IMG/VR virus record: IMGVR_UViG_3300034521_000090
Coordinates: 1-40,732 of that record
Origin: a virus
Lineage: Duplodnaviria; Caudoviricetes
Direction: 5' to 3' (one strand)
Length of the DNA: 40,732 bases
Shown: positions 1 to 40,732 of the stretch, piece by piece
How positions within the stretch are numbered: position 1 is the stretch's first letter
Layout of the letters: each line of letters opens with the position of its first letter
Translations under genes and position numbers: made by a program
The notes under the pieces: model-generated
What the model saw: only the letters and a program-made list of their open reading frames with translations
Database searches by the model: none
What the model was told of the DNA's origin: nothing

Positions 1-24
1 TTATATCCATTTAACTAAGGGGAC
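1..24 (-). repeat. att core (left); matches the 5' 24 nt of tRNA-Arg(CCU), argW-like; the rest of the tRNA presumably continues beyond the left edge
   Basis: ttatatccatttaactaaggggac is identical to 40709-40732. Reverse complement GTCCCCTTAGTTAAATGGATATAA matches the acceptor 5' strand and D-arm of enterobacterial tRNA-Arg(CCU) as I recall it. Confidence 0.9.
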
Positions 25-164
25 ATAGATCCAACTGATTTTCAAGCGTTCAGCTTGAGCCGCATGTTATCCTATCATTCCCCGTATCATCAAGCATTTC
101 ATTCCTTTTCTTTCCAATCCTTTCTTATCTTTCCGCTTAGAAAATCACTTCGTTCACTTGCCAT

Positions 165-209
165 TGCGTACAGATTGAGTACAGAATGCTGAAATTCAGT
201 GTGTACAGG
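165..209 (+). repeat. Putative integrase arm-binding repeats (TGnGTACA), left arm
   Basis: tgcgtacaga 165-174, tgagtacaga 176-185, tgtgtacagg 200-209; the same motif recurs near the right att. Confidence 0.65.
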
Positions 210-219
210 ATACAGAGCC

Positions 220-1389
220 GTGGCCCTCAGTGATACCAAACTTCGCAGCATAAATGCTAAGCCCTACAGCGGCGCACCCGAAGTCACAGATGGTGACGGC
301 CTGAGTGTACGCATAACCCCGACAGGAACGATTACGTTTCAACATCGCTACCGTTGGAACGGTAAGCCAGTGCGCCTTACTATAGGGCGCTATCCGGCAA
401 TGTCTCTGAAAGATGCTCGTGTCATCGTGGGTGAGATGCGCGAATTGTACCTCAAGGGACTAAACCCTAAAAATTATTTTGCTAAAGAAGATGGTGAGCT
501 AACGCTCAAGGAGTGTCTCGACCAGTGGTGGAGCAAGTATGTTGAAACGCTGAAACCAAATACACAAACATTGTACAAGTCTGTTGTGTACAACACCATG
601 TACACAGAATTTCCAGATGCACCGGTAGTAAATATTCCTGTTTCAGCCTGGGTAAGGTTCTTCGACAAGCAGGAAAAGACAAACGGGAAAAAGGCCAGAG
701 TGCTGCTTCTCCAGCTCCGTTCCGTAATGAACTGGTGTATAAGCCGACAGTTGATCGCTTCATGCGAAGTACTGAAGCTAAGCGTTAAGAACATAGGAAA
801 GAAACCTGATGTTGGTAGCCGGGTTCTCACCTATACCGAGTTGGCAAAAATATGGTTAGCGCTGGAAAACAACAAAATTGTTTCCTCTAACAAGGTACTT
901 CATCAGCTTCTGTTGCTTTGGGGGGCAAGGTTGTCAGAACTTCGTCTTGCTACCGCCAGCGAGTTCAATATGGATGATTTGATTTGGACAACGCCAGCAG
1001 AACATTCCAAGATGGGAAACGTGATTCGTCGACCCGTGTTTGACCAGGTAAAGCCTTATGTTGATAGGCTCCTGAATGCAGGAAATGATGTACTGTTTCC
1101 TGGTCAGGAGTTGGATAAACCTATAGATCGTTCGTCTGCGAATCTCTACATGAAAAAGTTGAGGGATAAGATTGATATTCCGGAGTGGCGAACGCACGAT
1201 TTCCGGCGTTCACTGGTAACGAATTTGTCAGGGGAGGGGGTTATGCCACATGTCACCGAAAAGATGCTTGGTCATGAGCTTGGGGGAGTGATGGCTGTGT
1301 ATAACAAACACGATTGGCTGGTGGAGCAGAAGGAAGCATATGAACAATATGCTGATAAAATATTGTGGCATGTTAAAAAAATCGGCTAA
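220..1389 (+). CDS. int: Tyrosine integrase with N-terminal arm-binding domain (P4/CP4-like)
   Basis: LSDTKL...DGDGL...GRYP N-terminus; catalytic R (GARLSE), K (HSKMG), HDFRR, LGH, Y (VYN). Likely start is GTG at 220 (ORF track opens at 199). Confidence 0.95.
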   Translation: MALSDTKLRSINAKPYSGAPEVTDGDGLSVRITPTGTITFQHRYRWNGKPVRLTIGRYPAMSLKDARVIVGEMRELYLKGLNPKNYFAKEDGELTLKECLDQWWSKYVETLKPNTQTLYKSVVYNTMYTEFPDAPVVNIPVSAWVRFFDKQEKTNGKKARVLLLQLRSVMNWCISRQLIASCEVLKLSVKNIGKKPDVGSRVLTYTELAKIWLALENNKIVSSNKVLHQLLLLWGARLSELRLATASEFNMDDLIWTTPAEHSKMGNVIRRPVFDQVKPYVDRLLNAGNDVLFPGQELDKPIDRSSANLYMKKLRDKIDIPEWRTHDFRRSLVTNLSGEGVMPHVTEKMLGHELGGVMAVYNKHDWLVEQKEAYEQYADKILWHVKKIG

Positions 1390-1444
1390 GACATCGGTTA
1401 GCTATGCCCTAATGTTGCTATGACGATTAAATAACGGAGTTAAA

Positions 1445-2302
1445 ATGTTTAATGAAATTCTGAAATGGATTCTCAGTGTCGCAACTTCTACCGGTGTTAT
1501 CACGCTTGCTCTGTATTTGATGCGAGGAACTCTGATACGCATTTTTACCAAAAAAATCGAACATCACTTCGAAAAAAAACTTGAGACTTTCAAAGCAGAT
1601 ATTAGAGAAAGCGAGAAAGAATTAGAACAGATTAGGTCATTCATCGTATCGTCCCGAAGAGATCGTGATGTAGCACTACAGGTTAAGCGTTTTGAAGCTG
1701 CTGAATCTATGATGCGTGCTCGCAAATCGCTTTCAGAATTCTCAATATTAGTAGAATATATGAAAGGTTTAAATATAGATGAAATCTTAAAGAAAGGTGA
1801 TGATCCCAAAATTATTGAATTTATAAATGTATTATTAAAACCGTTGAATATTGATGAAAAAATATCTTCATATTCACTATTCGATAAATCACATTTAAAC
1901 CTTTATCTAAGTGAGAAAACTATTAAGGTATTTGATGCTTATGAGATGATTATACTTCATTCGGTTACTATGATGAGGTTACTAAGCATGCCACTAAAAA
2001 ACAAAGACCATTTAATAAATAAAGGTGATATAAGTAAATTTGTAATTGAGGCGGCACCAACCTCTAAAGAAGGATTTGAGAAGTTTGGAGAGGACTATGC
2101 CCTTCACTGGGCTAACTATTTCTATAATGAGATATTAAAGTCGTTACGCAAAGAGTTACATGGTGCCGAAAATATGGAAAGAGATACAGAATCTGCAACT
2201 AGATTAGCTTTGGACTCCAGAAAGGCGCAACTAACTATGCGATCAACGCTTGACGCTGTTGGGCTTTCTGATGCTTTGCTAAAGCCAGTCGACAACAAAT
2301 AA
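1445..2302 (+). CDS. AT-rich accessory protein with N-terminal TM segment and coiled coil; function unknown
   Basis: 285-aa ORF, GGAG RBS, hydrophobic residues ~5-27, visibly lower GC than its neighbours. Confidence 0.8.
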   Translation: MFNEILKWILSVATSTGVITLALYLMRGTLIRIFTKKIEHHFEKKLETFKADIRESEKELEQIRSFIVSSRRDRDVALQVKRFEAAESMMRARKSLSEFSILVEYMKGLNIDEILKKGDDPKIIEFINVLLKPLNIDEKISSYSLFDKSHLNLYLSEKTIKVFDAYEMIILHSVTMMRLLSMPLKNKDHLINKGDISKFVIEAAPTSKEGFEKFGEDYALHWANYFYNEILKSLRKELHGAENMERDTESATRLALDSRKAQLTMRSTLDAVGLSDALLKPVDNK

Positions 2303-2321
2303 AATAAAGATTGCTAAACAT

Positions 2322-2507
2322 TCAAATTGTACGATTAACACCGCCTTCTTCAATCCAGCGCGTTACGGCTCTACGGCTATAACGTGTTGGGTACGTAAGT
2401 ACTGGTTTTGGAAAACCATGCTCTTTACGTAACCGCCATACCGCAGTTTTTTTCTTTTTGAGCAGTTCGAAAACCTCCTGCTCTTCCATAAAATCGGTAG
2501 TAGTCAT
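2322..2507 (-). CDS. AlpA-like excisionase / recombination directionality factor
   Basis: Small basic HTH pattern EVFELL..KTAVWRLRK..GFPKP...V.RWI; last gene of the leftward operon; ATG 2507 with GAGGTG RBS. Confidence 0.8.
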   Translation of the reverse strand: MTTTDFMEEQEVFELLKKKKTAVWRLRKEHGFPKPVLTYPTRYSRRAVTRWIEEGGVNRTI

Positions 2508-2589
2508 GGGCACCTCATCAAAAAATTACCGTTAAAAATACATGTTCCACATCCGCCGCGAGCGCCTTCAGTACATGCGTCGCAACGAT

Positions 2590-3075
2590 CTACTTTTTTC
2601 GCTCTAACTCCTGATGTTGAGCCGTTTTGATGTGCAGACGAGGTTCTCCCTCTTTCGGTTCAGGCCACTGGCGTGTTTTGTTTATTACCAACTTCTCTAT
2701 CATCGCCTGTGTAATCTGCTCATCGGTGATACCGGAACGACACTGCGCATCCCATAACAGGAATTGCATGTCAGCCCATTCGCTAAGGTCGCCTGGTTCC
2801 GCAGCGGCCTCGAGCGCTTCTTTGGAAAGGTGCTTCAGCGGACCAACTGGACCGACATCGCCGAAAGTAGCCTGTGACCATGCTGCATGTTCACGGCGTA
2901 CTTGCTCACGGGATAACGACTCCAGAACTCCATCAATCACCTTCACAGCATCAGCCATTGCGTATCCGAGATTGCCGCCGTCGCTTTGTGCTGATGCTTT
3001 GCTGAGTATTTCGCGTATCTGGTGCAGGCGATCGAGTGATAAAGGGCTGTGTGCCGGGTGGTTGTTAGTTGTCAT
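2590..3075 (-). CDS. DUF550 / Eaa-like protein (MazG-like dNTP pyrophosphohydrolase fold)
   Basis: HAAWSQATFG..GPLKHLSKEALE...EWADMQFLLWDA...K.RQWP motif. Confidence 0.8.
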   Translation of the reverse strand: MTTNNHPAHSPLSLDRLHQIREILSKASAQSDGGNLGYAMADAVKVIDGVLESLSREQVRREHAAWSQATFGDVGPVGPLKHLSKEALEAAAEPGDLSEWADMQFLLWDAQCRSGITDEQITQAMIEKLVINKTRQWPEPKEGEPRLHIKTAQHQELERKK

Positions 3076-3078
3076 GGG

Positions 3079-3429
3079 TTAGTCCTCACCGAATGTCTGA
3101 ATGCAGGTGGTTTTGCCAACGAAACGGGCTGAACCTTTTCTTTTTGGCAGGCGGTATTCACCATCGAACCGATAGATTCCTACCGCAGTGCATGGCCCGT
3201 TGCCGGTTGTCAGTTCGTAGATAAAATCCTCACGGTCATGGAAATACCCCGGACCTTCGCCGAACGTAGGGAAGTCGCTGTAAACCACATCCATGTCACC
3301 GTGCTGACCATTGATAAAAATGAAGTAACCAGCGTGTCTATCGCCAGGCTTAGCATCAAGGTGTTCGAACGTCTGATACATCACAGTGGCCTGGTGTTCT
3401 GCCCCAGCCATTCCAAGTAATTCGCGCAT
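3079..3429 (-). CDS. Hypothetical phage protein
   Basis: 116-aa ORF tightly packed in the leftward operon. Confidence 0.7.
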   Translation of the reverse strand: MRELLGMAGAEHQATVMYQTFEHLDAKPGDRHAGYFIFINGQHGDMDVVYSDFPTFGEGPGYFHDREDFIYELTTGNGPCTAVGIYRFDGEYRLPKRKGSARFVGKTTCIQTFGED

Positions 3430-3430
3430 C

Positions 3431-3712
3431 TCATTCCCCCTTCACGCCAATGCCAGCGGCGCGGATTGCTTCGTCGAAGAACCGAGTAATTTCTGTGGCT
3501 TTATCACCAGTGACTCGATATCTGTATGGTTGCCCGGCTGAATCCAGAGTGTCACCCAGCGCATACCAGTCGTCAGAATACGGACAAGATTCAAATTTCC
3601 GACCATCTCCACCAGTGACATAACGATTACGTCGATTCACTCCGCGATGGGTGCAACTACCACCTTGCCAACAGGTTGCGCCTTCTGGCTTAAAGTCTCG
3701 CTTTCCCATCAC
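3431..3712 (-). CDS. Hypothetical phage protein with an Ea22-type C-terminal tail
   Basis: Overlapping start/stop with the upstream gene; ends IRAAGIGVKGE, typical of ead/ea22-region proteins. Confidence 0.65.
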   Translation of the reverse strand: MMGKRDFKPEGATCWQGGSCTHRGVNRRNRYVTGGDGRKFESCPYSDDWYALGDTLDSAGQPYRYRVTGDKATEITRFFDEAIRAAGIGVKGE

Positions 3713-4029
3713 ATATCCTCCACACTGAATCCAGCCAGACGAACCTGACGCTTAGCCAGTGTGATAGCGTCCTCATAAGCCTTTTCTTGCTCAGTCCAGT
3801 AGCCGTTTGTTTTTGGCAGCAAAACGGGATTAGCTAATTTTTCCTCCAGTTCTGCTATGCGCTTCTCTGCGGCTTCCAGTGCTGCAATGAGACGGTCGGT
3901 ATACTGTTCAACGGCTTCCGCTATATCGCGAATCTCAGCGCTATTAGCTTCAACGATGAGACGAGAAAGCATGTGCTGATTTGCGTGTTTATCAGTGCTC
4001 AGCAGCGCCTGTTTGTTGAGTGCTGTCAT
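3709..4029 (-). CDS. Ead/Ea22-like protein
   Basis: MTALNKQAL start and LEAAEKRIAELE coiled coil. Confidence 0.75.
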   Translation of the reverse strand: MTALNKQALLSTDKHANQHMLSRLIVEANSAEIRDIAEAVEQYTDRLIAALEAAEKRIAELEEKLANPVLLPKTNGYWTEQEKAYEDAITLAKRQVRLAGFSVEDM

Positions 4030-4214
4030 TGGGCTGCTCCCTTTTCCAATTTACGGCGACATGCAACACAGTCATCAGGGCTTTCGAAAGTGTCTGGTTC
4101 ACGGTCATGACCAAAGTACATCCAGCGACCACAGATGCTGGTGGCTTCATTCTCTGCGAAGAAATGGTGTTTATTGGCGTTAAGCGGCCTAGCCCATCCA
4201 GCTTTCTTGCTCAT
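4026..4214 (-). CDS. Small Cys/His-rich hypothetical protein
   Basis: KHHFF..SICGRW...CVAC; ATGA overlaps at both ends. Confidence 0.65.
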   Translation of the reverse strand: MSKKAGWARPLNANKHHFFAENEATSICGRWMYFGHDREPDTFESPDDCVACRRKLEKGAAQ

Positions 4215-4882
4215 AGCGAGGCTCCTTTGCGAAGTTGGGCGGCGAACTCATTGAGTATAGTTTCGTGATTTGGGCATATAGTCTGTTCGATATGACCAAT
4301 AGCCATCTCCACACCCTGCGCCTGCATTTCAGCAAGAAAAGCATCTGTAGCTGGGGTTTCAATTCTATTAATAATTGCGAGCATCCCCGCTCTCAGTGAC
4401 TCGTCTTCAGTTGCTCCGTTTTGAGTTGCAACCTCAGCAGCTTCGTAACCGTAATCACTCTGTGACAGCCAGTTATCTGGATTTTTAAGCGCCGAGTTCT
4501 CCGCCGCCAGCGCAGAAAACTTCTCGTGCGCCAACTTAACGGCGGCATCAGCCTGCTTAAGTGACTCCATCGCTTTTTCGTTATCCGCCGCCAGCTCCCT
4601 GCACTTGCTCTCGGTGGCTTCCAGTTCATCCAGCATCGCCAGAACGTCCGGGTCGCTAACATCGACGACAGTGACTCGGGACTGTTCATAATGGTCATCT
4701 GCGATACTGCGGCCTGTGGCGTAGTGGCAACCTTTATCGTCGTAGGTTTCCCCTGTACACCCATAAGTGATGCGGATGGCAGACATACGCTGTACTGTCA
4801 TTTCCGCGCCGCAAATATGACATTTCGGTACCGGTTGCGGGGAGTAATACTCACGCAGTGCCTGTTTGTTTAGTGCTGTCAT
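4211..4882 (-). CDS. Ead/Ea22-like protein with N-terminal CxxC
   Basis: MTALNKQAL, PDVLAMLDELE, ETPATDAFLAEMQAQGVE, FAAQLRKG motifs. Confidence 0.8.
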   Translation of the reverse strand: MTALNKQALREYYSPQPVPKCHICGAEMTVQRMSAIRITYGCTGETYDDKGCHYATGRSIADDHYEQSRVTVVDVSDPDVLAMLDELEATESKCRELAADNEKAMESLKQADAAVKLAHEKFSALAAENSALKNPDNWLSQSDYGYEAAEVATQNGATEDESLRAGMLAIINRIETPATDAFLAEMQAQGVEMAIGHIEQTICPNHETILNEFAAQLRKGASL

Positions 4883-5958
4883 TGGGCGGCCCCCACCTCG
4901 AATGTCCCCGTTGTAATAGCCATAGAAAGCCTCTGTGCTGCAGCTTTCTGTGCCGTAACGCTGGCAATTACCGTGGCTCTTACTTTGCTGGCATCAGCAC
5001 AGACACCGTCCCAGGAAGATATAAGGAAGAAGTCTTCCAGTTCAGTCATTGTGGCTTTTGTCACCAGTTCTTCGATCATCTGCACGATGATGTGCGCTGG
5101 GCGATGTCTGAGCAGTTCCTGAATTGCGTAACCGAACGCATTGATCATCACCGCGTGAAACTGAATGTAATCTCGTTTGTATTCCGTGGGGGATACACCA
5201 TGTCGGATACCTTCTATAGCCGTCAGCTTCAGCCAAGCTTCCCAGAGGTCATAAATATCGCCAGTAGACAGAGCGTCGTCCCCGTTACCCGCGAATTTTG
5301 CAGTTGCATCACCAACGGCCTTAAAACTAATCCACAGGTCACTTTTTGCCGGAACCACACTGTGTTCAAAGTCGGTGATCTCGGAGAACACTGCGTGAGT
5401 GGAGAGGAATGACACCATCGTCTGGGCAATCTGATCCCTTCCGTTATAGGCCATATTTATTGCGGCTGATGGCTTGGAGACGTTGTTATTAATATCTGAG
5501 AAGAATTGCTGACGTGTCTTCAGCGGGAGTTGCAGAGTCATCATCAACGGTACATGCAAGATTGCATCATTATCTCTGCAGAACTGAGATATACCCGCAG
5601 CGCGGTGCTGTCCGTCAAAAAGTTTAATTTCGGCGTCCATAGGGAACCGAACAACGCCGACGTTTGTATTACCGAACTCTTCGAACTCAACATGTGAAGC
5701 ACAATTACCTACCAGCGGTGGGATGATGAATGGCTCTTTATTTTCTGCTGCTGTAACCAGATAATCGTAAAACTTTTTGACGCGTGATTTGTTTATTTCG
5801 CGCTGAGAGCGTTCGAGGGTGTGTCCGTAATTATCGGAAGCCAGTACACGGGATAAGGTTCGCCCTGGAACGTTCATAAGAAGAATAAGCGTATTCCCCT
5901 GTAACCCACGAGAGGCTGGGAATTCGAAGTAATATTCCATGCTTGATTTGCTCATCAT
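4879..5958 (-). CDS. DGQHR-domain (DndB-like) protein
   Basis: SQREINKSRV..., literal DGQHR, QQFFSDINNNVSKPS. ATG 5958 preceded by AAGAGG. Confidence 0.85.
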   Translation of the reverse strand: MMSKSSMEYYFEFPASRGLQGNTLILLMNVPGRTLSRVLASDNYGHTLERSQREINKSRVKKFYDYLVTAAENKEPFIIPPLVGNCASHVEFEEFGNTNVGVVRFPMDAEIKLFDGQHRAAGISQFCRDNDAILHVPLMMTLQLPLKTRQQFFSDINNNVSKPSAAINMAYNGRDQIAQTMVSFLSTHAVFSEITDFEHSVVPAKSDLWISFKAVGDATAKFAGNGDDALSTGDIYDLWEAWLKLTAIEGIRHGVSPTEYKRDYIQFHAVMINAFGYAIQELLRHRPAHIIVQMIEELVTKATMTELEDFFLISSWDGVCADASKVRATVIASVTAQKAAAQRLSMAITTGTFEVGAAQ

Positions 5959-5966
5959 AAAACCTC

Positions 5967-6176
5967 TTATCTTGCTTTTTCTACCAACGCAATCCACTGC
6001 GGAGCCAGAGTTTCTTCTGCCTTTGCCCGGCTACTGGCCGGTCCGTTAAGCTTCACGCTGTAATGGTCATACGGGCATCTGATACCACCCCAAACCCAGC
6101 CAAGATGATTGGGTTTCAGCGAGTATTCGGGCATGTTTCCGCATGTTGGGCATCTTGGTAAATCAGACTGTTTCAT
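5967..6176 (-). CDS. Small zinc-ribbon protein, possibly Lar-like (restriction alleviation)
   Basis: LPRCPTCG...IRC...W pattern; start ATG 6176 overlaps the ParB-like gene end. Confidence 0.5.
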   Translation of the reverse strand: MKQSDLPRCPTCGNMPEYSLKPNHLGWVWGGIRCPYDHYSVKLNGPASSRAKAEETLAPQWIALVEKAR

Positions 6177-6960
6177 GACGAAATTCCCGAAGAATAGAGA
6201 TAATTTCAGCCTGCATTGCTGGTGGCACTTCAATAGTCAGCACTTCACCAGAGTCCTCTGCACATGAAGAAATAAGCTCAAGAAACTTTCTTGCTTTTCC
6301 GGCATTAAACTGAGGATTGGCGATGCTCTTGGTTATTTTTTTCTTACCTGCGGCTTCAGCTTTCTTCATCAGACGTGAAGCTTCGCGATCGGCATACACA
6401 CCATGCTCGCGGGAGATACCGATGGCGATGGCATAATTCATGGAACCATCACGAACGAGTTTTTTGATATATGGAGTACATTCGTGAAGTTGAAGGTGTT
6501 GCAGAATATCGGACTCAGAACGTTTAACTTTTGCCGCTATTTCTGAAGGACTCCAGCCCTGATTCTGAAGGCGATGATATGCAGCGCCACGTTCAAGAGG
6601 AGTAAGCGCCAATCCCTGCGAACTGGTTACCATGAAGGCGATCTTGTCGGCTTCACTACCGACGAAATCTTTACATTCCAGGCGCACGATGTCGTGGCCC
6701 ATTTCGATAGCAGCCAGCGCACCATGATAGCGGTGATGGCCGTCGATAACTTTCACACCACGCTCGGTAACTTCTACAGCCAGTGGCGGGATGTACTCAC
6801 CGGCAATAAACGCATCGCGGAATTCTTCAACATGCGCCCGATTGAGTTCACGAACGTTGTAGCCTTCTTCGGCGTAAATTTTATCCAGCGGAACATTGTA
6901 GGTTTTGCGGGTTGTTAACCCGGCGTCTTTATCATTATAGAGCTGGCCTAAACTGGGCAT
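6163..6960 (-). CDS. ParB/Srx-family protein with HTH
   Basis: YNVR, IPPLAV, VIDGHHRY, LTPLERG...GWSPSEIAAKVKRS; AAGGAG RBS. Confidence 0.85.
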   Translation of the reverse strand: MPSLGQLYNDKDAGLTTRKTYNVPLDKIYAEEGYNVRELNRAHVEEFRDAFIAGEYIPPLAVEVTERGVKVIDGHHRYHGALAAIEMGHDIVRLECKDFVGSEADKIAFMVTSSQGLALTPLERGAAYHRLQNQGWSPSEIAAKVKRSESDILQHLQLHECTPYIKKLVRDGSMNYAIAIGISREHGVYADREASRLMKKAEAAGKKKITKSIANPQFNAGKARKFLELISSCAEDSGEVLTIEVPPAMQAEIISILREFRHETV

Positions 6961-7037
6961 GGTTACTCCTTCATGTAGTGGGAGAGTGCTTTGCTATGCG
7001 CCCGCATGGCAGGCGCATAAAACAACACACGGTGGGA

Positions 7038-7850
7038 TTAAACAGAGCCTTCGTAGATAGGAAGGTCTTCGCCAAGCTGGCTTTCCATATCGGTGACGAT
7101 TTCCTGGAATGCGTGTTCAACAACTTTCTTCGGTTCGATCAGCTCATACCAGAGGACCAGTTGACCATCACGCAGACGGTAGCGGATACGCGCATCGACC
7201 TGGTAAGGAGAGCCGTTGTGGAATGGCGAAATTGCCAGGCTGATTTTTTCCGGCATCTTGGTATTACCAGAACCTGATTTTTCATCGCTGAACTGGAACT
7301 GGCAGGTACCATCAGAAAGGCGTTTAACAGACTTAAACTCAGATTTGCGAGTCTCCTGGAATTCCAGCACCATTTCGAGCAGTTCAGTACCTGACGGTCC
7401 CTGGTATGAATCACTGACTGGCGCAACATTCTGAATATTGTTTTCCAGGAATTCAGCGAAGTTGATCTGGTCCATTTTGCTGCCATCGTTGGCAGCCCAT
7501 GATTTCCATTCGTCGGAGAACGGGCAGTCATAAACAGCTTTATGTGCAGCCCAGCTTGGATTGTCTGCGTTCTGGTGGAAATCCAGCACGGCGACAATGC
7601 GTGTTTTGGTTTTATCCGCAAAAACTACAGTACGTTCATCACGGAATCGCTGGATGTAAGCGATCAACGAACCCGGAGAAATCAGGTTAGCGCTCTGACG
7701 AATACGTGACGGAGCCAGTTGCAGAGATTCAAGGGATTTGACATCAAAGCCATCGGGTACAACAACTGACGGAATGTCCGTCTCGGTCTTCAGAGTTGCA
7801 GAGACCAGATCACGAATATCGAGTACGGCAGAGCCTTCAATTTGAGACAT
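7038..7850 (-). CDS. yfdQ: YfdQ family (DUF2303) protein
   Basis: AVLDFH, SDEWKSW, MDQINFAEFLENN, ARIRYRL motifs. Confidence 0.85.
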   Translation of the reverse strand: MSQIEGSAVLDIRDLVSATLKTETDIPSVVVPDGFDVKSLESLQLAPSRIRQSANLISPGSLIAYIQRFRDERTVVFADKTKTRIVAVLDFHQNADNPSWAAHKAVYDCPFSDEWKSWAANDGSKMDQINFAEFLENNIQNVAPVSDSYQGPSGTELLEMVLEFQETRKSEFKSVKRLSDGTCQFQFSDEKSGSGNTKMPEKISLAISPFHNGSPYQVDARIRYRLRDGQLVLWYELIEPKKVVEHAFQEIVTDMESQLGEDLPIYEGSV

Positions 7851-7893
7851 TGAATATTTCCTTATCAGATTGGAATAGTTGGTTCGGTGGGTA

Positions 7894-8253
7894 TTACTGG
7901 GCCAGCTTGATAGGTGCTGTTTGAGGCGCTGGGTTGATAACTTTTAAATCAAGAGAGCACTGATCCGGGTCATCACGGAGAAGGTCACCGTCAGCGGTGG
8001 AGAACATGATGGTTTCTGCGCGGTCCAGTTCCGGGATTTTGGTAGTTACCGTAGGCGTAAGTTTTATCATGTTCTCATTACGTTTATTTAGCGGTTTTAA
8101 CTTAACAGTCAGCGTTACCGCTCCCTCTTTGTTTGTTTCCATTACAGCTTTGGTTACTTCGGCCAGCGCCTCAGTCAGTTCAGCATCCAGAGTGCCTTTA
8201 TTGATATAAGCCAGTTGCTGGCTGAATGGTGTGGTGTTCTTTGTTTCTGACAT
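7894..8253 (-). CDS. YfdP-like protein (usual partner of YfdQ)
   Basis: ELTEALAEV..AV..T.K.G.VTLT...DGDLLRDDP.Q; directly upstream of yfdQ. Confidence 0.75.
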   Translation of the reverse strand: MSETKNTTPFSQQLAYINKGTLDAELTEALAEVTKAVMETNKEGAVTLTVKLKPLNKRNENMIKLTPTVTTKIPELDRAETIMFSTADGDLLRDDPDQCSLDLKVINPAPQTAPIKLAQ

Positions 8254-8265
8254 AGTTATCTCCAG

Positions 8266-8418
8266 TTATAAACGAGGATCGCCTTTCTGAGTGAGTAACC
8301 TGCATAACCAGCTACGCCTCCAGAAATTAGCGATTGTTTTTGGATTACGAACAGCCTGCACACCACGAGTGACGCGCATCAGGTCGCCGTAGTAAAAATT
8401 AACGTTACGGAAGGTCAT
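8266..8418 (-). CDS. Small 50-aa protein, possibly CIII-like (not in ORF track)
   Basis: MTFRNVNFYYGDLMRVTRGVQAVRNPKTIANFWRRSWLCRLLTQKGDPRL; GGTGA RBS; LLTQKGDP recalls lambda CIII ILNQPGVP. Confidence 0.5.
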   Translation of the reverse strand: MTFRNVNFYYGDLMRVTRGVQAVRNPKTIANFWRRSWLCRLLTQKGDPRL

Positions 8419-8437
8419 ATAAGTCACCATTTGATTA

Positions 8438-8501
8438 GGTATCCGGCAGGAGTTGAACCCGCGCTGGGTAGGGAGTCCCAGCCGACACAGGAAGCGGACA
8501 C
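8438..8501 (-). ncRNA. tRNA-like structured RNA lacking a D-arm
   Basis: 7-bp stem GUGUCCG/CGGAUAC, T-arm GCGGG-UUCAACU-CCUGC, and hairpin GCUGGG-ACUCCCUA-CCCAGC. Confidence 0.55.
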
Positions 8502-8508
8502 ATTGAAT

Positions 8509-8603
8509 AAAAAAGGGCGGTTACCCATTAGAACATTATCTTCTTCCTCCTTTGGAATGGTGAAAGACTGGATAACCGCCAAGCCACAGCAACTATTAGA
8601 AAT
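8509..8603 (-). ncRNA. DicF-like sRNA / terminator hairpin in the pL leader
   Basis: UUUCU...UUGGCGGUUAUCCA...UGGGUAACCGCCC-UUUUUU; ends resemble Qin DicF as recalled, and the phage has DicA/DicC-like regulators. Confidence 0.4.
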
Positions 8604-8724
8604 TAGTGATTAGCTCACTTTGGTGGTGCGGTGGCCGGTGCTGATCTTCGGCTTGTCTCGGTGGACTGCAATTCACCACACCCCAAAGGGAACTAAGGAT
8701 ACTTGATATAATTTAAGTAATAAT

Positions 8725-8757
8725 ATGCCTGTCTTTTCACCACATCAGGCTCGGTGG
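8725..8757 (+). repeat. 33-bp direct repeat, copy 1 (promoter/leader of antisense cassette)
   Basis: atgcctgtcttttcaccacatcaggctcggtgg, identical to 9632-9664; followed by TGgTATCTT extended -10. Confidence 0.9.
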
Positions 8758-8795
8758 TATCTTGGTGTTCCCACACAACCAAGAAGATTAATTCA

Positions 8796-9242
8796 ATGAA
8801 CGGATACGAAAATCTTTATATAGCGATGATTCCAGGCCTTGCTGAGCACTATGGAATTACCGACTACGACTTTCGAAATAACCCGCATGCAACCAACGTT
8901 GCTTTATGTCGAAGCCATCTGCATAAACTGATGCTCATCGAGCTTTACTTGCACGAACATCGCATCAAATTTAAAAATGCTGTTTTGAATCTTGATGGCG
9001 GTGCTGCTCTGCATCATCTTGTTTTTCAGAAGACAAACTGGACTCCTGAGTCGATACGAAGCATGGGGAATTTTGACCTTCTTTGGGTTCTTCTCGACGA
9101 TCTGGTTCCTGGCAAACTGAGCGAAAAAGCGCAGAGCTATTTAGAAGTGATTTCAAAGAATGAGCGTCTTCCAAAAATTCACCTAATGAGCTACGCAGGC
9201 TGGCAGATAGGTTCAGGTGATCAGTATTTAAAAGATGAGTAA
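8796..9242 (+). CDS. Antisense moron protein, probably ECs1072-like phage family
   Basis: 148 aa from ATG 8796; L.GG.ALHHLV..KT.W....IR.M...DLL.VL pattern (family recalled, not searched). Confidence 0.65.
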   Translation: MNGYENLYIAMIPGLAEHYGITDYDFRNNPHATNVALCRSHLHKLMLIELYLHEHRIKFKNAVLNLDGGAALHHLVFQKTNWTPESIRSMGNFDLLWVLLDDLVPGKLSEKAQSYLEVISKNERLPKIHLMSYAGWQIGSGDQYLKDE

Positions 9243-9387
9243 TATTTATATGCGCACTCTCTAATTTTTCTAAAAGAGTGCGCATTCCCCAACTAACCTC
9301 GGAAATCTTCCGGTTTATCACTTCTACATCGGCTAGCTGAGTTGTTAGTTCTTCTGACAATTGTTGAGCTTCTGTAGTCACATTCAT
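8971..9387 (-). CDS. Hypothetical protein with coiled-coil N-terminus, overlapping the antisense gene
   Basis: 138-aa ORF in pL direction, GGGA RBS, heptad-like first ~75 aa. Confidence 0.45.
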   Translation of the reverse strand: MNVTTEAQQLSEELTTQLADVEVINRKISEVSWGMRTLLEKLESAHINITHLLNTDHLNLSASLRSSLGEFLEDAHSLKSLLNSSALFRSVCQEPDRREEPKEGQNSPCFVSTQESSLSSEKQDDAEQHRHQDSKQHF

Positions 9388-9618
9388 TTTTCATCCCAAT
9401 AGTCGTTATTTGCTGCTGGTGGATTCAGCCCAACCCCCTCATACGGAAGGGGCTGGAATAAATCATTTTGCGCTTGCACACTTCCCCTGCCAGTGTTCCC
9501 CATTCACGCACGAAATTTATCGTGGCTAACCCTCACACCGACCGGATCGCACCCGGTGCTACGTCGCATAAAGCGCAGGGGTCTAAACAGGTTTCATGTG
9601 CTGTTCCGACTTTGCTGA

Positions 9619-9631
9619 TTGTTAAAGAGCG
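9619..9631 (-). promoter_or_regulatory. boxA antitermination element, copy 2
   Basis: CGCTCTTTAACAA on the minus strand is consensus boxA. Confidence 0.75.
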
Positions 9632-9664
9632 ATGCCTGTCTTTTCACCACATCAGGCTCGGTGG
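9632..9664 (+). repeat. 33-bp direct repeat, copy 2
   Basis: Identical to 8725-8757. Confidence 0.9.
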
Positions 9665-9731
9665 ACCTTGCTATTCCCCAACAACAAGGATTCGGTTAAG
9701 CTGGATATCCCCAACAACAAAAGGAGTTTCT

Positions 9732-9815
9732 ATGAAGTGCAATGACTATGAAGAGCGGCACATGCCTCCTTACAGGAGGCCTGATCCACCGCCAAAACCT
9801 GATGATTCAGACTGA
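9732..9815 (+). CDS. 27-aa proline-rich peptide
   Basis: AAGGAG RBS at 9721-9726; MKCNDYEERHMPPYRRPDPPPKPDDSD. Confidence 0.6.
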   Translation: MKCNDYEERHMPPYRRPDPPPKPDDSD

Positions 9816-9823
9816 GGTGAAAT

Positions 9824-10297
9824 ATGTCCCGACATGACTTAATATTTGATATTCATTATTCGCATTACCTCGAAAAGATGTTTGCGACATTGACTGGCCG
9901 GGTTGACCGACTAATGACTTTCCTAATTATTTTGTCGGGATGTGGTGTATTTGTTTCCATCACTGGCTACGTTTGGTTTGGTGCATTCATTGCAGCCTTA
10001 TCGGTTAGCCAGGTTGTTTATCAATTCTCCCGATCTTCAGGTATTGCAAGTGAACAGGCCCGTTTATATCTGGATCTGATCACAGACGAACCCTATCTTA
10101 CGCAAGAGGAATTACTCGCGCGTTTTAAGCAATTGCAAAACACTGATTCAAAACCCTGGGGAGTCCTTGAGCTACCAGCTCAGAAAAGAGCAACGATTGT
10201 TCTTGGACTTACTGACAAAACTAGGGAGCTCAGTAAGCAAGAGGTATTCGCTGCAATGTTGGCTGGAGATCTATTGAGGAAAAATCCCAATGGTTGA
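9824..10297 (+). CDS. Two-TM membrane protein (SLATT-like architecture); candidate exclusion/abortive-infection effector
   Basis: GAGGTG RBS; two adjacent hydrophobic helices (~aa 30-47, 49-66) followed by a helical soluble tail; antisense within the pL operon. Confidence 0.8.
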   Translation: MSRHDLIFDIHYSHYLEKMFATLTGRVDRLMTFLIILSGCGVFVSITGYVWFGAFIAALSVSQVVYQFSRSSGIASEQARLYLDLITDEPYLTQEELLARFKQLQNTDSKPWGVLELPAQKRATIVLGLTDKTRELSKQEVFAAMLAGDLLRKNPNG

Positions 10298-10367
10298 AAG
10301 AGCTGGCGGTCATAAACCGACAAACCCCAGACCTCCACAGCCAGTTAAGCCAAAGCCAAAAGCTTAA
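10290..10367 (+). CDS. 25-aa proline/lysine-rich peptide (not in ORF track)
   Basis: GAGGA RBS; start overlaps the upstream stop; MVERAGGHKPTNPRPPQPVKPKPKA. Confidence 0.55.
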   Translation: MVERAGGHKPTNPRPPQPVKPKPKA

Positions 10368-10388
10368 TTGTTTTGTTGGATATCCAGA

Positions 10389-10401
10389 TTATTAAAGAGC
10401 A
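10389..10401 (-). promoter_or_regulatory. boxA antitermination element, copy 1, preceded by a hairpin (boxB-like)
   Basis: TGCTCTTTAATAA on minus, ~100 nt after pL +1. Confidence 0.7.
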
Positions 10402-10425
10402 AAGCGTCCTACTGGGCGCTTTTTG
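10401..10425 (+). terminator. Intrinsic terminator of the antisense cassette
   Basis: aaagcgtcc-tact-gggcgcttt followed by further Ts. Confidence 0.6.
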
Positions 10426-10501
10426 TTACCTGCGAATCATCCGGTCATTCATACGCCACCGGCGGCTACTTCGTGGGCGTCCTGCCTGTTCGCTTGCCTG
10501 T

Positions 10502-10560
10502 GTAACTAAAGGTACCTTTTGTTACCTTGGTAGTCAAGTGTGATATGTACCTATAGTTAC
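10502..10560 (-). promoter_or_regulatory. pL and OL operators
   Basis: Minus-strand TTGACT-17-TACCTT (10537-10509); 14-bp operators gtaactaaaggtac 10502-10515, gtaccttttgttac 10512-10525, gtacctatagttac 10547-10560. Confidence 0.85.
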
Positions 10561-10570
10561 ATGGAGTGGT

Positions 10571-10600
10571 AAAAAAATAGCCGAAGGTAACTTCGGCTAT
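10571..10600 (-). terminator. cI terminator
   Basis: atagccgaag-ttac-cttcggctat followed by a T run on the minus strand. Confidence 0.8.
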
Positions 10601-10621
10601 AGAGGGAGAGGGGAGGGGGAA

Positions 10622-11281
10622 TTAAAGGTTTTGTGTAATCTGTACTACTCGGCCAACAATTCTACAGTTCCCATCGATCTGAATTGGTTTGAAAATCGGG
10701 TTAAGTGGCATGAGATAGGCATATGGACTATCCCAAACCAACTTTTTGACCGTAGCCTCTGTTGAACCATCTAACATAGCCACGACAATCTTTCCATACA
10801 GATCATCAAGTTGACCATAATGTGGCTCAACTATAACAATTGAACCTTCCGGAATTGATGGTAGTCCGTGAGGGTTAGTCATTGATTCGCCTCTTACTTC
10901 AAGCCCGAAAGCTTCATCGGAGACGTTAGCAGTCGTTTGTGTCCAGCAAATCACATCAGTAAGCCTTGAGCTGGCGTAAGTATCGGTCCACACACCTGCC
11001 TGAACGGCAGATATAACAGGTACAGTCACTGGCGGTTTAAGAAAGGGCATCACCTTAATATCGTCTTTAGCTACCTCTCCTTCACCATAGAGAATCCACT
11101 CCGGGCTTACCTGGAGAGCCAAAGCAAGTTGATGAAGATTTTCCCCATCAGGCTTGGTTGTGCCGTTTTCCCACTTTGTTACAGATACACGACTGACCCC
11201 AAGTTTTTTGGCGAGGGTTGATTGTGTTATGTCGAGCTGAACTCTGCGGGAGCGGATTCGATCTTTCATTTCTGTTTTCAT
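10622..11281 (-). CDS. cI: CI repressor (P22 c2/DicA-like HTH plus S24 autoprotease)
   Basis: HTH ITQSTLAKKLGVSRVSVTKWE, AG cleavage site (VQAG), RGESM serine, TVKK lysine. Confidence 0.95.
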   Translation of the reverse strand: MKTEMKDRIRSRRVQLDITQSTLAKKLGVSRVSVTKWENGTTKPDGENLHQLALALQVSPEWILYGEGEVAKDDIKVMPFLKPPVTVPVISAVQAGVWTDTYASSRLTDVICWTQTTANVSDEAFGLEVRGESMTNPHGLPSIPEGSIVIVEPHYGQLDDLYGKIVVAMLDGSTEATVKKLVWDSPYAYLMPLNPIFKPIQIDGNCRIVGRVVQITQNL

Positions 11282-11346
11282 GTAACCAATGTTACCAATG
11301 ATTGAAGTAACTTTTGTTTGCTATTTGTGGTACCTTTTGTTACCTT
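11282..11346. promoter_or_regulatory. OR operators with pR and pRM
   Basis: gtaaccaatgttac 11282-11295, gtaacttttgtttg 11307-11320, gtaccttttgttac 11330-11343; pR TTGCTA-17-TACCTT (11318-11346); pRM TGgTAACAT on minus. Confidence 0.85.
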
Positions 11347-11372
11347 CGGTTCATCAGATAACAGGAGTAACC

Positions 11373-11573
11373 ATGCGAAAACATGAAGTCATAGAGTATT
11401 TCGGCGGTGTGTCAAAAACCGCCAGTACTTTAGGGATTTCTCATCCTGCGGTTTGCCGCTGGGGTGAGGTGATCCCTGAAAAACAGGCATTTGTTATTGA
11501 GCGCCTCACAAATGGAAAGCTTAAGTACGACGCCAATCTTTACCAAAAGTCTACCAATGCTGGCGTGCAATAG
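11373..11573 (+). CDS. cro: Cro (P22 Cro/DicC-like)
   Basis: MRKHEVIEYFGG..KTA..LGIS.PAV.RWGEVIPEK; CAGGAG RBS. Confidence 0.92.
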   Translation: MRKHEVIEYFGGVSKTASTLGISHPAVCRWGEVIPEKQAFVIERLTNGKLKYDANLYQKSTNAGVQ

Positions 11574-11598
11574 TAACCACAGAATCAAGGGGTTAACC

Positions 11599-12102
11599 GT
11601 GGGTAACGAACCTGAGTGGAAAGTCGAACGCCAACCAGCATGGCTGGTGGCTGCTATCAGAAAAACCATTGCGACATTGCCTGGTGGTTACGCCGAGGCG
11701 GCTGAAATCATTGATACAACACAGGATGCTCTCTTCAACCGTTTGCGTGCTGGTGGTGATCAAATCTTCCCTATGGGGTGGGCGATGGTGCTGCAAAAGG
11801 CTGCTGGCGTGAGCTATGTCGCTGATGCGTTCTCACGGCAGACAGATAACGGGATTCACATCCCCGGTGCCGCGCCTGACTCAGAGAACCAGGAGATCGG
11901 CTTAAAACTTGCTGAGCTGGTGGGGCATTTGGGGGATTTGGTCAATGCATACCGACACTACATCGACGATGGAGTGGTTGATAAGAACGAGTGGACCAGC
12001 CTGAACGACATAGCCTACGAGTTCAGAGTGACGCTGATGACATTTCTCAACCTGATTTCTCGCGTCTACTGCATTCCAGAGCCGGATGACGATGCGGACT
12101 GA
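11599..12102 (+). CDS. YmfL-family CII-like regulator
   Basis: GTG start; W..E.QPAWLVAAI.KTI..LPGGYAEAA..LFNRLR..GDQIFP. Confidence 0.8.
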   Translation: MGNEPEWKVERQPAWLVAAIRKTIATLPGGYAEAAEIIDTTQDALFNRLRAGGDQIFPMGWAMVLQKAAGVSYVADAFSRQTDNGIHIPGAAPDSENQEIGLKLAELVGHLGDLVNAYRHYIDDGVVDKNEWTSLNDIAYEFRVTLMTFLNLISRVYCIPEPDDDAD

Positions 12103-12142
12103 TTAAGTAATTGCCCAATGCGCTAATCGCGCCGGAGGGCTA

Positions 12143-12421
12143 ATGCACCAAAACGAATATTTTCACGTGACCATGCCCACGGTTTTTTCTCGTGAGGACG
12201 CCCCGTGGATTAAACAGCAGTTGGCAACACTCCCGGCAGGTATGCGGGAAAAAATCGCGATGGCGTATGCGCAGGCGTACCAGGAGGCGTTCGACGCAGA
12301 ACCGGTGTCTTTCCGGAAGCAGAACGCAGCACGACGAACGGCAAACCGCCGATTGCGAGAGTTTTGCACGAGATATACCCCAGCGGTCAGGGGATATACC
12401 TCGCTCCCACCCAGGGTATGA
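12143..12421 (+). CDS. Conserved phage hypothetical protein upstream of the replication genes
   Basis: GGAGG RBS; DAPWI...AY.EA.DAEP...NAARR.AN.RLR motif. Confidence 0.75.
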   Translation: MHQNEYFHVTMPTVFSREDAPWIKQQLATLPAGMREKIAMAYAQAYQEAFDAEPVSFRKQNAARRTANRRLREFCTRYTPAVRGYTSLPPRV

Positions 12422-12581
12422 ATTTTTGAAACCGGGTTGGGGGAAAGGGGGCGGTGTTGGGTTTTAGCCCGAAGGGCTGGAACAGCTTTACCAGAAGAGA
12501 TCGATCTAACAGATAGATCACTGTATGGGGTTAAAACGTCGCTTGGGAATCCAGACGTTTAGCCATCCAAAAGGAGATAAA

Positions 12582-12857
12582 ATGATTTATTCAGACGCTA
12601 ACGAAAAATGGGCCCCTGTTCCAGTTGAGCTTTATTCAAAAGCTTATGAAGTCAGTAATCTTGGCCGTGTTCGCAGCATTCCGCGCGTGGCTAACTCTGA
12701 ATATTTTATTCGTCACATTCACGGCGGTTTTCTCAAAGGCCGCATGCGTAAAGACGGTACTAAAACGGTTACGTTGTCCGTCCAGCGTCAGCGCGAGAAG
12801 TTTGTCATTACCGATCTGGTTGCTAAAGCATTCGGGGAGGTATCAACCAATGCTTAA
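12582..12857 (+). CDS. NUMOD4-motif protein without HNH nuclease
   Basis: EKW.PV....YEVSNLGRVRS...LVAKAF; AAGGAG RBS before ATG 12582. Confidence 0.8.
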   Translation: MIYSDANEKWAPVPVELYSKAYEVSNLGRVRSIPRVANSEYFIRHIHGGFLKGRMRKDGTKTVTLSVQRQREKFVITDLVAKAFGEVSTNA

Positions 12858-14379
12858 CATCCAGCCTCGCGAGAAACAGATCGTCGCACTCAACATGTTG
12901 CGCGGCGCATGGAAGCAGAATAATTCGTTCATGCTCTATGCTCCGGTTGGTTTTGGCAAAACGGCTATTGCCGCGCTGATCACTGATGGCTTTGTCAGCC
13001 GCGAAATGCGCGTAATGTTTGTGGCCCCGTATACGGTACTGCTTGACCAGACCGCCACCCGATTCATGGAATATGGTCTTCCTGGCGAAGAGATCAGTTA
13101 TGTCTGGCGTGATCACCCGTCATATAACCCGACAGCGCTTATTCAGATTGCCAGCGCCGATACACTCATTCGCCGTGAATTCCCGGACAACATCGACCTG
13201 CTGATCGTTGACGAAGCCCACCTGAAGCGCAAAAAGTTGCTGGAGGTTATCGACAACCTGACCCGCAACACAAAAACGAAGGTGGTCGGCCTTTCCGGTA
13301 CGCCTTTCGCCAAGTTCCTGGGCAATTACTATCAGCGCCTGATTAAGCCAACAACGATGAAGGAGCTGATCGCGATTGGCGCACTGAGCAAATATGAATT
13401 TTACGCGCCGTCACATCCCGATCTCTCTGAGGTGGAAACGTCTTACGTTGCTGGTTATGGCAGCGACTACAAGGAAGGTCAACTTAGTAAGGTTATGAGT
13501 GAAGCCAAACTGGTTGGCGACATAGTGAAAAACTGGCTGGAGAACGGGCAGGATCGCCCAACAATCTGTTTCTGCGTTGATGTGGCCCATGCGAACTACG
13601 TCACGATGGAGTTTTCCCGCGCCGGAGTGACCGTTGAAGTCATGACGGCAAGCACACCCCATGAAGAACGTCAGTTGACGATCCGTCGCTTCGAGCAGGG
13701 CATTACCAGAATCATCATCAACGTTGGTGTATTGGTGGCCGGGTTCGACAGTGATGTTCGCTGCATCATCTTTGCCCGACCGACTAAAAGTGAGATTCGC
13801 TGGATTCAGACGCTTGGGCGCGGATTACGTGCGGCCCCTGGCAAAGATCACTGCCTCATCTTCGACCACAGCGGCACAGTCAACAAGCTGGGTTATCCAG
13901 ATGACATTGAATACGACTATCTCCCTTCGTCATCTGACGGCATGGAAGAAGCGCCGCAGCGTGTTACCAAAACCGACGAGCCGGAGAAGTTGCCGAAAGA
14001 GTGCAGCCAGTGCCACTACGTGAAACCTGCCGGAATTTATATCTGTCCGAAATGTGGTTTTAAACCGCTGGCCGGGGAAGACGTTGAAACAGACAAATCC
14101 CGTGGACTGACCAAGGTCAGCAAAGCGGAAGTTAAATACACCCCAGAGCAGAAACAATCCTGGTGGTCTCAGATTCTTTTCTATCAGCGCACCCGCGCAG
14201 CGCAGGGACGCCCTGTCAGTGACGGATGGTGTGCGCATACCTATCGCCAAAAATTCGGTGTATGGCCGAGAGGGTTACATCACACCCCGCAGCAAATCAC
14301 ACCTGAAGTGACGAATTTCATCAAATCAAAACTGATCGCCTTCGCGAAACGTAAAGAGAAACAAGGGGAAGCCGCATGA
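12850..14379 (+). CDS. SF2 DEAH helicase with C-terminal zinc finger
   Basis: APVGFGKT, DEAH, SGTP, Q..GRGLR, CSQC/CPKC; start ATG 12850 after GGGGAGG. Confidence 0.92.
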   Translation: MLNIQPREKQIVALNMLRGAWKQNNSFMLYAPVGFGKTAIAALITDGFVSREMRVMFVAPYTVLLDQTATRFMEYGLPGEEISYVWRDHPSYNPTALIQIASADTLIRREFPDNIDLLIVDEAHLKRKKLLEVIDNLTRNTKTKVVGLSGTPFAKFLGNYYQRLIKPTTMKELIAIGALSKYEFYAPSHPDLSEVETSYVAGYGSDYKEGQLSKVMSEAKLVGDIVKNWLENGQDRPTICFCVDVAHANYVTMEFSRAGVTVEVMTASTPHEERQLTIRRFEQGITRIIINVGVLVAGFDSDVRCIIFARPTKSEIRWIQTLGRGLRAAPGKDHCLIFDHSGTVNKLGYPDDIEYDYLPSSSDGMEEAPQRVTKTDEPEKLPKECSQCHYVKPAGIYICPKCGFKPLAGEDVETDKSRGLTKVSKAEVKYTPEQKQSWWSQILFYQRTRAAQGRPVSDGWCAHTYRQKFGVWPRGLHHTPQQITPEVTNFIKSKLIAFAKRKEKQGEAA

Positions 14380-15347
14380 ATACCAAACAAGCCGCAATTG
14401 GTCGCTGGGCTGAGATATACAAACACTACGGTCTTCCTGGAATTACCGGGAAAAACCACCTTAAAGGGGAATGTCCTCTGTGTGGTCGTAAGGGGAAATT
14501 CCGCTGTGACAATAAAAACGGTACCGGGTCATACATCTGCGTGTGTGGTTCAGGCGATGGCTGGGCGCTGCTGACAGCAAAAACAGGGAAAGAATTTAAG
14601 GTTCTTGCCTCAGAGATAGACAGGCTGATCGGCAATGAATACACCTCAAACCGCACCAGTGTAAACCCGGTACGCACATCGCTGGCGCAGCAGCGTGAGA
14701 AGGTAAGCCGTAAATTTGCAAAGCTCATCCCGCTGCGTGGGACCAGTGCAGACAGTTACCTGAAGGGGAGAGGGCTTAATACCCTTCCAGCCGAAAGCGT
14801 CAGATTCTGCGACAAACAGCCGGTAGACGGTAAAAACCTCCAGGCTATCTACGCGCTGGCGACGGACGATAAAGGCGAACTTTGCTACCTGCACCGCACC
14901 CTGCTTGACGGGGACAAGAAAGCGCAAACAGGCGGCGCAGCCAAGAAGATGATGAAGCTGCAGGAGGATAGTTACCTGGAGTTTGCCAAATCCGTCGCCA
15001 TCCGCATGTTTCCCACATCCTCCACGCTGGGTATTGCTGAAGGTATCGAAACCGCTCTGGCCTGCCATCAGATAACCAAGTGTCATACCTGGGCAACGAT
15101 GAACACCGCTTTCATGAAGAAGTTCCGCGTTCCTGCCGGGGTAAAGAACCTGATTATTTTTGCTGATTCTGACTCAAACGCAGCCGGGCATGCTGCCGCA
15201 TTTGAATGTGCTGCTGCAAACCTGCATGCGAAGAACGATCTGGAGACTGTATCCGTCCGCTGGCCTGCGCAGGGTGACTTTAACGATCTGCTGCAAAACG
15301 GCTCCGAAGTATTCGAATGGGTATTCCACAGGGGGATGAAGCAGTGA
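14376..15347 (+). CDS. DNA primase (zinc-binding plus TOPRIM)
   Basis: CPLC..CVC zinc domain, AEGIETAL, FADSD, DFND. Confidence 0.9.
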   Translation: MNTKQAAIGRWAEIYKHYGLPGITGKNHLKGECPLCGRKGKFRCDNKNGTGSYICVCGSGDGWALLTAKTGKEFKVLASEIDRLIGNEYTSNRTSVNPVRTSLAQQREKVSRKFAKLIPLRGTSADSYLKGRGLNTLPAESVRFCDKQPVDGKNLQAIYALATDDKGELCYLHRTLLDGDKKAQTGGAAKKMMKLQEDSYLEFAKSVAIRMFPTSSTLGIAEGIETALACHQITKCHTWATMNTAFMKKFRVPAGVKNLIIFADSDSNAAGHAAAFECAAANLHAKNDLETVSVRWPAQGDFNDLLQNGSEVFEWVFHRGMKQ

Positions 15348-15961
15348 AGAAGCCAGCCAGACAAAAGTTAAAGGTGTACAAGCCCAAGGTCTGCGCTCAG
15401 TGCGGAAAGACATTCACCCCAGATCGTAATCTGCAGAAAGTGTGCGGCCCTCGCTGTGCGATTGACTACAACCGTGCGCTGAAAGCCAGGAAAGCGGAAG
15501 CAGAGAGAAAGGTTAGCCTGAAGATTCGTAAGAAGGCACTCCAGCCTCGTGGGTACTTTGTCAGTAAGGCACAAACGGCGTTTAACGCTTTTATCCGCGA
15601 ACGCGACGAGGGTAAGCCTTGCCCGTCCTGCGGCACATATCATCCTCCTATGATTTTCGGCGGTCAGTGGGATTGTGGTCACTTCCTCAGCGTTGGATCA
15701 CGTCCTGAACTGCGTTTTGAAGAAAAGAACGCCTACCGCCAGTGCAAGGCCTGCAACGGTGGCGCTGGTCGCTTTACCGCTAAAAACAAGACGGTACACG
15801 AGCGCTACAGAGCAACGCTAATCGAATGGTTTGGCCTTGAGCTGGTGGAATGGCTGGAAGGCCCACACGAGGCGAAGCACTACTCACGAGAAGAGCTTGA
15901 AGATATTGCGGCTACTTACCGCCGTAAAACCCGCGAACTGAAAAAGCAGAGGGCAGCATGA
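15344..15961 (+). CDS. ninG: NinG/Rap endonuclease
   Basis: AQTAFNAFIRERD..PCPSCG..WDCGHF.S.G...LRF.E.N..RQC..CN; GTG start overlaps the primase stop. Confidence 0.9.
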   Translation: MKKPARQKLKVYKPKVCAQCGKTFTPDRNLQKVCGPRCAIDYNRALKARKAEAERKVSLKIRKKALQPRGYFVSKAQTAFNAFIRERDEGKPCPSCGTYHPPMIFGGQWDCGHFLSVGSRPELRFEEKNAYRQCKACNGGAGRFTAKNKTVHERYRATLIEWFGLELVEWLEGPHEAKHYSREELEDIAATYRRKTRELKKQRAA

Positions 15962-16119
15962 TTACAGTGCTACTGATCATCTATGCGTTTATGTCTGGTG
16001 CAACAGCAGAATATATGCACAACCGATTAAAACAAACGCAGGCCTCAGGAAATATAGCTCTGAGCGCAATCATTCTTGGTGCCTTGTGGCCTTTCGTAAT
16101 ATTCAGGGGGTTCAGATGA
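15958..16119 (+). CDS. Small 53-aa membrane protein (not in ORF track)
   Basis: ATGA-coupled at both ends; MITVLLIIYAFMSGA...[20 protein letters not shown]. Confidence 0.65.
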   Translation: MITVLLIIYAFMSGATAEYMHNRLKQTQASGNIALSAIILGALWPFVIFRGFR

Positions 16120-16760
16120 GCTATGACCTTATCTACTGCGATCCACCGTGGGAATACGGAAACAGAATCAGCAACGGTGCGGCCTGTAATCATTACAGCA
16201 CCATGAGCATGGAAGAACTTAAACGCCTTCCAATATGGAAAGTGGCTGCTGAAAACGCTGTACTGGCGATGTGGTACACCGGGACCCATAACCGCGAGGC
16301 TGTAGAACTGGCTGAATCATGGGGATTCCGGGTTAGAACGATGAAGGGATTTACGTGGGTGAAGCTGAATCAGAATGCTGCTGATCGCTTCAATAAGGCA
16401 TTAAGCACTGGAGAGCTGGTGGACTTCAACGATCTGCTTGAAATGCTGGACCGTGAAACCCGCATGAACGGTGGCAACCATACCCGCAGCAATACAGAGG
16501 ATGTGCTGATTGCTACCAGGGGAAATGGCTTACAACGCGCCAGCGCATCTGTAAAACAGGTTGTGCATACCTGTCTTGGCGAACATAGCGCAAAGCCGTG
16601 GGAAGTCAGGAACCGACTGGAACAATTATACGGCGATGTGAAAAGAATCGAAATATTCGCTCGGGAAGAGTGGAAAGGATGGGACCGCTGGGGAAACGAA
16701 TGCAACAACAGTATTGAAATGATTACTGGTCAGATAAAAGAGGTGAACCATGCAGCGTAA
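16116..16760 (+). CDS. MT-A70 family N6-adenine methyltransferase (orphan)
   Basis: YCDPPW, HYSTM, GFTWVK, HTRSNTE, HSAKP, EIFAR, WGNE. Confidence 0.9.
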
Positions 16761-17160
16761 TATCCAAATGGTAATGGAGCGCTGGGGCGCTTGGGCAGCA
16801 AACAACAGTGAAGACGTTACATGGGCTCATATTGCGGCTGGCTTTAAAGGACTCATACCAGCAAAGACCAAATCCCGCGTTCAATGTTGTGATGATGATG
16901 CGATGGTTATCTGTGGCTGTATGGCCCGACTGAACAAAGGTAATAGTGAGCTTCATGACTTGCTGGTGGACTATTACCTGTTCGGAATGACATTTATGTC
17001 GCTGGCAAAAAAACATAACTGCTCTGATGGTCATATAGGAAAAAAACTACAAAAGGGAGAGGGAATAATTGAAGGAATGCTGATGATGCTTGAAGTGAAA
17101 CTTGAAATGGATGTCGAGGTGTCATTTATTCCTGAAGGAAAAATTGTTGCGGCTGCATAA
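16750..17160 (+). CDS. Q: Late antiterminator Q
   Basis: [12 protein letters not shown]...AAGFKGL..CCDDD...K.LQ..EG.IEG; located before pR' and lysis. Confidence 0.9.
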
Positions 17161-17166
17161 AAATAG

Positions 17167-17194
17167 TTTACGTACGTAAAAATATGAATAAGCT
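17167..17194 (+). promoter_or_regulatory. Putative late promoter pR'
   Basis: TTTACG-16-TAAGCT with palindrome tttacgtacgtaaa; directly after Q. Confidence 0.55.
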
Positions 17195-17234
17195 GTTAAG
17201 AGTGGTCACTTAGACGCGAACTTAAATATTTCAG

Positions 17235-17260
17235 AACCTCGCCAATCGGCGGGGTTTTTT
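17235..17260 (+). terminator. tR' terminator
   Basis: aacctcgcc-aatc-ggcggggtt followed by a T run. Confidence 0.8.
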
Positions 17261-17369
17261 CATTTCAGGCCCAGGCTAAAAACTGCAGATTAACCGTGAC
17301 CGCATGAGCTTGCGGCCTGAACCCTTTCCCCTCGTTTCTGAGAGGATTCACAGTAATTGAGGGGGACAG

Positions 17370-17756
17370 ATGTCCGAACCAATAACCGGCACAGGCTTAG
17401 CTGGTGGCGCTTTAACTGGGGCGAGTGTTTACGGACTGTTAACCGGAACGGATTATGGTGTTGTGTTCGGTGCATTTGCTGGTTCTGTTTTCTATATAGC
17501 ATCAGCTGCTGATTTGAGCACTTCACGCCGATTGGCATATTTCATCGTGTCATATATTGCCGGAATGCTCTGCGCTGGATTAGTTGGGGCTAAATTGTCA
17601 GCCCTTACGGGATATAGCGATAAACCGCTGGATGCTATCGGTGCCGTAATCGTTTCTGCTTTAGCCGTCAAAATCCTGACGTTCCTGAATAATCAGGATA
17701 TCGGCTCGCTGGTGGCGCTGATAACGCGCCGGGGAGGTTCAGGTGGTACTAAATGA
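17370..17756 (+). CDS. Putative holin
   Basis: MSEP..., multiple TM segments, first lysis gene. Confidence 0.8.
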   Translation: MSEPITGTGLAGGALTGASVYGLLTGTDYGVVFGAFAGSVFYIASAADLSTSRRLAYFIVSYIAGMLCAGLVGAKLSALTGYSDKPLDAIGAVIVSALAVKILTFLNNQDIGSLVALITRRGGSGGTK

Positions 17757-18024
17757 CCCATCGGCAACAATCAACGCGCTGCTTTGTGCTGGGGTAGTGC
17801 TGACCCTGATGTTTTACCGTCGTGGCGACTCCAGACATCGACCGTGGATATCTCGCTTAGCGTGGCTGCTTACGGTCATTTATAGCGCCGTACCGCTGGC
17901 GTATCTGTGCGGTATCTACCCTTATTCATCGTGGGCCACTATCGGGGCCAACATTATTTTCCTGTCTGTGCTGGTCGCCGTCAGAGGCAACGTGGCACGC
18001 CTGGTAGATCATCTGAGGCAATAA
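17743..18024 (+). CDS. Second holin-like membrane protein (DUF754-type)
   Basis: FYRRG.SRHRP..S..A.LL ... RGNVAR; three TM segments. Confidence 0.8.
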   Translation: MVLNDPSATINALLCAGVVLTLMFYRRGDSRHRPWISRLAWLLTVIYSAVPLAYLCGIYPYSSWATIGANIIFLSVLVAVRGNVARLVDHLRQ

Positions 18025-18638
18025 TGAACCAATCACAATTTCTGCAGGCGGCTGGTATAAGCGCCGGGCTTTCTGCACGCTGGTTTCCACACATTGATGC
18101 GGCAATGAAAGAGTTTGGCATTACAGCAGTTAATGATCAGGCCATGTTCATTGCACAAGTCGGGCATGAGTCTGCTGGCTTTACCTCGCTGGCAGAGAGT
18201 TTTAACTATTCGGTTGAAGGGCTGAAGAAAACCTTTGGTAAGCGCCTGACGCCGTACCAGTGCGAAATGCTGGGGCGTGTCGATGGTAAACAGGTCGCTC
18301 ACCAGCCACAAATAGCCAATCTGGTTTACGGTGACCGTATGGGGAATAACAGCCAGGGTGACGGCTGGAAATATCGCGGTCGTGGCCTGCTTCAAATCAC
18401 AGGTCGTGAGAACTACACCAAATGCGGTGCGGCGCTGAAACTTGATCTGATCAGTACGCCAGAACTTTTGACGCAAGAGCGACATGCGGCCCGTTCGGCG
18501 GCATGGTACTTCACGTTACGTGGTTGCCTTCTCTATTCGGGGGATGTGGAGCGCGTCACGCAGATTATCAACGGCGGGCAGAACGGCATTAACGACCGCC
18601 GTGAACGTTACGCCAAAGCTAAAGCCGCACTGGTGTGA
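18024..18638 (+). CDS. GH19 chitinase-like endolysin
   Basis: AMFIAQVGHES, GDGWKYRGRGLLQITGRENY, T..INGG.NG..DR. Confidence 0.92.
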   Translation: MNQSQFLQAAGISAGLSARWFPHIDAAMKEFGITAVNDQAMFIAQVGHESAGFTSLAESFNYSVEGLKKTFGKRLTPYQCEMLGRVDGKQVAHQPQIANLVYGDRMGNNSQGDGWKYRGRGLLQITGRENYTKCGAALKLDLISTPELLTQERHAARSAAWYFTLRGCLLYSGDVERVTQIINGGQNGINDRRERYAKAKAALV

Positions 18639-18645
18639 GGTCACT

Positions 18646-18915
18646 ATGGGACTTGAAATGATTATTGGCCTGGTTGTTGCAGCGCTGGCTGCAATTGCAG
18701 GTGCTTTTGGTCTGGGTAAATCACGCGGTACAAGTATCGCCGAAACAAAAGCGGACCAGCAACGCACTGAAGAACGTGCAACAGCTACTGAAGCTGTTGC
18801 TGAACGCCGGGTAGAGACAACAAAAGGAGCCAGGGATGTACAGCAGACTGTTAATCATCTTCCTGATGACGATGTTGACCGCGAGTTGCGCGAAAAATTT
18901 ACCCGCAAAACCTGA
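18646..18915 (+). CDS. i-spanin (Rz-like)
   Basis: N-terminal TM plus helical periplasmic region after the endolysin. Confidence 0.75.
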   Translation: MGLEMIIGLVVAALAAIAGAFGLGKSRGTSIAETKADQQRTEERATATEAVAERRVETTKGARDVQQTVNHLPDDDVDRELREKFTRKT

Positions 18916-19078
18916 AGTAACGGACACGGCCTGTGACTGGGTAAGCATCATCTACCTTACTGAGCACGATATTGCTGTGCTGGATAAACAGACGAAGCGG
19001 GACATATTGGCGCACAACAAATCAGTGCAGGCTAACTGCATGAAGGAGCCAGGCCGTGAACGTAGAGAACCTAAGTAA
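18836..19078 (+). CDS. o-spanin lipoprotein (Rz1-like)
   Basis: Lipobox LTAS-C; overlaps the Rz-like gene; DTAC.W...I motif. Confidence 0.8.
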   Translation: MYSRLLIIFLMTMLTASCAKNLPAKPEVTDTACDWVSIIYLTEHDIAVLDKQTKRDILAHNKSVQANCMKEPGRERREPK

Positions 19079-19286
19079 CGCGCATTACATCTATAACGGA
19101 ATGAAAGAGCTACAGCGACAGAAAGGCATGCTGGAAAGTGGTGATGGGCTTGGTGTGACAATCCAGTCTACCTATCAGGATAAAGCCTTTCTCGATGCTA
19201 TTCGCCCACATGCAGTGGCTGAACTTGATCGCCGTATAGAGGAAAAGAAAGCCGCGCTGGTTAGTTTTGGCATCTCATTCACTTAA
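19056..19286 (+). CDS. Hypothetical protein
   Basis: GTG start with AAGGAG upstream; 76 aa. Confidence 0.6.
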   Translation: MNVENLSNAHYIYNGMKELQRQKGMLESGDGLGVTIQSTYQDKAFLDAIRPHAVAELDRRIEEKKAALVSFGISFT

Positions 19287-19305
19287 GGAAGCCTGCGGAG
19301 GTTAT

Positions 19306-19539
19306 ATGCGTCTCACTGTATTAGATGACGATCCCGGCAGGAAGATTAATCTCGGTGTAGAGAGGTACGCTGTTTTTCTCGATGGTATTGAGGTTAAGCA
19401 TGTCTTCACTGCTGACGATGAGAAGGGCGAAGTAATCGCAGCCGTTCCTGATGAGCGTGGTTATATGACGACAGAGAACGGTGAAGTGAAGCGGCATACG
19501 CTTTACGGTTCCGTGAGGATTGAACCATGCCAGCGTTAA
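19306..19539 (+). CDS. Hypothetical protein
   Basis: GGAGG RBS before ATG 19306; VFLDG.EV..VFTAD.EKG. Confidence 0.7.
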   Translation: MRLTVLDDDPGRKINLGVERYAVFLDGIEVKHVFTADDEKGEVIAAVPDERGYMTTENGEVKRHTLYGSVRIEPCQR

Positions 19540-19877
19540 TCCCTCGCGCATGTCGCAAGAGAGGTTGTCCCGGTACGACTACGGACCGTTCAGGCTACTG
19601 TGAGCAGCATCGCAATGAGGGCTGGCAACAGCATCAGCAGGGTAAGAGCCGCCATGAGCGTGGCTACGGCGGCAAGTGGGACATCAAACGCGCCCGCATC
19701 CTGAGGCGTGATAATCATCTGTGTCAGAACTGCCTGCGTAGTGGACGTGCTGTCGCGGCCACAACCGTTGACCATATCAAGGCTAAGGCACATGGGGGTA
19801 CCGATGATGATTCGAACCTTGAAAGCCTGTGCTGGCCCTGCCACCGCTCGAAAACAGGTCGCGAGCGCTTTAAATGA
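19527..19877 (+). CDS. HNH endonuclease (HK97 gp74-like terminase cofactor)
   Basis: CQNC...VDHI...GG....NL.SLC..CH..KT; upstream of the terminase. Confidence 0.9.
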   Translation: MPALIPRACRKRGCPGTTTDRSGYCEQHRNEGWQQHQQGKSRHERGYGGKWDIKRARILRRDNHLCQNCLRSGRAVAATTVDHIKAKAHGGTDDDSNLESLCWPCHRSKTGRERFK

Positions 19878-19902
19878 TAGTAATTATCATCAACAGGTGT
19901 GA

Positions 19903-19990
19903 AGGGGAGGGGGAGGTCAAATCCCTGTGGGCAAAGGCCCTAGGGACCGCCGCCTAGCCTTTCTTCACATCGCCGCAGGTTAGAAAACTT
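19903..19990. other. Putative cos region
   Basis: Between HNH and terS; dyad ctagg-gaccgccg-cctag at 19940-19957, preceded by a G-rich tract. Confidence 0.55.
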
Positions 19991-20033
19991 TTTTTGGGGT
20001 TCCCCAGCCGATGATTAATAGGAGTTTTCGATT

Positions 20034-20507
20034 ATGTCAGGACCGCCGAAAACCCCTACCCATCTGCGTTTGGTGAGGGGTAACCCATCAAAACGACCGA
20101 TCAACAATAACGAGCCGAAACCACCTAAAGGGGTCCCCCCAGTTCCCAAGCATTTCGACAAGCAGGGGAAGTACTGGTTTAAGCGGATGGCTGAAGAGTT
20201 GGACGCCATCGGCGTGATCTCCCAGCTTGACGGGCGAGCCCTTGAACTGCTTGTGGAAGCGTATACCGAATACAGACATCACTGCGACACGCTGGAGATT
20301 GAGGGGTATACGTACCGAACTGAAACGCAGACTGGTGACGTCATGATAAAGGCACATCCGGCAGCAATTATGAAAGCCGACGCCTGGAAAAGGCTGCGAG
20401 CCATGCTTGGTGAGTTCGGAATGACGCCTGCCAGTCGATCGAAAGTAAGTACAAAAACTCCGGGCGAAGTTGATCTTATTGCTGAATTTATGAAAGCGAG
20501 GGACTAA
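20034..20507 (+). CDS. Terminase small subunit (P27 family)
   Basis: P.TPT.LRLVRGNPSKRP...HPA...EFGMTPASR. Confidence 0.93.
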   Translation: MSGPPKTPTHLRLVRGNPSKRPINNNEPKPPKGVPPVPKHFDKQGKYWFKRMAEELDAIGVISQLDGRALELLVEAYTEYRHHCDTLEIEGYTYRTETQTGDVMIKAHPAAIMKADAWKRLRAMLGEFGMTPASRSKVSTKTPGEVDLIAEFMKARD

Positions 20508-22264
20508 TGGCTAAAGTTTCCGATGGGATACGTTACGCCGAACGCGTCGTTGCCGGTGAAGTTATCACTTGTGAATTTGTCCGTCTCGCCTGCCAGCGTT
20601 TTCTTGATGATCTGAAGTACGGTGAAGAACGTGGTATCTATTTCAGCGAGCCCCGCGCACAGCACATCCTCAACTTCTATAAATTCGTGCCTCATGTTAA
20701 AGGAGCACTGGCAGGCCAGCCGATTGAGCTGATGGACTGGCATGTTTTCATTCTTATCAACATCTTCGGTTTTGTTATCCCCCTGGTAAATGAAGAAACA
20801 GGCGAAGTTGTGTTGCGTAATGATGGCAGTGGCCGTCCAGTGATGGTCCGCAGGTTTCGCACGGCATATAACGAGGTAGCCCGTAAAAACGCCAAGTCGA
20901 CATTATCCTCTGGCGTTGGTCTCTATATGGCTGGCGCCGATGGTGAGGGCGGGGCAGAGGTTTATTCCGCAGCGACAACGCGGGATCAGGCTCGCATCGT
21001 TTTTGAAGATGCGAAAAACATGGTTAAAAAAGCGAAACCCACACTGGGGCGACTGTTTGAATTCAATAAACTGGCAATCTACCAGGAGCAGACAGCATCC
21101 AAGTTTGAACCGCTTTCTTCTGATGCCAACAATCTGGATGGTCTCAATATCCATTGTGGCATCGTCGACGAACTTCATGCGCATAAAACCCGTGATGTCT
21201 GGGACGTTCTGGAGACTGCAACCGGCGCACGATTGCAGTCCCTTCTGTTTGGCATAACGACAGCGGGTTTTAACAAAGAAGGTATTTGTTACGAGCTGCG
21301 CGATTATGCCATTAAGGTGCTGCGTGGTTATAACAGCGAAGTGGAAGGCGCGGTAAAAGACGATACCTTTTTCGCTATCATCTTCACCCTGGATAAGGAT
21401 GATGATCCGTTTGATGAAACGGTCTGGCAAAAGGCTAACCCTGGGCTTGGTATCTGTAAGCGCTGGGATGATCTTCGCCGCCTGGCTAAGAAGGCCAAAG
21501 AACAGGTTTCCGCCAGGGTTAACTTTTTTACCAAACACATGAATATCTGGGTGACGGCAGAGTCAGCCTGGATGGACATGATTAAGTGGGAAAACTGTGA
21601 GTTTATAGCCCCCCGTCATGAGCTGAAAACCTACCCGATGTGGGCTGGCGTGGATCTGGCCCACAAGATTGATATTTGCGCAGCAGTAAAACTCTGGCGG
21701 GCAGACAACGGCCACGCGCATGCAGACTTTAAATTCTGGTTACCCGAAGGGCGGCTGGAAAAATGTTCCGCTCAAATGGCGCAGATGTATCGCAAATGGG
21801 CCGAGCTTGGAAAGCTGGAACTGACCGATGGTGATGTTATCGATCATGCGCAGATTAAAGCTGATTTTCTGGAATGGATTAGCGGCGAAAACCTGAAGGA
21901 AACCGGGTTTGACCCCTGGAGCGCAACGCAGTTTAGCCTGGCTCTGGCAGAAGAGGGTGTGCCGCTGGTAGAGGTTCCGCAAACGGTCAGAAACTTTTCT
22001 GAGTCAATGAAAGAAGTGGAGTCTCTGGTTTATGGCGGGCGTTTTCATCACAGCAATCATCCGGTTATGAACTGGATGATGTCTAACGTCACCGTCAAGC
22101 CAGACAAAAACGACAATATCTTTCCGAACAAATCCACACCCGAAGCAAAAATAGACGGTCCCGCTGCGCTATTTACTGCGATGAGCAGAATGCTGGTTAA
22201 CGGTGGTGGTGAAGCTGATTTCCTGTCCACACTCGACCCTGACGAAGATCTTTTAATTCTATGA
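20507..22264 (+). CDS. Terminase large subunit
   Basis: VARKNAKST Walker A, DELHAH, GVDLA, FDPW, KIDG. Confidence 0.95.
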   Translation: MAKVSDGIRYAERVVAGEVITCEFVRLACQRFLDDLKYGEERGIYFSEPRAQHILNFYKFVPHVKGALAGQPIELMDWHVFILINIFGFVIPLVNEETGEVVLRNDGSGRPVMVRRFRTAYNEVARKNAKSTLSSGVGLYMAGADGEGGAEVYSAATTRDQARIVFEDAKNMVKKAKPTLGRLFEFNKLAIYQEQTASKFEPLSSDANNLDGLNIHCGIVDELHAHKTRDVWDVLETATGARLQSLLFGITTAGFNKEGICYELRDYAIKVLRGYNSEVEGAVKDDTFFAIIFTLDKDDDPFDETVWQKANPGLGICKRWDDLRRLAKKAKEQVSARVNFFTKHMNIWVTAESAWMDMIKWENCEFIAPRHELKTYPMWAGVDLAHKIDICAAVKLWRADNGHAHADFKFWLPEGRLEKCSAQMAQMYRKWAELGKLELTDGDVIDHAQIKADFLEWISGENLKETGFDPWSATQFSLALAEEGVPLVEVPQTVRNFSESMKEVESLVYGGRFHHSNHPVMNWMMSNVTVKPDKNDNIFPNKSTPEAKIDGPAALFTAMSRMLVNGGGEADFLSTLDPDEDLLIL

Positions 22265-22422
22265 AAACATTAATGACTGATGCTATCGGGCTGACAGGGT
22301 TCGGTTCGCTCGCTGCTGGCGTATATCTCCAGTTCGGTCTGGCTTCATCTCTGATGATGTCCGGTAGTTTGCTTTTGCTTTATGCACTGGTGGTCGCAAT
22401 GAGGGGGAAAAATGCTGCTTGA
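22261..22422 (+). CDS. Small 53-aa membrane protein between terL and portal
   Basis: MKTLMTDAIGLTGFGSLAAGVYLQFG...; overlaps both neighbours. Confidence 0.65.
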   Translation: MKTLMTDAIGLTGFGSLAAGVYLQFGLASSLMMSGSLLLLYALVVAMRGKNAA

Positions 22423-23638
22423 TGCCCTGTTTCGCAATGAACCACTGGAGAATCCCTCTACGCCAATTACTGGAGAATCAGCAGAAACGGACAATATTTT
22501 TGCCCGCGACGTTTTTGTCAGCCCCGAAACGGCGATGAAACTGGCGGCTGTTTACGCCTGTATTTATGTTATTTCGTCAAATATTGCGCAGATGCCGCTA
22601 CACGTGATGCGTAAAACCAATAACAAGGTTGAAGCTGCGCGCGACCATCCTGTGTTCTACCTGGTGCACGATGAGCCGAACGTGTGGCAGACCAGCTATA
22701 AATGGCGCGAGTTAAAGCAACGTCATATTTTGGGCTGGGGTAATGGCTATACGTGGGTAAAACGTTCCAGACGCGGTGAGGTTTCCGGCCTGGAATGCTG
22801 TATGCCGTGGGAAACCACGCTACTCAACACCGGGGGGCGTTACACCTATGGGGTTTACAACGAAGAAGGCGCGTTTGCTATAAACCCAGACGATATGGTG
22901 CATATCAGGGCGCTCGGTAATAACCAGAAAATGGGACTCAGCCCGATCATGCAACACGCCGAAACGATCGGTATGGGAATGAGCGGGCAGGCATACACCA
23001 GTTCTTTCTTCAGTGGCAATGCCCGACCAGCTGGCATCATTTCGGTGAAAAGCCAGTTGAATGATGAAAGTTGGGGGCGTTTAAAAAGCATGTGGCAAAA
23101 GGCAGTTGTTGCGCTGCGTAGCCAAGAGAATAAAACAATGCTTCTCCCGGCAGAGCTGGATTACAAAGCGCTGACTGTTTCCCCTGTTGATGCGCAGATC
23201 ATCGACATGTCTAAACTGAACCGCTCCATGATTGCCGGGATATTCAATGTTCCTGCACACATGATTAATGATCTCGAAAAAGCCACCTTCTCAAACATTA
23301 CGCAGCAGGCCATTCAGTTTGTCCGCTACACGATCATGCCGTGGGTAACGAACTGGGAGCAGGAGCTTAACCGACGGCTGTTTACCCGTGCTGAGCTGGC
23401 GGCAGGGTATTACGTCAGGTTTAACCTGACAGGCCTGCTACGCGGAACCCCGCAGGAGCGTGCTCAGTTCTACCACTTTGCAATCACTGATGGCTGGATG
23501 AGCCGCAACGAGGCGCGAGCCTTCGAAGATATGAACCCGGTAGACGGCCTTGATGAAATGCTGGTAAGCGTGAACGCGGCTAACCCGGCAGATGATTTTA
23601 AGGCACCAAAAACCGACGAGGAAAAAACCAATGAATGA
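22412..23638 (+). CDS. Portal protein (HK97 family)
   Basis: AVYACI..IS..IAQMP, GLSPI, IA.IFNVP, NEAR..E.M.P. Confidence 0.95.
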   Translation: MLLDALFRNEPLENPSTPITGESAETDNIFARDVFVSPETAMKLAAVYACIYVISSNIAQMPLHVMRKTNNKVEAARDHPVFYLVHDEPNVWQTSYKWRELKQRHILGWGNGYTWVKRSRRGEVSGLECCMPWETTLLNTGGRYTYGVYNEEGAFAINPDDMVHIRALGNNQKMGLSPIMQHAETIGMGMSGQAYTSSFFSGNARPAGIISVKSQLNDESWGRLKSMWQKAVVALRSQENKTMLLPAELDYKALTVSPVDAQIIDMSKLNRSMIAGIFNVPAHMINDLEKATFSNITQQAIQFVRYTIMPWVTNWEQELNRRLFTRAELAAGYYVRFNLTGLLRGTPQERAQFYHFAITDGWMSRNEARAFEDMNPVDGLDEMLVSVNAANPADDFKAPKTDEEKTNE

Positions 23639-24230
23639 CCGTGAAACACGCTGCTATAGCGGGGAGGTTCGCGCGGAACAACGCACCGATGAGCCCACCC
23701 GCATTCTGGGTTACGGATCGGTGTTTAACAGTCGCTCGGAACCTCTCTGGGGTTTTCGTGAAATTATCAAACCCGGTGCTTTTGACGATGTGCTGAATGA
23801 TGATGTTCGCGGGCTGTTTAACCATGACCCTAATTTTATCCTTGGTCGTAGCGCTGCCGGAACGTTGTCACTGTCTGTAGATGATCGCGGTCTGCGTTAC
23901 GACATTACCGCGCCGGATACGCAAACCATCCGCGATCTGGTGTTAGCACCGATGCTTCGCGGTGACATTAACCAGTCGTCCTTTGCCTTTCGAGTTGCCC
24001 GTGATGGCGAGCACTGGTATGAGGACGACGAAGGGGTAGTTATTCGCGAAATATCGAAGTTTTCCCGGCTGTTTGATGTCAGTCCGGTGACCTATCCCGC
24101 ATATCAGGAGGCCGATTCCGGCGTCCGATCGATGAAAGCCTGGCAGGAGGCGCGCGACAGTGGTGCGCTACATAACGCCATTAATCAACGAATGGCGCGT
24201 GAGCGCCTGCTGACTCTTCTTAACGCGTAA
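23631..24230 (+). CDS. Prohead protease (HK97 family)
   Basis: F.EII.PGAF, LFNHD, SFAF, DVSPVTYPAY. Confidence 0.95.
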   Translation: MNDRETRCYSGEVRAEQRTDEPTRILGYGSVFNSRSEPLWGFREIIKPGAFDDVLNDDVRGLFNHDPNFILGRSAAGTLSLSVDDRGLRYDITAPDTQTIRDLVLAPMLRGDINQSSFAFRVARDGEHWYEDDEGVVIREISKFSRLFDVSPVTYPAYQEADSGVRSMKAWQEARDSGALHNAINQRMARERLLTLLNA

Positions 24231-24239
24231 GGAAAAACC

Positions 24240-25457
24240 ATGAAACTGCATGAAATGAAGCAAAAACGTAATACCATCGCCACTGATATGCGTGCTCTGC
24301 ACGATAAAATTGGTGATACCACCTGGACTGAAGAGCAGCGCACTCAGTGGAACGCCGCAAAATCCGAACTGGACGCGCTTGATGAGCGTATCGCTCGTGA
24401 AGAGGAATTGCGCCGCCATGATCAGTCTTTTGTTGATGAACAGGAGCCTGAACAGCGCCAGCGTCAGGAAAGTCCTGAAATGCAGGCAGAAGTGCGCCGT
24501 GCTGCAGCATTCGATCGTCTCCTGCGCCATGGCTTCGGTGAGCTGACTGCTGAAGAGCGTCAGGCCGTTAAAGAACTTCGTGCGCAGGGAACGACACCTG
24601 ATGATAAAGGTGGTTATACGGTCCCTACCCAGATGCGTAATACCATCATTGATGCAATGAAAGCTTACGGCGGGATCGTGAGCGTTGCGCAAATCCTCAA
24701 TACTTCAAACGGTCAGGATATTACCTGGTCCACTTCTGATGGTACTGCTGAAGAGGGGGAACTGCTTGCAGAAAACGCTGCAGCAACGGAGGGGGATGTG
24801 ACATTCGGTACCGCAATCCTGGGTGCTAAAAAACTGTCATCCAAAATTATCCGCGTCTCCAATGAACTGCTGCAGGACAGCGGTGTAGATATTGAGGCAT
24901 ACCTGGCGGGACGTATTGCGCAGCGAATTGGTCGCGGTGAAGCTAAATATCTCGTGCAGGGTACCGGCGCTGGTACACCTCAGCAGCCTAAAGGGCTGGC
25001 GGCTTCAGTAACCGGGACTGTTTCTGCGGCGGCGGCCGCAACATTCACCTGGCAGGAAATGAACAGCCTGAAACACGCGATTGATCCGGCATATCGCGGT
25101 GGTCCACGTTTCCGCTGGGCGTTTAATGACGGCACTCTTCAGGTGATCGAAGAGATGGTGGATGATCAGAAGCGCCCTCTTTGGCTACCGGATGTTGTTG
25201 GTGGTTCCCCGGCAACCGTTCTGGGTATTCCCTATGTAATTGATCAGGCGATTGATGCCGCGGCAGCGAGTAAGAAATTTATTTACCTGGGTGATTTCAA
25301 TCGCTTCATTGTTCGCCGAGTTTCCTACATGACCCTGAAGCGTCTGGTTGAGCGTTACGCGGAGTATGATCAGACCGCATTCCTGGCCTTCCACCGCTTC
25401 GACTGCGTGCTGGAAGATACGGCGGCTATCAAAGCGCTGGTGGGTAAGGCGCCGTAA
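24240..25457 (+). CDS. Major capsid protein (HK97 fold with delta domain)
   Basis: Coiled-coil N-terminus, GGYTVP, VSNELLQDS, GTG..QPKG, GDF. Confidence 0.95.
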   Translation: MKLHEMKQKRNTIATDMRALHDKIGDTTWTEEQRTQWNAAKSELDALDERIAREEELRRHDQSFVDEQEPEQRQRQESPEMQAEVRRAAAFDRLLRHGFGELTAEERQAVKELRAQGTTPDDKGGYTVPTQMRNTIIDAMKAYGGIVSVAQILNTSNGQDITWSTSDGTAEEGELLAENAAATEGDVTFGTAILGAKKLSSKIIRVSNELLQDSGVDIEAYLAGRIAQRIGRGEAKYLVQGTGAGTPQQPKGLAASVTGTVSAAAAATFTWQEMNSLKHAIDPAYRGGPRFRWAFNDGTLQVIEEMVDDQKRPLWLPDVVGGSPATVLGIPYVIDQAIDAAAASKKFIYLGDFNRFIVRRVSYMTLKRLVERYAEYDQTAFLAFHRFDCVLEDTAAIKALVGKAP

Positions 25458-25481
25458 TCAACACCTCTGCTGTCTCCTGAT

Positions 25482-25502
25482 GCCGCGTAAGCGGTTTTTT
25501 TA
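25482..25502 (+). terminator. Terminator after the capsid gene
   Basis: gccgc-gtaa-gcggt followed by a T run. Confidence 0.65.
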
Positions 25503-25535
25503 TGCCCGCAGTTCGCTGCGGGCCGGGTAAAAACG

Positions 25536-25856
25536 ATGAGCGAAATGATAGAGAAGCTAAGGGCGCAGTGTCGGATCGATGCTGACGATACAACGGAAGA
25601 TGAAATGTTGTTGCTCTACTACGGCGCCGCAAGGCGTATGGCAGAGAATTACATCAACCGAAAACTGTATGAAGACAAGGTACCTGAATCTGATCCTGAT
25701 GGGCTCCGTATTGCTGACGATATTTTGCTGGCATTGATGCTTCTCGTTGGGCACTGGTTTGAAAACAGAGAACCAGTCAATGTCGGAAATATTGTTACCA
25801 CCTTCCCGTTTGGTTTTGAGTCTTTGCTTCAACCGTACCGATACATACCGCTGTAG
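25536..25856 (+). CDS. Head-tail connector (gp6-like)
   Basis: LLVGHWFENRE, LLQPYR. Confidence 0.9.
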   Translation: MSEMIEKLRAQCRIDADDTTEDEMLLLYYGAARRMAENYINRKLYEDKVPESDPDGLRIADDILLALMLLVGHWFENREPVNVGNIVTTFPFGFESLLQPYRYIPL

Positions 25857-25865
25857 GGAGGGATT

Positions 25866-26204
25866 ATGCAGGCAGGGCGATTACGCCATCGCGTTACTAT
25901 CCTGAACTTTACTTCTTTTCGCGATACGACAGGCCAGCCGGTTGAAGAGTGGCAGGAGGGAAAGACCATATGGGCGGAAGTGCTGGGTATCAGTGGTCGT
26001 GAGCAGTTGCAATCAGGAGCAGAAACGGCACAGGCAACAATTCGGGTGTGGGTCCGTTTCCGGCATGATGTGACTGCTGCGTCAAGATTAAAGGTGCTCA
26101 CAGGACCATTTAAAGGCGCGGTACTGAATATCATCAGCCCCCCCATACCCGACAGTAAAGCCACCAGGCTGGAAATACTCTGTAAAAATGGAGCGGAAAA
26201 ATGA
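25866..26204 (+). CDS. Head closure protein
   Basis: MQAGRLRHRVTI, WAEV..ISGRE. Confidence 0.9.
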   Translation: MQAGRLRHRVTILNFTSFRDTTGQPVEEWQEGKTIWAEVLGISGREQLQSGAETAQATIRVWVRFRHDVTAASRLKVLTGPFKGAVLNIISPPIPDSKATRLEILCKNGAEK

Positions 26205-26650
26205 TTGATATCAGTCTGGATTTTTCTGGTCTTGAAGCGATTTCCCGCGATCTGGAGTTACTGAGCAGAGCCGAAAACAACAAAGTCCTGCGTGATGCCA
26301 CGCGAGCTGGTGCTGAGGTTCTGAAAGACGAGGTGATAGCAAGAGCGCCTGAACGAACCGGCAAGCTGAAGAAAAACGTTGTGGTGCTGACGCAGCGATC
26401 ACGTAAACGCGGTGATATTTCATCCGGTGTTCATATTCGTGGTCGAAACATGCGAACGGGTAACAGCGATAATTCAATGAAAGCCTCCGATCGACGTAAC
26501 GCGTTTTACTGGAGATTTGTCGAAATTGGCACAGTGAATATGCCCCCACATCCTTTTGTCCGTCCTGCGTTTGATACCCGCGAAGAACTGGCGGCACAGG
26601 TTGCTATGAAACGCATGAACCAGGCCATTGACGAGGTGCTGAGTAAATGA
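26201..26650 (+). CDS. HK97 gp10-like tail component
   Basis: AP.RTGKLKK, FYWRFVE.GT, PFVRPAF. Confidence 0.9.
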   Translation: MIDISLDFSGLEAISRDLELLSRAENNKVLRDATRAGAEVLKDEVIARAPERTGKLKKNVVVLTQRSRKRGDISSGVHIRGRNMRTGNSDNSMKASDRRNAFYWRFVEIGTVNMPPHPFVRPAFDTREELAAQVAMKRMNQAIDEVLSK

Positions 26651-26994
26651 CGGAAGATGACCTTTATCTTTTGCTGAGGCCGCTGGCCGAAGGGCAGGTT
26701 TATCCCTACGTTGCGCCGCTCGGCAGTGACGGGAAGCCTTCAGTCTCGCCGCCCTGGGTAATTTTCTCAATTATTACGGACGTGGCCGCAGACGTTCTTT
26801 GCGGTCAGGCTGAATCAGGGATATCGGTCCAGGTGGATGTTTACTCACTGACTCTCAAAGAGGCGCGGAATCTTCGTGATATGGCGCTTCAGGTGGTTAA
26901 GCCACTCAATCCCACCAATATAAGCAAAACCCCTGGTTATGAACCAGAGAACCGGTATTACCGGGCGACGCTGGAATTTCAGGTCACTGTCTGA
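26647..26994 (+). CDS. Tail terminator (DUF3168-like)
   Basis: VYPYVAP, VQVDVY, YRATLE. Confidence 0.85.
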   Translation: MTEDDLYLLLRPLAEGQVYPYVAPLGSDGKPSVSPPWVIFSIITDVAADVLCGQAESGISVQVDVYSLTLKEARNLRDMALQVVKPLNPTNISKTPGYEPENRYYRATLEFQVTV

Positions 26995-27012
26995 CAAATC
27001 CATTAACTCACA

Positions 27013-27034
27013 GACCCGCTACGGCGGGTTTTCT
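27013..27034 (+). terminator. Hairpin/terminator before the major tail gene
   Basis: gacccgc-tacg-gcgggtt followed by ttct. Confidence 0.5.
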
Positions 27035-27051
27035 ATTTTCAGGAGACAAAT

Positions 27052-27756
27052 ATGTCCTCACTGTATGAAAAATCGCAGGGTACTAAAATTCAGATCACCT
27101 CTGCGCCAGCGACACTGGATACTATTGGCGCCGCAACCTGGCTGGATTTGCACTGTACTATCAAAGAGGTCCAGTTTACTGGCGGTCAGAAGCAGGACAT
27201 TGATGTCACCACGCTGTGTTCAACCGAGCAGGAAAACATTAACGGCCTTGGCGCTCAGTCAGAAATCTCTATGTCCGGTAACTTCTATGTTAACCCGGCA
27301 CAGGATGCGCTGCGTGAAGCTTACGATAACGACACCACGTATGGTTTTCGGATTGTCTTCCCGTCTGGTATTGGCTTCCAGTTCCTGTCTGAAGTCCGTC
27401 AGCACACCTGGTCTTCAGGGACAAACAGTGTGGTGGCCGCAACGTTTTCGCTACGTCTGAAAGGTAAGCCGACGAAAATTGATAACGCGCTGCGTCTGAC
27501 CACCGACCTGCCTGGCACCAAGTCAGTTACCTCTGGTTCGGCTTTATCACTGACGGTGGTAGCTGCCGGGGGAACAGCACCTTATTCCTATGTCTGGAAG
27601 AAAGGTGGCAGCGCGGTGAGTGGACAGACGACAGCAACGTTCAACAAGGCAAACGCTGCTGCAGGTGATGCCGGTGATTACGTTTGTGAAGTTACCGACG
27701 CTTCCACGCCTGCTGGAAAAGTTACCTCAGCAACCTGCGTCGTAACGATAGCGTAA
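27052..27756 (+). CDS. Major tail tube protein with C-terminal Ig-like domain
   Basis: GGQKQDIDVTTLCS; C-terminal Y.W.K...DAGDY.CEVTD Ig pattern. Confidence 0.92.
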   Translation: MSSLYEKSQGTKIQITSAPATLDTIGAATWLDLHCTIKEVQFTGGQKQDIDVTTLCSTEQENINGLGAQSEISMSGNFYVNPAQDALREAYDNDTTYGFRIVFPSGIGFQFLSEVRQHTWSSGTNSVVAATFSLRLKGKPTKIDNALRLTTDLPGTKSVTSGSALSLTVVAAGGTAPYSYVWKKGGSAVSGQTTATFNKANAAAGDAGDYVCEVTDASTPAGKVTSATCVVTIA

Positions 27757-27783
27757 TTCATCTTCTTTAATCAGGGTTAAAAA

Positions 27784-28173
27784 ATGGCTAAAAGTCTTAA
27801 AGAACTGGCGCTGGCTAAAATGTCAGGCTTTCGTCATAAAATCATTACGGTCCCTGAATGGGGTGGTGTGAAGGTTGTTCTACGGGAACCTTCTGGCGAA
27901 GGTTGGCTACGCTGGCAGGAAATTGCAAAATCTGGCGCTGATGAAGAAGGCGAGGTGTCTGTATCAGAAAAAGCACACCGTAATCTTTGTGCTGACGTGG
28001 TGCTGTTCATTGATGTCCTTTGCGATACCAACAAGCAACCGGTATTCAGCGTCGATGAAGAAGACCAGGTTCGTGAAATTTACGGGCCCGTTCACTCACG
28101 CCTTCTCAAACAGGCGCTTGACCTCATCAACAGCGCGGACGAAGCGCGGGAAAAGTCGCAACCCCCGGCGTAA
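27784..28173 (+). CDS. Tail assembly chaperone (gpG-like)
   Basis: V.VPEW.GV.V.LREPS, YGPVHSRLL; between tail tube and tape measure. Confidence 0.85.
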   Translation: MAKSLKELALAKMSGFRHKIITVPEWGGVKVVLREPSGEGWLRWQEIAKSGADEEGEVSVSEKAHRNLCADVVLFIDVLCDTNKQPVFSVDEEDQVREIYGPVHSRLLKQALDLINSADEAREKSQPPA

Positions 28174-28460
28174 AGTTTCTGATGGCGCTTGCGCTCCGCA
28201 TGGGGCGCACGCTCTCAGAGCTTCGGCAGACCATGACGGCAAGCGAGCTTCTGATGTGGATTGAATTCGACAGACAAAGCCCCATCGGCGATATTCGTGG
28301 TGATATTCAGGCAGCTCAGATCGTCTCTGCTATCTACGGCTCACAGGGGGCGAAAGTACCGCTGGACGATGCGATCCTGCGCTGGGGTGGTGATGAACAA
28401 TCAGCACCGAAGGATCCGTTTGCAGGGCTTGAGGCTGCATTAACAGCAGCAACTCAGTGA
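28152..28460 (+). CDS. gpT-like chaperone extension via -1 frameshift
   Basis: CGG GAA AAG at 28147-28155; the -1 frame reads KVATPGVKFLMALALRMGRTLSEL... into the 28182-28460 ORF. Confidence 0.8.
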   Translation, partial: KVATPGVKFLMALALRMGRTLSELRQTMTASELLMWIEFDRQSPIGDIRGDIQAAQIVSAIYGSQGAKVPLDDAILRWGGDEQSAPKDPFAGLEAALTAATQ

Positions 28461-28485
28461 CATTTATTCAGTAAGATAATAGGAT
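28457..28485 (+). promoter_or_regulatory. Moron sigma70 promoter
   Basis: GTGACA-17-TAGGAT. Confidence 0.65.
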
Positions 28486-28516
28486 TTACCTCATTGATGA
28501 TGTTTAAGGGAAAGTC

Positions 28517-28852
28517 ATGGAAATCTTACTTATTTCAATTGTTATTGGTCTAATACCTGCATTGATTGCAAGTAGCAAGGGTCGCTCTTTTTTGGGGTGG
28601 TGGATTTATGGGGCTCTGTTATTCATTGTTGCCTTAGTTCACTCTTTAGTTATTAAAAAAGATGTACAGTTTGAAGAAAAAGAGAGGCTGGAATTTGATG
28701 GTATGAAAAAATGCCCGTTCTGTGCTGAATTAATAAAAAAAGAAGCCATCAAATGCAAGCATTGTGGTAGTGATTTGTTATCAAGTGATCATCCCACAAA
28801 AACCGATGAAGAATATCTTGAGGAAGCCCGACGAAAAGTCTGGGAAAAATAA
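28517..28852 (+). CDS. Moron: 2-TM protein with C-terminal zinc ribbon
   Basis: TM helices around [25 protein letters not shown]; AT-rich; own promoter and terminator. Confidence 0.85.
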
Positions 28853-28858
28853 TAATAC

Positions 28859-28880
28859 AAACCGCTTCGGCGGTTTTTTT
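28859..28880 (+). terminator. Moron terminator
   Basis: aaaccgc-ttcg-gcggttt followed by a T run. Confidence 0.85.
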
Positions 28881-28898
28881 GTTTCTGGAGAATGAATA

Positions 28899-31800
28899 AT
28901 GGCCACCTTGCGAGAACTGATTATTAAAGTATCCGCAAATTCACAATCTTTCCAGACAGAAATTTCTCGCGCTTCACGTATGGGGCAGGATTATTACAAA
29001 ACCATGCAGAATGGTGGTCGTCAGGCGGCCGCTGCATCAAGAGAGACGCAGAGAGCTCTGGCAGAAGTAACGAACCAACTTAATTCTGCAAAATCCTCTG
29101 CGATGGGGCTTGCTGGTGCTTTCGCTGGTGCATACGCCACTGGGCACCTGATATCCCTTGCGGATGAATGGAGTTCGGTTAATGCACGATTGAAACAGGC
29201 CTCGCAATCAACTGATGACTTCAACCAGTCACAACGCTCTCTGATGGATATTAGCCAGCGAACAGGAACCGCATTTTCAGATAACGCAAACTTGTTTGCT
29301 CGCTCAGCTGCATCAATGCGTGAATTCGGCTATAGCTCCGAAGAAGTATTAAATGTTACTGAGGCTATTTCTACCGGATTGAAGCTTTCTGGCGCAAGCA
29401 CAGCAGAGGCGAGTTCTGTTATTACCCAATTCAGCCAGGCACTAGCTCAGGGGGTTTTACGTGGTGAGGAATTTAACTCAGTTAATGAGAATGGCGATCG
29501 TGTTATCAGGGCTCTTGCCTCTGGGATGGGGGTCGCTAGAAAAGACTTAAAAACAATGGCTGATGCAGGTCAACTTACTGCTGACAAGGTTGTTCCGGCA
29601 TTAATCAGCCAGCTCGGATCACTTCGTGAAGAATACAACGCAATGCCGCAGACTGTATCTGCGGCAACAACAAAAATTGAAAACGCTTTTATGGCTTGGG
29701 TTGGCGGCGCAAATGAAGCAAGTGGTGTTAGCCGGACATTGACAGGCGCATTAAATGGGATTGCAGATAATATTGATGAAGTTGCAACTGCCGCAGGTGT
29801 TCTTGTTGCTGTTGGCGCAGCGCGTTGGTTTGGAGACATGGCATCAGGAGCGTTTTCAGCAACATCAGGGTTATTAAATGCAGCAAAGAGTGAGATTGCG
29901 CTTGCTGAAGCGCAAGTTAGAGGTACTCAAATATCCACGGCTCGCGCTCGTGCAGCTGTGTATCGGGCACAACAAGCTTTAATTGCTACCAGGGGAACTG
30001 ATGCTCAGGCAGCAGCGGAGAAAAGGTTATCTGATGCTCAAGCATCATTAACCAGAAATATTTCGGCAAGGACCGCAGCGCAGGAAGCCCTAAATAATGT
30101 GACATCATTAGGCTCTCGGTTGATGGGTGGCGCTCTTGGGTTGGTTGGCGGGATTCCTGGTTTGGTTATGCTGGGAGCTGGTGCATGGTACACCATGTAC
30201 CAGAATCAGGAGCAAGCTCGCCGATCCGCACAAGACTATGCAAATACTATTGATCAGATACGCTCTAAAACAAAAACCATGTCGTTACCTGAGGCTTCAG
30301 ATAATCAAGCCAAGACCAGGCAGGCATTAGACGAGCAAAACCGGCTTATTGATGAGCAGGCAAAAAAGGTTAGGCAGTTACGGGAAGAAATTTCCGGTTA
30401 CCAGCACATGTTGGCCAACCCTGGTCCTACAGTTGCAGGTTACATGGTTAACCATCTTAAGAGCATAGATGATGCCACTCGAGGTCTTTCTGATGCCACT
30501 AATGCTTTAGCTATTGAGCAAGAACGCCTGGCACAGATGCAGGCTAAATCGCAGTCTATTCAGGAGGTTCTTGAGGGGGTAGAGCATCGTCGTATTGCGC
30601 TTATACGTCAGCAGGCAGCAGAACAGAATTCAGCCTATCAGTCATTATTAATTATGAACGGCCAGCATACAGAGTTTAACCGTCTGCTAGGGTTGGGAAA
30701 TGCACTGCTTATGTCTCGCCAGGGACTGGTTAACTCTCCGTTAAGGTCACCTCAGGCTGACCTAAATACTAAACAGGTGGATGCGATTGAAAAAAGTAGG
30801 CGTGAACTTGAATTATCTCGCCGTAAAGGTGAGGAGAGAGAACGCTTACGATTAAGTTATTCTGCTGATGATCTTGGCTTCGCTTCTAATGACCCTCGTT
30901 ACCAGACCAGCCGTCAGGAGTTAATTAACAATGGCTTAGAAGAGTGGCGGAATAATCAGGCTAACAAGCCGAAAGCAAAAGGTGGAAAAACAGAAGCCGA
31001 AAAAACAGCGGATACTTACGACAAACTCATTAAGCAGCAGAAAGAGCAAATCGCTCTGGCTGGTCAGAATACCGAACTGGCCAAACTGAAATATCAGGTT
31101 AGTCAGGGTGAACTTACTTCCCTCACAGAAGCGCAAAAACAAACCCTGTTGCAGAATGCCGCGTTGATTGATCAGCAGAAAATCCGCGAACAATTAGCGG
31201 CGTATGAAGCCAACCTCGCTGACTCAAACGCCAGCGCACGAGCATCTAACCAGGCAGAACTTACCGGGTATGGACAGGGAAGCCGAATGCGTGAACGTAT
31301 GCAGGAAATGCTACGCATCCGGGAGGAGTTTCAGCAGAAGAACGTTGATCTGCAGCGGCAGTACCAGTCAGGTGATATTTCGGAAGACCTATACCGTCAG
31401 GAACTGGCACTGAATAAACGTTATCTCGACGAAAGGTTACGAGATCAGGAAGCTTACTACTCAGCCTCTGATGCCCAGCGCAGTGACTGGACAACGGGTA
31501 TGCGTGAAGGTTTTGCGAACTGGGCTGACACTGCTTCTGATTACGCATCTCAGTCTGCTGACCTGGTGAATAACGCAATGTCCGGGCTGGTGGGCAATAT
31601 TTCCGATGCTCTGGCCGGTAATAAGGTCGACTGGGAAGACTGGGCCAGTTCGGTGCTTCAGTCTATGCAGAAAATTATCCTCAATGCGATGCTGGTGGAT
31701 TCTTTGCGCTCAGCCAGTAACAGCGGTTTTTTCAGTTCGATCGGCGGCATGTTTGGGGCGGGGGCTGGCGCTGCATCTGGTAGCACTCCTTCCGGCGCTT

Positions 31801-32210
31801 ATAACTCTGCCGCATCTGGCATAAAGCTGAATGCAAAAGGTGGTGCATATGCCTCTGAAAGTCTGAGCGCTTACAGCAACAGCATTGTTAGCACACCGAC
31901 ATATTTTGCTTTTGCAAAAGGCGCTGGGCTTATGGGGGAGGCGGGGCCAGAAGCGATTATGCCACTGACACGATCAGCTGATGGTTCTCTGGGTGTTCGC
32001 ATGGTTGGTAGTCCGGGTTCCACGTCAGGCGGCGGTGATACGATTATTCATCAGCACTTCAACATATCCGGTAACGGAGACGCGGCACTGAAGCAGGCTA
32101 TGCAGGAAGCTGCACGACAGGGAGCTAACGACGGTGCGAAACAGGCCCGGCAGGATATTTTGAATGATTTTTCAAATCGCGGTCAGGCGAGGCGCTTACT
32201 TGGCGTGTAA
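28899..32210 (+). CDS. Tail tape measure protein
   Basis: 1103 aa, Ala/Gln-rich; TQFSQALAQGVLRGEEFNSV; lambda-H-like GEAGPEAIMPL. Confidence 0.95.
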   Translation: MATLRELIIKVSANSQSFQTEISRASRMGQDYYKTMQNGGRQAAAASRETQRALAEVTNQLNSAKSSAMGLAGAFAGAYATGHLISLADEWSSVNARLKQASQSTDDFNQSQRSLMDISQRTGTAFSDNANLFARSAASMREFGYSSEEVLNVTEAISTGLKLSGASTAEASSVITQFSQALAQGVLRGEEFNSVNENGDRVIRALASGMGVARKDLKTMADAGQLTADKVVPALISQLGSLREEYNAMPQTVSAATTKIENAFMAWVGGANEASGVSRTLTGALNGIADNIDEVATAAGVLVAVGAARWFGDMASGAFSATSGLLNAAKSEIALAEAQVRGTQISTARARAAVYRAQQALIATRGTDAQAAAEKRLSDAQASLTRNISARTAAQEALNNVTSLGSRLMGGALGLVGGIPGLVMLGAGAWYTMYQNQEQARRSAQDYANTIDQIRSKTKTMSLPEASDNQAKTRQALDEQNRLIDEQAKKVRQLREEISGYQHMLANPGPTVAGYMVNHLKSIDDATRGLSDATNALAIEQERLAQMQAKSQSIQEVLEGVEHRRIALIRQQAAEQNSAYQSLLIMNGQHTEFNRLLGLGNALLMSRQGLVNSPLRSPQADLNTKQVDAIEKSRRELELSRRKGEERERLRLSYSADDLGFASNDPRYQTSRQELINNGLEEWRNNQANKPKAKGGKTEAEKTADTYDKLIKQQKEQIALAGQNTELAKLKYQVSQGELTSLTEAQKQTLLQNAALIDQQKIREQLAAYEANLADSNASARASNQAELTGYGQGSRMRERMQEMLRIREEFQQKNVDLQRQYQSGDISEDLYRQELALNKRYLDERLRDQEAYYSASDAQRSDWTTGMREGFANWADTASDYASQSADLVNNAMSGLVGNISDALAGNKVDWEDWASSVLQSMQKIILNAMLVDSLRSASNSGFFSSIGGMFGAGAGAASGSTPSGAYNSAASGIKLNAKGGAYASESLSAYSNSIVSTPTYFAFAKGAGLMGEAGPEAIMPLTRSADGSLGVRMVGSPGSTSGGGDTIIHQHFNISGNGDAALKQAMQEAARQGANDGAKQARQDILNDFSNRGQARRLLGV

Positions 32211-32251
32211 CCATTATTAATATTCATTTAGCCGAAAGGCGGGAGACAGTT

Positions 32252-32689
32252 ATGGATTTAGAACAACAAGTTGAGGCGCTGGAGTTCAAGGTTGAATTTC
32301 CGGAAAAAAAAGGAATGGGTTTTACGATGAGCAAGGACTTAGCCATGGTATTCATACAGAACATTGGCAGCAATGTGTCGGTGATCATTGGTTCAAAAAC
32401 TTTGGCTAACATTCCATACAGTGAAGAGTTAACAACTGATTTTACACTGGAAGGGTACAATCAGCGGGCGAAATTGCATGCTGAAAAAATGGTCGCGAAA
32501 ATTATTGATGCGAATCAGAGTCAGGCCGCAAAAATATATCACTCTGGTTTCAATATTCAAATTAACTCATCATCTGATGAACTGCATAAAGCGATGGAGA
32601 AAGCCGCAACTGCTGGCGCGGAAGCGGCTATAAAACAAATACATCAAGACTTTCTTTCTCGTGGACCGCTACGTCGATTACTCGACTGA
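32252..32689 (+). CDS. Accessory protein with a tape-measure-like C-terminus
   Basis: GGGAGA RBS; 145 aa; last ~45 aa align by eye to the tape measure C-terminus. Confidence 0.75.
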   Translation: MDLEQQVEALEFKVEFPEKKGMGFTMSKDLAMVFIQNIGSNVSVIIGSKTLANIPYSEELTTDFTLEGYNQRAKLHAEKMVAKIIDANQSQAAKIYHSGFNIQINSSSDELHKAMEKAATAGAEAAIKQIHQDFLSRGPLRRLLD

Positions 32690-32908
32690 GGCGGAATATA
32701 ATTCATTGAGGTACTGATTTACTTCTTTTTCAATATCGTCAAGTGAAAGGTTGCGAATATTAGCAATTTTCATGTGGATGGTAATTGCCTCCCTGTGCTC
32801 GCCATCAACGGTGATGATAGCATTTGGCATATCTATTTCCATGTCAGACTCATAACCACCAGGAATGCTAATTTGAAGTAACTGGACCTTATTAAGACAA
32901 AATTTCAT
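32678..32908 (-). CDS. Antisense moron, 76-aa hypothetical protein
   Basis: Strong TAAGGAG RBS; AT-rich; structured leader upstream. Confidence 0.75.
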   Translation of the reverse strand: MKFCLNKVQLLQISIPGGYESDMEIDMPNAIITVDGEHREAITIHMKIANIRNLSLDDIEKEVNQYLNELYSASVE

Positions 32909-33071
32909 ATCGCTCCTTAATCAGAGGTAGTCAGCCATCCCTCCTTTTTTGAGTGCGCCAGTATCCCACTACTGACGGGCTGAGTAACAACCATAACCAG
33001 GTATGTAAATCAGTAACATCCTGACAAATGATCAGTAGCGCCGCCGTGCGCAGAATAATGCAGGAGAACTT

Positions 33072-33665
33072 ATGGCTGTACTCGAATGGCCGGAAGATGT
33101 CTGTCCCGCGTCACTGACCTGGCGACCAGAAAGTAATACCAAAACCTTTCGATCTCCATTCAATGGGGCATCGCAGACAGCACGCTTCCCGGGTACCCGC
33201 TGGGTATGTTCCCTGACCTTCAATAACCTGACGGACGAAAAATCCAGACGTATTGATGCTCTGGTGGCTTCGCTTGATGGTGAGTATGGCAGGGTAAAAG
33301 TTCGCGACTGGGGGAGAAGTGGCAGAGCGCCAGCGGGCGTGCCCGTTGTTGATGGCGCTAATCAGACAGGGACCCAGATTCAAAGTAAGGGCTGGACGCC
33401 GGGAACAGTGGTGCTCAGACAGGGCGATTATTTCACTGTTAACGACGAGCTGAAGATGATTACAGCCGATGTGACGAGCGCGGCGAACGGTAGCGCAATT
33501 ATTGCATTTGCGCCGATGTTGCGTAGTTCGCCTCCTGCTAATGCTGTCATTGAGGTCGCGAAACCCTACGGCATTTTCAAACTGAAGGATAACCAGCAGG
33601 GTGCCGGTAACCGTGTGCCGGGTGTTTTTACCAGTTACACACTGGAGCTTGAGGAGGCATTTTAA
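33072..33665 (+). CDS. Minor tail protein (distal tail-like)
   Basis: First tail gene after the tape measure; FRSPF.G..QT..FPG.RW. Confidence 0.8.
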   Translation: MAVLEWPEDVCPASLTWRPESNTKTFRSPFNGASQTARFPGTRWVCSLTFNNLTDEKSRRIDALVASLDGEYGRVKVRDWGRSGRAPAGVPVVDGANQTGTQIQSKGWTPGTVVLRQGDYFTVNDELKMITADVTSAANGSAIIAFAPMLRSSPPANAVIEVAKPYGIFKLKDNQQGAGNRVPGVFTSYTLELEEAF

Positions 33666-34249
33666 TGCTGTATTCCCCCTTTTCGGATTCGATGGTGGAC
33701 TGGTTATCCCGCGACAGGGTGACGGTTGCGATCGCCGCGAATATTCAGTTTGAATCCGGTACCGTCTATGTGCATTCCGGTACCGGGACACTGGTTCTTG
33801 GCGGCTATGTCTATTACGGCATGGGGCGCATGGGCTCCGTTGATGATGCCAGTGAAACCAGCACGACCAGCCCGACGCAGGTCAAAATGACCCTCTCAGG
33901 TCTGGATATGGCCCTCTTTGCCACCACGCTGAATGAGCGATGCGTGGGCAGAAATGCCGAAATCTATCTGGTGGCCATGGATGATAACGGTGTTGTCCAG
34001 GTTGCCGATCTCCTGTTTAAAGGGCGGGTATCCAGTACGGGGGCGACTGCTGGCGGGACGAACGCCCTGCAGTACACCATCAGTAATATTTTTGAAGACT
34101 GGCAGCGTCCCTTCCCCGATCGCTATACCGATGAATCGCAGCAGGCTGCTTATCCCGGCGACCGCATATTCCGGTATGTGGCGCAAATGTCTGAACGTTC
34201 GATTTACTGGGGCAGTAAAAAAGATGCACCAGGATTTACCTATAAGTGA
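33665..34249 (+). CDS. Minor tail / tip protein
   Basis: Coupled; Y.G.G.MG.V, RYTDESQQ..YPGD..F.YV. Confidence 0.8.
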   Translation: MLYSPFSDSMVDWLSRDRVTVAIAANIQFESGTVYVHSGTGTLVLGGYVYYGMGRMGSVDDASETSTTSPTQVKMTLSGLDMALFATTLNERCVGRNAEIYLVAMDDNGVVQVADLLFKGRVSSTGATAGGTNALQYTISNIFEDWQRPFPDRYTDESQQAAYPGDRIFRYVAQMSERSIYWGSKKDAPGFTYK

Positions 34250-34255
34250 GGAAGC

Positions 34256-34654
34256 ATGAAGCATCCGGACTGGCATAACAGATTAATTATCGTAATAAGG
34301 GCCGCTGAAAAGCGGCCTTTTTTATGGGGCAGTCATGACTGCTGCCTGTTCGCGGCGGACTGTGCTCAGGCCATGTGTGGCGAGGATTTTGCGGCGGGCT
34401 GGCGCGGAACCTACGACAGTGAGCATGGGGCAAAAAAGGCGTTATTGCGCGGCGGCGGTTCGCTTGAAAAGGTGCTTGCCCGGTATCTCGATGAGGTGCC
34501 GGTGAAGCTGGCGCAACGCGGGGATATTGCCGTTGTTGAAAATGCCGGGGCGCGATGCGCCGGGGTGGTGTATTCCGGCGTTGTGTGGGTGCCGGGCGAA
34601 AATGGTCTTGTCAGTCTGCGGGTTAAACCGTTGAGTGTCTGGAGGGTGCGTTAA
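34256..34654 (+). CDS. NlpC/P60-like tail assembly protein
   Basis: PF.WG.HDCCLFAAD, AQRGD. Confidence 0.8.
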   Translation: MKHPDWHNRLIIVIRAAEKRPFLWGSHDCCLFAADCAQAMCGEDFAAGWRGTYDSEHGAKKALLRGGGSLEKVLARYLDEVPVKLAQRGDIAVVENAGARCAGVVYSGVVWVPGENGLVSLRVKPLSVWRVR

Positions 34655-37374
34655 TGCCTGCTGCTGTTCCTATTGTTGCAACTATTGCCGCAGGTGTGGC
34701 AGCGGCAAATGAAATGTATGCCATCGCAATGGTTATTACAGTTGCCGCACAGATTGCCACTCAGGCGCTGACCAAGACGCCGTCGCTGAATTCCTATCGT
34801 GATACGTCAGAACGTAAACAGGTTCTGCGCGCTGCGGCCAGTGCCAAAACCGTTGTTTATGGTCGCTCAACGTCGGCGGGCACTTTGTTCTTTTCCGAAG
34901 AGCAGGCTGGCGAACAGGATGATGGCGAAATGCTGCATCTGGCCATTGTCCTGGCGGGACACCCGTTATCCGGTGTTCAGACTGTCTGGCTGGGTGATGA
35001 GCCGATCAGTAGCTATCCTGAGCATGCCTTTTTCGAGGTGCACACCAACCGCCAGACGGCGGACCCTTACATGCTGGAAAACTGCCCGTCATGGAAAGAA
35101 GACATGATCGGGAAAGGGATCACCTGGCTACGCGTATCCCTGAAGTTCAACGCTGAAAAATTCCCGGCAGGTATCCCTAACATCAAGGTAGAAAAACAGG
35201 GGCGTGCCGTTTATGACCCGCGTACCGGGTTGACGGGTTACAGCAACAATGCGGCGCTGGTTATCCTGGACTATTACCGCAATCACCTGAAAGTGCCCGA
35301 CACCGATATTCTCTGGGACCAGTTTAAGGAAGCGGCGAATATCTGTGATGAGGATGTGATTACTGGCGGTAATACCGTTGAGAAGCGCTATACCATCAAC
35401 GGTGAGTTCGATCTCAGTGAAAACAAAGTCAGTATTCTGGAGGGAATGCTGGCGGCATGCGCCGGGGATGTAACGTATACAGCGGGCAAACATGGCCTTC
35501 TGGTCGGGGCTTATTATGGTCCTGCGACAGAGGTGATCACTGAGAGCCAACTGGCCGGTGATATCGAAATCATGCCGGAAGTCTCTCAGGCGGAACGTGT
35601 TAACACTATCAAGGGGACATTTGTCGATCCGCAGCAGGGCTATACCGAAGCGGATTTCCCTTCTGTATCTGTCAGTGAATGGGTGACGGAAGACGGCGTG
35701 GAAATATCGCAGGATATGAAGCTGCGATTTGTGACCTCTGAATTTCAGGCCCAGCGTCTGGCAGACGTGAAGTTAAAGCGCACCCGCATCGCCAGAACCA
35801 TGAACGTTACGTTAAACCTGAGCGGGTACCGTTACCGCCCGGGAATGTATGTGAAGGTGAATTTCCCGTCTATCGGTATCGTGAATGTTGAGATGCGGGT
35901 AACTGACTGGAAATTTGGCGTGCAGAACGGTGTGCAACTGACGCTGAAGCAGGAAACGGCAGATGTCTGGGGCGACGCTGTTGGTAAACCGATTGAGCGG
36001 CCGCCGTTTACCCAGTTGCCATCAGGCGGAGTGGCGCAGCCGCAGAATCTGAAGTACACCGTGGAAGAAATTGGCCAGGTCGTGCAGGGCATTCTGTCCT
36101 GGCAAAACATCGGTCAGGTGGTCTACAACAAAGTGGTCATTCGCCGTAATGGTCAGATGGTGATGTCCGTCCAGGTTCCGGGGACGTTCACGCGTCTTAC
36201 CGGGTTACCGAAAAATACTTACACAGCCCACGTTATTGCCGTAAACCAGATGGGGGCAGAATCGCCAGAAGGGTATCTGGAATTCAGCATTGAAGCCCCG
36301 CCAGCACCTTCCCATGTTGATATTGAGCAGGGATTCTTTTCCATTACGCTGATCCCGCGTCTGGCGGCGATCACTAATGTTTCCACGCAGTTCGATTTCT
36401 GGACGTCAGGTGAAACGAAACTACCTGATACCTCAACAGCGACCGTGGAAGGGAATGCAAGCCGCGAAGGCATGGGAACCACATGGACAAGCAATCAGCT
36501 ACAGGTTGGAAATACCTATTACTGGTACATCAGAACGGTTAACGCCTTTGGTGCATCTGGTTTTATCGAAGTTCCGGCGTTGTGCTCTATGGACACGGGC
36601 GGGCTGATTGACATCATAGATGATCAGATTCAGAACTCTGACGCGTTCCAGAATATTAAGGCCGGGGTTGATACTAACCTGGAAGGCATTATGGAAAATG
36701 CGCTGGCTAATCATGGCTCCGTTGAGCATCAGTATCAACAATATGGTGAGGTACGCGCTGATATTCTGGTCGTAAAAACCACGGTGGCTACTGCTGAGCA
36801 GGGGCTTGCTGATTTATCCACCTATGTACAGGCTCAAATAGGACCGGAAGGAAGCCTGACTTCTGCGGTCAACCAGAAAATGACGGCTGAAGTAAAAAGT
36901 GACGGAACAGCGAAAGCCTCTTACACCCTGAATATGGGCATTGTGCGAGACGGTGTTAAATACAATACTGGATTTGGCATGTCTATTGAGCCATCAGGAA
37001 ACAGCTATAAATCCACAGTTGTATTTGCCGCCGATCAGTTCGGTATTTACTCCGGTAACAATCCAGGTAACTGGCAGGCTGCATTCTTTGTCTATAACGG
37101 GCAGGTATTTATTCGCAGCGCATTAATTCAGGAAGCATCCATCGATTTTGCGAAAATTACCGACTCACTTCAGTCTGCGAACTTCGTCCCCGGTGGTGGT
37201 GGGCGTGGATGGAATTTACCGAAATCTGGTAGCCCAGAATTCCATGGAAAACTCTATGCCGACAGTGGTGAGTTTGCATTTAACGGAGTGAATAACGTTA
37301 CTCGCATTGACGGCAACGGGATCACTGTAAATCTCTCGGGAGGTGGTCGCGTTGTTGTTGGACGCTGGACATAA
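34654..37374 (+). CDS. Tail tip / host specificity protein (J-like, FN3 domains)
   Basis: 906 aa; VYG, VYDPR, YYWYIRTVNAFG, C-terminal FAADQF...QVFIRSALIQ. Confidence 0.9.
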   Translation: MPAAVPIVATIAAGVAAANEMYAIAMVITVAAQIATQALTKTPSLNSYRDTSERKQVLRAAASAKTVVYGRSTSAGTLFFSEEQAGEQDDGEMLHLAIVLAGHPLSGVQTVWLGDEPISSYPEHAFFEVHTNRQTADPYMLENCPSWKEDMIGKGITWLRVSLKFNAEKFPAGIPNIKVEKQGRAVYDPRTGLTGYSNNAALVILDYYRNHLKVPDTDILWDQFKEAANICDEDVITGGNTVEKRYTINGEFDLSENKVSILEGMLAACAGDVTYTAGKHGLLVGAYYGPATEVITESQLAGDIEIMPEVSQAERVNTIKGTFVDPQQGYTEADFPSVSVSEWVTEDGVEISQDMKLRFVTSEFQAQRLADVKLKRTRIARTMNVTLNLSGYRYRPGMYVKVNFPSIGIVNVEMRVTDWKFGVQNGVQLTLKQETADVWGDAVGKPIERPPFTQLPSGGVAQPQNLKYTVEEIGQVVQGILSWQNIGQVVYNKVVIRRNGQMVMSVQVPGTFTRLTGLPKNTYTAHVIAVNQMGAESPEGYLEFSIEAPPAPSHVDIEQGFFSITLIPRLAAITNVSTQFDFWTSGETKLPDTSTATVEGNASREGMGTTWTSNQLQVGNTYYWYIRTVNAFGASGFIEVPALCSMDTGGLIDIIDDQIQNSDAFQNIKAGVDTNLEGIMENALANHGSVEHQYQQYGEVRADILVVKTTVATAEQGLADLSTYVQAQIGPEGSLTSAVNQKMTAEVKSDGTAKASYTLNMGIVRDGVKYNTGFGMSIEPSGNSYKSTVVFAADQFGIYSGNNPGNWQAAFFVYNGQVFIRSALIQEASIDFAKITDSLQSANFVPGGGGRGWNLPKSGSPEFHGKLYADSGEFAFNGVNNVTRIDGNGITVNLSGGGRVVVGRWT

Positions 37375-37382
37375 GGTGAACT

Positions 37383-38327
37383 ATGCCTGAAGGAATTCTG
37401 ATCGACTACAATGATGGACGCCCGGCAATGGCAATTACTGCAGGGCTGCGTGCCCCAAGTTTTTGCACATCCTTCTCGGGCTGGTCATCCCAGTCAATGC
37501 AGTACCCGGTCAATACGCCACTTGTTCCCGGCTCACTGGCTATCGTTGTACCCACCAATCCCATTTACATCTATTCCTTCGCTGAATTTGATGTGGCCAT
37601 TATGACAGGGGTCACCCGAAATGGTAATGCCGGGGTCATCATTGGTGCTGAGACAATCGGAGGTAAAGCCCTTACCCCGGACTGGTCTGGTTATGTCATG
37701 GAGCTGCTGCCTGCGGCGACTTATAACGAAGGGCTGTTTGTTTCAAACTCGACTGACTTCACCGCGATATCCAACCAGGCCGCCCTGATGACCTGCGCTT
37801 ATTCCGGGCGCATTACGGTTAGCGGCAGCGCGCCGCTTCCGGTGGGCGGTATTCCTTTTGGTAAATGGGATAACCCGAATGTGTCGGTGGGGTTTGATGG
37901 CGGCAACATCATCGTTCGCGATATTTCCTACACAGGGCGGGATGACTTAGAAGGCACAGCGACGATTGACCTGGTGATATTCAACCAGACGGCTCCTGTC
38001 GGTGGCGACGGTATCACAATGACCAACGCCGCAGGCCAGGTCACGTTCTCCACGCTGAAACGCCCGTTTGTATATGACCGACAAATCCAGATAACCGACG
38101 CATTCCAGGATATAGGCGGCGGGTTCTGCCAGATAGTCTATACCGGCGTTCAGGTACGAATGATTGGTGGATGGGGAAATATCAGAACCAAAGGCGTGGT
38201 CATGTCAGGCGGTAGCGTCAGGTCAGCCTACAACAAAGTATTTGCGGACCGTAACTCCGGTTCATGGGATATGACCCGAAACAGAAATATCGCCATGCCC
38301 ATTCTTATTCTTCCGAACATGTATTAA
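37383..38327 (+). CDS. Tail-tip-associated beta-rich protein
   Basis: Follows the J-like gene; GITMTNAAGQVTFST..RPFV motif. Confidence 0.75.
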   Translation: MPEGILIDYNDGRPAMAITAGLRAPSFCTSFSGWSSQSMQYPVNTPLVPGSLAIVVPTNPIYIYSFAEFDVAIMTGVTRNGNAGVIIGAETIGGKALTPDWSGYVMELLPAATYNEGLFVSNSTDFTAISNQAALMTCAYSGRITVSGSAPLPVGGIPFGKWDNPNVSVGFDGGNIIVRDISYTGRDDLEGTATIDLVIFNQTAPVGGDGITMTNAAGQVTFSTLKRPFVYDRQIQITDAFQDIGGGFCQIVYTGVQVRMIGGWGNIRTKGVVMSGGSVRSAYNKVFADRNSGSWDMTRNRNIAMPILILPNMY

Positions 38328-38336
38328 GGAACCACC

Positions 38337-39749
38337 ATGTCAGCAGGTGTTATTCAGTTAACTCATAACTCGGCAACAGTTCTTGGCTATCAGGCCTCTT
38401 TCAGTACGACGCTTCAGCCTGGTGACTTTGTCGTTTCTGTGGTGGGCGGCATCGCCTACACACTTCCGGTAAAATCCATTGAGAGCAATGATTCGCTGAC
38501 GCTGGTCAGTGCCTTTACTGGTCCGACAGCAAATAACCTGGCCTGGGATGCAGTTTCCCGTGTGACGCTGAATATGGTCACTGCCGCAATGGTGGTACAG
38601 AACACCGAAGCCCTTCGCGGACTGAACTACGACAAACAGAACTGGCAGCAGGTATTCAGCGGAACGGGGACAATAACTGTAAAGTTACCAGACCAGTCAA
38701 CGTTTACCGGCCCGTCCTGGAAATACCTCGCAGACCAGGTTGAGAATATTGATGGCGATACGCTGAAAAGGTCGAAGAATTTTTCAGACGTAGTGGACAA
38801 GGCACAATCGCGCTCAAATCTGGGATTAAAAGCACTTGCTGTAAAAAGTACTGTAGAGCTGAGCGGTGATGACACGACAGGAATACTGCCATTATCGAAA
38901 GGTGGTTCCGGTTTTGGGACGACTGCAGGTCTTCGTCAGGCCGCAGTCGTTCACGGTGTTGATGGTGCGTTTGGTTCTATCAACAATATCCTGACGTACT
39001 TTAATACTGCAGCCAGCAATGCAGGAGTGTTCTCTTTTCGTGATATTGCTGGTGATGCGACTGCCACATATCAGTGGTCCGCATCTGTGTTGCACCGGAC
39101 CTCTGATACCTATTCGATTTTTAGCGTAAATCATGCAAACGGTAATGTGAAGGTGGCGAGCGGCTCTGTTTCAGGCGGGATAGCATCCACATTTAACCAG
39201 AACACGTTATGGGGGACACGAAACACAACCGTTGATGGTAATGGTTTTCTAAAACAGGCATCCCCGGTAGTCATCATTCACCGTGACGGTTCTTATGAGA
39301 CTAACCATGAATCAGAAGGGTGCGCGGTAGAGCGGATTTCTGTTGGGCAATATCGTATCACCGGCTGCACTGGCCTGAATGCTGATGCTGTCTGGGGGGG
39401 GATCGATGGCGGTTTTGAAATCCCGGTCGACAGAAACAAGCAACCCCGCATCTGGCTGGACTACAAAGTTAATGCTGATGGCTCAGTACTGGTCAGAACG
39501 TATCACCGGGTTCATACCTCGGCGCCACCGTTTGCTCAGAACAGAATAGGGAACACCGATATTGACGGCGTGTTTACAGAGACAGTGGCCGACGGTGAGC
39601 CTGTCGATATTCCGGCAGATTCTTTTGTGTCTGTGCGTGTGGAAATGCCGGAAGACAGTATCTGGAACAGGATGCAGAAAGAGACACGTGAAGCGATAGA
39701 AAAAGCTGAACGGGAGCGCCAGCAAAATCAGCCGGATATCCAGCTATAA
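38337..39749 (+). CDS. Tail fibre protein
   Basis: MSAG.I.LT..S..V.G..F N-terminus, TGPSW, LPLSKGG.G, NTTVDGNGFLKQASPVV and conserved C-terminal domain. Confidence 0.9.
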   Translation: MSAGVIQLTHNSATVLGYQASFSTTLQPGDFVVSVVGGIAYTLPVKSIESNDSLTLVSAFTGPTANNLAWDAVSRVTLNMVTAAMVVQNTEALRGLNYDKQNWQQVFSGTGTITVKLPDQSTFTGPSWKYLADQVENIDGDTLKRSKNFSDVVDKAQSRSNLGLKALAVKSTVELSGDDTTGILPLSKGGSGFGTTAGLRQAAVVHGVDGAFGSINNILTYFNTAASNAGVFSFRDIAGDATATYQWSASVLHRTSDTYSIFSVNHANGNVKVASGSVSGGIASTFNQNTLWGTRNTTVDGNGFLKQASPVVIIHRDGSYETNHESEGCAVERISVGQYRITGCTGLNADAVWGGIDGGFEIPVDRNKQPRIWLDYKVNADGSVLVRTYHRVHTSAPPFAQNRIGNTDIDGVFTETVADGEPVDIPADSFVSVRVEMPEDSIWNRMQKETREAIEKAERERQQNQPDIQL

Positions 39750-39883
39750 AATTGATAGTTGCCGCAACCAGGCCGTATGCAAGAGCATGATTGCGGCTGA
39801 CTGACGAACGTCCGATAGTGCGAATATTGAATGATTGCCAGTCACGGCGGATTGTACTTAAGCAATATGACGGTTCAAGGCGT

Positions 39884-40126
39884 TTAATCTGAAACCAGCC
39901 ACATATCCGCCTCTTCAAACATTTCCTGAACAGTACGGCTTATCTGTTCTTTCTCATGCTTGCTGGCGTCAGTGTTGATCGCCGGCAGTGTCATCATCGG
40001 CTTAACCCGAACATCAGCATCAGGGAAAATCCGGTGAACCCTCTTACTCAATTCGCCCAGAATGATATCTTTTGCACCGGGCAGACCATCAAAATTCCTT
40101 TTGTCATAAACGAGTTCCACGAACAT
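39884..40126 (-). CDS. dinI: DinI-like protein
   Basis: MFVELVYDKRN...ELSKRVHRIFPD..VRVKPM...EMFEEADMW; LexA boxes upstream. Confidence 0.88.
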   Translation of the reverse strand: MFVELVYDKRNFDGLPGAKDIILGELSKRVHRIFPDADVRVKPMMTLPAINTDASKHEKEQISRTVQEMFEEADMWLVSD

Positions 40127-40143
40127 TGCTTATTGCTCCTTTA

Positions 40144-40183
40144 CTGGATGGATATACAGTATTTATACTGTGTTTTTATCCGG
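40144..40183. promoter_or_regulatory. Two LexA (SOS) boxes in a divergent promoter region
   Basis: CTGGATGGATATACAG 40144-40159 and CTGTGTTTTTATCCGG 40168-40183. Confidence 0.8.
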
Positions 40184-40204
40184 TATTCAAGAGAGGGCGT
40201 AAAC

Positions 40205-40594
40205 ATGGGCTTTCCTTCACCTGCGGCAGATTATGTTGAAACACGAATCTCCCTCGATCAGCAGCTAATCAGCCAGCCAGCGGCGACTTATTTCATGCGG
40301 GCATCGCGTTCACATTTCAGGGAAGGAATACTCCAGGGGGCGTTGCTTGTTGTGGATGCGTCACTTACTGCCTGTGATGGCTCACTGCTGGTATGTGCAA
40401 TAGACGGGGAGTTCAGGATTAAGCAATATCGAACTCATCCCCAACCCCACCTCGTTAATCTGGAGAACGGGAGAAGGGAAGCGCTGCCAGCAGATGATGA
40501 TGGTTACAGTACTGCACCCGCTATATTCGGGGTGATCACGTACATCATTAATGATGCCAGAAATGCGGAATTTGATGACTGCCCGGTGATGTAA
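40205..40594 (+). CDS. UmuD'-like (HumD-type) S24 protein
   Basis: Starts MGFPSPAADY, at the UmuD cleavage point; ATYF.RA, LVVD.S, DGEF.IK, IFGVITY. Confidence 0.85.
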   Translation: MGFPSPAADYVETRISLDQQLISQPAATYFMRASRSHFREGILQGALLVVDASLTACDGSLLVCAIDGEFRIKQYRTHPQPHLVNLENGRREALPADDDGYSTAPAIFGVITYIINDARNAEFDDCPVM

Positions 40595-40628
40595 CGATTT
40601 TCATGAGCCAAGGAACGGCTTTAAAGTG

Positions 40629-40650
40629 CGTGTACATATTTGAGTACATA
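40629..40650 (+). repeat. Putative integrase arm-binding repeats, right arm
   Basis: cgtgtacata 40629-40638 and tgagtacata 40641-40650, matching the left-arm motif. Confidence 0.65.
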
Positions 40651-40708
40651 AATATAAAGTAAATTGCAAATAAACTCTTATTATTTAGTTAATTACGATT
40701 TTATATAA

Positions 40709-40732
40709 TTATATCCATTTAACTAAGGGGAC
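40709..40732 (-). repeat. att core (right); truncated 5' tRNA-Arg fragment
   Basis: Identical to 1-24. On the minus strand it runs into AT-rich phage DNA, not into the remainder of a tRNA. Confidence 0.9.

What the first reader, a model, noticed from the sequence alone, without database searches (positions are those of the whole stretch)
9732..10367. Membrane effector bracketed by two tiny proline-rich peptides: candidate new three-gene defence or exclusion system
Seen: an operon antisense to pL, each ORF with its own RBS: MKCNDYEERHMPPYRRPDPPPKPDDSD (27 aa), a 157-aa 2-TM protein, and MVERAGGHKPTNPRPPQPVKPKPKA (25 aa, start overlapping the upstream stop), then a terminator. Known: 2-TM SLATT-type proteins are predicted effectors in conflict systems; PPP stalls ribosomes without EF-P; PRPP-rich peptides such as apidaecin bind ribosomes and DnaK. 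Inference: the peptides may be antitoxins or gating ligands of the membrane protein, or translation-speed sensors that trigger it during infection. Standard annotation would miss both peptides.
Basis: partly seen in the sequence, partly recalled or inferred. Interest (0 to 1): 0.8.

Follow-up and report, generated by a model that had tools for sequence, protein, structure and literature searches.

The report
Proline-peptide-controlled SLATT-like phage membrane module
A temperate phage carries two tiny proline-rich peptide genes flanking a gene for a predicted two-helix membrane protein, a pairing kept in dozens of distant relatives, and it likely works as an anti-phage suicide switch that the peptides would hold shut, which is untested.

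Summary
The three ORFs are real. Both peptide genes are under purifying selection in their own frame (pN/pS 0.17 and 0.34; shifted frames 1.5-1.8). The 157-aa protein (phrog_6315) has a SLATT-like fold, below Pfam cut-offs. A Pro-rich sORF lies directly upstream in 23 of 37 distant clade-A clusters against 7 of 160 background ORFs, and in 38 of 51 clusters of a sister clade against 11 of 155. Each clade has its own peptide motif. Copies vary from one to three, and downstream alleles are swapped. No nucleotide-signalling enzyme was found among 92 neighbours. The upstream element precedes SieB in other phages. Best reading (0.40): an abortive-exclusion module with the peptides as antitoxins. A cis stalling sensor is unlikely. 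Against: five clusters keep the membrane gene without a peptide, and no function was tested. Members sit in Fels-2 and in E. coli prophages, so it is easy to test. I found no description in ten literature searches. The scan had not noted this family, but twice noted an analogous DUF6338 module.

The parts
9632..9664 (+). Putative promoter element (33 nt, exact second copy at 8725-8757) that heads antisense morons in leftward early operons; precedes sieB in other phages
   Evidence: 127 matches in 122 viral loci, up to 25 cargo groups, 10 matches SieB-type and 7 this cassette. Promoter activity inferred; one search found no sigma70 match here
9697..9720 (.). Left arm of an inverted repeat that brackets the three ORFs
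   Evidence: conserved in sequence in the lambdoid clade but not covarying
9721..9726 (+). Shine-Dalgarno site of sORF1
   Evidence: sequence
9732..9815 (+). sORF1, 27-aa His/Pro-rich peptide with motif H-x(3-6)-R-P-x-P
   Evidence: (pN/pS 0.17)
9814..9819 (+). Shine-Dalgarno site of the membrane gene, overlapping the sORF1 stop
   Evidence: sequence
9824..10297 (+). 157-aa SLATT-like two-helix membrane protein (phrog_6315)
   Evidence: (pLDDT 93.6)
10290..10367 (+). sORF2, 25-aa His/Pro-rich peptide with the same motif; alleles exchanged between close relatives
   Evidence: (pN/pS 0.34)
10368..10391 (.). Right arm of the inverted repeat
10389..10400 (-). boxA-like site on the leftward (pL) strand; consensus recalled, not tested
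   Evidence: sequence; conserved in relatives
10398..10427 (+). Intrinsic-terminator-like hairpin and U-tract
   Evidence: z -3.5; conserved in relatives; not listed

Best explanation
This is a small phage operon in which Pro-rich peptide genes travel with a predicted SLATT-fold membrane protein, and it likely acts in the lysogen as a toxin-antitoxin-like exclusion module whose peptides would bind the membrane protein and keep it shut until infection removes them. Shown: the anatomy, coding-level selection on both peptides, and their linkage to the membrane gene in two distant clades. Predicted: SLATT-like fold with cytoplasmic ends. Inferred: expression in the lysogen from its own promoter; direct binding through the clade-specific motif (H-x(3-6)-R-P-x-P in clade A, [DN]-T-x-x-P-P in clade B); excess of peptide over an oligomeric effector, which would explain the one to three copies; loss or displacement of the short, disordered peptides when a foreign phage takes over the cell; membrane permeabilisation and abortive infection.
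For: Linkage: 23 of 37 clade-A clusters vs 7 of 160 background ORFs at 4 or more Pro, 20 of 37 vs 1 of 160 at 5 or more; 38 of 51 clade-B clusters vs 11 of 155. Selection on the peptides. The motif changes with the clade of the membrane protein, as expected of partners. SLATT likeness: 9 of the top 22 viral-structure rows are named SLATT; sub-threshold SLATT_4 hits in distant members; 15 of 30 Atlas hits for a clade-B member are SLATT_4 clusters; 6 of 123 members hit a PADLOC 2TM 'Effector' model weakly (best E 7.6e-5). SLATT is a CBASS effector (PMC11381338, passages) and is predicted to control membrane permeability (PMC9503650, passage). No SMODS, SLOG or TIR domain among 92 neighbours, so control must come from elsewhere. 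Context: six different prophage slots; nearest downstream ORF on the opposite strand in 28 of 37 clade-A clusters; 9 of 41 same-strand upstream neighbours in clade B are repressor-like; the same upstream element precedes SieB. Direction: peptide gene comes first; three loci have an intact peptide and a broken membrane gene (L114, L115, L154); the five peptide-less clusters keep 12.0 of 18 conserved residues against 15.6 (p 0.003).
Against: No toxicity, protection, expression or binding is shown. Five of 37 clusters have a full-length membrane gene and no recognisable peptide (L032, L050, L150, L151, L152), including a chromosomal lineage next to sopE/sopE2 that is full-length in five loci; four more have only Pro-poor sORFs. 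A strict toxin should not survive that, and the residue-drift test is confounded by distance from the profile, rests on my own labels and has n = 5. Both one-sided losses occur, which fits 'both parts needed, neither toxic alone' equally well. SLATT scores are all below curated cut-offs and no Foldseek row reaches E 0.001. Most cargo groups behind the shared upstream element have no known defence function. Few defence-island neighbours. The window's own protein has Leu at a position that is Pro in 83 of 113 homologues.
Confidence: 0.4

Rival explanations
1. Same defence role, opposite sign: the peptides are the activating ligand or sensor. A phage enzyme would cut or modify them near the conserved His (or Thr in clade B), or a phage protein would bring them together, and the product would open the SLATT-like channel, standing in for the cyclic nucleotide of CBASS.
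For: Loss of either part is tolerated in nature. The peptide has a variable charged front and a fixed motif before the Pro-rich tail. Downstream alleles are swapped between 84-87% identical hosts, arrays of three occur (L031, L365, L367) and two loci carry tandem motifs in one ORF (L117, L130), like a library of sensors.
Against: No processing enzyme is linked. Broken membrane genes with intact peptides and drift in peptide-less copies fit a costly effector.
Confidence: 0.2
2. A lysogenic-conversion module unrelated to phage defence: a peptide-regulated membrane protein that tunes envelope or ion physiology of the host.
For: A peptide-less copy is kept full-length in a chromosomal lineage; others sit among housekeeping genes (L032). 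The analogous P. stutzeri peptides are well expressed without infection (PMC10433244, passages).
Against: SLATT likeness, the SieB-type slot, rapid exchange of alleles and patchy spread (33 of 401 genomes of one family) are typical of conflict genes.
Confidence: 0.2
3. The peptides are the toxins, acting like insect proline-rich antimicrobial peptides on the ribosome or DnaK, and the membrane protein exports or neutralises them.
For: R-P-x-P and PRP motifs resemble those peptides (recalled). The P. stutzeri authors raise an antimicrobial role for their Pro-rich proteins. Peptide-less membrane genes would be harmless.
Against: No signal peptide or double-glycine leader by eye; many are acidic at both ends; no exporter or protease among 92 neighbours; intact peptides persist beside broken membrane genes in three loci; some homologues have 1-3 Pro.
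Confidence: 0.08
4. sORF1 is a cis-acting leader whose polyproline stalling (EF-P, tRNA-Pro) sets translation of the membrane gene.
For: It ends within about 25 nt of the start codon in most loci and its stop overlaps the next SD; hairpins fold across this junction (z -2.9).
Against: His-to-start distance 54-96 nt, 195 in L130; in L031 and L130 the peptides end 94-140 nt upstream; sORF2 has the same motif and selection but only a terminator behind it; the Fels-2 peptide has no PP pair.
Confidence: 0.07

Closest known systems
SLATT 2TM effectors (Pfam SLATT_1/4/5, clan CL0676), e.g. type I CBASS SLATT effector and phage TIR-SLATT pairs (PMC11381338, PMC9503650; passages read)
   Same: Long helix, hydrophobic hairpin, long helix; weak profile, embedding and fold matches; carried by phages.
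   Different: Below all curated cut-offs; no nucleotide-signal enzyme among 92 neighbours; partner is a Pro-rich micropeptide.
DUF6338 operon with three Pro-rich small proteins of Pseudomonas stutzeri ATCC 14405 (PMC10433244, passages read)
   Same: Membrane protein of unknown function with several Pro-rich sORFs missed by annotation; peptides detected by mass spectrometry, partner not detected.
   Different: No DUF6338 hit among 123 and 73 members scanned; function unknown there too; paper reports those peptides as not conserved beyond the species.
SieB / Esc / sas of phages P22 and lambda (PMC12197685, review passage read)
   Same: Exclusion gene with a small inhibitor; the same 32-nt upstream element precedes SieB in 10 of 127 matches.
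   Different: No sequence relation (no SieB hit); the peptides are separate genes, whereas the review describes a translational switch between products of sieB.
Prophage toxin-antitoxin defence systems with very small antitoxins (Brenes and Laub 2025; recalled, paper not held)
   Same: Prophage moron, toxin plus tiny protein.
   Different: Recalled effector is a HEPN nuclease, not a membrane protein; no Pro-rich arrays recalled.
Proline-rich antimicrobial peptides (apidaecin, oncocin, pyrrhocoricin; recalled)
   Same: PRP-like motifs, 20-30 aa.
   Different: Cytoplasmic, often acidic, no secretion signal, obligate-looking link to a membrane gene.

Membership tests
SLATT superfamily | Two membrane helices in a helical hairpin with cytoplasmic flanks | tested here: met
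   Model H3-41, H49-66, H68-91; hydropathy peaks over residues 30-66
SLATT superfamily | Match to a Pfam SLATT family above its cut-off | tested here: not met
   None for the window protein; best in 123 clade-A members SLATT_4 E 0.041; distant L034 E 0.002, L037 24.2 bits vs cut-off 27; clade B SLATT_1 E 0.0016
SLATT superfamily | Structural likeness to SLATT proteins | tested here: inconclusive
   9 of top 22 BFVD rows are named SLATT, probability 0.77-1.00, TM 0.32-0.59, but E 0.027-0.43; Atlas SLATT_4 clusters at 0.90 and 0.94
CBASS / SLOG / TIR-SLATT systems | Adjacent nucleotide-signal enzyme | tested here: not met
   None among 92 of 146 nearest neighbours scanned with Pfam at E 1e-5, nor in ten annotated regions
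SieB/Esc exclusion | SieB sequence family | tested here: not met
   No SieB hit for the window protein or its alignments, while L160 and L218 hit SieB at 1e-19 and 5e-18
SieB/Esc exclusion | Antisense position in the leftward early operon behind the shared upstream element | tested here: met
Type II-like toxin-antitoxin module | Small gene directly upstream of the putative toxin in one operon | tested here: met
Type II-like toxin-antitoxin module | Toxicity of one product, neutralised by the other | not testable with these tools
   Needs expression tests; natural losses point both ways
Fold-back-regulated type I toxin mRNAs (hok-like; recalled) | Covarying 5'-3' long-range pairing | tested here: not met
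   16 distinct arm pairs: one compensatory change, most other changes break pairs; cognate duplexes -23.0 vs non-cognate -21.4 kcal/mol
DUF6338 plus Pro-rich peptides | DUF6338 domain | tested here: not met
   Not among the Pfam hits listed for A2 (25 of 28 families shown) or A5
Cis-acting arrest or polyproline leader peptides (recalled) | Fixed spacing of the motif to the regulated start codon | tested here: not met
   54-96 nt, 195 nt in L130; copies with no gene downstream

The most novel reading that the evidence does not exclude
A large, undescribed branch of SLATT-like channels is gated by genetically encoded Pro-rich micropeptides instead of nucleotide second messengers, with exchangeable arrays of one to three peptides acting as a sensor or decoy library; the DUF6338 modules would be a second, independent use of the same principle.
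Probability: 0.3. Interest if true: 0.88.

Novelty: new variant of a known kind. Interest (0 to 1): 0.7.

Why it matters
SLATT effectors are known from systems with a nucleotide-signal enzyme; here the only constant partner is a 25-70 aa Pro-rich peptide that gene callers usually miss, so defence screens that clone annotated genes would lose or misread it. The module occurs in at least 88 sequence clusters (37 + 51 at 75% identity) and hides in well-studied genomes: in Fels-2 of Salmonella LT2 the record annotates an ORF on the opposite strand, and Fels-2-type copies are in 40 of 5,426 complete E. coli genomes. A single cloning experiment would decide the sign of the peptide's action and give a handle on how SLATT channels are gated and on what the abundant Pro-rich microproteins of the DUF6338 operons do.

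Tried and rejected
Complex prediction: two copies of the L134 membrane protein with its own 30-aa upstream peptide gave 'no answer' (0.05, mark 0.32); no evidence either way. Solved structures: no Foldseek match at E 0.001, best VIA Z 7.2 on generic coiled coils, profile searches of PDB sequences gave only designed repeats or nothing. RNA: public RNA runs hold the Fels-2 locus only as contigs; in one run a separate contig spans L069 1800-2647, but it is one study and contigs show no strand or level, so I draw nothing from it. Rfam: nothing meaningful in 8200-11400. The bracketing inverted repeat pairs in folds of either strand (probability 0.6-0.96) but does not covary, is limited to the lambdoid clade and also flanks at least one other cargo, so I did not make it part of the mechanism. 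The Met after the His as an inner start: rejected, since the position is V, L, I, A, K or R elsewhere. PADLOC and NCBIfam give no real hit for the close family. Viral scans with P0062 and P0057 found no relatives; tblastn with P0147 none. Literature: ten searches found no paper on this family or on SLATT with proline-rich peptides; three E. coli accessions were absent from the ten held DefensePredictor supplements (one file cut; positive control found); PMC13069673 and PMC13092281 main texts had no SLATT or proline passage. Subscription papers and bioRxiv supplements were not searchable, so a tested member may exist there.

Full report
Observation. The window is a temperate lambdoid phage record (integrase at 199, cI at 10622-11281); the closest named homologues of the 157-aa protein are from Klebsiella and Citrobacter. 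The three ORFs, their SD sites and a terminator-like hairpin are present as described. The terminator scan missed the hairpin and found no promoter upstream. A 33-nt element at 9632 is repeated exactly at 8725, in front of a second rightward gene.

The peptides are genes. All 17 first viral relatives keep both sORFs. In the 27 loci of the four closest clusters, an amino-acid pattern found sORF1 in 26 and sORF2 in 23; the five misses all hold a different His/Pro-rich ORF at the same place. pN/pS is 0.17 for sORF1, 0.34 for sORF2, 0.18 for the Fels-2-type peptide (65 of 65 loci, 17 alleles) and 0.30 for the membrane gene; shifted frames give 1.1-3.1. Values are pooled over related pairs and uncorrected, so they show direction only.

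The membrane protein. It is phrog_6315, unknown function, with 260 representatives at E 0.001 or better. The model is confident (pLDDT 93.6): long helix, hydrophobic hairpin, long helix, three short helices. Several weak lines point to SLATT: 9 of the top 22 viral-structure rows, Atlas neighbours, sub-threshold Pfam hits in distant members and weak PADLOC 2TM 'Effector' and RTasSLATT hits (6 and 3 of 123 members). None passes a curated cut-off, so I call it SLATT-like, not a SLATT member.

Linkage. Of 157 loci, 150 had a hit and fell into 52 clusters at 75% identity; I dropped 9 partial or broken clusters and 6 intact ones under 75 bits, leaving 37. A fixed rule (15-70 aa ORF ending -45 to +12 of the start, 4 or more Pro in the last 25 residues) was met by 23 of 37 against 7 of 160 other long ORFs in the same loci; at 5 Pro, 20 of 37 against 1 of 160. 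By eye, five more have a clear peptide that is Pro-poorer or further upstream, four have a weak sORF and five have none. A sister clade (profile match 98.4%, E 1e-14; 254 proteins) gave 51 intact clusters from 93 loci; with a slightly wider rule 38 of 51 pass against 11 of 155. Clade A peptides share H-x(3-6)-R-P-x-P (24 peptides chosen by me); clade B peptides are 50-70 aa and share [DN]-T-x-x-P-P (74 of 83 loci, not dereplicated, motif read from the same data). Copy number varies: three upstream in L031, one upstream and two downstream in the E. coli loci L365-L367, tandem motifs within one ORF in L117 and L130. Relatives at 84-87% identity carry a quite different downstream peptide (L121, L122).

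Context. Clade A copies are mostly stand-alone units facing against their neighbours (28 of 37 downstream, 23 of 37 upstream), in unrelated slots: after pL, after fil in P2-like Fels-2, between Q and the lysis genes, before terminase. In Fels-2 and vB_YenM_42.18 the records annotate the opposite strand. Clade B copies mostly follow a same-strand gene (41 of 48), repressor-like in 9 of the 41. I scanned 92 of 146 nearest neighbours and found no SMODS, SLOG or TIR domain; two were restriction-type. The 32-nt element heads up to 25 cargo groups in 127 matches (30 had no assignable ORF); 10 are SieB-type and 7 are this cassette, and most others have no known function (group representatives scanned). 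Spread is patchy: 33 of 401 genomes in one family, 15 of 401 in the order (four look spurious), 5 of 401 in the class.

Direction of control. Broken copies: peptide intact with membrane gene broken in L114, L115 and L154 (some may be assembly errors); both broken in L019 and L025-L027. Full-length membrane gene without peptide in five clusters, which keep 12.0 of 18 conserved residues against 15.6 in the 28 with peptide (p 0.003; confounded by distance and my labels). This leans to a costly effector restrained by peptides but does not exclude peptides as activators. A cis stalling role fits poorly.

Mechanism. Most likely (0.40) the lysogen makes the membrane protein with an excess of short, disordered peptides that bind it through the motif; infection by a foreign phage would remove or displace them, and the channel would open and abort infection. 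With the activator variant (0.20), defence of some kind has about 0.6. Every step after the anatomy is inferred.

Comparison and novelty. It works most like SLATT effectors (PMC11381338 and PMC9503650, passages) in a SieB-type slot (PMC12197685, passage), but with a peptide in place of a nucleotide signal. The nearest architecture in print is the P. stutzeri DUF6338 operon, whose three Pro-rich proteins were detected at 44-114 spectra while the partner was not (PMC10433244, passages); two earlier scan notes pointed me to it. I saw search listings only for the other papers; Brenes and Laub 2025, PrAMPs, hok-type folding, arrest peptides and the boxA consensus are recalled. Ten searches found no description of this family (listed under Tried and rejected); supplements of preprints and subscription papers could hold a tested member. 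Verdict: real, widespread, undescribed in what I could search, function untested; new variant of a known kind; interest 0.7.

Noticed in passing
window 8725-9290: A second rightward moron (147-aa ORF from 8799, phrog_5286, unknown) behind an exact copy of the same 33-nt element, closed by a strong hairpin at 9250-9285 (z -8.3).
   Followed up: partly
window 9633-9664; L157-L278: This element heads many exchangeable antisense genes in lambdoid early operons, among them SieB, BssS-like and a dozen unknown PHROG families: a ready list of exclusion candidates.
   Followed up: partly
window 9697-9720 and 10368-10391: Inverted repeat bracketing the operon, one arm next to a boxA-like site on the pL strand; conserved in sequence, not covarying, also around other cargo. 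May bear on antisense control of the sas type.
   Followed up: partly
window 9620-9631 and 10389-10400 (- strand): Two boxA-like sites in the leftward transcript, on either side of the cassette; no N-like gene was identified (the 138-aa ORF 8971-9387 has no Pfam or PHROG hit).
   Followed up: no
L042:2887-3435 (Fels-2, NC_010463.1): Peptide and membrane gene lie on the + strand next to fil; the record annotates STM2733.1 on the opposite strand instead. Same in vB_YenM_42.18.
   Followed up: yes
L050, L051, L148-L150: A peptide-less, full-length lineage with charged residues at the end of the second helix and Tyr82 changed to Trp; next to sopE/sopE2 in L051 and L150: relic or domesticated gene.
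   Followed up: partly
G001 (L018, L020, L022, L024-L027): Eight matches in one small genome (Ca. Phlomobacter fragariae), two with intact peptide and membrane gene and the others read here in decay.
   Followed up: partly
L362: A weak member whose upstream peptide has a GY-x-P-P motif instead of either clade motif; a third clade is likely.
   Followed up: no
window 1445-2302: 285-aa rightward ORF after the integrase with no Pfam or PHROG hit; another moron candidate.
   Followed up: no
window 10502-10528 and 11329-11346: Operator-like repeats on both sides of cI.
   Followed up: no
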